Source: a bacterium (GTDB lineage Bacteria; SAR324; JACQKK01). From it: a DNA stretch of 64,000 bases. How positions within the stretch are numbered: the first letter of the stretch is position 1; each line of letters starts with the position of its first letter. The notes below the pieces were generated by a model. It worked only from the letters and a program-made list of their open reading frames with translations. It was not told the origin of the DNA and made no database searches. The stretch spans positions 1,024,001 to 1,088,000 of the forward strand of contig OZ251219.1 in assembly GCA_965240465.1 (NCBI GenBank). Direction: 5' to 3'. This document shows positions 1 through 64,000 of this stretch, one piece after another. The translations under genes were made by a program, and so were the position numbers.

Positions 1-1060
1 TTAATAAGCGAGGACTAAAAATGTGGTCAATCAGTCTATATCTGTTGATAAGAGGCAGAGCCTGAGGCTGTTTGAACAGGGCTGCCGTACGACAGTTGCT
101 ATATTCACTCACTAGCAGACAAGCAGAAATATTTACGCTGTCATCAGCGGTAAGGCTGACAAAATAATCGGCTTGTTTAATGCCTTCTTCTTGTAGTACG
201 GGCAATTCCATGCCATCAGCTTGTAACACTAACCCGTGCCTTAGGGTTCGGGAGATTACCTGACATTGCTCGGGGTCAACTTCCAACACTCGCACGCCCA
301 GACCGTGCTTTTCCAATCTGCATGCTAATGCTAGCCCAATGTTTCCTCCTCCATTGATAAACACTCGCCTCCCCGACTTACGCCGTATCTGCAAAATCTT
401 CAGCAACTGCTTGAGACACTGGGTAGGGCAGAATAAGTACAGCTGATCACCATCTTGAATCATGTCCTGGGCACCGGGCACAAAACTCATTTCTGTGCGT
501 TGAATAGCTGCGATCAGGCAGGGAATTTTTTCTCTGATTTGCCTGCCTAGTTTCTCCACCGTTTGACCAGTAATAATTAAAGACTCAGCCACTGAAATGC
601 GTACCAACAACATACGCCCTCCCATAAAAGTGGCAATATCGGTCACTTGAGGGTGTATAATCAGTTGTTCCAAATGATCGGCGACTACTTCATAGGGGTT
701 AATTAGTAGGTCAATGTTATTAAACTGCGAAACCCCATTCCCGCTGGTACTCAATTGCTTGACCCGGGCGATGGTAGTCGGAGAGCCCAACTCTTTGGCT
801 ACCAAGCAGGACAATAAATTGGCATCATCCCGATCGGTAACTGCAATGAACAGATCAGCTTTATCCACTTGGGCTTTTCTGAGAGTCTCTTGATGAGCAC
901 TGTTTGCTTGCAGTGTCCTCACATGAAAACATTCCTCCAGATGCTTTAATACGACGTCATCCAAATCTATTACCCGAATGTCTGCCTCCCCTGACAGGGC
1001 TTCCGTCAGGTGATAGCCAACTTCGCCTGCCCCAGCAATCACTAATCGCATAGGAATCAT
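1..1060 (-). CDS. trkA: Trk system potassium transporter TrkA (3' end runs off window)
   Basis: Manual translation of the minus strand from ATG at 1060 (or 1051): MIPMRLVIAGAGEVGYHL...; a second Rossmann motif FINGGGNIG near 340-365 gives the two-RCK architecture. Not in the ORF track because it is partial. Confidence 0.9.
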   Translation of the reverse strand, partial: MIPMRLVIAGAGEVGYHLTEALSGEADIRVIDLDDVVLKHLEECFHVRTLQANSAHQETLRKAQVDKADLFIAVTDRDDANLLSCLVAKELGSPTTIARVKQLSTSGNGVSQFNNIDLLINPYEVVADHLEQLIIHPQVTDIATFMGGRMLLVRISVAESLIITGQTVEKLGRQIREKIPCLIAAIQRTEMSFVPGAQDMIQDGDQLYLFCPTQCLKQLLKILQIRRKSGRRVFINGGGNIGLALACRLEKHGLGVRVLEVDPEQCQVISRTLRHGLVLQADGMELPVLQEEGIKQADYFVSLTADDSVNISACLLVSEYSNCRTAALFKQPQALPLINRYRLIDHIFSPRLL

Positions 1061-1122
1061 GTCGTGATCTCGGCAGTATTTACCCAGCTCTGCTTTTGCT
1101 TGTTTAGGGTTTTTATTATTTT

Positions 1123-1158
1123 TGCCTTCATGTCGCTGATGCCTTCATGTCGCTGATG
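1123..1158. repeat. 17-bp tandem duplication (tgccttcatgtcgctga x2) in the trkA-lepB intergenic region
   Basis: Read directly from the sequence. Confidence 0.9.
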
Positions 1159-1298
1159 TTTTGTGTATCTTTTTATTTAGTTATTAGTACACGCATGCAA
1201 CTAGTAATTATGCTAACACATCTTGCCCTTTACTTTTAATCAACGCTACAATTCGTCGCTCAACAGGTTTTTCTTCGTCATTATTCAGCAGTGTTTGC

Positions 1299-2141
1299 AT
1301 GTTGCCCAAGCGATATTATATCCACCCTCTCTTTCTTATAGAACTTAGCCAATACGGACTGCGTCCCCAGCTACTGCAAGCCTTAAAAGCCCTAGAACAC
1401 AAACGCATCAGAGGCAAATCTAGCTTCTTGCAGCAGCTCAATGATTTGCCTGTGGAATCATCTTTGGATGAACGCCGTTTGATATCCCACTTTTGCAAGA
1501 TAGGCTGGCTACCCCTGCAACGCATTATTCCCAACCGAGGCATGAGAGAATGGGTAGAAGCCTTGCTATTTGCCTTAATTGTAGCCTTCACCGTGAGAAC
1601 CTTTCTCTTTGCCCCTTTTAAGATCCCTTCTTCCTCTATGGAGACTACCCTGTTGGTGGGAGACCACCTGTTCGCCTCAAAGTATTCTTATGGAATTCCA
1701 GTCCCCTTCACCGATTATAAACTTTTTCCAAAGCCCATCCAGCGGGGCGATGTAATTATCTTCCCCTTCCCTGATAATCCTAAACTAGATTACATTAAAC
1801 GCGTTATCGCTCTGGAGGGAGAAAGATTGGAAATCCAAGACCAGCAAATCTTAATTGATGGCAAACCACTGGCTGAACCTTATGCTTACTACCAACCGCA
1901 GTTGCTCAAGCAGCTTCAGCTAAGCGGTTTATCCATGTCTAGGTTGCCGATTCGTATCCCCGATCAACACCTCTTTGTAATGGGCGATAACCGTCTTGCC
2001 AGTGCTGATAGTCGGGTGTGGGGCTTTCTAGATCAAAGAACCGTCAAAGCCAAAGCCAAGCGAATTTACTGGTCTCATGATAGCCGCCAAGGAGTATTTA
2101 AGGGGTATCATTGGAAGCGTATCGGCAGAGCAATAAAATAA
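1299..2141 (+). CDS. lepB: Signal peptidase I with N-terminal extension
   Basis: Motifs IPSSSM (catalytic Ser), DYIKRVI (Lys), GDNRLASADSR. Confidence 0.95.
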   Translation: MLPKRYYIHPLFLIELSQYGLRPQLLQALKALEHKRIRGKSSFLQQLNDLPVESSLDERRLISHFCKIGWLPLQRIIPNRGMREWVEALLFALIVAFTVRTFLFAPFKIPSSSMETTLLVGDHLFASKYSYGIPVPFTDYKLFPKPIQRGDVIIFPFPDNPKLDYIKRVIALEGERLEIQDQQILIDGKPLAEPYAYYQPQLLKQLQLSGLSMSRLPIRIPDQHLFVMGDNRLASADSRVWGFLDQRTVKAKAKRIYWSHDSRQGVFKGYHWKRIGRAIK

Positions 2142-2260
2142 CTAAAGTTTGTAGAATATGCGTGGAAAAGTTCACCATTATGAAAAGGTACAGCCTCGGA
2201 TAAGTAAATACGGGGATGGATTGATATGCCAGAAGAATATAATTAAAGAAGAATTTTAAG

Positions 2261-2334
<74 letters not shown>

Positions 2335-2362
2335 AATAAGTACGGATTGACTATGTTGCTCA

Positions 2363-4282
2363 TCAACTATCCTGATTGATGTTCAATAACTCTTCTGGGG
2401 TGGTGCTCCCAGCCTGTACCATGTCTAGCCCCCAGCTGAACATGGATTTCATGCCAGATTTTTCGGCGGTTTTACGGATAGCATTGGAGGAATTTTCAGT
2501 AAGAATGGTTTTTTTTAAGTTCTCATCCAAGACGAGCAGTTCAAACACTCCCAGTCTTCCATGGTAGCCAAGTTGCTCGCACTTTTGGCAGCCCTTGGCA
2601 TGCCAAGTGGTAATGGTTTTAGCTTTCTGGGATGAGAGCCCCAATTCCAGAAGCATTTTTTCTCCTTGGGGGTCTTTTTCTTTGCAATGTTGGCAAAGAC
2701 GACGCACCAGCCTTTGTGCCATCACTGCATTAACGGTTGAAGTTACCAAATAAGGCTCCACCCCCATGTCTATCAAGCGGGTGATGGTAGCAGGAGCATT
2801 GTTGGTGTGGATGGTGCTAAAGACCGAGTGTCCAGTAAGGGCAGCTTGGGTAGCAATGATGACGGTTTCCCGATCACGCATTTCACCGACCATTATGACA
2901 TCCGGGTCTTGGCGTAGCATGCTACGCAATGCACTAGCAAATGTGAGGCCCGCCTTAGGATTGATTTCGGTTTGTGAGTAGCCAGGGAGTTTGTACTCCA
3001 CAGGATCTTCAATGGTGGCGATGTTTTTACGTTCACGGTTCAAGGTATTGAGCAGTGCATAAAGGGATGTTGTCTTACCGCTTCCCGTAGGTCCACTGAT
3101 AAGAGTGATTCCACCACTTTTGCGAGCAGCCCGTGCCAATGGATTACTTAGTTCCTTGGGCATACCCAGACTGAAAAGGTTCATCAGTTGCTGGTCTTGA
3201 TAAAGTAGACGCATTACCGCTTTTTCACCTTGGATGGTCGGCATTATTGAAACACGAATATCAATACGGCGTCCGGCAACCAGTACTAGTGTGCGTCCGT
3301 CTTGGGGCGAGCCGCGTTGGGCGATGTCTAAGCGAGATATGATTTTGACGCGGTTAATGAGGCTACGCTGGATGGCTTTTGGGAAATCGGCAATGTTGTA
3401 AAGAATGCCATCAATACGGAAGCGCACCTTGACTTCATCTTGGTTGGAATCCAGATGAACATCACTGGCGTTGCGTTGAGAAGCCTGATAAAGCAGGGAG
3501 TTCAAGAGACGTTTGATTGGTTCTTCGTCGCGGGCATCAATCAGATCTTCGGGTTCTTCTAAGCTCCAATCGGAGGAGGCGTCTATTTCAATGCCTTCCA
3601 TCAGGTCGCTAGATTTTTCTTCTCCGCGCGATTTCTCATAGGCACGGTTGATCAGCCCCAAGATTGCTTGACGGGTGCTCAGTACCAAAGACATGCTCTT
3701 GCCCAGACGGAAGGCTGCATCTTCCATGGCGTTGGCGTGGCTAGCATCTTCGGCAGCGATTATTAGACAGCCATTTTTTTCAGCCAGCGGGCAGAACATG
3801 AACTTCTTGGCATACTGGATGCTAATATCCGAGATAAAATCCGCAGGAGCAATGGTAGCTTTGGGATGAGGTTGGAATTCCAGTCCCAGCAATTGGGCAG
3901 TAGCCGATTGAACTGCCTCTGGCGATGCCAATTTCTTATCTATCAAATGAGTACGCAGACGCGTCAGAGCCACAGGATATGAGGGATCTAATCCATTGAG
4001 GGCTTGGATTTGGGCTTGTTGGAATTCTTTGAATTGCTGAGGGTCTTTTTTTTTGGTGGCTTTCAGCAGAATTTCTAGCAGAGGATGTAGAGCCTGCAAG
4101 CTGGCAGGATTTCGTACTGCCACCTTTCCATTAGATGCAGGAGTGTGGGTAGATTTAGAGGGAGACTTCTCCTTGGATCTTGACAAATCAACGGACGCAC
4201 AGGGCTCTTTTGCCAGCTTTTTAGGCATGGTGGGCTTGGCAGGAGTTTTTTGAAGGGTGGTTGGCATTATCGGTGACCGCAA
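2363..4282 (-). CDS. gspE: GspE/PilB-family secretion/pilus assembly ATPase
   Basis: ASDVH, Walker A GPTGSGKTT, TIEDPVEY, LRQDPDVIMVGEMRD, tetracysteine motif. Confidence 0.9.
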   Translation of the reverse strand: MRSPIMPTTLQKTPAKPTMPKKLAKEPCASVDLSRSKEKSPSKSTHTPASNGKVAVRNPASLQALHPLLEILLKATKKKDPQQFKEFQQAQIQALNGLDPSYPVALTRLRTHLIDKKLASPEAVQSATAQLLGLEFQPHPKATIAPADFISDISIQYAKKFMFCPLAEKNGCLIIAAEDASHANAMEDAAFRLGKSMSLVLSTRQAILGLINRAYEKSRGEEKSSDLMEGIEIDASSDWSLEEPEDLIDARDEEPIKRLLNSLLYQASQRNASDVHLDSNQDEVKVRFRIDGILYNIADFPKAIQRSLINRVKIISRLDIAQRGSPQDGRTLVLVAGRRIDIRVSIMPTIQGEKAVMRLLYQDQQLMNLFSLGMPKELSNPLARAARKSGGITLISGPTGSGKTTSLYALLNTLNRERKNIATIEDPVEYKLPGYSQTEINPKAGLTFASALRSMLRQDPDVIMVGEMRDRETVIIATQAALTGHSVFSTIHTNNAPATITRLIDMGVEPYLVTSTVNAVMAQRLVRRLCQHCKEKDPQGEKMLLELGLSSQKAKTITTWHAKGCQKCEQLGYHGRLGVFELLVLDENLKKTILTENSSNAIRKTAEKSGMKSMFSWGLDMVQAGSTTPEELLNINQDS

Positions 4283-4339
4283 GGGGGCAGAGATTAAAGA
4301 GCAGACCTCTATGGAGAGTGTAACACATTTTAGTGCGTT

Positions 4340-6409
4340 TCAATCCCATTGGACGGTAAAATTGTTTTGTTGCCGTTGTTGGATATGGAGTTCTTCAACC
4401 AGTTTTAACTTAACTTGGTGAGTAAGCTGATTAGGTAATTCATCCAGAAAGCGAGAGGGGATGGTGATCTCGGCTCTACCGCCAGTATAGCTAAGTAGGG
4501 GTGAACTTAAATGCAATTCCCGGCGGCAGCGGGTGAGAGCTACGTAAAAGACCCGTCTTTCTTCTTCTAGCTTGGAGAGGGGTTCCAAGCAGCGAATGTG
4601 GGGGAATTTTCCATCGGAGAGACCGATCAGAAAGACGACCTCCCATTCCAGTCCTTTGGCTTGGTGTACCGAGCTCAGCACCAGTGAATCTTGCAGTGGG
4701 GTGTTCGTATTTTTCTCTGCTTCGGCTACTTCTTGGGCTAAGGCAAGTTGACTGAGTACTTTCTCTAGGTTGGAATACCCCATGGCAAAATCTACCAGAT
4801 AGGCTAGATCGGCGTCGCGTTCTTTCGGGTTGTCAAAGCGTTGAGCGATTAAATCATCATAGAAATGCTTTCGGGCTTGCTGGAGCATTTCTCCGGGGTG
4901 AGGTTGAGCGATTTGCATGGCTACAAAGGCTTGAGTTAAACGCTCCCAAAGCAATTTGGCTTTCTTGGGAATCGTCTTGATGAGCTCAGTATTGTCTGGC
5001 GTGATACTCACTTGGCCTTGCTTGGCAAAGACACGATATATTTTTCCAGCCGCAACAGCCCCCACTCCGGGAAGCATGCGTAGCAATCTCAACCAAGCTA
5101 CCTCATCCAAGGGATTGTGCAGTACTCTTAAAAAGCATAGGGCATCTTTAATGTGTGCCTGCTCAAAGAATTTTAGCCCGCTCCGCACCACAAAAGGAAT
5201 ATTATGCTGAGCCAAAATCGTCTGCAAAGCCGCAGATTGTGCATGACCCCGATATAACACCCCCATCTGACCAAAGGGAATATCCTCCTCATCACAATAG
5301 TGCCGCAACTGAGTAGCCACGTACTCGGCTTCCTGATGGACATCATAGGCCTGAATGATGGTGGGCAACTTACCAGACTTTAAGGATGGTCGTAAATGTT
5401 TCTCAAACTGCTCCCGATTATTAATGATGCTATGATTAGCTAGTTCTAGTATTTCGGGCGTACTGCGATAGTTTTGCTCAAGGGTATAGATCTTGGCTTG
5501 GAAACGCTCGGGAAAATGCAAGATGTTTTTAAATGAAGCTCCCCGCCAGCTGTAGATTGATTGAGCATCATCACCTACCACCATCAGGTTGCCGTGAGGT
5601 TTGGCTAGTAGGCTCAATATTTCTCCCTGAATGTGATTGGTGTCTTGGTATTCATCCACCAGGAGGTACCTAATACGGCAGCAGAGTTCTAGTGTTTCGC
5701 CATGCTGGAGCAACAATTTATGCCAATTATCTAGTAGGTCATCAAAGTCCATGCAGTTGTTGGTTTTTTTACGTGCCTGAAACTTTTCCCGAATAGCAGA
5801 TAGATGTTCTCTAAAGTCCAACCATTCTGGATTTTCTTCTTTCAACTGAGCTTCCAAAGACAGATGCCGATTGAAACTTTTAGAAAATAGGTCCAGCATG
5901 GCATCGGTTTTAGGAAAAGTTACCGTATTGGCAAATGGAGGATGTTCTCCTAAAATGTCGCTGGCAGCAGCTCGGGCTAGTTCGCGGGCATCGGCAGCAT
6001 CTAGAATGGTGTAATTGTGCTGGTAACCCAGCAAATCGCAATGCTGACGCAAAAAACGATTTGCTACACTATGAAAAGTACCAGCCAGCATCCGAGACAA
6101 GAGGTTCTCCTCTGCCAAACCACCGCCTTGGGGAACCAGTAATGCTCGGGCACGTTCCAGCATCTCTCGGGATGATTTATTGGTAAAGGTGAGCATCATC
6201 ACTGCTGAGGCAGGCACCCCCTGACTTAACAAATGGGCGACCCGATGAACAATCACTCTTGTCTTTCCGCTACCTGCTCCTGCGATCACCAAAGCATGAC
6301 CATCCTTGTGACGCACAATCGCCTGCTGTTGATCATTTAGCTCTTGCAGAGCTCGTTCTGCACTAGCTGATTGCTCCGCTGAGGCAAATGGCGGTAAAAT
6401 AGGGGTCAT
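4340..6409 (-). CDS. UvrD/PcrA-family ATP-dependent DNA helicase
   Basis: AGAGSGKT, TFTNK, LVDEYQD, VVGDDAQSIY, QNYRS, HQAKGLEW, EERRVFYVALTR. Confidence 0.95.
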   Translation of the reverse strand: MTPILPPFASAEQSASAERALQELNDQQQAIVRHKDGHALVIAGAGSGKTRVIVHRVAHLLSQGVPASAVMMLTFTNKSSREMLERARALLVPQGGGLAEENLLSRMLAGTFHSVANRFLRQHCDLLGYQHNYTILDAADARELARAAASDILGEHPPFANTVTFPKTDAMLDLFSKSFNRHLSLEAQLKEENPEWLDFREHLSAIREKFQARKKTNNCMDFDDLLDNWHKLLLQHGETLELCCRIRYLLVDEYQDTNHIQGEILSLLAKPHGNLMVVGDDAQSIYSWRGASFKNILHFPERFQAKIYTLEQNYRSTPEILELANHSIINNREQFEKHLRPSLKSGKLPTIIQAYDVHQEAEYVATQLRHYCDEEDIPFGQMGVLYRGHAQSAALQTILAQHNIPFVVRSGLKFFEQAHIKDALCFLRVLHNPLDEVAWLRLLRMLPGVGAVAAGKIYRVFAKQGQVSITPDNTELIKTIPKKAKLLWERLTQAFVAMQIAQPHPGEMLQQARKHFYDDLIAQRFDNPKERDADLAYLVDFAMGYSNLEKVLSQLALAQEVAEAEKNTNTPLQDSLVLSSVHQAKGLEWEVVFLIGLSDGKFPHIRCLEPLSKLEEERRVFYVALTRCRRELHLSSPLLSYTGGRAEITIPSRFLDELPNQLTHQVKLKLVEELHIQQRQQNNFTVQWD

Positions 6410-6411
6410 AT

Positions 6412-7239
6412 TTATGCTTCCATAATTTTTGTGTTAAAACGATTCTCCTGAGAAATATATTGCTCAATTCTTTCATTAGCCATTTGGACATAGTTCGGAT
6501 TTTTTTCAATCCCGATCCACTGGCGGCCTAATTCAGCAGCGGCGATGGCAGTGCTACCAGAGCCGATAAAGGGGTCTAAGACGGTATCATTGACGGTGGT
6601 GCTACAAAGAATCAGTTTTTTAAGCAGTTGAATCGGTTTTTGACTAGGATGTCCGCATTTTTCACGGGATGAGCCTTTTAGGCTCGGGACATTGATGATA
6701 TTGGTGGCAAATTTTCCTTGTTTGAGGTAGCTTAAACGGGCGTCCTTGTTTTTGTAGCGGCGGTCTCGGGCATAGGTTTGGATGGTCACTTGGTCATAAG
6801 GTTCTCTGACGGCTTCCTTGATGAATTTTACCGATTGGCTACGGTGTTTGAGAATTAGGATCATCTCGTAGGCGGGGCTAAAACTATCTCCTCGTTGGTA
6901 ACCGACCATCCGATTCCAAACTAGCAGGTCATGAAAAGCAAATTGCTTGCACATGTTGGACATCAAGTGCAAAAAAGGGTGTTCTCGCTTGCCTAGCTGA
7001 CCGAAGCAAAATAAAAGACCGTCTTTTTTTAGTACTCGCATAGCAGCAATGAGCCATTGAGCTGACCAAGCTAACCAATCCTCAGCAGAACTCCATTGGG
7101 TATCCCATCTAGTGGTAGTGAGGACATTGTAATAAGGGGGATCTGCGATTACCGTCTGTACCGATTTAGCAGGTAGATTACCCAGGGCCTCCAGAGTATC
7201 TTGGTAAAGGATGGTATTAAGGGGCAGATTCCGTTCCAT
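6412..7239 (-). CDS. Orphan N4-C/N6-A DNA methyltransferase (beta-type motif order)
   Basis: Catalytic DPPY near the N-terminus; HPSQKP and SAM-binding DPFIGSGS near the C-terminus. Confidence 0.9.
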   Translation of the reverse strand: MERNLPLNTILYQDTLEALGNLPAKSVQTVIADPPYYNVLTTTRWDTQWSSAEDWLAWSAQWLIAAMRVLKKDGLLFCFGQLGKREHPFLHLMSNMCKQFAFHDLLVWNRMVGYQRGDSFSPAYEMILILKHRSQSVKFIKEAVREPYDQVTIQTYARDRRYKNKDARLSYLKQGKFATNIINVPSLKGSSREKCGHPSQKPIQLLKKLILCSTTVNDTVLDPFIGSGSTAIAAAELGRQWIGIEKNPNYVQMANERIEQYISQENRFNTKIMEA

Positions 7240-7438
7240 ATAACTAGTCTAGGGCGGGGAAGATGGGTGAGGGTTTCAGGAGGTTGTAGTATTAATTATT
7301 AGGGGTTGAGGATCGGCAAATGCACCATATGTGGTGACACACAGGCAATGGTAACAAAATACAAGCTTCTTAGCCAAGTTTGGTTTGCACAGCTATCTTG
7401 AGTAAGTCCATAATGAGAAGGGTGGGTTGGGTATTTTG

Positions 7439-7511
7439 GCTGGCGTAGCTCAATTGGTAGAGCAGCACATTTGTAATGTGCAGGTTGCGGGTTCAAGTCC
7501 CATCGCCAGCT
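7439..7511 (+). tRNA. tRNA-Thr(TGT)
   Basis: Cloverleaf; anticodon arm gcaca-tttgtaa-tgtgc; no encoded CCA. Confidence 0.95.
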
Positions 7512-7654
7512 CTTGGGCTATCAGGGGAAGTTGCAGTTCTCCCAGAAGACCTTGATGTTCCTATACGCATGGGGTGTCCTGTTCAGTGGCAGGAGTAAAT
7601 TAGCTTGAATTGAATTTCTGAAAACGGCACAATCCTCTGTTGATGTTTGCCCAC

Positions 7655-7736
7655 GGGGAGATTCCTGAGCGGTCAAAAGGAGCAGACTGTAAATCTGCCG
7701 GCTTAGCCTTCGGAGGTTCGAATCCTCCTCTCCCCA
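7655..7736 (+). tRNA. tRNA-Tyr(GTA)
   Basis: Cloverleaf with long variable arm; anticodon arm gcaga-ctgtaaa-tctgc. Confidence 0.95.
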
Positions 7737-7885
7737 CTCCTCGTATTTTTAAGACAGACATTGAATAGCTTTACTTGTTAAACACATTTATTTGAGACCG
7801 CACCAAAGATAAGCCAAAATAATGCAGTACCATTATGTTAGTAATGTTGTGGATACATTAAAGATATCTCTTGAGGATTTCTCAG

Positions 7886-7957
<72 letters not shown>

Positions 7958-8070
7958 TTTTATGATGACAATCTAGAAAAAATGATAAACATGTAACATA
8001 GAAGAAACAACACCTAGAATGGTATAAAATATCCAAGGCAGACATGTGGCAGAAGATATTAATCCATAAA

Positions 8071-8144
8071 AGGCCAGTAGCTCCAATTGGTAGAGCATCG
8101 GTCTCCAAAACCGAATGTTGTGGGTTCGAATCCCTCCTGGCCTG
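8071..8144 (+). tRNA. tRNA-Trp(CCA)
   Basis: Cloverleaf; anticodon arm tcggt-ctccaaa-accga; canonical position upstream of secE. Confidence 0.95.
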
Positions 8145-8348
8145 CTATGCTTTGTCCGTTGCGGGTAGTTTATTGCAGGTAGTCTGGTTCAGGTGGTCTA
8201 TTTTGCGGAACTTTTGTCTGATTAGTAATTTACGGGTTGCAACATTTGGCTTCCATCTCCTATCTTTTTGGCGTATCGTGGTGAAGTGGATTTATTGATA
8301 GGAAATTGTTAAGCATTTTAAGAGCATCGTGAAGAAGAAGAATTAAAT

Positions 8349-8534
8349 TTGTTTGCCAGAATCAGAATTTTTTTTAGTGATGTAGTTACCGAATTCAAAC
8401 GGGTTTCTTGGCCTACCCGTAAGAACACCGTTCAAGCTACTGTAGTGGTGGTCTTTATCACGTTGTTGATGGCCGTCTTTTTAGGGACGGTAGATGTGGG
8501 ATTATCAGAAGCAATCAAGCACATTATTGGTTAG
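8349..8534 (+). CDS. secE: Preprotein translocase subunit SecE
   Basis: EFKRVSWPT motif plus one TM helix; synteny with tRNA-Trp and nusG. Confidence 0.93.
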   Translation: MFARIRIFFSDVVTEFKRVSWPTRKNTVQATVVVVFITLLMAVFLGTVDVGLSEAIKHIIG

Positions 8535-8576
8535 CAGCGGCTGATAAAATGGAATTGTTTTCTTGTAGGTTTTACG

Positions 8577-9290
8577 ATGGATACTGATATGAATGAACCA
8601 TCTTTGGAAAGCAAGGTAGCACCGCTGCTTGCAGACAGTAAGGATTCTGAAAGTTCTGTTCCCTTACAAAAGCAAGCTGAATCCACCGGTGAGGAAACTC
8701 AGCCAGAAGGTTCAGTGCATGCTTCCTTGTTTGAGGGCGATCCCAACAAGAACTGGTATGTATTGCGTGCCCGTTCTGGGTATGAGCGCAAGGCACACGA
8801 TGCCATTCTGGCACGGCTTAAAAATAAAAAGATGGAACATCTGGTAGAAGATGTGTTTATCCCTGGAGAGGACGTAACTAGAATCAAGGCTGGTAAAAAG
8901 CGAAAAACCCACTTACTCTATTTTAATGGTTATGTGCTTATAAAGATGAAATTAACTAATGAATTGTGGCATCTGTTGATGGATGTTCCCAATATAAGCG
9001 GTTTTGTGGGAGGCACTAGTGAACAGCCTCGTTCTCTCAGCAAGAAAGAACTGACAGATATATCTTCCCTAATGAACGAGGGTATTCGTCAGGAGGTGAT
9101 GAAGGAAGAATACGAAGTCGGTCAGCATGTGATGATCATAGAGGGACCTTTTGCCAATTTCGCAGGAGAGATTGCCTCGGTAGAAACTGAAAAAAGCAAA
9201 CTACGGGTGATGATTAACATCCTCGGGCGGGCTACGCCAGTGGAATTAGACTTTACAAAAGTTCGTCATCACGTAGAAGAGAAACAATAA
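8577..9290 (+). CDS. nusG: Transcription termination/antitermination factor NusG with acidic N-terminal extension
   Basis: NGN domain (WYVLRARSGYE) and KOW motif (IIEGPFANFAG...GRATPVELDF). Confidence 0.95.
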   Translation: MDTDMNEPSLESKVAPLLADSKDSESSVPLQKQAESTGEETQPEGSVHASLFEGDPNKNWYVLRARSGYERKAHDAILARLKNKKMEHLVEDVFIPGEDVTRIKAGKKRKTHLLYFNGYVLIKMKLTNELWHLLMDVPNISGFVGGTSEQPRSLSKKELTDISSLMNEGIRQEVMKEEYEVGQHVMIIEGPFANFAGEIASVETEKSKLRVMINILGRATPVELDFTKVRHHVEEKQ

Positions 9291-9353
9291 CCACAGTTTA
9301 GCTGTGATGGATATTCCGGAAGTTAAACTAGTAATCTTCAATGAATTCAAGCT

Positions 9354-9791
9354 ATGGCAACAAAAACAAATAAAAAAATAACAGGCATCGTTAAAATGCA
9401 GCTCCCTGCTGGGGGAGCAAATCCTTCTCCTCCGGTAGGACCTGCTTTGGGTCAACACGGAGTAAATTTAATGGACTTCTGTAAGGCGTTCAATACTCTT
9501 ACTCAGTCACAAAAAGGGATGATTATCCCGGTAGTGATTACCATTTATGCTGATCGCTCTTTTAGTTTAATCACCAAAACACCTCCTGCCGCGGTATTGA
9601 TAAAAAAAGAGATCGGCTTGGAAAAAGGATCAGGCGAACCCAATCGTAAGAAGGTAGGCAAGATCAATCGGAAACAGCTAGAGGCAGTAGCAAAGATAAA
9701 AATGCCCGACCTAAATTGTCATGACTTGGATGTTGCGGTTAACATTGTAGCTGGTACAGCTCGTAGCATGGGTGTGGAAGTGGAAGGTTGA
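9354..9791 (+). CDS. rplK: 50S ribosomal protein L11
   Basis: [17 protein letters not shown] motif. Confidence 0.98.
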
Positions 9792-9879
9792 CTTGGGTGT
9801 GGCAGGTAGGATAGGCATAGGCATTGATAGGATAGGGTTATGGCAGGTATATATTTTACTATTTGCATGAGGAGAAATT

Positions 9880-10569
9880 ATGTCTAAACCTAGTCGCAAA
9901 CGAAAAGAAGTATTGAAATTGCTGGCGGTAGACAAACGATATTCTCCCCAAGAGGCGGTGCGTCTGGTAAAAGAGACCGCCAAAGCTTCCTTTGATGAAG
10001 GAGTGGATGTAGCTGTGAATTTGGGAATTGATACTCGTAAATCGGAGCAGCAAGTACGGGGAACCGTACAACTGCCGCATGGAACTGGCAAAACCGTACG
10101 AGTGCTAGCCTTAGGCAAGGGAGAAGCTCTGGAAAATGCCAAAAAAGCAGGTGCTGATCATGTAGGAGGCGAAGAAGTAGTAAAAAAAATACTAACAGGC
10201 TGGTTAGAATTTGATCGTCTAGTAGTTGCACCTGATCTGATGGCGGAAGTCGGAAAAGCAGGAAAGGTACTTGGACCACGCGGGCTGATGCCTAATCCTA
10301 AATTGGGCTCGGTCACTCCCGATCTAGGACGAGCCGTGGAAGCTATCAAGGGTGGTCAGATTGAATTTAGGGTAGACAAAACGGGGATTATACATGCACC
10401 CTTGGGAAGAGTTTCCTTCAAAGAGGAGCAACTACAGGAAAATTTAGACACTCTTGTGAAAAGCATCCAACGCCTAAAACCATCTTCTGCTAAGGGGGTT
10501 TATTTGTGCAGCATGAGCATCAGTGCTACCATGGGTCCTGGCATTCCTGTTGATGTTAGTTCCTTTTAG
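9880..10569 (+). CDS. rplA: 50S ribosomal protein L1
   Basis: VRGTVQLPHGTGK, LGPRGLMPNPK. Confidence 0.98.
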   Translation: MSKPSRKRKEVLKLLAVDKRYSPQEAVRLVKETAKASFDEGVDVAVNLGIDTRKSEQQVRGTVQLPHGTGKTVRVLALGKGEALENAKKAGADHVGGEEVVKKILTGWLEFDRLVVAPDLMAEVGKAGKVLGPRGLMPNPKLGSVTPDLGRAVEAIKGGQIEFRVDKTGIIHAPLGRVSFKEEQLQENLDTLVKSIQRLKPSSAKGVYLCSMSISATMGPGIPVDVSSF

Positions 10570-10577
10570 CAGGAAGC

Positions 10578-10647
10578 AAGTAAGCACAGATTTGAGAAGC
10601 AGGCAAGTGCAGGTTGGGGGTAAGTAAGCACAGATTTGAGAAGCAGG
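10578..10647. repeat. 26-bp direct repeat x2 (aagtaagcacagatttgagaagcagg) with an 18-bp spacer
   Basis: Copies at 10578-10603 and 10622-10647. Confidence 0.9.
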
Positions 10648-10808
10648 TTGGTACAGTTGGGAACAGTACGGCAACGCCGCAATAATTTCTCAGTATTTTT
10701 TGTGGTAACTAAAAATAATTTCCTAAAGTATGTTGCTATTGTATGTCAGTCTTGGCAGACTGCTGGAGTGTGTTTGGGTCTACCTAGACTAACACACAGA
10801 TGATACTG

Positions 10809-10910
10809 TTGAAGACAGCAGGGGCTTTGTTTTTTATCGGCAAGGCTTAAACCGCTACCCCGCCAAAGCAGGTCACCTCTTGGGTCTTCGGTGGGAAATG
10901 ACCTGAGGTG
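10809..10910 (+). promoter_or_regulatory. Probable L10 leader (ribosomal protein autoregulatory RNA)
   Basis: GAAGACAGCAGG...CTTAAA...CCCCGCC pattern typical of L10 leaders, located upstream of rplJ and followed by a caggtca/tgacctg hairpin; boundaries approximate. Confidence 0.65.
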
Positions 10911-11079
10911 TCGCAATATCTTGCAGTCTTTTCCAGTGCTGTCTTTTATTGAGTGTTTTTGATGCACAGCCAGCAGTGGTTGGTGGATCAATGCTTGGTT
11001 GACGGCTGGGTGTTTATGATGTGGTAAAAACCCGAGGATGAACTGTCAGGAAAAGGTAACAAAGTACCAGGACGAAATT

Positions 11080-11607
11080 ATGAGACGAGAAGAAAAAGAA
11101 AACCTAGTTAATGAATTACAAACTGTTTTTGCTGAGAATAAGGCAGTTTTTCTGCTGGATTATCGTGGGTTAGGCGTGGAACAGATTTCTGATATCCGCA
11201 AGCTCCTGCGAGAAGACCAAGCTAGCATGAAGGTGGTGAAGAATCGGATAGCTAAACTGGCAGTTAAGGATACTCCTTTTCAGGTGTTAGAAGAGTGTTT
11301 TGTAGAACCTCGGGCGATGGTGTTTTGCAAAGAGCCAGCAGCACCAGCCAAGGTTCTTAAAAAGTGTTTGGGAGAACTGGAAAATCTAGGTTACATAAGT
11401 GGATGTATAGTATCTGATGGTCAAGCCAGCCTGATGGATTTGGCGAGCCTAAACCAGCTGGGTAGCTTGCCCAGCCGAGCAGAATTGTTGGTGAAATTAT
11501 TGTACGTGATGCAATCCCCTAATACATTGCTGGTACGCACTCTGAATGAAATTCCCTCTAAGTTGGTGCGAATATTGTCTGCAATTGCTAAAAATAAAGG
11601 CAAATGA
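11080..11607 (+). CDS. rplJ: 50S ribosomal protein L10
   Basis: DYRGL, KVVKNRIAK, LPSRAEL; start moved to ATG 11080, which has an upstream AGGA (ORF track start 11038). Confidence 0.95.
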   Translation: MRREEKENLVNELQTVFAENKAVFLLDYRGLGVEQISDIRKLLREDQASMKVVKNRIAKLAVKDTPFQVLEECFVEPRAMVFCKEPAAPAKVLKKCLGELENLGYISGCIVSDGQASLMDLASLNQLGSLPSRAELLVKLLYVMQSPNTLLVRTLNEIPSKLVRILSAIAKNKGK

Positions 11608-11736
11608 AAGAGAATCCGTGTCAGTTTATGTTAATCAGATGGCTAAATTAAAGTGCTCTGATGTTAATGTATTGAATAATCGGTTATTGTTTATAGTTTT
11701 TTAATCCCCCTATTTTTGAAAGTAAGGAATGTAAAA

Positions 11737-12120
11737 ATGGCGAGTGTTACCAAAGAACAAGTGGTTGAGTTTATCTCTAATATGTCGGTTCTGGATTTAT
11801 CTGTGCTGGTAAAGGAGCTAGAAGAAAAATTTGGCGTCAGTGCGGCTGCCGCGGTAGTAGCAGCTCCAGCGGCTGGGGGTGCCGATGCTACTAAAGGCGA
11901 AGAAGCCAAAGACAGCTTCAATGTGGTTTTAACCGAAATAGGTAGCCAAAAAATAAATGTTATAAAAGAAGTGCGTGCTATCACCGGATTGGGACTGAAA
12001 GAAGCCAAAGACCTAGTGGAAGCCGCACCTAAGAGCCTTAAGGAAGACATCAGTAAGGAAGATGCAGACGAAATTAAGAAAAAATTAGAAGCCGCAGGTG
12101 CTAAGGTAGAGGTGAAGTAA
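11737..12120 (+). CDS. rplL: 50S ribosomal protein L7/L12
   Basis: [32 protein letters not shown] 11737 preceded by AAGGA. Confidence 0.98.
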
Positions 12121-12172
12121 TTCTACCTTTCTACTTGCTCGCATTGGCTGGAAAACCTGTAAGGAACCATCA

Positions 12173-12796
12173 GTGAATCCTGATGTGGATAAAAAAGAAT
12201 CCTCTGCTCGCTCGGGTGAGGGACTGTTCGCTCGTCTACTGGAATCTCGCACCATTGTGCTTTCAAGTGCCATAGATGCCAATATCACTCGTAATTTGAT
12301 ACAACAATTGGTGATATTTAATCACCAAAGCTCCAAAAAGCCTATTACCCTGATCTCCAACTCTCCCGGGGGCGATGTCTTCTCAGGGCTTGCCCTATAT
12401 GACATGCTACGCTTTATCTCAGCACCAGTCATCAGCATCATCACCGGGCTGGCAGCTAGCATGGGTTCTATCATTCCGCTGGCCGCCGACAAAGGACAAA
12501 GATATACCCTGCCCAATGCTAAATTCCTCATCCACCAACCCTTGATGACAGGATACCAAGGACGTGCCAGTGAATTGGAAATACAAGCAAATGAAATCCT
12601 GCGGGATAAAGAACGGATTATTTCCATCTACGCCCAACACACAGGAAAAAAACCTGAAAAAATTGCCCACGATATCGACCAAGATCACTGGATGGATGCC
12701 AAACAAGCCAAAGCATATGGCCTTGTTGATCAAATCATCTCCTCTGAAAAAGAACTGAAAGCATCCGCCAAATTGGTATCCTCAGTAAAAAAATAA
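12173..12796 (+). CDS. clpP: ATP-dependent Clp protease proteolytic subunit
   Basis: NSPGG, AASMGS (Ser), IHQP (His), AKAYGLVD. Confidence 0.93.
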   Translation: MNPDVDKKESSARSGEGLFARLLESRTIVLSSAIDANITRNLIQQLVIFNHQSSKKPITLISNSPGGDVFSGLALYDMLRFISAPVISIITGLAASMGSIIPLAADKGQRYTLPNAKFLIHQPLMTGYQGRASELEIQANEILRDKERIISIYAQHTGKKPEKIAHDIDQDHWMDAKQAKAYGLVDQIISSEKELKASAKLVSSVKK

Positions 12797-13039
12797 TGCT
12801 CTACGTGTTCTAAAGTGTAGGGATTCTGTAAAAAGCCCTCAATTTTCTAAGTGTTTAAGTATGTAATTACCTTAATTACTTGCAATACTATTTTTTTATG
12901 TAGTAAAATATTCATGTCGGAAAAAAATAACTTAAGCCCTCAAGGGCTATCTTAGTGGTGCTTGTCTCTTGGTGGGAGGGTATTGATGTAGGGAGGAATA
13001 GGTGTCATCCGCATGGAAGTGGGTGAGAAAGGGGAGTAA

Positions 13040-15136
13040 ATGGGTCTGCGGATTTGGTCAATTATTTCATTATGGGGATCACTTAGTATAGGAATTCTGG
13101 GGGGAGCATCGGTTTCATTAGCCGAAGTTCGGGTACTTCTATTGGGCGAAGAACCACAGTATTCTTTGTCTGGGAAGCTGGAGATACTTGAAGACAAAGC
13201 ACAGCAGGTGAGTTTGAATGACGTGCTTAAGGGAGGAGTCAGCAGTTCATTTTTGCCTCAGAATGACAATCGGCATTTGAATTTTGGGGTGGTGAACAGT
13301 TCTTATTGGTTGCGGGTACGTTTGCAAGCGGATCACCCTCAGCGGCGTGACTGGTACTTACGAATTGGCAATCCTCATCTTGATGAGGTGGTACTGACAC
13401 TGGTACGGGATGGTCGGGTGGTTAAAACTTATCGCATGGGGGATAGTCAGCCTTTTCAGGAGCGTCCATTTCAGCATCGTTTATTTATCTTTCCTTTTGA
13501 AACAGAGGCGGGGGAAGAATTAGAGATGCTGATGCAGGTACGGATTGATGGCAGAGGATTTTTGCCTTTGGATATTATTTCTCCTGCTGTCCTGATGCGA
13601 GATTCTGCTAGGATGCAGATGTTTTTTGGGGTGATTTTTGGCATGATGCTAGTGGCATTTTTATATGCCTTGCTGGGGAACCTAGCCAACAGTGGAGAGG
13701 AAAACATCTGGCTTTGGTGCTATTTGCTGTCTTTAATAATGTTTAATCTTGCACAGGAAAAGCTGGATTTTGCGTTCCTATTGTCTTCATGGCCGGTCTT
13801 GTCAAATCATCAGGCTTCATTGTGGGGCAACTTGATGCTGGCAGCTGCTTGTTTATTTTGTGTTCGTTATTTTCAAACCGAAAAAAATACCCCGCGGCTA
13901 GACAAAGCCTTAAAGATGCAAGCGGGAATACAATTACTGGGGATGAGTCTTCTATTCTGGAACACTCAAGCTAGCCTAACCTTTGTATGCATCTTTGGGG
14001 GTGCCACTTGGCTACTGATCTTGGCCACGGGCATCATCTATCTGAGGCATTGTGAAACACGGGCAAAGCTTTTTCTGGTGAATTGGGGGGGAGTAATTTC
14101 AGGGGCTATTATACATATATTGCAGCTACAAGGTGTGATTCCCCACAATGTATTCACTACGAATGCTTTCTTTGTTGGTGCTGGAATACAAGCCTGCTCC
14201 TTAGTTTTGAGCTTATCTTACAATCTTAGTCAGACAAAAAATACCTTCAGAGATGCACTTCACCAAACTGTTCGCCGTGAATGCCATGTTTCTGAACTTT
14301 ATCGCTCGCTGGAAAAATTTATCCCTACTGAAAAGCTTTCCATGATGGGTAAAAAAGATCTAACCGATATTGAACTAGGCGATTATACCAAACGCAACAT
14401 GACCGTCCTGTTCTCTGATATTCGTTCCTTTACCTCTATGTCTGAAAATATGTCTCCAGAGGATAACTTCCGATTTCTGATTTCCTACTTAAAGCGTATG
14501 GAGGCCGCGGTAAGAAATCATAAAGGGTTTATTGATAAATACACCGGCGATGGCGTGATGGCTCTATATCCGGGAAGTGCTGATAATGCCGTTGAATCAG
14601 CTATTGCCATGCAGAAAAGCGTCAGAGAGCAAAACCATATTAGAAAAAAATATGGGCATGTTCCTATTCAAGTGGGCATCGGTTTGAATACCGGACCCTT
14701 AATTATGGGATTCCTAGGAGGTAGTGGATACATGGAAAGCACCGTGATCAGCGATGCCGTTAATACAGCCAGTCGCACGGAAGAACTGACTAAGGTATAT
14801 GGTAGTAAGGTAATAATCACTGATAATACATTGAAATCACTACATAAACCTGATAATTTTGTACTACGAGAATTAGATAAAGTGGAGGTGAAGGGAAAAA
14901 GTAAATTTGTACAAATTTATGAAGTGCTCAATGCCGAAGAAGATATTCTCTTTAATGCCAAGCAGGAAACTTTGAGTGATTTCCAAAAAGGACGCAATTT
15001 GTATGAACAAGAAAGATATTCAGAAGCGGCTGCTTGTATGCGTCGTTGTGTGGAATCTTGTTCAATGGACAAGGCTGCTGGTATTTGGCTGGGGCGTTGT
15101 CATCAGAGGATGAACCAGGGAGCCATTACATCATAG
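13040..15136 (+). CDS. Membrane adenylate/guanylate cyclase with 7TMR-DISM extracellular and 7TM domains
   Basis: Signal peptide, LNFG...YWLRV DISMED2-like region, 7 hydrophobic segments, class III cyclase motifs VLFSDIRSFT, DKYTGD, DAVNTASR. Confidence 0.88.
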   Translation: MGLRIWSIISLWGSLSIGILGGASVSLAEVRVLLLGEEPQYSLSGKLEILEDKAQQVSLNDVLKGGVSSSFLPQNDNRHLNFGVVNSSYWLRVRLQADHPQRRDWYLRIGNPHLDEVVLTLVRDGRVVKTYRMGDSQPFQERPFQHRLFIFPFETEAGEELEMLMQVRIDGRGFLPLDIISPAVLMRDSARMQMFFGVIFGMMLVAFLYALLGNLANSGEENIWLWCYLLSLIMFNLAQEKLDFAFLLSSWPVLSNHQASLWGNLMLAAACLFCVRYFQTEKNTPRLDKALKMQAGIQLLGMSLLFWNTQASLTFVCIFGGATWLLILATGIIYLRHCETRAKLFLVNWGGVISGAIIHILQLQGVIPHNVFTTNAFFVGAGIQACSLVLSLSYNLSQTKNTFRDALHQTVRRECHVSELYRSLEKFIPTEKLSMMGKKDLTDIELGDYTKRNMTVLFSDIRSFTSMSENMSPEDNFRFLISYLKRMEAAVRNHKGFIDKYTGDGVMALYPGSADNAVESAIAMQKSVREQNHIRKKYGHVPIQVGIGLNTGPLIMGFLGGSGYMESTVISDAVNTASRTEELTKVYGSKVIITDNTLKSLHKPDNFVLRELDKVEVKGKSKFVQIYEVLNAEEDILFNAKQETLSDFQKGRNLYEQERYSEAAACMRRCVESCSMDKAAGIWLGRCHQRMNQGAITS

Positions 15137-15261
15137 GGATCTTAGGCAAATATCGAAGGGATGGCACAAGATACAAAAATGTGTCAATATAGGACTGAAG
15201 GGTTCGGTATATGGATATTGGTAGTTAATTTGTGATGGATTGATAAAAAGCGGAGGCTACC

Positions 15262-17097
15262 TTGGACGCCCATACCATTGCATTAGTCAAAGAGCGTGCC
15301 GATATCGTACAGATTATCGGTGAGCATGTACAGTTGCGTGCTAGTGGTCAGGGTTATAAGGGCTTATGCCCTTTTCATCAGGAGAAGACCCCGTCTTTTA
15401 CGGTGAACGCGGCCCGGGGTTTTTTTCATTGTTTTGGCTGTGGCAAAGGGGGGAGCGTAGTGGATTTTGTCATGGAACGGCAGGGAATGGAATTCCGTGA
15501 AGCACTCTGTTGGCTAGCAGAAAGAGTGGGAGTGGAAATATCATCGGGATCATCGGGCAAAGATCGTGGACAAGCAGACCGTTCTGCAGAGGCTTTGCGA
15601 TTGGCAACCGAGATTTATCATCAGCAATTGATAAATGAGCCATCAGGGGAGGAATCTCGGACGTACCTGCGGAATAGAGGTTTTCAAGAGGAAGATTGGT
15701 GCAGTTTCAAGATAGGGGCTGCTTGGGATGATTGGCAGGGACTGTTGAGTAGATTGAGTGGTAAGCTTGATAAGGAATCAATTCTAAAATCGGGTTTGGT
15801 AGGCAAAAGCAAGAGCGGTCGTATTTACGATTGGATGCGGGCCCGGGTGGTATTTCCTATTCAAGATGTTAGCGGGTACACCATCGGGTTTGGGGGACGA
15901 TTGATAAAGGATGATGCCTCACAGCCTAAGTACATTAATACTCCCGAAACCGTTCATTATCGCAAACATCGGGTTTTGTTTGGCTTGCCTCAGGCAATTG
16001 ATGCTTGGAATAAGTCAAAGCGAGCCTTATTGGTAGAGGGATATCTGGATGTGTTGCGTATGCATCAGCATGGTTTTTCAGAATCGGTAGCTAGCTGCGG
16101 CACTTCCCTAACTGTTGAGCATGTGGCATTTATTAAGCGTCATGTTAAGGAAGTACTGCTGCTATTTGATGGAGATGCAGCTGGAGTGCGTGCAGTTACT
16201 CGTTCGGCAGCCATGCTATTGGAAAGTGAGCTGGACGTTCAAGTGGTCTCGCTACCTGATAAACTGGATCCCGATGATATATTGCAGCAACGTGGTTCAT
16301 CAGCAATGCACCAAGCATTGGAAAATGCCAAACCACTGCTAGAATATTTAGCATGGGCAACCTTTCAGCAGTTTCCCCAGTCCATCCAAGGCAAGCAACA
16401 GACCTTAAAATCCTTAGCTGATACTCTTCAGGTAGCCAAGCCAACCACCAGAGCCCTGGCCATCCGACATTTAGCAGATTTGCTAGGTCTTGATACTGCC
16501 AGCGTGCAATCCCAAATGAAATCAAGCTCCAAGCTACAGAAAGCATACTCCCACTCATCAAGCTCTCATGATTCCATTGTACTCCCATCCATAACCGAAA
16601 GAGAAAAACGCATTTTTGCACTATTGGCTTGGCATTCTTCCTTGGCAGGCAGTGCTAGTACCCTCCTTCAACCCGGTGATTTTAGCTCAGAAATGGCTTG
16701 TAGCGTTTTTAAGCGTTTAATATCATCTCCTGCGGATAGACTAGGGGCCGATTCTTCCACTGCTGAGAACTCCTCTTCCCAAGCCATGAATCATACCCAG
16801 CAAGAAGAACTTTTGCTGAGGACCATACTCGCAGAAAAACCACTCCACGTCCAAGCAGCCGAAAACCCCGAAGCTGCCTTGCGGGCAGAAATCTATTACC
16901 TAAAACGTCCCAGATTGCTTGAACTACGCCGTGCTTGGCTAAAAGCCCTCAATACTCCTCAAGCAGAGCTTGCTCACCAACGCTGGAAAAAAGCAGAAAG
17001 ATCTATGGCAAACCTAAAGCCATCCCGTAACACTTACCAACCGCCAGCAGAATGGTGTCTCCGAGAACCTAGCCCTTCAATCCCAGCCAATGAGTAA
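15262..17097 (+). CDS. dnaG: DNA primase
   Basis: CHC2 zinc finger CPFHQEKTPSF...HCFGC, KYINTPET, TOPRIM EGYLD / FDGDAAG. Confidence 0.97.
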   Translation: MDAHTIALVKERADIVQIIGEHVQLRASGQGYKGLCPFHQEKTPSFTVNAARGFFHCFGCGKGGSVVDFVMERQGMEFREALCWLAERVGVEISSGSSGKDRGQADRSAEALRLATEIYHQQLINEPSGEESRTYLRNRGFQEEDWCSFKIGAAWDDWQGLLSRLSGKLDKESILKSGLVGKSKSGRIYDWMRARVVFPIQDVSGYTIGFGGRLIKDDASQPKYINTPETVHYRKHRVLFGLPQAIDAWNKSKRALLVEGYLDVLRMHQHGFSESVASCGTSLTVEHVAFIKRHVKEVLLLFDGDAAGVRAVTRSAAMLLESELDVQVVSLPDKLDPDDILQQRGSSAMHQALENAKPLLEYLAWATFQQFPQSIQGKQQTLKSLADTLQVAKPTTRALAIRHLADLLGLDTASVQSQMKSSSKLQKAYSHSSSSHDSIVLPSITEREKRIFALLAWHSSLAGSASTLLQPGDFSSEMACSVFKRLISSPADRLGADSSTAENSSSQAMNHTQQEELLLRTILAEKPLHVQAAENPEAALRAEIYYLKRPRLLELRRAWLKALNTPQAELAHQRWKKAERSMANLKPSRNTYQPPAEWCLREPSPSIPANE

Positions 17098-17159
17098 ATT
17101 CGTGTTTTTTGTAAAGCATATGGTTCTCAATCGGATAAGGGTGACAATGCGAGTTACTC

Positions 17160-19871
17160 GTGGCATTCTTCTGGGTATCTCTCTATTTGCTTAATGCTGT
17201 TTTTTGTTCGCTGAATAATTTTTATTACTATTTGCGTTTTAGGCTCGCCTTTACTGTGCCAAAATTCTCTGTACCTCCATTTTTTACTAAAGAGACTTGG
17301 AATATCCCCAAGCTTATGAAATTGGGAATGTTTGTTGCCTTTGCCACTCTGGTAGCCATCTTGGTGGCACCTAGCTTTTCGCTGGTACCGCCCAGGTATA
17401 GGGAAGGAGAACTAATAACCCGTACCATCGTTGTTACAGACAGCATAAATTTGCGCGATGAGCGCTCTACCCAGTCCCGAATTGAAGAAGCTCTAAAAGA
17501 AGCCCCACCCGTCTATGACTATGATCCTGGCTTAGGAGAGAAAATAGTAAAACAGGTGCGCAAAAGTTTTGCTGTTGCACGCCAACAACAGCAGGAATTA
17601 GAGCAGTCTGTGCGGCAGTCTGAGGAGTCCCTTAGGATAAATTCTATGCAGCGGGTAGATTTGCTAGGGCAGATTGGAGGGCTAATTGAGCGGCAAAAGC
17701 ATCTCAACAGAGAGCGTTTATACGTACTACGAGAATTGGGCGAGTTAAATGATGCTCAGAATTTAGACGAGATTGAGAATAAGCGGGTTGCTAAATTGCG
17801 AGCAGATATTGGTAATTTAAATTTCACACGCCAAGAATGGCAGGGGCAGTTGCAAGCGAGGCGTGCCAAGCTGGAGGGCTTGGAAAAAAATATTCAAGAA
17901 CTGCAAGAAGGAATTCGTCAGGCTAGAACAAACTTTCAACAAGCCCCTACATCCATGCAGACAGAGTTTGAGGCTAATCTGGGAGGTGTAGTTTCTCCTC
18001 AGGTATTTCAGTTATTGCTGCAACAAGAATTTGGAAAAATTTATGAAGATGCCCTAACTGAATTATTACTGAGTGCCTATTCTCAGCGGTTTGCTGTTTC
18101 TAAAGAGGTATTGGGGCAGAACGCCATTCAAGTACAAAATGTTGCCAACGAAGAAATAGAAAGGCTGGAGAATTTTAGCAGTCTGAACGATGTATCCCAA
18201 GTACGTGAGCAACTGGTGGAACAATCAGAACTACTATTACCAGCTTTGGGTAATCGCATAGATAAGGTAGCTCTATTGGCCTTGGTACAATCATTAATTC
18301 AGCCCAATCTCACCGAAAACAAAAGTGCTACAGAAGCTCTGAAACGACGGTTACGTGCCGAAGTCCCTCCGGTATTTTTCGCCCTAAAAAAAGGTGATGT
18401 GGTAGCCAGAGCAGGAGAACTAGCCACAGCTCAGCAAGCGGAAATCATTCGGGCTTTCAATGCTTATAATCGCAAGCACCCGAAGTACACTCAAATACTG
18501 GGTACTTGGGGATTAGTATTGCTACTACTGGGGATGACTATATATCTCATTATCCCACGCATTCTACCCCAAGGAGCTTTGCCTCCTCGCCGAAAACTGA
18601 TGGCAGTCCTGCTACTGGGAAATCTACTGATATCCCAATTATTACTGCTACTTGAGCCAACCTTGAATACTGTTTATCAGCTACCCACCCACGTATACAG
18701 CTTGTTGTTACCTGTTGCACTTACCGCCATGCTGGCAAGCATCGTGGCTGGACGGCAAATCGGAATTATGCTGGGACTGCTACAAGCACTGCTACATGCC
18801 ATCCTGTTGGGCAATCAATTCACTTTCTTTATTTATGGAACGGTAGCTTCTCTGCTGGCAGCTACTGCCACCAACTATGATCGCCGTGCGGTAATCTGGA
18901 AACAAGGAATCACCATCGGACTAGCCAATATGCTGACTACCGTCATCTTATTATTGTTGAGTCAGCAATCACTCGGTACTTCTATTCTGATAAATCTGAC
19001 CGTTGCCTTTGTGAACGGACTGTTGGTGTCTATGTGCTGTACCGCCCTCTTACCATTGATAGAAAAATTCTTTGATATAACTACCAATCTGCGGCTACTG
19101 GAACTAGCTAATATGAATCAACCCACTCTGAAGCAACTCGCAGTGACATCACCGGGGACTTATCAACACAGTATTGTGGTCAGCAATCTTAGCGAATCTG
19201 CTGCAGAAGGCATTAGTGCCAATAATCTACTGGTGAGGGTGGCGTCTTATTACCATGACCTAGGCAAAATGAAATGCCCTCTCTATTTTATTGAAAATCA
19301 GCAGCCCGGCCTTAATTACCACCAGGATATGCCTCCAGAGGTGTCGGCACGCATTATTGTTAACCATGTGCAGGATGGATTGAAAATCGCAACCCAGCAT
19401 AATCTGGGGCGGGCAATCTACGATATTATTCAGCAGCACCATGGCACATCTCTGGTGCGGTTCTTTTTTCATAAGGCTCAGCAAAAATTCAAAAACGATC
19501 CTCAGCAAAAATCAAGGGCTCCTGATGAGGCAGCTTTTCGCTATCGGGGACCAAAACCCCAGAGCAAAGAAGCCGGGTTAGTTATGGCAGCCGATATGAC
19601 AGAAGCAGCCACTCGCAGCTTGCAAGTAATGTCCCCAGAATCTATCCGAGACATGGTTCAAGACATAACCAAATACCTTTATGTGGATGGTCAGCTGGAA
19701 GAATCGGGCTTGACCTTTAATGACTTAAACCACATTGAAAAATGTTTTACTCGTATGATTCTTAGTGTTCACCACCACCGGGTTCAGTATCCAGGACAAA
19801 AAACAATGCTGGAAAAATCCGTCAAACCTTCCCCTGTTTTTCCTACCCCAAAGCGACTAAGAATGACTTAA
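17160..19871 (+). CDS. 7TM-HD phosphohydrolase (PgpH/YqfF-like, putative c-di-AMP phosphodiesterase)
   Basis: Large extracellular domain, 7 TM segments, PGTYQHS, YYHDLGK, QHHGT, FRYRGPKPQSKEA; adjacent to ybeY as usual for this family. True start may be further downstream. Confidence 0.88.
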   Translation: MAFFWVSLYLLNAVFCSLNNFYYYLRFRLAFTVPKFSVPPFFTKETWNIPKLMKLGMFVAFATLVAILVAPSFSLVPPRYREGELITRTIVVTDSINLRDERSTQSRIEEALKEAPPVYDYDPGLGEKIVKQVRKSFAVARQQQQELEQSVRQSEESLRINSMQRVDLLGQIGGLIERQKHLNRERLYVLRELGELNDAQNLDEIENKRVAKLRADIGNLNFTRQEWQGQLQARRAKLEGLEKNIQELQEGIRQARTNFQQAPTSMQTEFEANLGGVVSPQVFQLLLQQEFGKIYEDALTELLLSAYSQRFAVSKEVLGQNAIQVQNVANEEIERLENFSSLNDVSQVREQLVEQSELLLPALGNRIDKVALLALVQSLIQPNLTENKSATEALKRRLRAEVPPVFFALKKGDVVARAGELATAQQAEIIRAFNAYNRKHPKYTQILGTWGLVLLLLGMTIYLIIPRILPQGALPPRRKLMAVLLLGNLLISQLLLLLEPTLNTVYQLPTHVYSLLLPVALTAMLASIVAGRQIGIMLGLLQALLHAILLGNQFTFFIYGTVASLLAATATNYDRRAVIWKQGITIGLANMLTTVILLLLSQQSLGTSILINLTVAFVNGLLVSMCCTALLPLIEKFFDITTNLRLLELANMNQPTLKQLAVTSPGTYQHSIVVSNLSESAAEGISANNLLVRVASYYHDLGKMKCPLYFIENQQPGLNYHQDMPPEVSARIIVNHVQDGLKIATQHNLGRAIYDIIQQHHGTSLVRFFFHKAQQKFKNDPQQKSRAPDEAAFRYRGPKPQSKEAGLVMAADMTEAATRSLQVMSPESIRDMVQDITKYLYVDGQLEESGLTFNDLNHIEKCFTRMILSVHHHRVQYPGQKTMLEKSVKPSPVFPTPKRLRMT

Positions 19872-19890
19872 ACAATCCCCTAGCCTTTTT

Positions 19891-20409
19891 ATGCTAAACA
19901 TACCGCTCTCAACATCTGAAAAAAAATTGGTGCAGGTCGGCTGGGCAGCCCAGTTCAAAGAAAAAGAACTTCCTCTCGCCCCTAAGCACTTGCAAACTGT
20001 TACGGCAGGGTTTCTCAAGAAGCTGGGATTAGCAGGCGGGGCGTTGGAGGTATGGCTAGACAGCGATGCAGGTATCGCCCAGCTTAATCAAACTGGGCGT
20101 GGGTACGCTAAACCTACCGATGTATTATCCTGGCGGTACTGGGATGTTTCTCCTAAACAATGTGCTGAAGAAGGATGTTTGCTGGGAGAAGTAGCCATAT
20201 CTTTGGAAACTGCTCATCGCCAAGCTATTCGCTATGGCTGGGACTGGCAGGAAGAATTGTTGCGTATTCTAGCCCATGGTTGCACTCATGTGGGTGGCTA
20301 TGATCATCAGGAACCATCAGAAGCAGAACTAATGCAAGCTCAGGAAAATTCGCTGTTGCAAGCAATAGGCTTGAAGCTGATAATTAATCCACTATCTCAT
20401 TGTAGCTGA
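19891..20409 (+). CDS. ybeY: rRNA maturation RNase YbeY
   Basis: KPTDVLSW and HGCTHVGGYDH (H3xH5xH) motifs. Confidence 0.92.
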   Translation: MLNIPLSTSEKKLVQVGWAAQFKEKELPLAPKHLQTVTAGFLKKLGLAGGALEVWLDSDAGIAQLNQTGRGYAKPTDVLSWRYWDVSPKQCAEEGCLLGEVAISLETAHRQAIRYGWDWQEELLRILAHGCTHVGGYDHQEPSEAELMQAQENSLLQAIGLKLIINPLSHCS

Positions 20410-20518
20410 GGTTTGAGACTGTTACGGTTATCAGTTATCCTTGGCCGGGATTATGAGCTAGAAATGGTAGGCTGGATATTCTTAAAACGGATAAGCATGC
20501 TTGTTGAAATAGATAGAT

Positions 20519-22312
20519 ATGAGTAGTCTGGAAAAAGAAGAACGCACCCATCATTGTGGAGATTTGAGGGGGACAGATAAAGAAAAACGTGTCCTCTTAT
20601 GTGGTTGGGTGGATACTCGTCGTGACCATGGCGGGGTAGTATTTGTAGATTTACGTGACCATACGGGTATCGTTCAAGTGGTGTTCAAGCCGGAGGTGAA
20701 TGCTACCATTCACAAACAGGCAGATATTTTGAGGAATGAATATGTGATCGCCGTCAGCGGTAAAGTGGCTCTAAGAGAAGAAGGTGCTACTAACCCAGAT
20801 CTGTCTACAGGTGAAATAGAATTATTGGCTGATAAATTGGAGTTGCTTAATGCTTCTAAGCCTGTGCCTTACGCTCTGGAAGATGAGGTTGAGGAGCGTA
20901 ATCGGCTGACATTTCGCAGTTATGATTTACGTCGCTCGGTTATGCAGCATAATTTGCGTTTGCGTTCTGAGGCAGCACGTTTGACGCGTAATTACTTGCA
21001 CGAGCAGGGCTTTATTGAGGTGGAAACCCCCATGCTCACGCGGGCTACCCCAGAGGGGGCACGTGATTATCTGGTGCCTGCACGAGTTCAGCCAGGCTCG
21101 TTTTATGCCTTGCCGCAATCACCGCAATTATTTAAGCAGCTACTCATGGTAGGAGGGATGGATCGCTATTACCAAATCGCCCGCTGTTTTCGGGATGAAG
21201 ACCTGCGGGGTAATCGGCAGCCAGAATTCACTCAGATAGACCTGGAAATGGCATTTACTAACCCGGATATGGTGATGGAATTAACTGATGGCCTCATGGC
21301 ATATCTATTTGGCGAGCTGAGCGATTGGAATGTGTCCTTGCCTATTGAGCGAATGGATTATCAGCGAGCCATGGCAGAATATGGCAGCGATGCCCCTGAT
21401 GTTCGCTATGATTTGAAGTTATGTGATGTAGCAGATTTGGTGCAGGATACCGAGTGTCAAGTATTGGCGAATCCTGTGCGAAATGGTGGAGCCGCGAAAG
21501 CCATTTGTGTGCCTGATGGAGCTGGTCTTAGTCGTAAGGACTTGGATGAATTAGTTGAGTTAGCGCGCGAATGGGGTGCCAAAGGGTTGGCATGGGTAAA
21601 AAAGCAAGATTCAGAATGGCATTCTCCGATCGCCAAATTTTTTAATGCCTCCCAACAGCAGGCACTGGAAAAAAAACTCTTATTGAAAAACAACGGACTG
21701 GCTTTGTTTAGTGCTGATAAGCCTAAGGTAGTAGATGAATGCTTGGGTCAGGTGCGTCGTTGGCTGGCAGCTAAGCTGGGGTTGCTCAAGCAGGGAGAGC
21801 ATAAATTTGTGTGGGTAGAGAAATTTCCCCTCTTGATAGGTGAAGGTGCTGGCTGGCGTGCCATGCATCATCCATTTAGTGCACCTGTACCTGAAGATTG
21901 GGATCTATGGCACAAAAAAGACCCCTCCCGCATAACTGCTTTGTCCTATGATTTAGTACTAGATGGGGTGGAACTAGGGGGAGGTAGCATACGTAATCAT
22001 CGCCGTGAGATACAAGAGCAGCTCTTTGAATTGATTGGGCTACCTAAAAAGATCTCCCAGCAGCGTTTTGGATTTTTATTGAACGCCCTAGAGCTCGGTG
22101 CCCCACCGCATGGAGGCATTGCATTAGGGTTTGATCGCATCATGATGGCTATGTGTGGCACCGATTCCATTCGTGACGTGATCGCATTCCCTAAAACCCA
22201 AAAGGCAACCGATTTAATGGTGGAAGCACCTGCTGCTGTTGATGATAAACAACTTAAGGAATTATACTTGCAAACCACTATTAAAGAACCTTCCCCTTCA
22301 CCAGGGGAATAA
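20519..22312 (+). CDS. aspS: Aspartate--tRNA ligase
   Basis: RTHHCG, RRDHGGVVFVDLRD, LPQSPQLFKQ, FRDEDLR, GAPPHGG. Confidence 0.98.
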   Translation: MSSLEKEERTHHCGDLRGTDKEKRVLLCGWVDTRRDHGGVVFVDLRDHTGIVQVVFKPEVNATIHKQADILRNEYVIAVSGKVALREEGATNPDLSTGEIELLADKLELLNASKPVPYALEDEVEERNRLTFRSYDLRRSVMQHNLRLRSEAARLTRNYLHEQGFIEVETPMLTRATPEGARDYLVPARVQPGSFYALPQSPQLFKQLLMVGGMDRYYQIARCFRDEDLRGNRQPEFTQIDLEMAFTNPDMVMELTDGLMAYLFGELSDWNVSLPIERMDYQRAMAEYGSDAPDVRYDLKLCDVADLVQDTECQVLANPVRNGGAAKAICVPDGAGLSRKDLDELVELAREWGAKGLAWVKKQDSEWHSPIAKFFNASQQQALEKKLLLKNNGLALFSADKPKVVDECLGQVRRWLAAKLGLLKQGEHKFVWVEKFPLLIGEGAGWRAMHHPFSAPVPEDWDLWHKKDPSRITALSYDLVLDGVELGGGSIRNHRREIQEQLFELIGLPKKISQQRFGFLLNALELGAPPHGGIALGFDRIMMAMCGTDSIRDVIAFPKTQKATDLMVEAPAAVDDKQLKELYLQTTIKEPSPSPGE

Positions 22313-22313
22313 A

Positions 22314-23378
22314 TTGCTCTCTTTTACGCTTCAAAATTTGCCCGATGACGCCCGTGTTATGTTGGTGCGATTTAACTCTCTCGGGGATGTGATCAAGTGC
22401 ACTGCACTACCTCGCTTAATCAAGAAGCAGCACCCTCGGGTTCGCTTAGGCTTTGTTACTCTCAGCCAACATGCTCCTTTGCTGGCTAATAATCCGCACT
22501 TGGATGAAGTTCTCTGTTATCCTCGCCAAGATAATCTAAAAGGATTGTTCCAGCTGACAAAACAGCTACGGAACAGGCGTCCTCAGTTAATAATTGATCT
22601 ACACAACAGCCTGAGAAGTCGTTTTTTGCGTCTGGGAGTGAACAGTCATTGGATAATCCTTAACAAACACAATTGGCAGCGTGGGTTGCTTTCTGCCTGG
22701 GGCTGGGAGATGTATTCTCATTACCCTAGCAAGCAAGACGATTTCCTACAGCTCCTGTACCCATGGAATATAAAAGACGATGGGCTAGGCACAGAAATTT
22801 ATTTGGGACAATTGGAACAAACTCAGCAATTCAGGAGTTCCTTTTCTGCCGAACTAAAATGGTTGAAAAACTGCCGCCGTCCCTTGCTGTCTGTGGCTCC
22901 AGTGGCTGCTTGGCCCTTAAAATGCTGGCCGCTTGCTCATGTGGAAACGCTACTAAAGAAATTTATCAGCCAGTGCAATGGCAGTGTAATGCTCTTTGGA
23001 GGTGCTCATGACGAAGGCTCAAAAGAACTGGCTGCCCAGTTGGGTAGATCAGCGATCAATTTGGCGGGGCGTACCAATTTTTTGGAGTCAGCTTGGTTTG
23101 CTTCCAAGTCTAATCTGATGGTCGCCAACGACACCGGGATGTCCCACATTGCTGAAGCGGTTGGGGTGGATACGTTGGTATTCTTTGGCCCTACTACCGA
23201 ACACTGGGGCTTTTTTCCCCAGCGTGCCTCCAGCCGAGTGTTACAGTGCGATCTTCCTTGTCGTCCGTGTACTCGCAATGGCAAAGGACGCTGCCATCAT
23301 CCGTGGCAGCAAGCCTGTTTGGCTTCCATTACCCCCAATAATGCCCTACAGCAGATATGCCAGATGCTTAACTGCTAG
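22314..23378 (+). CDS. Glycosyltransferase family 9 (LPS heptosyltransferase-like)
   Basis: RFNSLGDV, DLHNSLRS, ANDTGMSHIAEA, FFGPT; likely TTG start just after aspS (ORF track start 22239). Confidence 0.88.
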   Translation: MLSFTLQNLPDDARVMLVRFNSLGDVIKCTALPRLIKKQHPRVRLGFVTLSQHAPLLANNPHLDEVLCYPRQDNLKGLFQLTKQLRNRRPQLIIDLHNSLRSRFLRLGVNSHWIILNKHNWQRGLLSAWGWEMYSHYPSKQDDFLQLLYPWNIKDDGLGTEIYLGQLEQTQQFRSSFSAELKWLKNCRRPLLSVAPVAAWPLKCWPLAHVETLLKKFISQCNGSVMLFGGAHDEGSKELAAQLGRSAINLAGRTNFLESAWFASKSNLMVANDTGMSHIAEAVGVDTLVFFGPTTEHWGFFPQRASSRVLQCDLPCRPCTRNGKGRCHHPWQQACLASITPNNALQQICQMLNC

Positions 23379-23418
23379 GATTTGTATCAATTGTCTCGTT
23401 TGCGGGTTATTTTTTACC

Positions 23419-24750
23419 ATGTCAAAACACGCACAGGTAAAAGGGTCATTATCGCTACCGCCAGGAACTTATTGGTGGCAAATATTTTATCGTGGATTAT
23501 TACATCCTTTGTTGATGAGTTTGCTGTGGCTGGGGGCATTATTTCAACCTAAATGGAGAGCTACTTGGCAGCAAAGAAATATGGCAGAACGGTTGCTCTC
23601 CTCTGTATTAAGGAAGCTAAACAAAGATCTGCCACTCGTATGGTTTCACGTAGCTAGTGCAGGAGAATTTCTACAAGCTCTACCCATTATAGAACAACTG
23701 ATCGCATGCAAAACTCAGTGTGTAGTGAGCTTTACTTCGCCCAGTGCTGCCAATTGGATAAAACGTGCCCAACTTGAACATCCTCACTGGCTGTTAAGCT
23801 TTCCCTTTCCTTTAGACAAACGCAGTAGTGTTAAGAACCTACTGCAACAACTTAACCCCGCAGCTTTGATCCTTATAAAATATGATCTTTGGCCTAACTT
23901 AATATGGGAAGCCCGCCTAAAACAGATTCCCATTCATCTCTTTGGTGTATCCCTACATAAGCGTTCTGCTATTTTTCTTAGATTTGCACGAAGGTGGCTC
24001 CGTTGCCTGCTGTCTAGCATCTCCTACGTGAGTACCGTCAGCAAAAGTGATGTCCAATTCCTTAGTACGCTTTGTCCCACTCACCACCACATTAAAGTGT
24101 TAGGGGATGGTCGCTTTGATAATGTGCTTAAGCGTATTCAGACTCATCCGCCACCCGTACCACTGGGGATTAGCAAATCTAAACAAATTCTAGTAGCTGG
24201 TAGCACTTGGCCGCCCGATGAGCATGTTCTACTACCAGCCATTAAGCAAACCTTAAAAAAATTTCCTCAATTTGCGGTGTTGCTGGCTCCCCATGAACCA
24301 ACTCCCACTGCCATCAAGAGTCTGGAAAAAGCATTGAAAGAATTTGGCTGCCTGAGACTGAGCCAAGTATCTGCTAAGTCATCTTCACCGGCCCGGGTAC
24401 TACTACTGGATGAAATTGGTCATCTCGCATCCAGCTACAAACTAGGGACAATGGCGTACGTAGGTGGCGGCTTTACTACTGGGGTACACAATGTACTGGA
24501 ACCAGCCGTAGCCGCCCTGCCTGTTTGCTTTGGTCCCCTACATCAAAACTCACCAGAAGCCTGCGATATGATCCGCAAAAAATTGGCATTCTGTATTTCT
24601 AACACCCAAACCTTCCAAGAACGGCTACTATACTGGTTGTCCTTACCGCAAAACGCAATTCAAATAGGAAAGAAATCCCGCCAATTCGTGACCCAGCAAG
24701 CAGGGACATCAGAGGCATGTTGCCGCCAGATTCTAAAATCAATCGCTTAA
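23419..24750 (+). CDS. waaA: 3-deoxy-D-manno-octulosonic acid (Kdo) transferase
   Basis: WFHVASAGEF, YDLWPN, AGSTW, HNVLEPA; likely start ATG 23419 (ORF track start 23149). Confidence 0.9.
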   Translation: MSKHAQVKGSLSLPPGTYWWQIFYRGLLHPLLMSLLWLGALFQPKWRATWQQRNMAERLLSSVLRKLNKDLPLVWFHVASAGEFLQALPIIEQLIACKTQCVVSFTSPSAANWIKRAQLEHPHWLLSFPFPLDKRSSVKNLLQQLNPAALILIKYDLWPNLIWEARLKQIPIHLFGVSLHKRSAIFLRFARRWLRCLLSSISYVSTVSKSDVQFLSTLCPTHHHIKVLGDGRFDNVLKRIQTHPPPVPLGISKSKQILVAGSTWPPDEHVLLPAIKQTLKKFPQFAVLLAPHEPTPTAIKSLEKALKEFGCLRLSQVSAKSSSPARVLLLDEIGHLASSYKLGTMAYVGGGFTTGVHNVLEPAVAALPVCFGPLHQNSPEACDMIRKKLAFCISNTQTFQERLLYWLSLPQNAIQIGKKSRQFVTQQAGTSEACCRQILKSIA

Positions 24751-24798
24751 GGTTATCGGCAATATGTGCTGAGTTTTACTACCCAGAACATACTGAAT

Positions 24799-26211
24799 CT
24801 ATCGCTCTTGGAGGTTTCGTATTGTTCTAAAAATGGGATTAGTAATTCGGTAGTGCAGTTGGCGAATGTTTTGGATTAGTTGTTCCCGTGAGGTAATGTG
24901 TTGGCTTTCTAGCTTAATACGCTGAGAGCCTAGGGTGTACTCAATTACCTCGGCGTCTAGGAAGGTGACAGGTTGTGAGGGAGCTTGAAAAATCAGCTGA
25001 AAGGGGATGGTTTTTTTTAGGGGCAATGCTTCAGAAGCTTGTTGACGGGCTTCATCAGTGTATCCCCAGTTTAATGATTTTGAAGCAGACCATTTTTTTA
25101 ATTGCTCTAATGACAACACTACTCCTCCCCAGCCATAGGCTACCTGTCTTTGAGGCTGAACAGGAGAACCAGTTTGCACAACCGCAACCACTCGTACCAG
25201 ATTCAAGGGTTCAGAAATTATTTTCTGATGAAGAAGATTGCCATTGACCACTAGCAGTTGTGATTTTTGTTCATTGATGAATATATCTCCCCTAGGCCAA
25301 TGCTCTACGGTGAATAAAGATTCTGTTGCCACAGCCTTTTTTTGAGAAAATTGCTGTTGCCGAAATGACCAGGATAACCAGCCTCCTGTCACGACAGCAA
25401 CAGCAATTATTAAGAATATCAGCGTCAATCCCAGCCTAGCCATTTTGGAGGGGGGGGGAGTTGCAATATGAGAAGAGTCAGCCTCGGAATCAGAGATGTA
25501 TCCAGGAGTATAAGGATATGGCTTGTGGGAACTGGTTTTTAGTACTCTGTCAGCTTGAGAGGTAGTCCATTGGGATAATTTTTCCAGCTGCGAATCTTCT
25601 CCAGTTTTTACTGGCGGAGGGGTGGTAGTTTCTTGAGGAGCAGTAAATAAGGGTGATTTAGGTGCGAGGAGGGCATCTTCTTTGGAGAGTGTCTCCTTGG
25701 AAGTGGCAGACAGCGGCAACAGAGGGTCTTTCTCAATGGGGGTGGGTTTTTGTGCATCTGCATCTGCGATATTTTTTTCTGCAATGTCGGGCGTCGTAGG
25801 GACAGTCGGAGTAAATAAGCGATGGCGTTGTTGTTCGGGGATTGTTGCTGAGGTATTGAAATCGTCTTTGCTGTCAAATGTTATGGCGTTGAGGTATTCC
25901 TGTTCTTTTTCAGGAGAAATGAATAAGTTTGGTGGCGGTGGTGTTTGGGATGCTTCATCTGGGGATGCTTTCTCTGGGGGTGTGGCGGGATCTTCTGCGG
26001 GCGGAGGAGAAGAGCTGGCGGTGTAAAAAGGAGATTGAAAGATGTGGGTGCAGCTACTGCATCGCAAACGGCTGCGGTTACGCAAAGTATCGGTAGGTAC
26101 CCGATACAATGCTCTACAGCTGGGGCAGCGTATTTCACTATGATGATTTTTAGGGTCTATAAATTCGTTCATGGTTGTTGGTGGGGATATATTGGATTTG
26201 ACCACTTTCAC
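24799..26211 (-). CDS. N-terminal zinc-ribbon (MJ0042-type) membrane protein with Pro-rich linker and periplasmic C-terminal domain
   Basis: CPSC-x-RCSSC...F ribbon, low-complexity linker, single TM helix. Confidence 0.75.
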   Translation of the reverse strand: MKVVKSNISPPTTMNEFIDPKNHHSEIRCPSCRALYRVPTDTLRNRSRLRCSSCTHIFQSPFYTASSSPPPAEDPATPPEKASPDEASQTPPPPNLFISPEKEQEYLNAITFDSKDDFNTSATIPEQQRHRLFTPTVPTTPDIAEKNIADADAQKPTPIEKDPLLPLSATSKETLSKEDALLAPKSPLFTAPQETTTPPPVKTGEDSQLEKLSQWTTSQADRVLKTSSHKPYPYTPGYISDSEADSSHIATPPPSKMARLGLTLIFLIIAVAVVTGGWLSWSFRQQQFSQKKAVATESLFTVEHWPRGDIFINEQKSQLLVVNGNLLHQKIISEPLNLVRVVAVVQTGSPVQPQRQVAYGWGGVVLSLEQLKKWSASKSLNWGYTDEARQQASEALPLKKTIPFQLIFQAPSQPVTFLDAEVIEYTLGSQRIKLESQHITSREQLIQNIRQLHYRITNPIFRTIRNLQER

Positions 26212-26351
26212 CTACAATAAGAGGATCCTACCTCATTCTAGGACTATCATTACTTGAATATTGACAGATGGCAACTTGGCTTGTTCTATGCATGAAATCG
26301 GGGGTATACGAGGGGTGTGAAGGAAGTAACTGGGCGGGATAAATTTTTGCG

Positions 26352-26927
26352 ATGTTGATAACAATGTTGAAGAATAACACAAAGCAGATCCCGATGAGAT
26401 ATTTTTTGGGAAGATGGGCAGGTTTGGTTTTGGTGGTGATGTGTTTGGCAAGCAGTGCCTGGGGTGATGAGAAGAAAACACCTAAGACTGTAAAAGAAGC
26501 AAAAGGATACCATACTGCTCCATTGTCGGGTGCTGCTTTGGGAGGTCAGGGTTCAACTTATGGAGTACCCGGTGATAGTGGGGGTGTATTATTTAAGACT
26601 CCGTTTCAGCCAACGGCAGTGCGGGTGGGGATATTTGGTGAGGTGGAGTCTAGGCCGAAGTTAGTGAGATTGCGTTTGTTTTTAGAGCAAGAAGCCTCGC
26701 TATCTTTGAATAAGCGTCTCGGAATGCGTATGCTGATCTTGGGTTGGTTTGAAGGGCAAGTGTGGCATCAGGAGCAATTAGTACGCTATCGGGATGGTTT
26801 TTTGCGGGCTGCTTTATTGATAGCCGATGCCATGGATGGTCGGCAAATAGTTAAGCGAGTAGATACTGGGAGCCTGCCTGAAGGGGTGGATGTATTGATA
26901 GAATTAGGTAGCTTGTCTTTGAAATAA
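26352..26927 (+). CDS. Exported protein with probable LytR C-terminal-like domain
   Basis: Signal peptide; C-terminal VRYRDGFLRAALLIAD...DVLIELG resembles LytR_C (by eye). Confidence 0.6.
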   Translation: MLITMLKNNTKQIPMRYFLGRWAGLVLVVMCLASSAWGDEKKTPKTVKEAKGYHTAPLSGAALGGQGSTYGVPGDSGGVLFKTPFQPTAVRVGIFGEVESRPKLVRLRLFLEQEASLSLNKRLGMRMLILGWFEGQVWHQEQLVRYRDGFLRAALLIADAMDGRQIVKRVDTGSLPEGVDVLIELGSLSLK

Positions 26928-26935
26928 GATTCCTG

Positions 26936-28555
26936 TTGGAAACACCTGTTGGGAACATAAGCATTAAGCACTCTGGGTGTCGGGCTAATATGAGGTATAG
27001 AGAAAGAAGCGTGATGATGAGATTGAAGCGTAGGAATTGGTATTCTGGGTGGGCGGCTACTTGCGTTCTTGCGGGAACGATTGTTTGTGCGGGAGCGTTT
27101 TTTGGAGGGGGTGTTCCAGTGGCCCAGGCAGAGCTGGCGATCAACTTGCCACGGGTGATGGTACATGATGACGCCTTACGCTTGGTAGAAGTCCTGAAGA
27201 ACGCGTCTTTGCGAGGGCGTTTGGTACAGAATATGGCTATTGAAAGGGTAGGTGAAGAAGAAGGATATGTTTTGCGGGTATCGTTGGAAGAGGTAGGTTC
27301 TCAGGTGTGGGACATGCATTTTTTAAGGAGATGGAGTCAAGACGGTGATTTGGTGCTAGCAGGGAATAGAGCACTGATTTTCCCAGACCGTTATAACAAT
27401 CGGTTTGCGATTTTGGACAAGCAAAAATTTGTTTCTTTGCTATTGCGGTCTTCTGTATATGCCAAAGTATATGAGGGCGATGATGTTCTGGATGGTGAAG
27501 TAATTCTCCACCGAGTACGCCGCTTTAGCTTTGTAAGGTCTCTGCGTTTAGGCAAGAGCCGTGATTTCCATGGTTATCGGCATGAGTATGTTTTGGATCT
27601 CAGCAATGGGCAACGGGAACTTATAAGCTATCGTCAGGCTCTGCGGGTACTGGAAAAGGGTTATGCGGGGACAGCCCCAAAAGGGGCACAAATAATTGAG
27701 CGTCTTAATGAGATTAAAGAGATACGCGTACTGCCCTTGAAACCTAATAAGAGTCAACAGGCAAAGCGATTTGGGATGGAGTTAGTTTATGCTAACCCAG
27801 TTAAATTGAGTTCCCAGCATTATAGGCTTCAGCTGCGGGAACAGCGTGGGGCTTTGCTGGGTGCTTTTAACAACTACTTTAACTTGGAAATTATGCTCCC
27901 TAGTGCAATCTTGCCAGAGGAAATTTCCGTAGTAGAAAAAGTAGGTTTCTTACGCAAGGTTCGGGTAGTCAGACATCCAGATTATCCAGATCTCCTTGTT
28001 CTGAGTGCCAGAATCTCGACTGATTTCCTCACCGCCAATCCCCATGTACAGGTGAATGGAAATACCGTCCAATTCGTTTTCACTCAACTACAAGATCTCA
28101 CCGTCTTTGATGCCAAAGCCCTGGCAGAAGCAGAACAACAAAGAAAACAACAATTAATAACAGGAAAAAAACTTAGCCCTGAAGACATCCGTGACCAAAA
28201 ACGCTACCAACAGCATATGCAAACAGCCATATCACAGCTAAACCGAGCCCTCTCAATTCCAGTTGGTCTGAAGCGTTTCCAGCTGGAAGCTTCCTCTCTA
28301 CTGAATTTTGTGGAAGCTTCCAAAAACGTTAACAATGAAATAGAACTCATCAGCATACTAAAAGAACGAGATCGCCTGATAGCCAGCCTCACCTACCGCC
28401 TAGCTGACTTTGCTGAAGAATTCTTAAATAGTGGACTCGGCAATCCCAACAGTATTGTCCCACTACTACGCCAAGTAGAACCATTTGCCATAACACCAGA
28501 ACTACAACAACGATTCCAATCTCTAATAGATAATTCACAATCCCCACGCTTGTAA
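26936..28555 (+). CDS. Large exported hypothetical protein, possible AMIN-like domain
   Basis: 539-aa ORF with signal-peptide-like segment (true start probably near 27011-27017); internal beta-rich segment resembles AMIN. Confidence 0.65.
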   Translation: METPVGNISIKHSGCRANMRYRERSVMMRLKRRNWYSGWAATCVLAGTIVCAGAFFGGGVPVAQAELAINLPRVMVHDDALRLVEVLKNASLRGRLVQNMAIERVGEEEGYVLRVSLEEVGSQVWDMHFLRRWSQDGDLVLAGNRALIFPDRYNNRFAILDKQKFVSLLLRSSVYAKVYEGDDVLDGEVILHRVRRFSFVRSLRLGKSRDFHGYRHEYVLDLSNGQRELISYRQALRVLEKGYAGTAPKGAQIIERLNEIKEIRVLPLKPNKSQQAKRFGMELVYANPVKLSSQHYRLQLREQRGALLGAFNNYFNLEIMLPSAILPEEISVVEKVGFLRKVRVVRHPDYPDLLVLSARISTDFLTANPHVQVNGNTVQFVFTQLQDLTVFDAKALAEAEQQRKQQLITGKKLSPEDIRDQKRYQQHMQTAISQLNRALSIPVGLKRFQLEASSLLNFVEASKNVNNEIELISILKERDRLIASLTYRLADFAEEFLNSGLGNPNSIVPLLRQVEPFAITPELQQRFQSLIDNSQSPRL

Positions 28556-28728
28556 AAGATCAAATATTCCTCTCAGTCCATGTCCGAATGGCTTTAAGCT
28601 TCTTTGCAAAGGTTTCAAATGTTTATCATCGGTAATTTTGTATTATGACCTACATTCATCGCTTGTTTTTAGGTGTGAATATATGTCTTAATGAGTACCT
28701 GATGGTTTTTTGCTCTCGGAGTTAATAT

Positions 28729-28908
28729 ATGGCTGTTCCTCAAGTTCGCACTTCTCGCCGTAAGCGTAATATGCGTCGTAGTCACCATGCCTTGCGTAGT
28801 CCCTCATTGGTACGTTGCAAGCAATGTGAGTCTTTAATAAGGCGGCACCGGATATGTTCCTCATGTGGGTATTTCAAGGGAAAATCAGTTCTACCCAAAG
28901 AGACTTAA
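28729..28908 (+). CDS. rpmF: 50S ribosomal protein L32
   Basis: Manual translation MAVPQVRTSRRKRNMRRSHHAL...CKQC...RHRICSSCGYFKGK (59 aa, below the ORF track cut-off). Confidence 0.96.
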   Translation: MAVPQVRTSRRKRNMRRSHHALRSPSLVRCKQCESLIRRHRICSSCGYFKGKSVLPKET

Positions 28909-28949
28909 GGGATAGGTTTTTTGATTTTGATAACCAGAGATAATACCCT

Positions 28950-29879
28950 GTGAACGCGCTGATTTTTCCTGGTCAAGGGTCGCAACAGGTGGGGATGGGG
29001 ATTGATTTTGCTGATAATCACGCCTTGGCACGCCAATTATTTGAAGAAGCCAATGATACGCTGGGGTTTAATCTACAAAAGCTATGTCAAGAGGGTCCAT
29101 TTGAGGAGTTGACTGATACTCCCAATACTCAAGTAGCCTTGTTAACGGTGGGATATATCGCCCATCGCTTGCTGGCAGAACGAGTTTCTGTGCGTCCTAT
29201 TTGTGTAACAGGACACAGCGTAGGCGAGTACACGGCCTTAGTAGCGGCAGAAGCCTTGAGTTTTACTGAAGCAGTGCAGGCTGTTTATCAGCGGGGAAAG
29301 TTTATGAAAGGAACTGCCTCCACGGGGCAGGGAACCATGGCTGCCATTTTAGGACAAGAGGATGAGGCAGTAGAATTATTATGTCGGGAGGTAGTCCAGG
29401 CAAGCGGCGGGCAGGAAGTGCTAGTGGCTGCCAATTACAATTGCCCCAAGCAGGTGGTGGTTTCAGGTCATATTGAGGCAGTGGAGCGAATTTTACAACA
29501 GGCAAAGGGCAAACCTTTGGCAGTGAGTGGAGCTTTTCACTCCCCGTTGATGTTTCCTGCAGTAGAAAAAATGGCTACGGTGTTGGAAAAAATTGCTTGG
29601 CGAGATGCTCAGGTGCCGGTGGTGGCTAATTTTGACAACCGCTTTCTAGTGGAAGCAGGTCAATTTACCGATTCGCTCAAGAATCAGATTTGTTCTCCAG
29701 TGCGTTGGCACAGTGGAGTGTGTGCCATGATTGCACGCCAAGCGGAGTGTTTTATAGAACTAGGTAGTGGCAGTGTACTAAGTGGCTTAATGAAGCGTAT
29801 AGACAATGCAAAAGAGCGTTTGCAGGTGGTAGATGATACCTCATTGGCAGACACGGTGAAACTCTTGGAATCCCGCTAA
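28950..29879 (+). CDS. fabD: Malonyl CoA-ACP transacylase
   Basis: FPGQGSQ, GHSVGEY, SGAFHS. Confidence 0.97.
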   Translation: MNALIFPGQGSQQVGMGIDFADNHALARQLFEEANDTLGFNLQKLCQEGPFEELTDTPNTQVALLTVGYIAHRLLAERVSVRPICVTGHSVGEYTALVAAEALSFTEAVQAVYQRGKFMKGTASTGQGTMAAILGQEDEAVELLCREVVQASGGQEVLVAANYNCPKQVVVSGHIEAVERILQQAKGKPLAVSGAFHSPLMFPAVEKMATVLEKIAWRDAQVPVVANFDNRFLVEAGQFTDSLKNQICSPVRWHSGVCAMIARQAECFIELGSGSVLSGLMKRIDNAKERLQVVDDTSLADTVKLLESR

Positions 29880-30145
29880 TGAAGGTGATGTCTCTAAATG
29901 TTGCCCGCGGGATTTAGCAAGATATTGAGGCGAATCTTGAGTAAAATACATATTTTTAAAACGAAAAAGCTTTTTTGGGTGTATTGTGAGCGGGAATGTG
30001 AGATAAAGCCGAATAAGTGCCGATAAGATATTATCATCAGTTACGTTGGGAGTAGAGGATTTTCAGGTGAGTTGGGTGTGAGCAGATGGCAGAGGAATGA
30101 GCATGAGAAGTTTCGTTTGGCATAGGAAATAGGAAAAATGAAAGA

Positions 30146-30895
30146 ATGACCTTGGAGATGATATTGAAAGACAAAACTGCGATCGTAACAGGCGGTAGTC
30201 GGGGAATTGGTAGGGCGGTGTCCTTAGAGTTTGCACGCTGTGGTGCTAAGGTGGCTTTTTGTAATCGTAGTGCCGAATCCCGCACAGAAGTAAAGCGGGA
30301 AATTGAATCCTTGGGGGTTGATTGCTTGGCGGTGGAGGCTGATGCAGGAAATCCGGAACAAATTCAAGGTTTTATTGATGAGGTTATCAAATCTTGGGGA
30401 CGGATTGATATTTTGGTGAACAATGCGGGGATCACCAAGGATGGCTTGTTATTACGTATGAGTATTGAAGATTGGCGCGAGGTCATGCGGGTGAATTTGG
30501 ATGGAATGTTTTATGCCATTCGGGGAGTGACCAAGCATATGGTACGCCAGCGTTGTGGACGGATTATCAATATTGGGTCGGTGGTAGGCAGTACGGGAAA
30601 CGCAGGTCAGGTGAACTATGCTAGTGCTAAGGCGGCGGTGGTAGGGTTGACAAAATCGGTGGCCAAAGAGCTAGGAACGCGCGGGATAACTTGTAACGCT
30701 GTAGCTCCTGGTTATATAGAAACCGACATGACAGGAGGGTTGACAGATACTCAGAGAGATAATTTATTAGCCAGCATTCCCTTAAGGCGGATTGGCCAAG
30801 CAGAAGAAATAGCCCGGGCAGTACGTTTTTTGGTGAGTGAGGATGCCAATTATGTGACGGGAGAAATATTGCATGTAAATGGGGGATTGTTTTAA
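30146..30895 (+). CDS. fabG: 3-oxoacyl-ACP reductase
   Basis: TGGSRGIG, NNAGITKD, NYASAK. Confidence 0.97.
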   Translation: MTLEMILKDKTAIVTGGSRGIGRAVSLEFARCGAKVAFCNRSAESRTEVKREIESLGVDCLAVEADAGNPEQIQGFIDEVIKSWGRIDILVNNAGITKDGLLLRMSIEDWREVMRVNLDGMFYAIRGVTKHMVRQRCGRIINIGSVVGSTGNAGQVNYASAKAAVVGLTKSVAKELGTRGITCNAVAPGYIETDMTGGLTDTQRDNLLASIPLRRIGQAEEIARAVRFLVSEDANYVTGEILHVNGGLF

Positions 30896-31075
30896 TAATT
30901 TTTTTAGGTATACATTTTCCTGTTATAATTTCTTCATAAACTATTGACTTTCTTTATAGGCTTATTATAAACCCTTGCAGGGTTACTCCAGTGTAACAGA
31001 CATTATTTTTTTTATTGTTAATGATAATCTTAGCCCGCAGATAATTTTTATTTACCATAAGAGAGGAAAATCAAA

Positions 31076-31306
31076 GTGAGTGTACCAGATAAAGTAAAAT
31101 CTATTATTGCTGAGCAATTGGGGGTTGAGGAATCTGAAATAAAATCAGAGTCTCATTTCGTCAATGATTTGGGGGCAGATTCCCTAGATACCGTAGAGTT
31201 GGTTATGGCATTTGAGGAAGAATTCGGGATTGAGATTCCCGATGAAGATGCTGAAAAAATAACTGTGGTGCAGACTGCGATTGACTATATAAAAGATAAT
31301 CAATAG
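31076..31306 (+). CDS. acpP: Acyl carrier protein
   Basis: [14 protein letters not shown]. Confidence 0.98.
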
Positions 31307-31408
31307 TACAGAGCATGTTTGTACAAGTTGTCTAGGTAACCCGATGATGGCTAGTAAAGCCTGTGTGCTGTGCCATAATTTTTGATGCAGGTGCATTTAG
31401 GAGTTTGA

Positions 31409-32638
31409 ATGGAAAAGCGAGTTGTAGTTACGGGTCTAGGATGTGTTAGCCCGTTAGGCAACGACGTAAAAAGCACCTGGGATGGACTGAAAGAAGGCCG
31501 TTCTGGTACTGGTAGTATTGCAAAGTTTGATGCTTCTGGCTATCGTTGTCAGGTGTCAGCAGAAGTGAAAAATTTTGATGCTGATGCGGTTATCAGTACG
31601 AAAGATCAACGCAAAATGGATGTGTACATCCATTTTGCAATGGTGGCTGCTCAGCAGGCAATCACTGAAAGCGGTCCCAAGCTGGAAGGAAAACTCGCTG
31701 AACGCACAGGAGTTTCTGTCGGAGTGGGCATCGGAGGAATGTTCAGCATTGAAAAATATCACAAGGTACTACTAGAAAGTGGACCCCGTAAGGTATCCCC
31801 GTTTATGATCCCAATGATCATCGCTAACATGGCAGCGGGGCAGATATCTATGCGTTTTAATTGTCGTGGTTACTCAGCTTGCACCACTTCTGCTTGCTCT
31901 TCTTCTAATCATTCCATTGGGGACGCCTTTCGCATCGTGCAGAGAGGCGATGCTGACATTATGGTGGTTGGTGGCTCAGAATCTAGCATCACTCCCTTAA
32001 CTATAAGCGGATTTGCAGCCATGAAGGCTCTTTCCACTCGCAATGATGATCCAACCAGGGCTTCCTGCCCTTATGATGTTAATCGGGACGGCTTTGTCAT
32101 GGGTGAAGGGGCAGGGATACTAATCCTGGAAGAATATGAACATGCCCGCAAACGTGGGGCCCCTATCTACTGTGAATTGAAAGGCTATGGTGTTAGTTCC
32201 GATGCCCATCACATCACCACCCCCAGTGCCGAAGGACCCGAACGCAGTATGAACAATGCTATTAGCGACGCTCAGTTGTCCATAGACGAAATAGACTACA
32301 TCAATGCCCATGGCACCTCTACCCCAGTAGGTGATATTAACGAAATGAAGGCTATTAAAGCCGTCTTTGGCGAACGAGCTAACAAAGTTAGTATTTCTGC
32401 TACCAAATCCATGATAGGACATTTGCTAGGGGCTGCTGGTGCCGTAGAAGCGATAGCCTCCATTAAGTGTTTAATTAACGGGATTGTGCATCCTTCTATC
32501 AACATTGAAGAGTTAGATCCAGAATGCAACCTGAACGTCACCCCCAATGTAGCCAAAGAAATGCCTATAAATGCCGTCATGAGCAACTCTTTCGGTTTTG
32601 GTGGTACCAATGCGACGCTCATCTTTCAAAAAATTTAA
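31409..32638 (+). CDS. fabF: 3-oxoacyl-ACP synthase II
   Basis: TSACSSS, NAHGTST, KSMIGHLLGAAG, NSFGFGG. Confidence 0.97.
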   Translation: MEKRVVVTGLGCVSPLGNDVKSTWDGLKEGRSGTGSIAKFDASGYRCQVSAEVKNFDADAVISTKDQRKMDVYIHFAMVAAQQAITESGPKLEGKLAERTGVSVGVGIGGMFSIEKYHKVLLESGPRKVSPFMIPMIIANMAAGQISMRFNCRGYSACTTSACSSSNHSIGDAFRIVQRGDADIMVVGGSESSITPLTISGFAAMKALSTRNDDPTRASCPYDVNRDGFVMGEGAGILILEEYEHARKRGAPIYCELKGYGVSSDAHHITTPSAEGPERSMNNAISDAQLSIDEIDYINAHGTSTPVGDINEMKAIKAVFGERANKVSISATKSMIGHLLGAAGAVEAIASIKCLINGIVHPSINIEELDPECNLNVTPNVAKEMPINAVMSNSFGFGGTNATLIFQKI

Positions 32639-32691
32639 TTTTTTACAGCACTCGAGACAATTTCAAGCATTTCCTTTGAGAATTATCTCTT

Positions 32692-33069
32692 ATGATCGTC
32701 AAAAGCCTAAGATATACTAAAACACATGAATGGATAAAAGAAGAAGGCAACGTTGTCACCATTGGTATTACAGATTATGCACAAGAACAGCTAACCGAAG
32801 TGGTATATGCAGAATTGCCAGAAATAGGTAAGCAATTGAGTGCCGGTGATACGGCTGCTGTGTTGGAATCAGTCAAATCAGTGAGCGATATATATGCTCC
32901 TGTGACTGGTAGGGTGGCGAAAGTAAATGCGGCCCTAGTTGATACTCCAGATATTATCAATACCAGCCCCTATGATGAAGGCTGGATATTTAGTTTGGAA
33001 GTAGAAAATATAGAGGGTGATTTCATGGATGCAGATGCCTATCAAGCCTTCATTGGGGAAGATTCTTAG
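32692..33069 (+). CDS. gcvH: Glycine cleavage system H protein / lipoyl carrier
   Basis: YTKTHEW, GITDYAQ, ESVKSVSDIYAP (lipoyl Lys). Confidence 0.96.
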   Translation: MIVKSLRYTKTHEWIKEEGNVVTIGITDYAQEQLTEVVYAELPEIGKQLSAGDTAAVLESVKSVSDIYAPVTGRVAKVNAALVDTPDIINTSPYDEGWIFSLEVENIEGDFMDADAYQAFIGEDS

Positions 33070-33088
33070 TACGCTTTCTGGGGTCCTG

Positions 33089-33265
33089 TTAGGGTTTGTT
33101 AGTACGGTTGCGAAGAGAATCCTCCAGGGAGATTACATTGTCTCCCAGTCCCTCCAAATTATCTTTTATTTTATTCCATTTACCGCAATGCGGGCAGCAT
33201 CCCATCCATTTTGAGAGGCGTTTGAGGCATGCGTGGCAGACAAATCCTCGTCTTTTTTTGGTCAT
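33089..33265 (-). CDS. 58-aa standalone RadA-type C4 zinc-ribbon protein (or truncated radA remnant)
   Basis: Manual translation MTKKRRGFVCHACLKRLSKWMGCCPHCGKWNKIKDNLEGLGDNVISLEDSLRNRTNKP*; matches the RadA N-terminal F.C..C.....KW.G.CP.CG.WN pattern. Confidence 0.75.
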   Translation of the reverse strand: MTKKRRGFVCHACLKRLSKWMGCCPHCGKWNKIKDNLEGLGDNVISLEDSLRNRTNKP

Positions 33266-33364
33266 AGCTGAAGATAGAAGTAGGGGTTGCTAGGTACAAA
33301 TTGTAGCACACCTAGCAATCTTAGCTGAAAGGCGCGTGAGCGGTATGCTCGTAGTATCCATGGA

Positions 33365-33739
33365 TCAATCATTTGTTATGGCTTCTGGTGCTTCTAAGGT
33401 GTAGGTTTCGGGCGAGCTGCTTTCAGTCTCGCTTTTGCGAGGCAAATCCATATCTTGAGAGGACAGTTCTGGCTGAGGGCTATCAGTAGAGGTTGTGGTT
33501 GTTGGTATAGCTATGGACAGCAGCACCTGCTGCAATTCGCTTTTCCACTCTGTAAAGGAGACAGATTGGGTTTCTCCTTGGGTGTTGATGATCCAGCTGC
33601 TTTCCTTTGTCAGTCGTAATTCTTGTGTTTTTGCAACTAGGGTCGCCACAGATTGAGATGGATGTAATTGCTCTTTGCCTTCTGTGGGAATCAGAGAAGA
33701 CTGTGATGAAATGGTGCTATCTGAGTTATTCATAGTCAT
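33365..33739 (-). CDS. Hypothetical Ser/Thr-rich protein
   Basis: 124-aa ORF in otherwise unoccupied space, divergent from the SBP gene; no recognisable motif. Confidence 0.45.
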   Translation of the reverse strand: MTMNNSDSTISSQSSLIPTEGKEQLHPSQSVATLVAKTQELRLTKESSWIINTQGETQSVSFTEWKSELQQVLLSIAIPTTTTSTDSPQPELSSQDMDLPRKSETESSSPETYTLEAPEAITND

Positions 33740-33777
33740 TTACGATAAATTATTATAATGATTTTAATAGAATATCC

Positions 33778-33806
33778 TTGCGTTTGTGCATTTTTTTTGT
33801 TACAAC
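33778..33806 (+). promoter_or_regulatory. Putative sigma70 promoter of the SBP gene (duplicated at 36188-36216)
   Basis: TTGCGT-N17-TACAAC with an extended -10 TG. Confidence 0.4.
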
Positions 33807-33938
33807 CCGCTGTATGTAGTGTTTCTCATCATTTCCTTATTGCCAGATTTGGTTATTTACATCAAGTTAATTTTGTTTCTGTGGATGTTGTTTTAATATT
33901 TTTAACCTAGGCTGGCTGTTTTATTCGGTTAGCGCAAA

Positions 33939-35651
33939 TTGAAAGATAGTATGTTAATTAAAAAATTTAAGATGGGGGTTAGAATGGTAACAGCTTTGTG
34001 GTGCTTGTTTTGTTTGTGGATAATCCCGGGCACACCAGAGGTTTGGTCGCAGACTAAAGCTGTAGTGCAGGGTAGTTCCAAGGCTAAAGTAAGTGGTCTA
34101 AGGAGAGGTACGTTTAGCGTGGACCCTGTGACACTACACCCCCTGAATGCAACTGGCCTTTATGCCCAGAATATATTGGGTTCTATCTACGAAGATTTGC
34201 TGGAGCTAAGTTATGAAAAATTGGAATACACCCCTTTGTTGGCAAAACGCTTTGAGGTTTCCAAAGACAAACTGACTTATACGTTTTACTTGAATCCCAA
34301 GGCAAAATGGGCGGATGGCAAGCCACTAACTGCTGAGGATGTGAAATTCAGCATGGATTTGCTACTTAATAAAAAGCTGAAGACGTTTGCTAAATGGCAG
34401 TCCTACTATTCTAGGGTAAAAAGTGTGAAAGTTCTGGATCCCCATACTGTACGTTTCAATCTTACTGAAGATCATTTTCTAAACATGGTGAGTCTCGCGG
34501 GGATAAGGGTAGTACCGAAACACATGTTTAATTTAGATGAACCTAATAAAACCAAGCTTACCAAGAAGCCAGTGGGTAGTGGGGCGTATCGCATGACACG
34601 CCGTAAGAGGGGAAATAGCATACTGCTGGAACGACGTGATGATTATTGGGGTTGGGATTTGCCGCAAAATAAATATCGCTTCAACGCTAAGCACGAACTG
34701 ACAAAAATTATTCTTAATGACAAAGTTGCTTTGGAAACATTCAAGAAAAAGGAACTGGACATACTTTCCTTGACAGCCAAACAATGGGTACATGAAACTA
34801 AAGATCCAAGGTTTGGGATTGGTAGACAACCAAATAAACCCTTTGTAAAGTTGCAGGTACGAAACAAACAGCCTCGCTCATACCGCTATGTAGGTTGGAA
34901 TCTGGAGTCCCCCCTATTTAATGATCGCCGCGTAAGAATAGCTTTGTCTCACCTTTTTGATCGTAAGACAATCATTGATAAATTTTACTTCAATTTACAT
35001 GTTCCCGCGGTGGGCCCATTTGAAGTCAATTCTGTTTACTCTTCTCCTAAAGTAAAGCCGATTAAATTCTCCATTCCCAAGGCCATTGCTTTGTTGAAAG
35101 CCGCCGGTTGGAAAGATACTGATAAAGATGGAATAGTAGACAAAAATGGGCGACCTTTGAGATTTACCGTCCTTACCGCTGATAATGAAACTTCACCAAA
35201 ATTGCTCACCCTGACGCAAGGTAACATGCGTCAGGCAGGAGTAGACTTGAAAATTAAAGTAGTAGAATGGTCAACCCTTCTAAAGATAATTGATGAATAT
35301 ACTTATGATGCTGTGATGTTAGGTTGGTCACGGGGTATTTGGACAGACCCGACCGCTTTGTGGCATTCTAAGGGTGCTGTTGCCGGTGGCTTGAATCTTG
35401 TACGCTACAAAAACCCAGAAGTAGACAAGTTGATCGATAGAGCTGCTAAATCTGTTGGTACCAAGGAACGGATTCGTTTGTATCGCAAGGTTCATGAGTT
35501 GATACACAGAGATCAGCCATATGCTTTTATGGTAGAACAAGCCGCCTCTTTCTATGCGTATAATGCTGATTTGCAACAGGCAAAAAAGTGGTACAACTAT
35601 GCCCTGGGCAGTGATTACTGGTGGCTTGAAAAGCCAGCTAAGACTAAATAA
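33939..35651 (+). CDS. ABC transporter substrate-binding protein, family 5 (peptide/oligopeptide type), copy 1
   Basis: Signal peptide, DPVTLHP, KWADGKPLTAEDVKFS, PVGSGAY, FNDRRVR. Confidence 0.92.
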   Translation: MKDSMLIKKFKMGVRMVTALWCLFCLWIIPGTPEVWSQTKAVVQGSSKAKVSGLRRGTFSVDPVTLHPLNATGLYAQNILGSIYEDLLELSYEKLEYTPLLAKRFEVSKDKLTYTFYLNPKAKWADGKPLTAEDVKFSMDLLLNKKLKTFAKWQSYYSRVKSVKVLDPHTVRFNLTEDHFLNMVSLAGIRVVPKHMFNLDEPNKTKLTKKPVGSGAYRMTRRKRGNSILLERRDDYWGWDLPQNKYRFNAKHELTKIILNDKVALETFKKKELDILSLTAKQWVHETKDPRFGIGRQPNKPFVKLQVRNKQPRSYRYVGWNLESPLFNDRRVRIALSHLFDRKTIIDKFYFNLHVPAVGPFEVNSVYSSPKVKPIKFSIPKAIALLKAAGWKDTDKDGIVDKNGRPLRFTVLTADNETSPKLLTLTQGNMRQAGVDLKIKVVEWSTLLKIIDEYTYDAVMLGWSRGIWTDPTALWHSKGAVAGGLNLVRYKNPEVDKLIDRAAKSVGTKERIRLYRKVHELIHRDQPYAFMVEQAASFYAYNADLQQAKKWYNYALGSDYWWLEKPAKTK

Positions 35652-35693
35652 CAAAAGCTTTCTATGTACACATAACGTTGTGCATAAGGAGCT

Positions 35694-36029
35694 ATGGAGA
35701 TGGAAGAATGTCAGTTTGATTTGGTGGTGGTTGGTGGCGGTCCTGCGGGGTATAATGCAACTGGCGTTTATGCCCAGAATATATTGGGTTCTATCTACGA
35801 AGATTTGCTGGAGCTAAGTTATGAAAAATTGGAATACACCCCTTTGTTGGCAAAACGCTTTGAGGTTTCCAAAGACAAACTGACTTATACGTTTTACTTG
35901 AATCCCGAGGCAAAATGGGCGGATGGCAAGCCACTAACTGCTGAGGATGTGAAATTCAGCATGGATTTGCTACTTAATAAAAAGCTGAAGACGTTTGCTA
36001 AATGGCAGTCCTACCTTTGTCAGTCGTAA
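35694..36029 (+). pseudogene. In-frame chimera: first 20 codons of lpdA fused to an internal SBP fragment
   Basis: MEMEECQFDLVVVGGGPAGY joined to NATGVYAQ...WQSY; created by the duplication junctions. Confidence 0.8.
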
Positions 36030-36348
36030 TTCTTGTGTTTTTGCAACTAGGGTCGCCACAGATTGAGATGGATGTAATTGCTCTTTGCCTTCTGTGGGAA
36101 TCAGAGAAGACTGTGATGAAATGGTGCTATCTGAGTTATTCATAGTCATTTACGATAAATTATTATAATGATTTTAATAGAATATCCTTGCGTTTGTGCA
36201 TTTTTTTTGTTACAACCCGCTGTATGTAGTGTTTCTCATCATTTCCTTACTGCCAGATTTGGTTATTTACATCAAGTTGATTTTGTTTCTGTGGATGTTG
36301 TTTTAATATTTTTAACCTAGGCTGGCTGTTTTATTCGGTTAGCACAAA

Positions 36349-38061
36349 TTGAAAGATAGTATGTTAATTAAAAAATTTAAGATGGGGGTTAGAATGGTAA
36401 CAGCTTTGTGGTGCTTGTTTTGTTTGTGGATAATCCCGGGCACACCAGAGGTTTGGTCGCAGACTAAAGCTGTAGTGCAGGGTAGTTCCAAGGCTAAAGT
36501 AGGTGGTCTAAGGAGAGGTACGTTTAGCGTGGACCCTGTGACACTACACCCCCTGAATGCAACTGGCGTTTATGCCCAGAATATATTGGGTTCTATCTAC
36601 GAAGATTTGCTGGAGCTAAGTTATGAAAAATTGGAATACACCCCTTTGTTGGCAAAACGCTTTGAGGTTTCCAAAGACAAACTGACTTATACGTTTTACT
36701 TGAATCCCAAGGCAAAATGGGCGGATGGCAAGCCACTAACTGCTGAGGATGTGAAATTCAGCATGGATTTGCTACTTAATAAAAAGCTGAAGACGTTTGC
36801 TAAATGGCAGTCCTACTATTCTAGGGTAAAAAGTGTGAAAGTTCTGGATCCCCATACTGTACGTTTCAATCTTACTGAAGATCATTTTCTAAACATGGTG
36901 AGTCTCGCGGGGATAAGGGTAGTACCGAAACACATGTTTAATTTAGATGAACCTAATAAAACCAAGCTTACCAAGAAGCCAGTGGGTAGTGGGGCGTATC
37001 GCATGACACGCCGTAAGAGGGGAAATAGCATACTGCTGGAACGACGTGATGATTATTGGGGTTGGGATTTGCCGCAAAATAAATATCGCTTCAACGCTAA
37101 GCACGAACTGACAAAAATTATTCTTAATGACAAAGTTGCTTTGGAAACATTCAAGAAAAAGGAACTGGACATACTTTCCTTGACAGCCAAACAATGGGTA
37201 CATGAAACTAAAGATCCAAGGTTTGGGATTGGTAGACAACCAAATAAACCCTTTGTAAAGTTGCAGGTACGAAACAAACAGCCTCGCTCATACGGCTATG
37301 TAGGTTGGAATCTGGAGTCCCCCCTATTTAATGATCGCCGCGTAAGAATGGCTTTGTCTCACCTTTTTGATCGTAAGACAATCATTGATAAATTTTACTT
37401 CAATTTACGTGTTCCCGCGGTGGGCCCATTTGAAGTCAATTCTGTTTACTCTTCTCCTAAAGTAAAGCCGATTAAATTCTCCATTCCCAAGGCCATTGCT
37501 TTGTTGAAAGCCGCCGGTTGGAAAGATACTGATAAAGATGGAATAGTAGACAAAAATGGGCGACCTTTGAGATTTACCGTCCTTACCGCTGATAATGAAA
37601 CTTCACCAAAATTGCTCACCCTGACGCAAGGTAACATGCGTCAGGCAGGAGTAGACTTGAAAATTAAAGTAGTAGAATGGTCAACCCTTCTAAAGATAAT
37701 TGATGAATATACTTATGATGCTGTGATGTTAGGTTGGTCACGGGGTATTTGGACAGACCCGACCGCTTTGTGGCATTCTAAGGGTGCTGTTGCCGGTGGC
37801 TTGAATCTTGTACGCTACAAAAACCCAGAAGTAGACAAGTTGATCGATAGAGCTGCTAAATCTGTTGGTACCAAGGAACGGATTCGTTTGTATCGCAAGG
37901 TTCATGAGTTGATACACAGAGATCAGCCATATGCTTTTATGGTAGAACAGGCCGCCTCTTTCTATGCGTATAATGCTGATTTGCAACAGGCAAAAAAGTG
38001 GTACAACTATGCCCTGGGCAGTGATTACTGGTGGCTTGAAAAGCCAGCTAAGACTAAATAA
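36349..38061 (+). CDS. ABC transporter substrate-binding protein, family 5, copy 2
   Basis: Differs from copy 1 at 5 amino acids. Confidence 0.92.
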   Translation: MKDSMLIKKFKMGVRMVTALWCLFCLWIIPGTPEVWSQTKAVVQGSSKAKVGGLRRGTFSVDPVTLHPLNATGVYAQNILGSIYEDLLELSYEKLEYTPLLAKRFEVSKDKLTYTFYLNPKAKWADGKPLTAEDVKFSMDLLLNKKLKTFAKWQSYYSRVKSVKVLDPHTVRFNLTEDHFLNMVSLAGIRVVPKHMFNLDEPNKTKLTKKPVGSGAYRMTRRKRGNSILLERRDDYWGWDLPQNKYRFNAKHELTKIILNDKVALETFKKKELDILSLTAKQWVHETKDPRFGIGRQPNKPFVKLQVRNKQPRSYGYVGWNLESPLFNDRRVRMALSHLFDRKTIIDKFYFNLRVPAVGPFEVNSVYSSPKVKPIKFSIPKAIALLKAAGWKDTDKDGIVDKNGRPLRFTVLTADNETSPKLLTLTQGNMRQAGVDLKIKVVEWSTLLKIIDEYTYDAVMLGWSRGIWTDPTALWHSKGAVAGGLNLVRYKNPEVDKLIDRAAKSVGTKERIRLYRKVHELIHRDQPYAFMVEQAASFYAYNADLQQAKKWYNYALGSDYWWLEKPAKTK

Positions 38062-38103
38062 CAAAAGCTTTCTATGTACACATAACGTTGTGCATAAGGA
38101 GCT

Positions 38104-39519
38104 ATGGAGATGGAAGAATGTCAGTTTGATTTGGTGGTGGTTGGTGGCGGTCCTGCGGGGTATGTGGCTGCTATTCGGGGATCTCAACTGGGAATGAGCG
38201 TGGTGTGTGTGGAGAAGCATGCCGCATTGGGGGGAGCTTGCTTGAACGTGGGATGTATCCCTAGTAAGGCACTGTTGGAATCTAGTGAATTGTACTCACA
38301 TGCTCAACATGGAATGTCTGTGCATGGAGTAAATATCACGGGGGCTAAACTAAACTTGTCGGCCATGATGGCAAGGAAGAATAAGGTGGTGTCAAATACC
38401 ACTCGGGGGATTGACATGCTATTGAAAAAAAACAAGGTCAAAAGAATTGAAGGAAAAGGCCAATTGTTGGGTAGTGGAAAGGTGATGGTCAAGTTGGCTA
38501 CGGGGAAGTCAATGACATTAAGCTACAAGCATTTGTTGTTGGCCACAGGTAGTAAGCCCGTAGAGCTGCCAAAAGTACCATTTGATGGTCAACAGGTCAT
38601 CGATTCCACTGCAGCACTGAGTTTGGATAAGGTTCCAGAACATATGATAGTAGTGGGAGGCGGTGCGATTGGTTTGGAAATGGGTTCGGTGTGGATGCGA
38701 TTGGGTGCCAAGGTGAGTATCATAGAGATGAGCAATACTCTGCTAGGAGGATTAGATTCTGAAATAAGTGCACTGGCGGAGAAGGTGTTTAAGAAGCAAG
38801 GTTTTTATTTCTATTTGGGTGCAAAACTTGAGCAGGTAAAACGATCAAAGCAGGGGGTATCGGCTTACTTGAAAAAGCCAAATGGTGATCAAGAAGAGCT
38901 ACAGGGGGATGTGATGTTGGTTTCTGTAGGCAGGCGACCATGTACAGATGGGTTAGGTCTGCAAGAAGCAGGAGTGAAGCAGGATGAGCGGGGAAATATT
39001 GTGGTAGATGATTCATATCAGACCAGTGTGGCGGGAGTGTATGCGGTGGGTGATGTGATAGCAGGTCCTATGCTAGCCCATAAAGCATCCGAAGAGGCAG
39101 TGGCGGTAGTAGAAAATCTGGCAAGCAAAGCTGCAACACGTTTGAACTATAGAGCAATTCCCTGTGTTGTGTATACCTGGCCTGAGATTGCTTGGGTAGG
39201 AAAGGGCGAAAATGAACTAAAGCAGAGTGGAATAGCCTATAATGTAGGCAAGTATCCGTTTATGGCCAATGCTCGTGCTCGTACCATGGACGAAACAGAA
39301 GGGTTGGTAAAAGTACTGGCCGATGCAAAAAATGACCGACTACTCGGATTGTGGATCTTTGGAGCACGGGCATCAGACATGATTTCAGAAGCATCCTTGG
39401 CTATGGAATTTGGTGCCAATGCAGAAGATATTGCTCGCTCAGTGCACGCCCATCCGACCTTATCGGAGGCTATCAAGGAAGCCGCCTTGGCAGTAGGTAG
39501 TGGGGCAATACACATTTAG
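38104..39519 (+). CDS. lpdA: Dihydrolipoyl dehydrogenase
   Basis: GGGPAGY, GGACLNVGCIPSK, HAHPTLSE. Confidence 0.97.
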   Translation: MEMEECQFDLVVVGGGPAGYVAAIRGSQLGMSVVCVEKHAALGGACLNVGCIPSKALLESSELYSHAQHGMSVHGVNITGAKLNLSAMMARKNKVVSNTTRGIDMLLKKNKVKRIEGKGQLLGSGKVMVKLATGKSMTLSYKHLLLATGSKPVELPKVPFDGQQVIDSTAALSLDKVPEHMIVVGGGAIGLEMGSVWMRLGAKVSIIEMSNTLLGGLDSEISALAEKVFKKQGFYFYLGAKLEQVKRSKQGVSAYLKKPNGDQEELQGDVMLVSVGRRPCTDGLGLQEAGVKQDERGNIVVDDSYQTSVAGVYAVGDVIAGPMLAHKASEEAVAVVENLASKAATRLNYRAIPCVVYTWPEIAWVGKGENELKQSGIAYNVGKYPFMANARARTMDETEGLVKVLADAKNDRLLGLWIFGARASDMISEASLAMEFGANAEDIARSVHAHPTLSEAIKEAALAVGSGAIHI

Positions 39520-39716
39520 AAAAAATGAAGCTATATCTGGTGGTTTTTCAATGACTGCTATAGGATTTTAGAAAAGCAATAAACGGTTAGAGATGTTCTC
39601 TTACCCTAAAAAAACTTGCAATATGAAGGACAAATTGGATACATTGATACCCCGCTGGGATATAATTTACGGGGAGGAGTGATGGGTCCTTTGTTTCAAG
39701 CATTAAAGGGGTTTAT

Positions 39717-40778
39717 ATGGCACAAGCAAAAAAGAGACACCTACACGCAGTAGAAAAACCTAAGCTGCTAGACATAAAAGATTTGACCCAACGACAGCAA
39801 GAGTTGCTGAATGAATTGGGAGCTAAAAAATTGGTACAGATGTATCGGGATATGTTTTTAATTCGCTCGTTTGAGCGATATGCTGAGCATATGTATCAAC
39901 AGCAAAAGATTAGAGGATTCTTGCACGTGTACATGGGGCAAGAAGCGGTAGGGGTCGGTATGCTCAGTGCCTTGCGAAAAGATGACTATGTTACCGCTTC
40001 TTATCGTGATCATGGAATCTCGCTGGCCTTGGGCTTAGATCCTGGGGCTTGCATGGCAGAATTGTTCGGCAAAGCGACAGGAGTATCAGGAGGTCGGGGA
40101 GGTTCAATGCATTATTATAGCAAGGATAAAAATTTATTTGGTGGTCATGGAATTGTAGGTGGTCAAATTCCGGTGGGCTTGGGGGCTGGCTTTGCTACTT
40201 ATTATGAGGGTAGCGACAAAGTCAGTTTGGTGCTAATGGGTGATGGTGCGGTGCAGCAGGGTTCTTTTCACGAGTGTTGCAATATGGCAGGATTGTGGCA
40301 GTTGCCAGTTCTATTTGTGATAGAAGACAACATGTATGGCATGGGTACCTCGGTTGATAGGGCTTCTGCAGTGAGTGATTTTACACTAAAAGGAGAGGGA
40401 TACGCGATGGAGTCCTTTCATGTGGATGGGATGAATCTGCTGGATTGCTATGCCACAATAAGCGATGCGGTAGCTGTCCGACGTAAAAAACCTTCCCCTT
40501 TGTTAGTAGTAGCAAAGACGTATAGATATCGTGGGCACTCCATTTCGGATCCTGCGGGTTATCGCAGTAAGTTAGAAGTTGAACATTATCGGCAAATGGA
40601 TCCTATCCAACAAATAAAAGGGTTGCTACTCAAATTAAACTGGCTGACCGATGATACCGTCAAACAGCTGGAACACGATGTGCGTAACCAAATACAGGAA
40701 GCAATAAAATTTGCTGAAGAAAGTCCCGAGCCAGAGCTTTCAGATCTAGGGAAACATGTATTTGCTGAAGAGATATAA
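39717..40778 (+). CDS. pdhA: Pyruvate dehydrogenase E1 alpha
   Basis: GFLHVYMGQEA, GGSMH, GDGA TPP motif, TYRYRGHS. Confidence 0.96.
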   Translation: MAQAKKRHLHAVEKPKLLDIKDLTQRQQELLNELGAKKLVQMYRDMFLIRSFERYAEHMYQQQKIRGFLHVYMGQEAVGVGMLSALRKDDYVTASYRDHGISLALGLDPGACMAELFGKATGVSGGRGGSMHYYSKDKNLFGGHGIVGGQIPVGLGAGFATYYEGSDKVSLVLMGDGAVQQGSFHECCNMAGLWQLPVLFVIEDNMYGMGTSVDRASAVSDFTLKGEGYAMESFHVDGMNLLDCYATISDAVAVRRKKPSPLLVVAKTYRYRGHSISDPAGYRSKLEVEHYRQMDPIQQIKGLLLKLNWLTDDTVKQLEHDVRNQIQEAIKFAEESPEPELSDLGKHVFAEEI

Positions 40779-40906
40779 TTAAGCAGTTAGGATCATTGTA
40801 AAAAAGAAAAATTAGGTGAACCGGCAATGAAAACAATGATGATTATAAATAACAATTATGACAGCGATTATAGCGGTGATATTAAAGTCGCGGCAACAAG
40901 GAGACT

Positions 40907-41893
40907 GTGATGAGTAAGACGGTCACCACTAGAGAGGCTCTTAGAGAAGCCTTAATTGAAGAAATGGAGCACGATGAGCGTGTGTTTCTGATCGGAGAAG
41001 AAGTAGCCGAATATGATGGGGCATACAAGGTAAGCGAAGGATTGTTAAAGCAGTTTGGAAAGCGTCGGGTAGTGGATACGCCCATCTCCGAGAATGGTTT
41101 TATGGGGCTTTCTGTGGGGGCAGCAATGGCGGGGTTAAGGCCAGTTGTTGAATTTATGAGCTTTAATTTTTCTTTGGTGGCCTTGGATCAAGTTTTTTCT
41201 AATGCAGCCAAGACTTGCTATATGTCGGCAGGACAGTTTAATTTACCGATGGTGATGCGAGGACCTGGAGGGGCAGCGGCTGGAGTTTCATCTCAACATT
41301 CCAACTGTTTGGAGAGTTTCTTCGCGTATATGCCAGGGCTCAAGGTGGTTATGCCAGCTACGCCTAATGACGCCAAAGGTTTGTTGAAGACCGCGATCCG
41401 GGATGAGAATCCAGTGGTATTCATAGAAAATGAATTGCTGTATGGAATATCGGGGGAAGTGGAAAGCGGGGAAGTTTTAATTCCATTTGGGAAAGCACGC
41501 ATTACCAAGCTAGGCAAGGATGTGACCATCGTTGCCCATAGTAATATGCAGCATATGCTGACTACCAAGTTGGCAGAATTTGAGGCAGAAGGAATTGATG
41601 TGGAATTGATAGATCCGCGTACCATCAAACCCCTTGATATTGACACCATTGTGGAGTCGGTAAGAAAAACGCATAGAATGGTGGTGATGGAAGAAGGGCA
41701 TCGCTTTGCTGGAGTAGGAGCAGAAATTGCTGACCAAACTTACAATTGTTGCTTTGATGAATTAGATGCTCCTATCTTACGAGTGGCTCAAAGCGAAAAC
41801 CCCTTGCCTTATGCTAAGAATTTAGAAGCGGCTTCCTTGCCTTCGGTTGGTCAAGTAATAAGAGCTGCCAAAGAGGTTTTATATCGAAATTAG
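40907..41893 (+). CDS. pdhB: Pyruvate dehydrogenase E1 beta
   Basis: GEEVAEYDGAYKVS, DTPISE, VVEFM. Confidence 0.96.
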   Translation: MMSKTVTTREALREALIEEMEHDERVFLIGEEVAEYDGAYKVSEGLLKQFGKRRVVDTPISENGFMGLSVGAAMAGLRPVVEFMSFNFSLVALDQVFSNAAKTCYMSAGQFNLPMVMRGPGGAAAGVSSQHSNCLESFFAYMPGLKVVMPATPNDAKGLLKTAIRDENPVVFIENELLYGISGEVESGEVLIPFGKARITKLGKDVTIVAHSNMQHMLTTKLAEFEAEGIDVELIDPRTIKPLDIDTIVESVRKTHRMVVMEEGHRFAGVGAEIADQTYNCCFDELDAPILRVAQSENPLPYAKNLEAASLPSVGQVIRAAKEVLYRN

Positions 41894-41982
41894 TGGAAAG
41901 GAGGGGGGATTTCTGGCAGTGGAACGAAGTTTTGATGCAGTGTGTTTAGTGCAGTGGAAATGAAATTAAGAAAGGATACATA

Positions 41983-43332
41983 GTGGCCACATTGCTGAGG
42001 ATGCCCAGTTTGAGTCCCACCATGGAAAGTGGGGTGGTGGTGGAATTTAAAAAAGCAGAAGGCGAATATGCCGAGATGGGGGAGGTGTTTGCTGAGATAG
42101 AAACAGACAAAGCCGTCATGGAATATGAGCTGGTTTACGAAGGCTATGTGAAAAAATTGCTAGTGGAAACAGGAAAAGAACTACAGGTAGGAGATCCCAT
42201 TGCAATTCTGGCAGAAACGATGGAAGAAGATATCTCAGCCTGCTTGGCAGAAAGTAAGCAAGCAATCGTAAAGCAAGCAATCGTAAAGCAGGACATCGCA
42301 AGTCAAGATAAAATTACGGCTCAGGAAAAGCCCGAAGTATCGGCTGAAATAAAAACTGATGCCCCCCAACCAACTATCACAGCAGTCACCCAGGATACAA
42401 CTCCCCTTCAAGCTGTGGCAAATGGAGCCGAAAGAGAGCAGGTAACCAAACGCACCAAGATTTCTCCCTATGCACGCAAATTGGCTCAAGCTTCAGGGTT
42501 GAATTGGCAGGGGATGATCGGCAGAGGTGCTGGGGGACGAGTAATCGCTGCTGATATTGAGGTAATCCTAGCTAACAGTGGAGATGTTGGTCTGGGAGCA
42601 AGTGGGGGAATGGCGTCTACTCCTGCGGCGGCAGAAATATTTGGCAATAAGCCTCACATAGATGTGCCTCTGGGGATGATGCGCAAAGCAATTGGACGCA
42701 AAATGGTGGAATCTAAGACCTCTGCCCCTCATTTTCAAGTGAACTGTACCATAGCTGCTGATGGCTTGGTGGAAATTCGCAGTCAACTTAAGCAGGCACT
42801 GCCAAATTTACGAGTGTCGGTGAACGATTTTGTCATGCGTGCCTGTGCAATTGCACTGGCACAGCATCCTGAGATGAACAGCCATTTATTGGATGGATTT
42901 ATTAGGCGATATCGGCGGGTGGATTTAGCGGTGGCAGTGGCTACTGAAGAAGGTCTGTTGACTCCTATCATTGAAGATGTTGCTCAAAAGAGTTTGGTGC
43001 AGTTGGGCAGCGAACTGAGGGGCTTGGCTAAGAAAGCCCAAGCACGTCAATTGAAGCCTGAAGAATATACGGGAGGCACATTCACTGTCTCTAATTTGGG
43101 CATGTTTGGGGTGGATGGTTTTAATGCTATCTTGAACGTTCCTCAAGTGGGTATTTTAGCAGTCGCAGCAATTCTGGATGCAGCAGTAGTACGAGGTGGA
43201 AAAATAGAAGTGGGCAAGACAATGAACCTGACGCTTTCATGTGATCATCGAGCAGTAGATGGCATCAATGCGGCGTGTTTCATGGCTACCATACGGAGCT
43301 TATTGGAAGCTCCTGCAGCTCTGGCATTCTAA
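41983..43332 (+). CDS. pdhC: Pyruvate dehydrogenase E2 dihydrolipoamide acetyltransferase
   Basis: MPSLSPTM, ETDKA lipoyl motif, E3-binding domain, CDHRAVDG. Confidence 0.96.
   Translation: MATLLRMPSLSPTMESGVVVEFKKAEGEYAEMGEVFAEIETDKAVMEYELVYEGYVKKLLVETGKELQVGDPIAILAETMEEDISACLAESKQAIVKQAIVKQDIASQDKITAQEKPEVSAEIKTDAPQPTITAVTQDTTPLQAVANGAEREQVTKRTKISPYARKLAQASGLNWQGMIGRGAGGRVIAADIEVILANSGDVGLGASGGMASTPAAAEIFGNKPHIDVPLGMMRKAIGRKMVESKTSAPHFQVNCTIAADGLVEIRSQLKQALPNLRVSVNDFVMRACAIALAQHPEMNSHLLDGFIRRYRRVDLAVAVATEEGLLTPIIEDVAQKSLVQLGSELRGLAKKAQARQLKPEEYTGGTFTVSNLGMFGVDGFNAILNVPQVGILAVAAILDAAVVRGGKIEVGKTMNLTLSCDHRAVDGINAACFMATIRSLLEAPAALAF
42256..42290. repeat. 15-bp in-frame tandem repeat in the pdhC linker (KQAIV x2)
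   Basis: aagcaagcaatcgta x2 followed by aagca. Confidence 0.85.
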
Positions 43333-43430
43333 GTAATGCCTCTTAAAATAGTTGTTAGCAAAGCGTCAAGGAATGTTAAAGGCACATTAAATTCTGAAAA
43401 CAGAATGGTAAAATAGTAGGTTAAAGCAAC

Positions 43431-45080
43431 ATGAGGCACGCTTTTTTCTACACTATTTTATTAGGATTGTTCCTCTTTTTTGAGCCATGCTTGGCACAAG
43501 AAAATCAACCCCCCCTTAAATCGCCTGAGGATATTCCTCAGACGCCCTTGCAAGATTTATTAGCAGGCCTAAAAACCGAGCAACGCGGAGAAAAGCTATA
43601 TGTAGAGATATCGGTTGCCGAATTGTTGCACTTAACCCTGAAGGTTAATTTGAGTTTGGTTTCCTTGCGACTGCAAGAGCAAGAATTTCGTGCCAAACAG
43701 ATAGGAGCAAAGGGAATATTTGATTTCAATTTAGGTCTGGAAGCTGCAACAATCACCAGCACATTAGCAACCCATGGTGGTAATTCTGGCAATGTTGCAG
43801 ACGATAATTCTTATCTGGATATTTCTCGTTCCAAGAAAAATACTCAGCGGTTGGTATTAAGCAAGCCCACTCGGTTAGGATGGAAATATCAAATTAGTCA
43901 TTCACGCACTACTACGGATAGCACTTCTTATCAAGTGTCTAATCCGGGTGAGCAACCGGATCAAGGGATAACACGGCCGATTTTTTACACTCAGGAGACT
44001 GAGGTTAGGCTCACAATGCCTCTCAGGAAGGGGGCAGGCTGGAAATTCAACAGTATTCCCTTGCGTAGGTCTTATTTAGAATTCACGGCTCAGCGGCTAA
44101 TCAATCGTAGCAGGGAAGAGCAAATCTTAACCCAAGTGGCCTTACTATACTGGCAAATGGTGGGAGTACAAGAAACCCTGATTGCTCGCCAGCAGGCAGT
44201 TGAACTATCCGAACAACTATTGCAGGATGCCCGCACACGCTTTAATGTAGGAGCATTGGCTAGACAGGGAGTTATCTCTGCAGAATTGCGCTTGGCTAGT
44301 CGTAAGCAAGAAGCCTTGCAGGCGGAATTAGCAGTACTTGAAATTGAGAGCTTATTACAGGCTTTGCTGAATGTCAGCGATCTGCGTATTGGACTGATTG
44401 CCAAAGATGTGGCCGGAGAACACAGTATCAAGGATCTTAATCGCCAAGAATTGCTGGCACAGGTAAAGCAGAATCATCCTGAGCTAGCCCTGCTGGATAC
44501 TCAACTGGAGCAAACACGCCTAAATTTGCTGCAAGCAAAAAACAGTAGTCGCACTAAATTGGATTTAGATCTGTCTTATAAGCAAAAAGGTTTTGGTGAT
44601 TCTTACTCAACCAGTAGCAGAATACATAAGCCTCAGAACGAACAGGAAGTCAGGCTCACTTGGCAAATTCCTCTATTTGGACGCAAGCCGAAGTCTGATC
44701 GCCAGCGATATTTGTTGGAGGAACAGCGTACCTTCTTGGGTATCAAAAACAAACAAACAGAACTAGAAGTGAGTTTGCTAGGGATATTACTTGAATTACG
44801 CTTGAATAAAGGGGGCATTGCTCAAGCCGAAGCAGCAGAAAAATTGGCACGCACGAACTTAGAATCGGAGGTACAACGATTTAGAGTGGGACGCAGTACC
44901 AATACCGTGGTAACTCAAGTGCAAAATGAGTTCACCAACACCCAATTAGGAACTATTCTAGCCAAAACCAGATTTGAAGAATCTTATCTAAAGTTGTTAG
45001 CATTAACAGGCAATCTGTATGATACCTTTGGTTTGGAATCTACTTATGCCCCTGAAGTAAAAAGTAATGCCGTTAAATAA
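43431..45080 (+). CDS. TolC-family outer-membrane efflux protein
   Basis: Signal peptide, repeated helical OEP halves (RFNVG / RFRVGRST); upstream of MFP and RND genes. Confidence 0.85.
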   Translation: MRHAFFYTILLGLFLFFEPCLAQENQPPLKSPEDIPQTPLQDLLAGLKTEQRGEKLYVEISVAELLHLTLKVNLSLVSLRLQEQEFRAKQIGAKGIFDFNLGLEAATITSTLATHGGNSGNVADDNSYLDISRSKKNTQRLVLSKPTRLGWKYQISHSRTTTDSTSYQVSNPGEQPDQGITRPIFYTQETEVRLTMPLRKGAGWKFNSIPLRRSYLEFTAQRLINRSREEQILTQVALLYWQMVGVQETLIARQQAVELSEQLLQDARTRFNVGALARQGVISAELRLASRKQEALQAELAVLEIESLLQALLNVSDLRIGLIAKDVAGEHSIKDLNRQELLAQVKQNHPELALLDTQLEQTRLNLLQAKNSSRTKLDLDLSYKQKGFGDSYSTSSRIHKPQNEQEVRLTWQIPLFGRKPKSDRQRYLLEEQRTFLGIKNKQTELEVSLLGILLELRLNKGGIAQAEAAEKLARTNLESEVQRFRVGRSTNTVVTQVQNEFTNTQLGTILAKTRFEESYLKLLALTGNLYDTFGLESTYAPEVKSNAVK

Positions 45081-45123
45081 TAATTGACCAAATTTAATTG
45101 CTACCAACAAATTCTGACTAAAC

Positions 45124-46302
45124 ATGTTGAAAATTTTTACCATCAAAACAATTCCTTTTTACCGCTACATCTTTTTTCGTAGGTGTACGGGTATCCCAGG
45201 TTGGCGGGCAACAACTATGCTGTTGCTACTGGCATCTGTTTTGTTGGTCAGTTGTGATCGCAAAAAAGCCTCGGGAAAAAAAGATAAGCTGCTACAAAAT
45301 ATCCCGATCACTAGTCGTCTGGTGGAAGTAGTGGAGGTTGGTAGCTACAGCTTTGACGTAAAAAAAACCTATATCGGCCATCTGGAGCCTAATCAGCGAG
45401 TCAAGTTACAAGCGGAAACAGGTGGAGTGATGGAAAAAGTTAATGTCATAGAGGGCAAGAAGGTAGTGGAAAAACAAGAGATGTTTCGCATCTCTACCAA
45501 GGAAATAGTTACCAGAAGGAATTTAGCTAGGACAAACTATCAACTGAGCAATGCTGAATATCAACGTAGCAAAAAATTGCACGTGGATAAATTAATCTCT
45601 CCTGCCGAATTAGAACGCACATTTAATGCCCGAGAAGTAGCCCGATTGAATCTTAAGCTGGCAGATTTAGAATACGACAAATCTGTGGTGCGTGCTCCTT
45701 TTGATGGATTTACCTTCCAACTATCAGTGACATCAGGGGAATTTATTAAAAAAGGACGCTTGCTAGCGGAAGTATTGGATGTAAGTCGCTTTAAGGCAGC
45801 CATTAATGTGCCTGAGGAGGATATTCGCTTTTTCACCCCCGACCTCAAAATAAAGCTGTTCTTTGATGCCCTGCCAGGTTGGAAGCAAGAAGGTCAAATA
45901 TTCAGCGTGGGACAGGAGGCTAATCAAAACACTCGCGATTTCACAGTGGAAATTGTAACAGATAGCACCAATGAGCAATTACGCTCTGGCATGCTGGTGC
46001 GGGTGCAAGCTCAGCTGGCATCATTTGTTAATCAGGTGTTAGTGCCACTTCACGCTTTGATAGAAAGAGACGATGGAACCTTTGTGTTTATAGTGCAAAG
46101 AGAAGTATCTGTGTTAAGAAGGGTGGAAACCGGGGTTTTACGCGGAAATTTAGTACAAATAAATGAAGGGTTGCGGGTGGGGGAATTGCTGGTTGTCAGC
46201 GGTCAGCACAAATTGACAAACGAAGTCCCAGTACGGGTACGAAAAATAGAAATGGACTTAGGTACAGAAATAGGTACCGATAACAATCCCGATGATACCT
46301 AA
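45124..46302 (+). CDS. RND efflux periplasmic adaptor (membrane fusion protein)
   Basis: Lipobox-like LVSC, VRAPFDG, LRSGM, GLRVGELLVVSG. Confidence 0.9.
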   Translation: MLKIFTIKTIPFYRYIFFRRCTGIPGWRATTMLLLLASVLLVSCDRKKASGKKDKLLQNIPITSRLVEVVEVGSYSFDVKKTYIGHLEPNQRVKLQAETGGVMEKVNVIEGKKVVEKQEMFRISTKEIVTRRNLARTNYQLSNAEYQRSKKLHVDKLISPAELERTFNAREVARLNLKLADLEYDKSVVRAPFDGFTFQLSVTSGEFIKKGRLLAEVLDVSRFKAAINVPEEDIRFFTPDLKIKLFFDALPGWKQEGQIFSVGQEANQNTRDFTVEIVTDSTNEQLRSGMLVRVQAQLASFVNQVLVPLHALIERDDGTFVFIVQREVSVLRRVETGVLRGNLVQINEGLRVGELLVVSGQHKLTNEVPVRVRKIEMDLGTEIGTDNNPDDT

Positions 46303-46318
46303 ACTGGATGTAATATAA

Positions 46319-46816
46319 ATGTCCCCTGATAAAATAAAAAATGTTTCCCAGATTGAAAAACCCCAGTTTTCTCAGGGGTGGTATGTTTGTGGTTTTCTAT
46401 CATTAACCATGGCTTGGACCTTGTGGTTACCCCAGAAACCGCGGTTGTGGTATTATCCTCAAACGCTCCCTCAGCAGATGGCATCCTTATTGATAATCCT
46501 GGGACTGCTGTTTATTGCGGTCGGGATGGTGAAAAATCGTGGTCATTCTGTCAGAGGATGGTTCACAGGACTGTTACTGGTATCTGCTTTGTTGTTATTC
46601 CCTATTTGGTTAGCTAGACAGGCACTCAATTTTGGAGGTCAACTAGCACCCTTGCTGATGGCAGCTTTGCTGGTGGTAGGAGGCTGGTTCTTCTTAAAAA
46701 TAAAACTACCTCTTAACAAACGCCAAAAAATGGCTAAGGAATCAGATCCCGGACCAGAAGAACCAATAGCAGACCCTCAGGTTGCCGAACAAAAAAATAG
46801 TACTCCTTCAAATTGA
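46319..46816 (+). CDS. Hypothetical 4-TM membrane protein
   Basis: Hydrophobic segments; lies inside the efflux gene run. Confidence 0.6.
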   Translation: MSPDKIKNVSQIEKPQFSQGWYVCGFLSLTMAWTLWLPQKPRLWYYPQTLPQQMASLLIILGLLFIAVGMVKNRGHSVRGWFTGLLLVSALLLFPIWLARQALNFGGQLAPLLMAALLVVGGWFFLKIKLPLNKRQKMAKESDPGPEEPIADPQVAEQKNSTPSN

Positions 46817-46936
46817 GTCTATCTTCCCCTGCTCCTTTGTATTCCTTAGTCAACCGATAAAGCAGGTTTTTGTATCATCTTGCTACCACATTAGAACATT
46901 AAGACATAACTTCCATTTTCTGTTCCACTGTAAGTT

Positions 46937-49900
46937 GTGATGTCTCCCAGCCTGATTGCTCTTCGTAATCCTAATACCGTTTTGCTGTTGACGGCACTTG
47001 TCGTCTTTATGGGATTCAGCGCGTATCGCAGTCTACCTAGGGAGGCTAGTCCAGATATTCAAGTACCCATCTTGATGGTGAACATTCCTTTCCCTGGGGC
47101 TTCACCAGCAGATGTAGAGAAATTGGTCACTCACGAAGCTGAAGAAAAACTTCAAAATGTGGATAATCTAGAAAAAATAACTTCAGTATCTGCAGAGAGT
47201 GTTTCCATCATCACCCTGCAATTTGCCCTTGGGTTTGACATCTCAAAAGCTCGCAACAAGACGCGTGAATTGCTAGATGAGGCCATACCATCCTTCCCAG
47301 AAGATGTGGAAGAACCGATTATTAGTGAAATCAACCTATCCGAAGAGCCATTCATTCGCATCGTGCTTTCAGGAGATATCAGCTTGGAAGATTTGAGGGA
47401 ATTGGCTGAGGCAATGGAAACAGATATTGAATCATTCGCAGAAACGCTGAAAGTCAATGTATTCGGTGGATTAAAGAGAGAAATTCAAGTTTATGTCAAT
47501 CCCGAAAAACTTCGTTACTACGGCACTTCATTGAATAGGGTAGCCAGTGTGGTGGCTTCTGAAAACAGCACCCTGCCTGGTGGTTCACTAGAAATAGGAC
47601 CACAACGCTACTCTATTCGTGTCCCCAGCGAATATAAAACCCCAGAAGAAATAAGTCAGGTTATTGTATCAGCTGTGGGGGATTCTTCTGTACATGTACG
47701 CGATCTAGCACGGGTAGTTTTTGGCTTTCAAGAGCAAGTATCGCGCTCACGACTGGACGGTAAGGAATCGGTTTCTGTAGCTGTTTCTAAACGCAGTGGT
47801 GCCAATCTGTTTAATCTCAGAGAAAAAATTGAGGGCTTGCTTAGCCAGTACAAGGAGCAGAACCCAAAGATACGCTTTGTCGTGTTGGCAGATACCTCGG
47901 TATTTGTGCGTCAGTTTGTCAATGATTTGGAAAACAATGTGATCACAGGCTTTTTATTAGTGTTTTTAGTACTGCTGATAGTAATGGGTGCCCGTAATGC
48001 TTTGTTGGTAGCCAGTGCGATTCCGCTATCTTTTCTGATGGCTATGATTGTGATGCGTCTGTTGAATTTCACCTTAAATTTTGTGGTGTTGTTCAGCCTG
48101 ATTCTCAGCTTAGGACTATTAGTGGATAACGCCATTGTGGTAGTGGAAAATATTTACCGTCACCTGCAAAGTGGGAAATCTCGCTTGGAAGCTGCCAAAC
48201 AAGGAGTACAAGAGGTAGCCATGCCTGTTTTTACCTCCACTCTGACTACCCTGGCGGCCTTTACTCCCTTGATTTTTATGCCGGGTATTGTAGGTGAATT
48301 TTTGTCTTATTTGCCGCGTACTCTCATTTTCACGCTTAGTGCCTCGTTAGTGGTGGGATTAGTGATTAACCCGGTCTTGTGTTCTCGGTTCTTAAAGATG
48401 CCCAAGAAAATCTTAAGAAATGATAATGAACTGGCTAATCTGGAAAAATCTCCGATGCTACTACGCTATAGACATTGGTTAGATTTTTGTCTGCAGAGAC
48501 GCAAACGCGTGTTGTTGGGGGCAGTGGGGGCATTTGTGGGAGTTATCTTCCTTTATGGAGTATTAGTGCTATCTAAAAAAGGGGTTGAATTCTTTCCTGA
48601 AACAGAGCCAGATAGCGCCACGATCACGGTGAGAGCAGCTCCTGGTGCCAGTTTGGATAATTCTGATGCCGTAATGCAACAATTGGAATATATCGTGGAT
48701 GAGAAGCAAGACAATTTGGTGTCCTATCTCACCAATGTAGGTGGTGGTGCCAGAGGCTCTTCAGGGGTGCATATCAGCCAATTGACTATGGAATTTCCTA
48801 TTTGGAAAGAGAGGAAATCCCGTCCTAGCGAGGTGATTGAAAACCTGCGGGAGGATATTAAGCAATTAGCAGGGGTAGATGCCAGCTTAGAACTACAAGC
48901 GGCAGGGCCTCCTACCGGTAAGCCTATCAACATAGAGTTGAGTGGTAATGACTTAAGAAAAATGTTGGAGATCAACAATGACATCAAAAGCCGTATTACC
49001 GACATTCCTGGATTAGTGGGTTTGGAAGATAATTTTGAGCGTGTGCGTCCCGAGCTTCAAATTCGGCTGGACAGAGCTAAAATTGCTCGTGCGGGTCTTT
49101 CCAGTCAGGAAATAGGAAAGCTGATACGCACCGCGTTTAATGGACGCACCGTATCAACCATGCGAGATGGGAAAAAAGAATATGACATCATAGTGCGTTT
49201 GGATGAACGCTTTCGTAACAGAATCCAAGATATTTCGGATCTACATGTGTTCACAAAAAATGGTGAGCAACTGCCATTAAGCGAATTAGCCATTATTTCT
49301 ACTGCTCCTGCTTTGGGTTCAATTCGCCATGTAGGGCTGGATAGGGTAATTACCATCTCTGCTGATGTTCAAGGTCGTTCAGGTCCGGTAGTCTTAAAAG
49401 ACGTGAGAGAACGCTTGCAGAATTTTCCTCTGCCTAAGGGCTTTGCGATTCGTTACACGGGCGAGCAAGAAGATCGCGAAGAAGCACAAAGTTTTCTGGG
49501 CGAGAGTTTTCTGGTAGTGCTGTTCCTAATATTCATTATCTTAGTCACCCAGTTTAATTCATTTCACATCCCCCTGATTATATTAAGCTCGGTAATGCTC
49601 TCTTTAATCGGAGTGTTTTTGGGACTAATTATTCACAACCGCCCGTTTAGCATCATGATGGGTGGTATCGGGGTAATATCCTTGGCAGGAATTGTGGTTA
49701 ATAACGCCATTGTGCTACTGGATTTCATCACCCAGCTTAGAAAGCGAGGATACGCTCTCAGGGAAGCAGTCTTGCTAGGCGGTATGGCGCGACTTCGTCC
49801 AGTATTGCTGACGGCTATTACAACGGTATTAGGGTTGCTTCCAGTAGCCATGAAAGTAGAATTTTCCCCGCTAAGTTGGCCGCCAATATTATTCGGTAGC

Positions 49901-50380
49901 GAGAGTGGAACCTTCTGGGTACCTATGGCATTAGCTGTGATTTATGGACTGTCGGTATCCACAGTGCTGACCCTGTTTTTTGTTCCTACATTGTACCTTA
50001 CTTTAGAAGAAAGCACTTGGAGTTTCCGTTCGCTACTCAAGATATTCAACCCGATGCTGTTGCTCAGTGGGGGCTTAAAACTAGCAAATGGAGTTTGGAA
50101 ACTGACTGATGCCCAGTTTCGTCGTCAATGCCTGCGGAGCGTACTTTCAAGTGTGATTGGATTATTCCAGCTGTTGCAAGTTTTGCTATCTCGCCTTAGG
50201 TGTTATTATCCTGTTGTTCGCCAATATGCTCTCTACTTAAAAGACAAAGCACTAAAGAAAGAAACATGGCAGGAATTAAGGAAGATGTTAATCCAACGCA
50301 TTCGCCAATTTATCAAACAGATTCTGCTACAGCTCAAAAATAAATGGCAGCAACTGCAAGAAACCCAAAATAAAAAATAA
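46937..50380 (+). CDS. AcrB/AcrD/AcrF-family RND transporter with C-terminal extension
   Basis: LPREASPDI, GLLVDNAIVVVENI, GIVVNNAIVLLD, RLRPVLLTAITT. Confidence 0.95.
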   Translation: MMSPSLIALRNPNTVLLLTALVVFMGFSAYRSLPREASPDIQVPILMVNIPFPGASPADVEKLVTHEAEEKLQNVDNLEKITSVSAESVSIITLQFALGFDISKARNKTRELLDEAIPSFPEDVEEPIISEINLSEEPFIRIVLSGDISLEDLRELAEAMETDIESFAETLKVNVFGGLKREIQVYVNPEKLRYYGTSLNRVASVVASENSTLPGGSLEIGPQRYSIRVPSEYKTPEEISQVIVSAVGDSSVHVRDLARVVFGFQEQVSRSRLDGKESVSVAVSKRSGANLFNLREKIEGLLSQYKEQNPKIRFVVLADTSVFVRQFVNDLENNVITGFLLVFLVLLIVMGARNALLVASAIPLSFLMAMIVMRLLNFTLNFVVLFSLILSLGLLVDNAIVVVENIYRHLQSGKSRLEAAKQGVQEVAMPVFTSTLTTLAAFTPLIFMPGIVGEFLSYLPRTLIFTLSASLVVGLVINPVLCSRFLKMPKKILRNDNELANLEKSPMLLRYRHWLDFCLQRRKRVLLGAVGAFVGVIFLYGVLVLSKKGVEFFPETEPDSATITVRAAPGASLDNSDAVMQQLEYIVDEKQDNLVSYLTNVGGGARGSSGVHISQLTMEFPIWKERKSRPSEVIENLREDIKQLAGVDASLELQAAGPPTGKPINIELSGNDLRKMLEINNDIKSRITDIPGLVGLEDNFERVRPELQIRLDRAKIARAGLSSQEIGKLIRTAFNGRTVSTMRDGKKEYDIIVRLDERFRNRIQDISDLHVFTKNGEQLPLSELAIISTAPALGSIRHVGLDRVITISADVQGRSGPVVLKDVRERLQNFPLPKGFAIRYTGEQEDREEAQSFLGESFLVVLFLIFIILVTQFNSFHIPLIILSSVMLSLIGVFLGLIIHNRPFSIMMGGIGVISLAGIVVNNAIVLLDFITQLRKRGYALREAVLLGGMARLRPVLLTAITTVLGLLPVAMKVEFSPLSWPPILFGSESGTFWVPMALAVIYGLSVSTVLTLFFVPTLYLTLEESTWSFRSLLKIFNPMLLLSGGLKLANGVWKLTDAQFRRQCLRSVLSSVIGLFQLLQVLLSRLRCYYPVVRQYALYLKDKALKKETWQELRKMLIQRIRQFIKQILLQLKNKWQQLQETQNKK

Positions 50381-50433
50381 ATCCATACCTTATTTGTTAA
50401 AAGCCTTAAAAATGTTTTCCTCAGTGGTTTACT

Positions 50434-51240
50434 ATGTCTCCTTGCCGCCAACCACATATTTGTACGGCTACGGTGTCTGATCTAGCTTCAGTAGTTTTTA
50501 ACAGGTTTTCCTTGCGAAGATTATCCTGGCAAAGGTTATCTAGGCTATTATTCTTACCTCGCTGTTGGAACTGTGGTTTATTGCTGGATGGCAAATCTCA
50601 CCAACCTTATTTTTGCTACTCCTGTTTTACAGAACTTCCATGGCAAGAAACTCCTCCGCCATGGCCTAGAAATCTCAGGGATAATCGTCGTCGCCACCTG
50701 GATGGCATCTGGTCTGCGTTAGCCTATCAACCCCCAGTGCAGTCGTGGATCTGGAATTTCAAGTATCATCGCCAAGACCAGCTAGCTTATATGTTGGGTT
50801 GGCTATTGGCACAAGCATCTCTCCAGTTATTTTCTAAACTCTCTTTCCAGATTGTGTTGCCTGTCCCTCTGCATCCCAGTCGTGTTGCTTGGCGTGGATT
50901 TAACCAATCGCAATTATTGGCTCGGTGCTGGCTTAAGCATCTTTCTGTAGAAAATAGTTTTTCAAAAAAAGTATCCGAGCCATTGCCTGAAATCAATACT
51001 CATTTACTGCAACGCGTCCAACCCACCAAACCCCAAATGGAGCTGTCCTTGGCAGAGCGTGCTGCTAATGTTCGTGATGCCTTTGCTCCTGCTAACCATA
51101 AGCCCAATCTTAGCAATAAGTGCATCTTGTTGGTGGATGATGTATTCACCAGCGGGAATACTCTCAATGCATGTGCAAAAACACTAAAATCTATGGGAGC
51201 TAGCGAAGTGTGGGGGTTTACTCTGGCGTGGAGACCTTAA
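50434..51240 (+). CDS. comF: ComF-family protein (double zinc ribbon + PRTase-like domain)
   Basis: CWNC...CYSC, PVPLHPSR..WRGFNQS, LLVDDVFTSGNT. Confidence 0.9.
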   Translation: MSPCRQPHICTATVSDLASVVFNRFSLRRLSWQRLSRLLFLPRCWNCGLLLDGKSHQPYFCYSCFTELPWQETPPPWPRNLRDNRRRHLDGIWSALAYQPPVQSWIWNFKYHRQDQLAYMLGWLLAQASLQLFSKLSFQIVLPVPLHPSRVAWRGFNQSQLLARCWLKHLSVENSFSKKVSEPLPEINTHLLQRVQPTKPQMELSLAERAANVRDAFAPANHKPNLSNKCILLVDDVFTSGNTLNACAKTLKSMGASEVWGFTLAWRP

Positions 51241-51242
51241 AA

Positions 51243-51623
51243 ATGAATTCATCAACAAGCAAATCATCGGTAAGAAAGCCTATAAAAAAGCCTTCCAAAC
51301 CTTCATCTGCAACCATCAAAAAAGATACTCCCAAAGCAGGTGATTCCCCCTTACGCGTTCGCATGCCATTAAAAATAGGCATCTTGCTGTTGGTCGTCCT
51401 CACCCTGATGAGCAGATGGGTAGATAATTCCTTGAAAGATATTCTGCTACTGGCGGCCATGGTAGTTGCCTTGTGGACTGCCTTCAGTCTGCCTTATATT
51501 CATCGTCCCCCGCCTCAACATAGAGATACTGTTTTTTTCCCTACCGCTCCATCTCTCAAACCCGACCAAGGATCTGATGAACCTCCTGACCCCAAAGATT
51601 CCGATAAATCTCCCTTACCCTAA
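51243..51623 (+). CDS. Hypothetical 2-TM membrane protein
   Basis: Two hydrophobic segments with disordered flanks; ATG 51243 directly follows comF. Confidence 0.55.
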   Translation: MNSSTSKSSVRKPIKKPSKPSSATIKKDTPKAGDSPLRVRMPLKIGILLLVVLTLMSRWVDNSLKDILLLAAMVVALWTAFSLPYIHRPPPQHRDTVFFPTAPSLKPDQGSDEPPDPKDSDKSPLP

Positions 51624-51665
51624 AGTACATTGGCAAATAGGCGAGGGCTTTTCTTACTCTAACAG

Positions 51666-52751
51666 TTGCTCTTTGTGAACTTCCAACCAGAATATGAGCC
51701 GCTCCGCCAGCTGGCAGATCAGCATGGCTTCTTGACGAAAGACAAAGTGGAATACATGCTAGGCGGCGGCTCAGGCAAGCGATTTTTTCGAATGCAGGTT
51801 AATGCCTATCCCTCAAGCGATATTAGTAGCCAATCCTGTAGCTATGGGAGCATCGTGGGAGTACTGGCAGAAACCAGCGAGCAAGTTAAACAATTTACTA
51901 CTAGTACGAACTTTTTTGCCTCCCAAGGTTTGCCTGTAGTTCGCTGCTTGGCTACAGGAAGTACTCCCCCCTGTTATTTGCTGGAAGATCTAGGCAATTG
52001 GACACTCTCTCAGCGGTTACAGAAATGGAGAATCAATAAGACAGATAGCATCCTCCCCGCTCTCTCTAAGGTAGTTTCTTGGCTACCGCGTTTTCAATGG
52101 CACGGAACCCAAGGTTTTAATCGCCAGCAATTGCCTATCAGGAATAAAATTAACCACCGCACCATTCAGAAGGATTGGCAGACCTTTACCCAATTCTTTA
52201 TCAAAGAACATCACCGAGATATGTTGCCCTCTATGGTAAAAGCTCAAGCTGATATCAACCAATTACTTACGCAGGTAGCCGACTTAGAAGGTTGCTGGTT
52301 TTGCTATCGTGATTTCCACTGCCGCAATATCATGTGGCCTGCCGAAGATGCTACTGGCGGGCCAATCTTTATTGACTATCAAGATGGCATGCAAGGTCCT
52401 CTAGCTTATGACCTAATTTCTCTGCTCTACAGCCCCGATACTGGCATTAATTCAGACCAGCGTGCTCAGTTGACTACCACCTATCTAGAGGTACTTGCTC
52501 AGACAGGTTTGCCTGTGCCAGCTGATTTCTCTCGCCAGTGTCTTTTGCTTACTTGGCAAAGACGCACCCAAGCATTAGGGGCTTATGCCCGCATCGCCAA
52601 GCAGGGCAAGTCCGAATTTTTAGCAAAGATTCCAGTAGCAGTTGCAGATCTACTCCAATTGCTGAAAGACAATCAATTTCCGTCTGGGCTTCCATCTTTA
52701 CAGGATTGGATAAAAGAATTATTGGAGAAAGCAGCGGCTCTTAATTATTAG
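51666..52751 (+). CDS. Aminoglycoside-phosphotransferase-fold sugar kinase (AmgK-like)
   Basis: GSGKRFFR, LLEDLG, YRDFHCRNIM, IDYQD...GPLAYDLISLL. Confidence 0.8.
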   Translation: MLFVNFQPEYEPLRQLADQHGFLTKDKVEYMLGGGSGKRFFRMQVNAYPSSDISSQSCSYGSIVGVLAETSEQVKQFTTSTNFFASQGLPVVRCLATGSTPPCYLLEDLGNWTLSQRLQKWRINKTDSILPALSKVVSWLPRFQWHGTQGFNRQQLPIRNKINHRTIQKDWQTFTQFFIKEHHRDMLPSMVKAQADINQLLTQVADLEGCWFCYRDFHCRNIMWPAEDATGGPIFIDYQDGMQGPLAYDLISLLYSPDTGINSDQRAQLTTTYLEVLAQTGLPVPADFSRQCLLLTWQRRTQALGAYARIAKQGKSEFLAKIPVAVADLLQLLKDNQFPSGLPSLQDWIKELLEKAAALNY

Positions 52752-52900
52752 AGTATGATGTGCTACGAATTTCTCCGAGGATTATCCTTGTCTTCTAAAG
52801 AAATAAAAAGCAGGGATAAAAAATGATATTATGATTGAGAAAGTTGTTTTAAGCTAAGGATGCATATTCTAAAAGAGATATAGCATTCTAAACAAAGGAG

Positions 52901-54466
52901 TTGATGATGATTTGGTGGTGGATCGCAGGAGTGGTACTGGCATTACTGTTGTTGCGAGCATTGATAGATGTGGTACAACGCCAGCATACGATTTTGCATA
53001 ATTTTCCTCTGTTGGGTCATTTGCGATACCTACTGGAGGCGGTTGGTCCAGAACTGCGTCAGTATATTGTTACCAACAATGAGGAAGAGCGTCCTTTTAG
53101 TCGTGACCAAAGGCGTTGGGTGTATGCTTCCTCCAAGTTAGAAAATAATTACTTTGGGTTTGGTTCAGACAACGATATGGATAAGGAAAGAGGACATATT
53201 ATTGTCAAGCATGTAGCCTTTCCCTTAGAGGTTCCCGTGGCAGGTGGTGAGCATTACGACCCTGACTATTGGCTACCTTGTGGTAAGGTGTTGGGGAAAA
53301 CACGCAAGCGGAAGCATGCCTTTCGGCCGCAGTCATTGGTGTATTGTTCGGGGATGAGCTTTGGTGCTTTGAGTTCCACAGCCATTGAGTCTTTGAATAA
53401 GGGTTGTAAATTGGTGGGATGTCTGCACAACACGGGTGAAGGTTCGGTATCGCCATATCATCAGCATGGGGCGGATTTGATATGGCAGATAGGCACGGGA
53501 TACTTTGGCTGTCGCGATCAGCATGGAGGATTTGAAATCAATCGTTTTAAGCAAGTAGTCGAAGAAAACCCCGTACGTTGTATAGAGATTAAGCTTAGTC
53601 AGGGTGCTAAGCCTGGCAAGGGAGGTATTTTGCCTGCGGAAAAGATTACCGCAGAGATTGCCACTATTAGGGGCATTCCTAGGAATAAAGATTGCCTTAG
53701 TCCTGCGGGGCATACTGTTTTCTCGGATGCAGACGGGCTGCTGGATTTTGTGGAAAAGCTGGCTAGTGTTTCGGGTTTGCCAGTGGGCATCAAGTCTGCG
53801 GTGGGCGACATGGGTTTTTGGAAAGACCTGACACGCTTGATGAAGCGCGGTAATCGGGGGGTAGATTTCGTCACCATAGATGGCGGGGAAGGTGGAACGG
53901 GAGCAGCCCCCCTGGTATTTACCGATCATGTGTCTATGCCATTTAAGACGGGGTTTAATCGGGTGCACCGAGTGTTTGCAGAGGCGGGTCTGGTAGAGAA
54001 AGTGGTATTTATTGGCTCAGGGCGACTGGGGTTGCCATCGCGAGCTATCATGGCTTTGGCTTTAGGCTGCGATATGATAGCTGTTGCCCGTGAATCCATG
54101 CTAGCCATCGGTTGCATACAAGCACAGCGATGCCACACAGGTAGCTGTCCTTCTGGAGTAGCCACTCAAAATCGCTGGCTTAAATCGGGCTTAGATCCTA
54201 ATTTAAAGTCGGTTCGCTTTGCTAATTATATTGTTACCTTAAGAAAAGAATTGCTGTTGCTTTCCTATGCCTGTGGTCAACTACACCCGTCCTTAATTCC
54301 TACAGATCAATTTGAGCTGTTGGATGGAGGTGATGCTATCTCATTTGCAGAAAATTATCAGCTGAAGAAAAATTCTTGTTTATTGTCAAAAAATGACCAA
54401 GAAAGCCTTAAAAAAGTAATCGCCCAGCATAGCGTACCACCAGAAGAAAAAACTAAGGTTGCCTGA
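52901..54466 (+). CDS. FMN-binding glutamate synthase family protein
   Basis: SGMSFGALS, HNTGEG, EIKLSQGAKPGKGG, IDGGEGGTGAAP, CIQAQRCHTGSCPSG. Confidence 0.92.
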   Translation: MMMIWWWIAGVVLALLLLRALIDVVQRQHTILHNFPLLGHLRYLLEAVGPELRQYIVTNNEEERPFSRDQRRWVYASSKLENNYFGFGSDNDMDKERGHIIVKHVAFPLEVPVAGGEHYDPDYWLPCGKVLGKTRKRKHAFRPQSLVYCSGMSFGALSSTAIESLNKGCKLVGCLHNTGEGSVSPYHQHGADLIWQIGTGYFGCRDQHGGFEINRFKQVVEENPVRCIEIKLSQGAKPGKGGILPAEKITAEIATIRGIPRNKDCLSPAGHTVFSDADGLLDFVEKLASVSGLPVGIKSAVGDMGFWKDLTRLMKRGNRGVDFVTIDGGEGGTGAAPLVFTDHVSMPFKTGFNRVHRVFAEAGLVEKVVFIGSGRLGLPSRAIMALALGCDMIAVARESMLAIGCIQAQRCHTGSCPSGVATQNRWLKSGLDPNLKSVRFANYIVTLRKELLLLSYACGQLHPSLIPTDQFELLDGGDAISFAENYQLKKNSCLLSKNDQESLKKVIAQHSVPPEEKTKVA

Positions 54467-54552
54467 TTTTGCACTGCCTAGTTTTATTATCAGTTGTCTT
54501 TATAAAAGCTGAAAAAATACGAATTTTAGAAACATTTTATTGTTAGTACCTA

Positions 54553-55338
54553 ATGGATATTCGTAGCGAATCGTTTTTATTTCCCAACTCTAAAGGTCAG
54601 AATTTAGATAGCCGTTTAGAGTACCCAGAATCATCCCCTTCTGCGTGTGCCATATTTGCTCACTGCTTTACTTGCTCAAAGACTTCTGTTGCTGCTTATC
54701 ACATTAGCAAACAACTGGCTAGAAAAGGAATTGCGGTACTCAGGTTTGACTTTACTGGCCTGGGTGCCAGCAAGGGTGAATTCTCCGATACCAATTTTTC
54801 TTCCAATGTCCAAGACTTGTTAGCTGCGATGGATCACTTGAGCAAAGTAATTGCCCCGCCCTCTTTACTAGTCGGTCATTCCTTAGGAGGTACTGCCTGT
54901 TTGGCAGCTGCTCTGCAATCTCCGTATGTTAAGGCTGTGGCTACCATTGGTTCTCCTGCTGAGCCTGCCCACGTGGCACGCCTTATTTCTCCTGTAGAAC
55001 GGAAGGCTATCCAAAACCAGCCAGAAGTCACTGTCCAGATTGACGGTCGCCCTTTTCGCATCCGTAAGCAATTTCTTGATGACATCCAACAGTACAAATT
55101 ACTGGAAAAAATTCCCCAGCTGAATAAAGCTCTGCTCGTAATGCATGCTCCTGGCGATGATACCGTCCCCATAGATAATGCTACCCGCATCTTCATGCTT
55201 GCTCGCCACCCGAAAAGTTTTTGTTCCCTTGATAGTGCAGATCACTTGCTCACCCGTTCCCAGGATGCCCAATGGGTAGCAGATATCATTGCTGCTTGGG
55301 CTGGGAGGTTCATCAAGACCAGTTATCAAGCATCTTAG
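54553..55338 (+). CDS. Alpha/beta hydrolase (N-terminal domain type of hydrolase-OsmC fusions, without OsmC)
   Basis: FAHCFTCSK, LRFDFTGLG, GHSLGG, HPKSF..LDSADHLL. Confidence 0.85.
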   Translation: MDIRSESFLFPNSKGQNLDSRLEYPESSPSACAIFAHCFTCSKTSVAAYHISKQLARKGIAVLRFDFTGLGASKGEFSDTNFSSNVQDLLAAMDHLSKVIAPPSLLVGHSLGGTACLAAALQSPYVKAVATIGSPAEPAHVARLISPVERKAIQNQPEVTVQIDGRPFRIRKQFLDDIQQYKLLEKIPQLNKALLVMHAPGDDTVPIDNATRIFMLARHPKSFCSLDSADHLLTRSQDAQWVADIIAAWAGRFIKTSYQAS

Positions 55339-55371
55339 AACGATATTTAAGTCTTTCATTAGGGAGGGCCA

Positions 55372-55443
55372 TGGGCACGGCTGGGATTGAACCAGCGGCC
55401 CCCACCATGTCACGGTGGTGCTCTCCCACTGAGCTACGTGCCC
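55372..55443 (-). tRNA. tRNA-Val(GAC)
   Basis: Reverse-complement cloverleaf; anticodon arm ccacc-gtgacat-ggtgg; no encoded CCA. Confidence 0.93.
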
Positions 55444-55564
55444 TTGCTTTTCCAGCACGGGGATATGTGATGCTATCTATAACCCAAACGACTGGAAACA
55501 GTGCTGAGGTTATCATAATCAGGCTTTTATTCTCAAGATATATGGATTCATATTTAACATGTAA

Positions 55565-56110
55565 ATGTGGCATAATAGAACAAAGGGCAATACATATAAA
55601 AAGTACATTGTGAATTTATTATCATTTTTTGGTTTGTTTAGGGGCTCAAAGTCTACCACTGGTTTAGTGGCTGAGGCTGTGGCAGGGAAATTATCTACGG
55701 ATATGAATTCTGTGCAAGAAGGTTGTCTTGAAACGGATGAGCAGCTTAAGGTTTGGGATACTCCACTGGTGGACTTGGATGAACTTGGTTTGGCAGGTTG
55801 GCAAATGGAGCGTGGAGTCAAATGGCGTATGCCCCCTGCGGGTGAGGTACGAATGGATAGCAATTGGTTCATAAATATTACCCAAGAGTGGTTTAATGTT
55901 GAAGAGAGCCTAGAAGATACAGGGTGTCCTTCGCTATTGGATTGGAACAGCGAGCGTGAAAAGGTGGGGGTTCTCAGTATGAGAGATTTAGTGCTGGACT
56001 TACAACCTTTTGCCTCAGACAAGGGGGCGGAAGGCTGGTGGGAAAGGCAGGGAGTAATGTCGCTGAATATGGAGGAATTAGAGACTGCCAAGCGTGCAGT
56101 GGAAAAATAA
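55565..56110 (+). CDS. Hypothetical acidic protein
   Basis: 181-aa ORF; start uncertain; no recognised motif. Confidence 0.5.
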   Translation: MWHNRTKGNTYKKYIVNLLSFFGLFRGSKSTTGLVAEAVAGKLSTDMNSVQEGCLETDEQLKVWDTPLVDLDELGLAGWQMERGVKWRMPPAGEVRMDSNWFINITQEWFNVEESLEDTGCPSLLDWNSEREKVGVLSMRDLVLDLQPFASDKGAEGWWERQGVMSLNMEELETAKRAVEK

Positions 56111-56238
56111 AGAGATTTTGAAATATTATTTCTTGATGGCATTATTTTACAATAATTTTTAATAGTCTGCTTGCAGACGGTTTAATTGTGGTTTATGGTA
56201 GAAGATAATGAAACGCAGGTCATTTTAGATGGCTTGAA

Positions 56239-56249
56239 GTTCTTTGACA
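56239..56249 (+). promoter_or_regulatory. boxA-like rRNA antitermination element
   Basis: GTTCTTTGACA about 115 nt upstream of the 23S 5' end, the usual spacer boxA position. Confidence 0.6.
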
Positions 56250-56364
56250 GTAGTGTATGAGGACCCAAAATGCGGATGTGCATTTTGGGCAAATAAGCTT
56301 GAATTCGTAGTGATTTTTGGTTGGCCTTGATAGGGCTGATCTGTTGAGGATCTGTGGAATAAAA

Positions 56365-59364
<3,000 letters not shown>

Positions 59365-59425
59365 TTTTATTCCACATCCTCAATACACTAAAAGCAAATA
59401 CGCTGCAGTCAAAACTCCTGTGGAC

Positions 59426-59470
59426 GCAGAATCCTTGGAGGCAGAATCCCTGGAGGCAGAATCCCTGGAG
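59426..59470. repeat. 15-bp tandem repeat x3 (gcagaatcc[t/c]tggag)
   Basis: Read directly, immediately downstream of the 23S. Confidence 0.9.
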
Positions 59471-59491
59471 GGATACTTGGATAGGAATATC

Positions 59492-59519
59492 TTGACAAAA
59501 ATCTAGAAGTTGTTATACG
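59492..59519 (+). promoter_or_regulatory. Putative sigma70 promoter for the DUF1761-DUF1761-5S unit
   Basis: Perfect TTGACA, 16-nt spacer, extended TG-n-TATACG. Confidence 0.45.
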
Positions 59520-59587
59520 CTCTGGACGCAGTGACAGGTGGTCACTTGTTCATACTCTTTTTTTCTAGAATTAAAGGATATATCATT

Positions 59588-59989
59588 ATGAAAACGTTTT
59601 CCTCATTTCCCTGGCGGTACATTATTTTGGCTGCTGTAGCTTCTTTTGTTCTTTCTTTTGTATGGTATAGCCCTCCTCTCTTTGGTGAAATATGGGCTAC
59701 TTTGAGTGGAATTAATCCTGAAAATTTTGGGGTGTTCTTAGCGATAGTATCTTTCATTACTTATTTGCTACAGGCCACGGTTTTATTTGCTGTTTTAAGA
59801 GCTTTTAACGCCAAAGGACTTGATGGGGAATGGTTCACTGCGGTTCTGCTAGTCGGAGTTACAGGCACTCTGTACTTATCAGGCGGTGTTTTATATTTGC
59901 AGAGGCCGCTTGATTTATTTTATATTGAAGGCGGTGATTACTTGCTTGGTATTTTTGTGACCGGATTGATATTGAGTCGCAAGGTATAA
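59588..59989 (+). CDS. DUF1761-like 4-TM membrane protein, paralog 1
   Basis: ILAAVASFVLSFVWYSPPLFGEIW signature; ATG 59588 with upstream AAAGGA (ORF track start 59510). Confidence 0.8.
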   Translation: MKTFSSFPWRYIILAAVASFVLSFVWYSPPLFGEIWATLSGINPENFGVFLAIVSFITYLLQATVLFAVLRAFNAKGLDGEWFTAVLLVGVTGTLYLSGGVLYLQRPLDLFYIEGGDYLLGIFVTGLILSRKV

Positions 59990-60055
59990 GAATTTTGTAG
60001 AATAGTAGGTTGTCAATTTGCTATTTTCTTAACACTTCCTTCAAGAGAGGTTTTT

Positions 60056-60460
60056 ATGGAATTGATTTCAGTACTCCCCTTTGGTGCCATCGTGTTGGCA
60101 ACTGTGGCATCTTTTGTTGTTCAGTTTATCTGGTACAGCCCACTGGGATTTGCTAAGGCTTGTAAAAAGTTCAGCAACTCAAACCAAAATTGTAATTGCT
60201 CTATTGCTTATGGTATTTCGCTCAGCTTAATTGCTTTGTTTTTGCAGGCCGTATTGTTGTCTTTTGTATTACAGGCTCTGAATTCTCAAGGCTTTGACAC
60301 GGCTTTGTACGTAACTAGTTTGCTGCTGATTATCAGTGGTAGTGCTAATATGCTGATGGGCTCACTTAGTAATCAAAAGTCAAATATTTTTTTGGCTATT
60401 AACGTAGGAGGATACACAGCAACCGTGGTAACCTCTGCTATAGTATTGGCACTTGTTTAA
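60056..60460 (+). CDS. DUF1761-like 4-TM membrane protein, paralog 2
   Basis: VLATVASFVVQFIWYSPLGF; RBS GAGG; aligns by eye with paralog 1 (LQA.L...L.A.N..G.D). Confidence 0.75.
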   Translation: MELISVLPFGAIVLATVASFVVQFIWYSPLGFAKACKKFSNSNQNCNCSIAYGISLSLIALFLQAVLLSFVLQALNSQGFDTALYVTSLLLIISGSANMLMGSLSNQKSNIFLAINVGGYTATVVTSAIVLALV

Positions 60461-60493
60461 CGTATTTTAAGAAGGAGAAAAACGGCTTTGGTT

Positions 60494-60610
60494 TTGCGGT
60501 GATTATGGCGGAGATGTTCCACCTGTTCCCATCCCGAACACAGTAGTGAAAGTTTCCTGCGCCGATGGTACTGCCCCTTTCAGGGGTGGGAGAGTAGGGC
60601 GTTGCCGTGA
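60494..60610 (+). rRNA. rrf: 5S ribosomal RNA
   Basis: CCACCTGTTCCCATCCCGAACACAG..GTGAA, GCCGATGGTACT, GGGAGAGTAGG; flanking complementary stem aaacggctt / aagccgttt. Confidence 0.97.
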
Positions 60611-60673
60611 TCCAAGCCGTTTATTTTCCTCATTTTGCGAATACGGGTTGTTTTAATCCATCACATTTAAGTT

Positions 60674-60706
60674 AAGCAAGATTGCCGTTATGGGCGTATC
60701 TTGCTT
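60674..60706. terminator. Hairpin between convergent 5S and cyaY, possible terminator
   Basis: aagcaagat...atcttgctt inverted repeat. Confidence 0.45.
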
Positions 60707-60755
60707 GCCCTCGAAATAGGACAGTATGGCAGCTTGTTTGCTGTTGTAAGACTAA

Positions 60756-61085
60756 TTAGAACTCTACAGTAATACCTGTTTCGTCCTGGATGATTTTTCT
60801 GAGGAGAGCCAGTAATTCATTGGCGGAGTCTTTTTCATCTCGCCATGACTGAGTTTCTGAGTGGTAGGAAAATCGGTAGGCAGTGCCTTTGGATGCTACC
60901 GCCAGCCAGAGCTGTTGCAAGGGCGGTTGTGTACTGATGATCCAGTACTTCTGATTAACAATTAAGGTGAGAGTTCCGTGGCTGTCTTCGCACTCAATTT
61001 GGTCATCATCTAGGGCATCAATGACGCTCTGGATGTGCTTGCGAGTGGCCTCAATTTTTTGTCGGTATACTTGGGGAGTGAGCAT
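60756..61085 (-). CDS. cyaY: Frataxin/CyaY iron donor protein
   Basis: HGTLTL, WIISTQPPLQQLWLA, FSY...W. Confidence 0.85.
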   Translation of the reverse strand: MLTPQVYRQKIEATRKHIQSVIDALDDDQIECEDSHGTLTLIVNQKYWIISTQPPLQQLWLAVASKGTAYRFSYHSETQSWRDEKDSANELLALLRKIIQDETGITVEF

Positions 61086-61104
61086 ATAATCTATGTGTCA
61101 GGGG

Positions 61105-61181
<77 letters not shown>

Positions 61182-61371
61182 TTGTTGCTTCAACCGATTT
61201 CCTGACCCTTAAAATGAGCATGACAAAGAAAAAAACAGAAACACACCATACGGCTATGGTAATGCGTTTTCTTTATCGGGGCAAGTTTTTAGTTGATGAT
61301 TCTAAGCTTGAATTCAAAAAACAATACCAAGATGGAATATTCTATCAACTCAAATGCGTTGACTGCGGATC

Positions 61372-62151
61372 TTGATTTCATGCCATGTCTTTTGCAATTC
61401 CTTGCTTGTACCAATAATAATAGTAAGAACATCTTTAGGTTCAGTAGTACCATGCCTTAGGGAAGCGGTATTTTTGCTTTTTGCTGTTGATGAAAATTTC
61501 ATGGTTGAGATCATCCTACTTACGTTAAGAATCAGTCTGACGGCAGCCTTGTTGGCGGCTGTGTTGGGATTACCCTTAGGGGCTGTGTTAGCATTTTGCC
61601 GATTTCCTGGTCGTCAGGTGCTGGTGGTATTGGTGAATACCTTTATGTCCTTGCCACCAGTGGTAGTGGGAGTGGGGGTATATTTGTTGCTGAGTCATGG
61701 GGGAGTATTAGGTTCGCTGGAGTGGTTATTTACTCCGGCTGCAATGGTGCTGGCACAAACGATTTTGGCACTACCAATTGTCGCGGCGTTGAGTCGTGAG
61801 ATATTGAATTCATTGTGGTCTGAGTATGGTTGTTTGCTACGTTCGCTGTACGCTAGTGTTCCTCAACGATTTTTGACCTTATTATGGGAGGGTCGGGGAC
61901 AGTTAATAACGGCAGTATTAGCTGGTTTTGGTCGGGCGATTTCAGAGGTAGGTGCGGTATTGATAGTGGGTGGTAATATTTTTGGTCAGACGCGTGTATT
62001 GACTACGGCTATTGCTCAGCAAGCCAGCCAGGGAGAATTGGATATGGCTCTTCAATTGGGGATGATTTTGCTAGGGTTGGCGTTGAGTGTCAACTTATTG
62101 ATGCAGATTATGCGTACTCGTTTGTTGCCTCATGAGGTTGCGGTGCCTTAG
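61372..62151 (+). CDS. tupB: Tungstate-type ABC transporter permease
   Basis: FPGR, LPPVVVG, GFGRAISEVGAVLIVGGNI...TRVLTTAI; true start probably downstream of 61372. Confidence 0.85.
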   Translation: MISCHVFCNSLLVPIIIVRTSLGSVVPCLREAVFLLFAVDENFMVEIILLTLRISLTAALLAAVLGLPLGAVLAFCRFPGRQVLVVLVNTFMSLPPVVVGVGVYLLLSHGGVLGSLEWLFTPAAMVLAQTILALPIVAALSREILNSLWSEYGCLLRSLYASVPQRFLTLLWEGRGQLITAVLAGFGRAISEVGAVLIVGGNIFGQTRVLTTAIAQQASQGELDMALQLGMILLGLALSVNLLMQIMRTRLLPHEVAVP

Positions 62152-62227
62152 TTTTAGGCAATTGAAGTGGTACTGTCGGCAAGCATAAGGCGGGATATAA
62201 CCCAAGATAAGGACAGGATATAGTTAG

Positions 62228-62902
62228 GTGCAAACAGCAATATTGAGCTTTAAGGCGGTTAGTTTTCGGGTGAGGGAGCGTTTGGTGTTGCAAAATGTAA
62301 GCTTTGATCTGGTTCAGCAGGGATGTACGGCTTTGCTGGGACACAATGGAGCTGGAAAGACGCTCAGTTTGATGTTGGCACACGGATTATTACAGCCTGC
62401 AGAGGGGTGCATTTGTTGGTCTAGTGAGGTGGTGGCTACTCAGGAGAGGGTTTTGGTATTGCATAATCCGGTTTTGCTGAGGCGTAGCGTACTAGCAAAT
62501 GTAATGTATCCACTTTTGCTTAGAGGAGTATCCCGAAACCAAAGCCGTAAGCGAGCACGGCAGGCTCTGGAGCATGCCCGCCTCATGCACCTGATTGACG
62601 CTCCAGCCCGTAGTTGTTCTGCGGGCGAAAAGCAACGGATAGCCCTCACACGGGCTTGGGTTTGTCGTCCAAGAATACTACTGCTAGATGAACCCACTGC
62701 TAACCTAGATCCCGCAGCAGTGCAACACATAGAAACAATGTTGCAACAAATAATCGGCGAGGGTAGCCGAGTGTTGCTGGCTACTCATGACTGGTCACAA
62801 GCTCAGCGATTGGCATCAGACGTGCTACTACTAAAACAAGGGCGGCTTATCAGACACCAGTCGGCAGAACAATTTTTCGTGCAATCACCCCGTAGCTGTT
62901 GA
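62228..62902 (+). CDS. tupC: Tungstate-type ABC transporter ATP-binding protein
   Basis: GHNGAGKT, PVLLRRSV, SAGEKQR, LLLDEPTANLDP. Confidence 0.82.
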   Translation: MQTAILSFKAVSFRVRERLVLQNVSFDLVQQGCTALLGHNGAGKTLSLMLAHGLLQPAEGCICWSSEVVATQERVLVLHNPVLLRRSVLANVMYPLLLRGVSRNQSRKRARQALEHARLMHLIDAPARSCSAGEKQRIALTRAWVCRPRILLLDEPTANLDPAAVQHIETMLQQIIGEGSRVLLATHDWSQAQRLASDVLLLKQGRLIRHQSAEQFFVQSPRSC

Positions 62903-62915
62903 TTAACAACCCAGT

Positions 62916-63314
62916 CTATCGCTTGGAGTATTGGAAATGCTTGCGTGCCCCGGGTTGACCGTATTTTTTGCGTTCTACCTTGCGAGAATCTCTAGTAAGC
63001 AACTTAGCTTGCTTGAGGATTGGTCGAGTCTCCTTCTCTGGCCAGGTTTGCAAAGCACGGGAGATACCATGGCGGAGGGCTTCAGCTTGACCGTTGTAGC
63101 CGCCTCCTCTAATGGTGGCGAGGATGTCAAAGGTGTTACTGGTGTCTGTGAGTTCAAGGGGCTGTTTCACGGTTACTTGCAGAGATTTTTGTTTGAAATA
63201 ATCTTCCATTGAGTGACTATTGATGGTAATTTTGCCTGTTCCTGGTCGCATGTAAACGCGAGCTACAGCACTCTTCCGTCTGCCAGTACCGATTAATTGC
63301 TTGGAAATATCCAT
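62916..63314 (-). CDS. rpsI: 30S ribosomal protein S9
   Basis: GTGRRKSAVARV, ERKKYGQPGARKHFQYSKR. Confidence 0.98.
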   Translation of the reverse strand: MDISKQLIGTGRRKSAVARVYMRPGTGKITINSHSMEDYFKQKSLQVTVKQPLELTDTSNTFDILATIRGGGYNGQAEALRHGISRALQTWPEKETRPILKQAKLLTRDSRKVERKKYGQPGARKHFQYSKR

Positions 63315-63320
63315 AGGGTT

Positions 63321-63824
63321 TTAGGGATTGGGATTTTGTCCTAATAGAAGCCATGGCTGTGCTTCTTGGGCTACGTGGGGGTGGTCTTCGTAGGGATAGA
63401 TTTTAAGTCTGGTGTGTAGGATATTCCGCCCCAGAATATTTTTAGGCAACATGCGTTTAATGGCTAGTCGCATTATTTCAGTAGGTTTGTTTTTCATCAG
63501 TTGTATCGCCTTAGTGGATTTCAGTCCACCAGGGTATCCCGTATGTCTGTGGTATTGCTTGTCTTGTAATTTATTGCCACTCAGCAAGATGTGTGCGGCG
63601 TTAATCACAACGACATAATCTCCCAGATTAAGATGAGGTGAAAAATGGGGCTTGTGCTTGCCTATCAACAGGCTAGCAATTTGACTAGCAGCCCTACCCA
63701 AGATCTGTGCTTTGGCATCCACCACCAGCCACTTAGGTGCTAGAGGGCTACGGGCACGGAAATCAAGCTGGCGAGGGGAGAATGTCTTGTTGCCTAAAAC
63801 AGGGCTTATTTTGTGTACGGTCAT
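63321..63824 (-). CDS. rplM: 50S ribosomal protein L13
   Basis: WLVVDA...LGRAAS, GKHKP, RHTGYPGG; likely ATG at 63824 (ORF track start 63854). Confidence 0.97.
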   Translation of the reverse strand: MTVHKISPVLGNKTFSPRQLDFRARSPLAPKWLVVDAKAQILGRAASQIASLLIGKHKPHFSPHLNLGDYVVVINAAHILLSGNKLQDKQYHRHTGYPGGLKSTKAIQLMKNKPTEIMRLAIKRMLPKNILGRNILHTRLKIYPYEDHPHVAQEAQPWLLLGQNPNP

Positions 63825-64000
63825 AGCTACAAGAGTTGTGGTAGAACTGGCCAATTAGTAGATGAGAGCATCAGCGGCCAGCCTGGCACAAAAGAGTGGT
63901 GTGCGTCAAGTTTTTTCAGTAATTGATAATTTAACCCCCATAATATTATGGTGGGTTGAGAGTACCAAGCTGGAATAGAAATTGCTACTTACTCCAAGGG

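Follow-up and report, generated by a model that had tools for sequence, protein, structure and literature searches.

In the SAR324 bacterium studied here (GenBank assembly GCA_965240465.1), two intact genes for small membrane proteins of the DUF1761 family stand in tandem inside the rRNA gene cluster, and because both lie between the 23S and 5S rRNA genes, each of which is unique in the genome, the 5S rRNA probably derives from a transcript that includes both of their messages. We favour, with moderate confidence, a reading in which 23S, ORF1, ORF2 and 5S would be transcribed as one RNA, the pair of genes sitting between the 23S stem and the pre-5S stem and both genes being kept working. The initial annotation had proposed a hybrid rRNA/mRNA unit at this place; the anatomy, the conservation, the leader motif and the fit of the stems agree with that proposal, and its co-transcription and translation are the inferred part. 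It is firmly established how the locus is built, that it is conserved and derived, that its leader carries the motif and that RNase III has been lost; it is from these that we infer every RNA step discussed below.

Layout of the 23S-5S interval and its conservation

The window, that is, the whole stretch of 64,000 nucleotides that was analysed, belongs to a genome closed in a single contig of 1,599,138 bp (1.6 Mb), in which 23S (Rfam RF02541, 2858 bits, model positions 1-2925, the full model) and 5S (Rfam RF00001, 76.8 bits) give one match each and the sole 16S is found about 308 kb from the 23S-5S locus. The gap from 23S to 5S is 1127 nt, with boundaries within a few letters of those first read from the sequence (59364 and 60494). 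All parts are co-oriented, and the gaps between them are 220 nt (23S-ORF1), 66 nt (ORF1-ORF2) and 34 nt (ORF2 stop to 5S, earlier estimated at about 33 nt). The features are collected in Table 1. The 15-nt repeat described in the initial annotation as three copies is recovered by TRF, and it is variable, since a related metagenome contig (X3, below) is 29 nt shorter there and the sister species has no such repeat. No credible RNA family was found in 59360-60500 (Rfam, E <= 1), and the predicted folding of the 23S-ORF1 spacer is unremarkable (z +0.53).

Table 1. Positions of rRNA genes, protein genes and associated elements, numbered from the first letter of the window
Feature	Position	Strand	Basis or remark
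boxA-like 15-mer GAAGTTCTTTGACAG	56236..56250	+	23S leader, 128 nt before 23S
Leader hairpin CCCAAAATGC ... GCATTTTGGG	56264..56289	+	just past boxA-like element; by eye
23S bracketing stem, 5' strand	56344..56371	+	RNAduplex, gap-free to 59358-59385
23S rRNA gene	56364..59367	+	Rfam RF02541
23S bracketing stem, 3' strand	59358..59385	+	RNAduplex; conserved with G001
Tandem repeat, 15 nt x 3.4	59421..59471	+	TRF score 88, 94% matches
Promoter candidate TTGACA-16-TATACG	59491..59518	+	read from sequence; not listed by scan
ORF1, DUF1761, 133 aa	59588..59989	+	Pfam PF08570
Hairpin (-16.6 kcal/mol) and T-rich run inside ORF1	59878..59914	+	permissive scan only
ORF2, DUF1761 paralogue, 134 aa	60056..60460	+	Pfam PF08570
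Pre-5S closing stem, 5' strand (approximate)	60461..60494	+	RNAfold; inverted repeat I2
5S rRNA gene	60495..60610	+	Rfam RF00001
Pre-5S stem, 3' strand, with T-rich runs	60611..60645	+	RNAfold; G001 comparison

Mis-assembly is frequent at the rRNA regions of metagenome-derived genomes, and an artefact could have linked the end of a 23S to foreign genes and these to a 5S. A check of contiguity had been suggested in the initial annotation. In sequencing run X1, which is possibly the source sample itself, a contig of 2032 nt covers 59113-61100 with 0 differences. In run X3, from a different study, a contig of 2070 nt covers 59109-61087 with about 148 differing letters (about 8% divergence) and a 33-nt insertion at 59573/59574, and extends from the end of the 23S through both ORFs and the 5S to cyaY. 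The same order is present in a sister species of the same genus (G001), also closed in one contig, and in both species the locus is flanked by cyaY and a tRNA on the opposite strand. Given the layout in G001 and the spanning contig of X3, an assembly error is thus extremely improbable. A joint of 59239 to 60520 was also seen in run X3; it connects conserved portions of rRNA, one side contributing no more than 31 letters, and was attributed to other organisms in the sample.

In G001 the 23S-5S gap is 1247 nt, divided into 161, 85 and 200 nt (23S-ORF1', ORF1'-ORF2' and ORF2'-5S), and alignment between the two spacers is confined to the two stems. Both loci have all parts on the same strand with no gap between neighbours as large as 300-500 nt, the arrangement asked of type C of Lui et al. 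(2021), operonic rRNA genes with protein genes in the spacer. Elsewhere in the phylum the spacer, gauged from the DNA upstream of each 5S, is 50-288 nt long in all 26 other genomes in which both ends were seen; in one 5S survey 5 of the 19 loci reach a contig edge before any 23S could appear and are uninformative. The general statement of the initial annotation that 23S-5S spacers are short and non-coding holds for the phylum in this respect, and the insertion is accordingly derived. Comparison with related genomes, which had also been suggested, thus places the layout in the genus: the tandem DUF1761 pair appears to have entered the spacer in the genus ancestor, and both genes seem to have been kept since.

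The DUF1761 genes and their maintenance

The initial reading of the spacer as two intact, co-oriented DUF1761-like paralogues is borne out by Pfam and by the similarity of the two proteins (32% identity, E 1e-18). Both are matched end to end by PF08570 above its cut-off of 31 bits, ORF1 with 67.6 bits (E 1.6e-18, model positions 3-122 of 123) and ORF2 with 51.8 bits (E 1.2e-13, positions 2-122 of 123), and the copies in G001 reach 76.5 and 60.7 bits. The length of ORF1 is counted from its ATG, and an open TTG is also present at 59510; when the spacer was shuffled 2000 times, stop-free stretches of at least 133 codons occurred in 33 cases. Good ribosome-binding sites, as claimed from the start, precede both ORFs, with AAGGA at 59574-59578, 9 nt ahead of the ATG of ORF1, and GAGAGG at 60045-60050, 5 nt ahead of that of ORF2. 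The AlphaFold2 model of ORF1 has a mean pLDDT of 96.2 and consists of four long helices and one short. Among 74 aligned homologues an aromatic motif of W26, Y27, F32 and W36 (ORF1 numbering) is near-invariant; ORF1 has all four residues and ORF2 three, Cys replacing W36, a position with Trp in at least 90% of the homologues.

ORF1 is 46% identical to its G001 orthologue. The two orthologue pairs have dN values of 0.51 and 0.60, compared with 0.43 for cyaY next to them, and dN/dS is not computable because dS is saturated. In a quick tree (81 rows, 138 columns), from which the partial or doubtful family rows L010, L013 and L015 were excluded and in which most forks are unresolved, the four proteins of the genus group with P0005, P0007 and P0029 (SH-aLRT 84) and separately from the family's DUF1761 genes, and ORF2 is the sister of ORF2' in G001 (SH-aLRT 91).

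The ORFs could be passengers, transcribed within the pre-rRNA spacer with little useful translation and heading for decay. Consistent with this, ORF2 has the longest branch of its clade in the quick tree (1.28) and has lost the near-invariant Trp, neither ORF in G001 is preceded by a visible Shine-Dalgarno sequence, and the genome is in reduction (1.6 Mb, compared with 2.3-5.2 Mb in the family). Against it stand four ORFs, each with a full-length DUF1761 match and all intact across two species with saturated synonymous sites, as well as a dN similar to that of cyaY, the confident ORF1 model and the ribosome-binding sites on both ORFs of this genome. We hold such decay to be quite improbable; judged by the four intact ORFs in two species with saturated synonymous sites, both DUF1761 genes are real and maintained.

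Relatives of the proteins were sought in several ways. Foldseek against the PDB gave no match at E <= 0.001, the best Z of VIA-align over 48,161 chains was 7.6, within the range of common arrangements for helical bundles, and the ESM Atlas returned DUF1761 clusters only, with scores of at most 0.88. Among the papers listed for the term DUF1761, none carried it in title or abstract, and none used it more than 4 times. Metagenome contigs held three distant loci at 30-50% identity, a search of genome contigs for the layout returned only the G001 record and one weak, unrelated match, and a word-based protein search recovered the query alone. The HMMER library contained the closer relatives P0005 and P0007.

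Transcription and processing of the interval

The 23S is bracketed by a gap-free pairing of 28 nt, which G001 shares as the same stem with CTTGACTT(T/C)TATTCCA conserved at its 3' strand, and the spacers of the family relatives begin with TATTTC(C/T). The stem around the 5S (RNAfold of 60455-60650) is longer than the one noticed initially, and it has a z of -3.41, with 1 of 200 shuffles folding as well. G001 shares its core AAACGGCTT(T)GG, and the 5S stem there has a z of -4.52. Seven T come directly after the G001 stem and pair with an A-run upstream; this T-run is terminator-like, a function that is unproven. A flanking 5S stem like the present one was found in 13/13 relatives with a short spacer. 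The stem starts 1 nt past the stop codon of ORF2, so that a complete precursor must begin in ORF2 or upstream.

This genome has lost RNase III. PF14622, PF00636 and TIGR02191 have no match in it, while TIGR02191 matches 20/20 relatives; a tblastn search with the protein of G001, which does encode the enzyme, finds nothing; and by synteny the stretch from pnp to the following gene lacks rnc as well as a gene for a pseudouridine synthase. The 5S would therefore be excised by means other than RNase III, an RNase E/G-type enzyme together with exonucleases being likely.

Upstream of the 23S there is a 15-mer, GAAGTTCTTTGACAG, which with at most one mismatch has exactly two matches on both strands of the genome (3.2 Mb), one in the 23S leader and the other 393 nt before the 16S, and G001 has related copies in each of its two rRNA leaders, G038 in the leader of its 16S. 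In this genome the 15-mer is thus restricted to rRNA leaders in the manner of a boxA-type element, and we regard it as a putative boxA from its apparent likeness to the consensus and from this distribution. The TTGACA within it had been called a -35 box by the promoter scan. The hairpin just past it has a counterpart of other sequence at the same leader position in G001 (GCCAAAAACGCA ... TGCGTTTTTGGC), as judged by eye in these two species. NusB and Rho are both encoded in the genome, and in E. coli rrn operons a boxA-type leader counteracts Rho.

A search for sequencing runs containing the stretch listed none from RNA. Our scans covered sigma-70-type promoters and short-loop terminators. The standard scan lists no terminator-like site on the + strand from the 23S end to the 5S end, as the initial annotation had it for the region after the 23S; the 8 such sites in 6 kb (6.4 expected) all fall outside this interval, and G001 has one, within ORF1', which is at chance level (4.6 expected). 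The hairpin and T-rich run inside ORF1, unlisted by the standard scan and with no counterpart in G001, might stop part of the transcription. Promoter-like sites are likewise at chance level, with 9 against 6.9 +/- 2.5 here and 1 against 2.8 +/- 1.5 in G001, and none in the interval is conserved between the two. The TTGACA promoter candidate proposed at first fared accordingly: the hexamer exists at 59491-59496, but it is weak, its best second hexamer being TATACG 16 nt on, it is unlisted by the scan, and it aligns to a gap in G001. A further site, TTGATA-16-AAGAAT at 59966, scores 9/12 in the promoter scan, and an extended -10, TGCTATAGT, was seen by eye at 60436-60444 and would place an RNA start about 10 nt before the 5S stem.

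These three weak sites speak against a single transcript in this genome, as do, in G001, the 200 nt between ORF2' and 5S, which leave room for an unrecognised promoter, and the lack of a visible Shine-Dalgarno sequence before either ORF. There could then be two or three independent units, the 23S RNA ending after its stem (for example through Rho, which is encoded), the ORFs being transcribed from a promoter near 59491 and the 5S arising from the ORF mRNA or from a promoter inside ORF2. That own promoters of 5S genes do evolve in this lineage is indicated by two orphan 5S genes in the same class. G064 and G065 belong to the same phylum and are likewise reduced, closed genomes in which the 5S follows a co-oriented gene (rmuC at 70 nt and nadE at 52 nt, respectively). 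They differ from the present case by having the 23S far away (about 950 and 850 kb from the 5S), a promoter abutting the 5S and no precursor stem. The promoter-like sites end 6-8 nt before the 5S, the one in G064 (TTGACA-18-TAAACT, 10/12) at 6 nt, and that of G065 (TTGCTT-17-TACAAT, 8/12) was found by eye below the scan threshold; neither 5S has the flanking stem. Of these two marks of an independent 5S, neither the abutting promoter nor the absence of the stem was found in this genome or in G001, and no promoter-like site ends 6-8 nt before the 5S in either of them. As the candidate sites are neither conserved nor more numerous than by chance, as the boxA-like leader would counteract Rho, and as the 5S keeps the long stem that G064 and G065 lack, we regard separate units as rather unlikely.

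Under the single-transcript reading, RNA polymerase would start at the 23S promoter (approximately 56100-56145), would be rendered resistant to termination at the boxA-like leader element and would transcribe 23S, ORF1, ORF2 and 5S as one RNA, and would terminate where the long 5S stem and its T-rich tail lie, or a little beyond. Cuts at the 23S stem would free the 23S and leave a remainder of about 1.2 kb with both messages and, at its 3' end, the 5S precursor, from which the 5S would be cut out at its stem by the likely agents named above. Both proteins would be translated from the processed RNA, possibly aided by weak internal promoters. A stricter version is tentative and in our view doubtful: that the sole 5S has no other source than transcription which starts at the 23S promoter and, with antitermination of the rRNA type, reads through both DUF1761 genes, so that synthesis of the proteins would be hard-wired to ribosome synthesis and the 5S would be the 3' end of a message, with the RNA dismantled by single-strand-specific RNases alone and the locus being an intermediate between a classical operon and an orphan 5S.

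Relation to known rRNA gene arrangements

In E. coli, tRNA-tufB is a mixed stable RNA/mRNA operon. The 16S unit of Buchnera with its ORFs is described as another (PMC7761764), and both resemble the arrangement proposed here in that stable RNA and messages come from one transcript and are separated by RNases. As far as these descriptions go, the stable RNA stands before or beside the genes in such operons, whereas here two rRNAs belonging to one ribosomal subunit enclose the genes.

Protein genes between 23S and 5S have already been described in CPR/Patescibacteria (Lui et al. 2021, PMC8172020), the one paper on such genes that our literature search found. That account likewise deals with genes on the same strand in small genomes with a 16S that is often unlinked, and it counts them as possibly operonic. 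The arrangement is thus of a known kind, to which the DUF1761 pair adds a case. The cargo reported for CPR includes homing endonucleases, while in the present, non-CPR phylum it is a conserved paralogue pair. For the present locus the analysis also took in the question of a derived state, the motif in the leader and the stems of the precursors.

Unlinked rRNA genes were reportedly the subject of work by Brewer and co-workers in 2020. They are known from reduced and symbiotic genomes (PMC7761764), which share with this genome, where the 16S is remote, both reduction and the break-up of the 16S-23S-5S operon; the surveys in question, as that source presents them, concern the 16S-23S link and not bacterial 23S-5S genes. 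In Helicobacter pylori 23S and 5S form a unit of their own, whose processing takes place at stems, and when RNase III is removed mature 23S and 5S are obtained via other routes (Iost et al. 2019, PMC6582327). According to the sections of that study on the precursor, it contains no spacer genes and the organism has RNase III, in contrast to the present genome, which is naturally without the enzyme.

If the units were independent, the locus would be a mere local oddity of gene order. If the single transcript is true, it would be a test case for how messages survive and are translated inside an antitermination-modified and very active rRNA precursor, for the maturation of 5S without RNase III, and for the stepwise break-up of rRNA operons in genome reduction, for which one phylum displays linked, pried-apart and fully orphaned states of the 5S. 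It would also give the uncharacterised DUF1761 family its first regulatory context, namely an expression tied to ribosome synthesis.

Gene order and contiguity of the 23S-5S interval

The analysis placed two paralogous genes of the DUF1761 family (PF08570), ORF1 and ORF2, between the 23S and 5S rRNA genes, as the initial annotation had proposed for a pair of membrane-protein genes. Both frames are open on the strand of the rRNA genes, they occupy the 1127 nt separating 23S from 5S, each is preceded by a ribosome-binding site, and the DUF1761-like character noticed earlier was confirmed by Pfam matches across the whole model (E 1.6e-18 for ORF1 and 1.2e-13 for ORF2). The threefold 15-bp repeat and the short distance from the second stop codon to the 5S, now measured as 34 nt, were also recovered. 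The genome is a single contig of 1,599,138 bp (marker completeness 83.6%), in which a genome-wide search found no other copy of the 23S or 5S, and the sole 16S lies about 308 kb from this locus. Upstream, a 181-aa ORF (55565-56110) in the orientation of the 23S stops 253 nt before it, and its C-terminal part seems, by eye at the DNA level, to be encoded upstream of the 23S of the sister species G001 too.

Features of the 23S-5S locus and of the orphan 5S loci of genomes G064 and G065
Feature	Position	Strand	Evidence or detail
boxA-like 15-mer GAAGTTCTTTGACAG	56236-56250		23S leader
23S bracketing stem	56344-56371 with 59358-59385		28 nt, gap-free
23S rRNA gene, complete	56364-59367	+	Rfam
15-nt tandem repeat	59421-59471		3.4 copies
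TTGACA of promoter candidate	59491		
ORF1, 133 aa	59588-59989	+	open frame, Pfam DUF1761
ORF2, 134 aa	60056-60460	+	open frame, Pfam DUF1761
5S rRNA gene	60495-60610	+	Rfam
G064 orphan 5S locus	L070 301-490		co-oriented rmuC 70 nt before 5S
G064 promoter-like site TTGACA-18-TAAACT	ends 6 nt before 5S		10/12, promoter scan
G065 orphan 5S locus	L071 301-472		co-oriented nadE 52 nt before 5S
G065 promoter-like site TTGCTT-17-TACAAT	ends 7 nt before 5S		8/12, below scan threshold, by eye only

Contiguity across the locus, a point singled out for checking, held in contigs from two sequencing runs and in the gene order of G001. In run X1, possibly the source sample, a 2032-nt contig matches 59113-61100 with 0 differences, and in run X3, from another study, a 2070-nt contig aligns to 59109-61087 with about 148 letter differences. 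The X3 contig carries an insertion of 33 nt at 59573/59574, immediately upstream of the ORF1 ribosome-binding site, and its tandem repeat (59442-59480) is shorter by 29 nt; the untranslated spacer sequence therefore varies from strain to strain. Within the collection the genus has one further species, G001 (a single contig of 1.7 Mb), which has the same order of 23S, two DUF1761 genes (132 and 133 aa) and 5S with a gap of 1247 nt, and the two genomes share the flanking cyaY gene and tRNA on the opposite strand. That an assembly error created these junctions is extremely improbable, since a contig from another study spans the locus and G001 repeats both the order and the flanking genes.

The 23S-5S gap is 50-288 nt in 13 relatives of the order, 50-109 nt in six further genomes of the phylum and about 71-147 nt in seven more (blastn, end of this 23S as query). 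A short spacer as the norm thus holds within the phylum, in 26 of the 26 other genomes with both ends visible (five additional loci stop at contig edges and were left out of the count), and on this comparison of sequences the 1127-nt gene-bearing spacer is a derived state.

The DUF1761 pair

ORF1 and ORF2 share 32% identity and were the only DUF1761 genes found by the genome search. Their orthologues in G001 are 46% and 38% identical, compared with 49% for the cyaY protein, and dN between the species is 0.51 and 0.60 versus 0.43 for cyaY, with synonymous sites saturated. Of 2000 shuffled versions of the spacer, 33 contained a stop-free run as long as the ORFs. Because the frames are open and a full-length family match has been kept over such divergence, the four frames of the two species are, as judged from their sequences, genes under selection; that ORF1 and ORF2 are untranslated passengers in decay we consider improbable. 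In a quick tree ORF2 and the second gene of G001 are sisters (SH-aLRT 91), and the duplication therefore happened before the two species diverged. In other members of the bacterial family the DUF1761 genes lie away from rRNA (10 loci), and by their scores against the pair's profile (E 1e-9 to 1e-13, versus 1e-58 to 1e-62 for the pair itself) they are only distantly related to it. ORF2 of this genome carries Cys where at least 90% of 74 homologues carry Trp and has the longest branch in its clade of the quick tree, which suggests a relaxed or altered constraint relative to the G001 copy.

The predicted structure of ORF1 (mean pLDDT 96.2) has four long helices and one short one, with no convincing match among the solved structures searched, and no studied DUF1761 member was found in the literature searched. 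We regard both products as small proteins of the inner membrane. The 12-nt sequence TTTTCCTCATTT is repeated perfectly in direct orientation, once in codons 4-7 of ORF1 (59597-59608) and again, 1027 nt away, just past the 5S stem (60624-60635). This could reflect coincidence, the sequence being T-rich, or the remnant of a rearrangement.

Transcription and processing of the locus

In E. coli, boxA is the site where NusB and S10 assemble a termination-resistant rRNA transcription complex. The 23S leader carries the 15-mer GAAGTTCTTTGACAG, which we take to resemble the boxA consensus and part of which the promoter scan took for a -35 box. With at most one mismatch it occurs at exactly two sites on both strands of the genome, in the 23S leader and 393 nt before the 16S. 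Close versions stand in both corresponding leaders of G001, and a similar copy precedes the 16S in one genome of the same order. Such a restriction to rRNA leaders is as expected of boxA. By eye, a hairpin of differing sequence follows the motif in the 23S leader of both species, and NusB and Rho are encoded in this genome.

The earlier remark that no clear intrinsic terminator follows the 23S agrees with the standard scan, which found no terminator-like site between the 23S and the 5S end; in G001 there is one, inside the first DUF1761 gene, at chance level. A more permissive scan added one candidate within ORF1, a hairpin (59878-59914, -16.6 kcal/mol) followed by a T-rich stretch; this candidate has no counterpart in G001. 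The favoured explanation, at moderate confidence, is a single transcript that would start at the 23S promoter and, subject to boxA-type antitermination, extend across both DUF1761 genes and the 5S. Cleavage would then release the 23S, the 5S and a message carrying the two genes.

Separate promoters serving the DUF1761 genes, the 5S or both are a rather unlikely arrangement. The TTGACA put forward as a promoter candidate is present, but it falls in a gap of the alignment with G001, the spacers of the two species not aligning beyond the two stems, and the promoter-like sites in this genome are at chance level (9 versus 6.9 +/- 2.5). Against an independent 5S stand the truly independent 5S genes of the lineage, in the closed and reduced genomes G064 (2.4 Mb) and G065 (1.6 Mb) of the same class, where the sole detected 5S lies about 950 kb and 850 kb, respectively, from the sole 23S match. 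Each has a promoter-like site directly before the 5S and neither shows pairing of the 5S flanks, so an independent 5S looks unlike the one studied here. The G065 23S match (C1:636409-639607) spans 3199 nt, compared with 2925 model positions and 3004 nt for the 23S here, and the extra length may reflect insertions in 23S genes.

The 5S does keep its own flanking stem, which reaches from 60461, one base past the ORF2 stop, to about 60645 (z -3.41, folded with flanks); an equivalent stem in G001 is followed by seven T pairing with an upstream A-run (z -4.52). As the stem starts right after the ORF2 stop, a complete precursor would have to begin inside ORF2 or further upstream. The 5S flanks pair in 13 of 13 short-spacer relatives examined, and the stem of this genome is therefore the ancestral precursor stem. 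The stem bracketing the 23S is also found in G001.

RNase III was found in this genome neither with three models nor by tblastn with the G001 protein, while TIGR02191 matches its gene in all 20 relatives searched, among them G001. The enzyme is missing because two genes that in G001 stand between pnp and a fourth gene, rnc and one for a pseudouridine synthase (S4 and PseudoU_synth_2 domains), are absent here, where only 280 nt (genome 1254341-1254622, outside the window) separate pnp from that fourth gene. The perfect 28-nt 23S stem has been kept despite this loss. An RNase E/G homologue is encoded. H. pylori without RNase III is reported still to yield mature 23S and 5S, and 5S is matured by RNase E in E. 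coli and by RNase M5 in B. subtilis (PMC6582327).

Known systems and decay of the rRNA operon

Linkage of the 16S to the 5S was checked in four relatives: the genes are a few kb apart in G038 and G008, about 24 kb apart on one contig in G011, and far apart on opposite strands in G001. rRNA genes that are linked, pried apart or completely dispersed thus all occur in this one phylum. In G039 (12 Mb, same order), high-scoring 5S genes (loci L019, L037, L040-L047; 30 matches in all) form head-to-tail arrays with a spacing of 918-938 nt on contigs C192 and C420, which suggest that eukaryotic 5S rDNA has contaminated the bin.

Same-strand protein genes between 23S and 5S, as seen here, have been described in closed CPR genomes by Lui et al. 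2021, who stated that they were aware of no earlier report (PMC8172020). Our literature search, with subscription journals outside its coverage, returned no such layout outside CPR and no DUF1761 gene between 23S and 5S. Such an arrangement is already known from CPR, and the 23S-DUF1761-DUF1761-5S case is well documented here. Its main value lies in the stepwise series of rRNA operon decay within one phylum and in a genome that has lost RNase III naturally.
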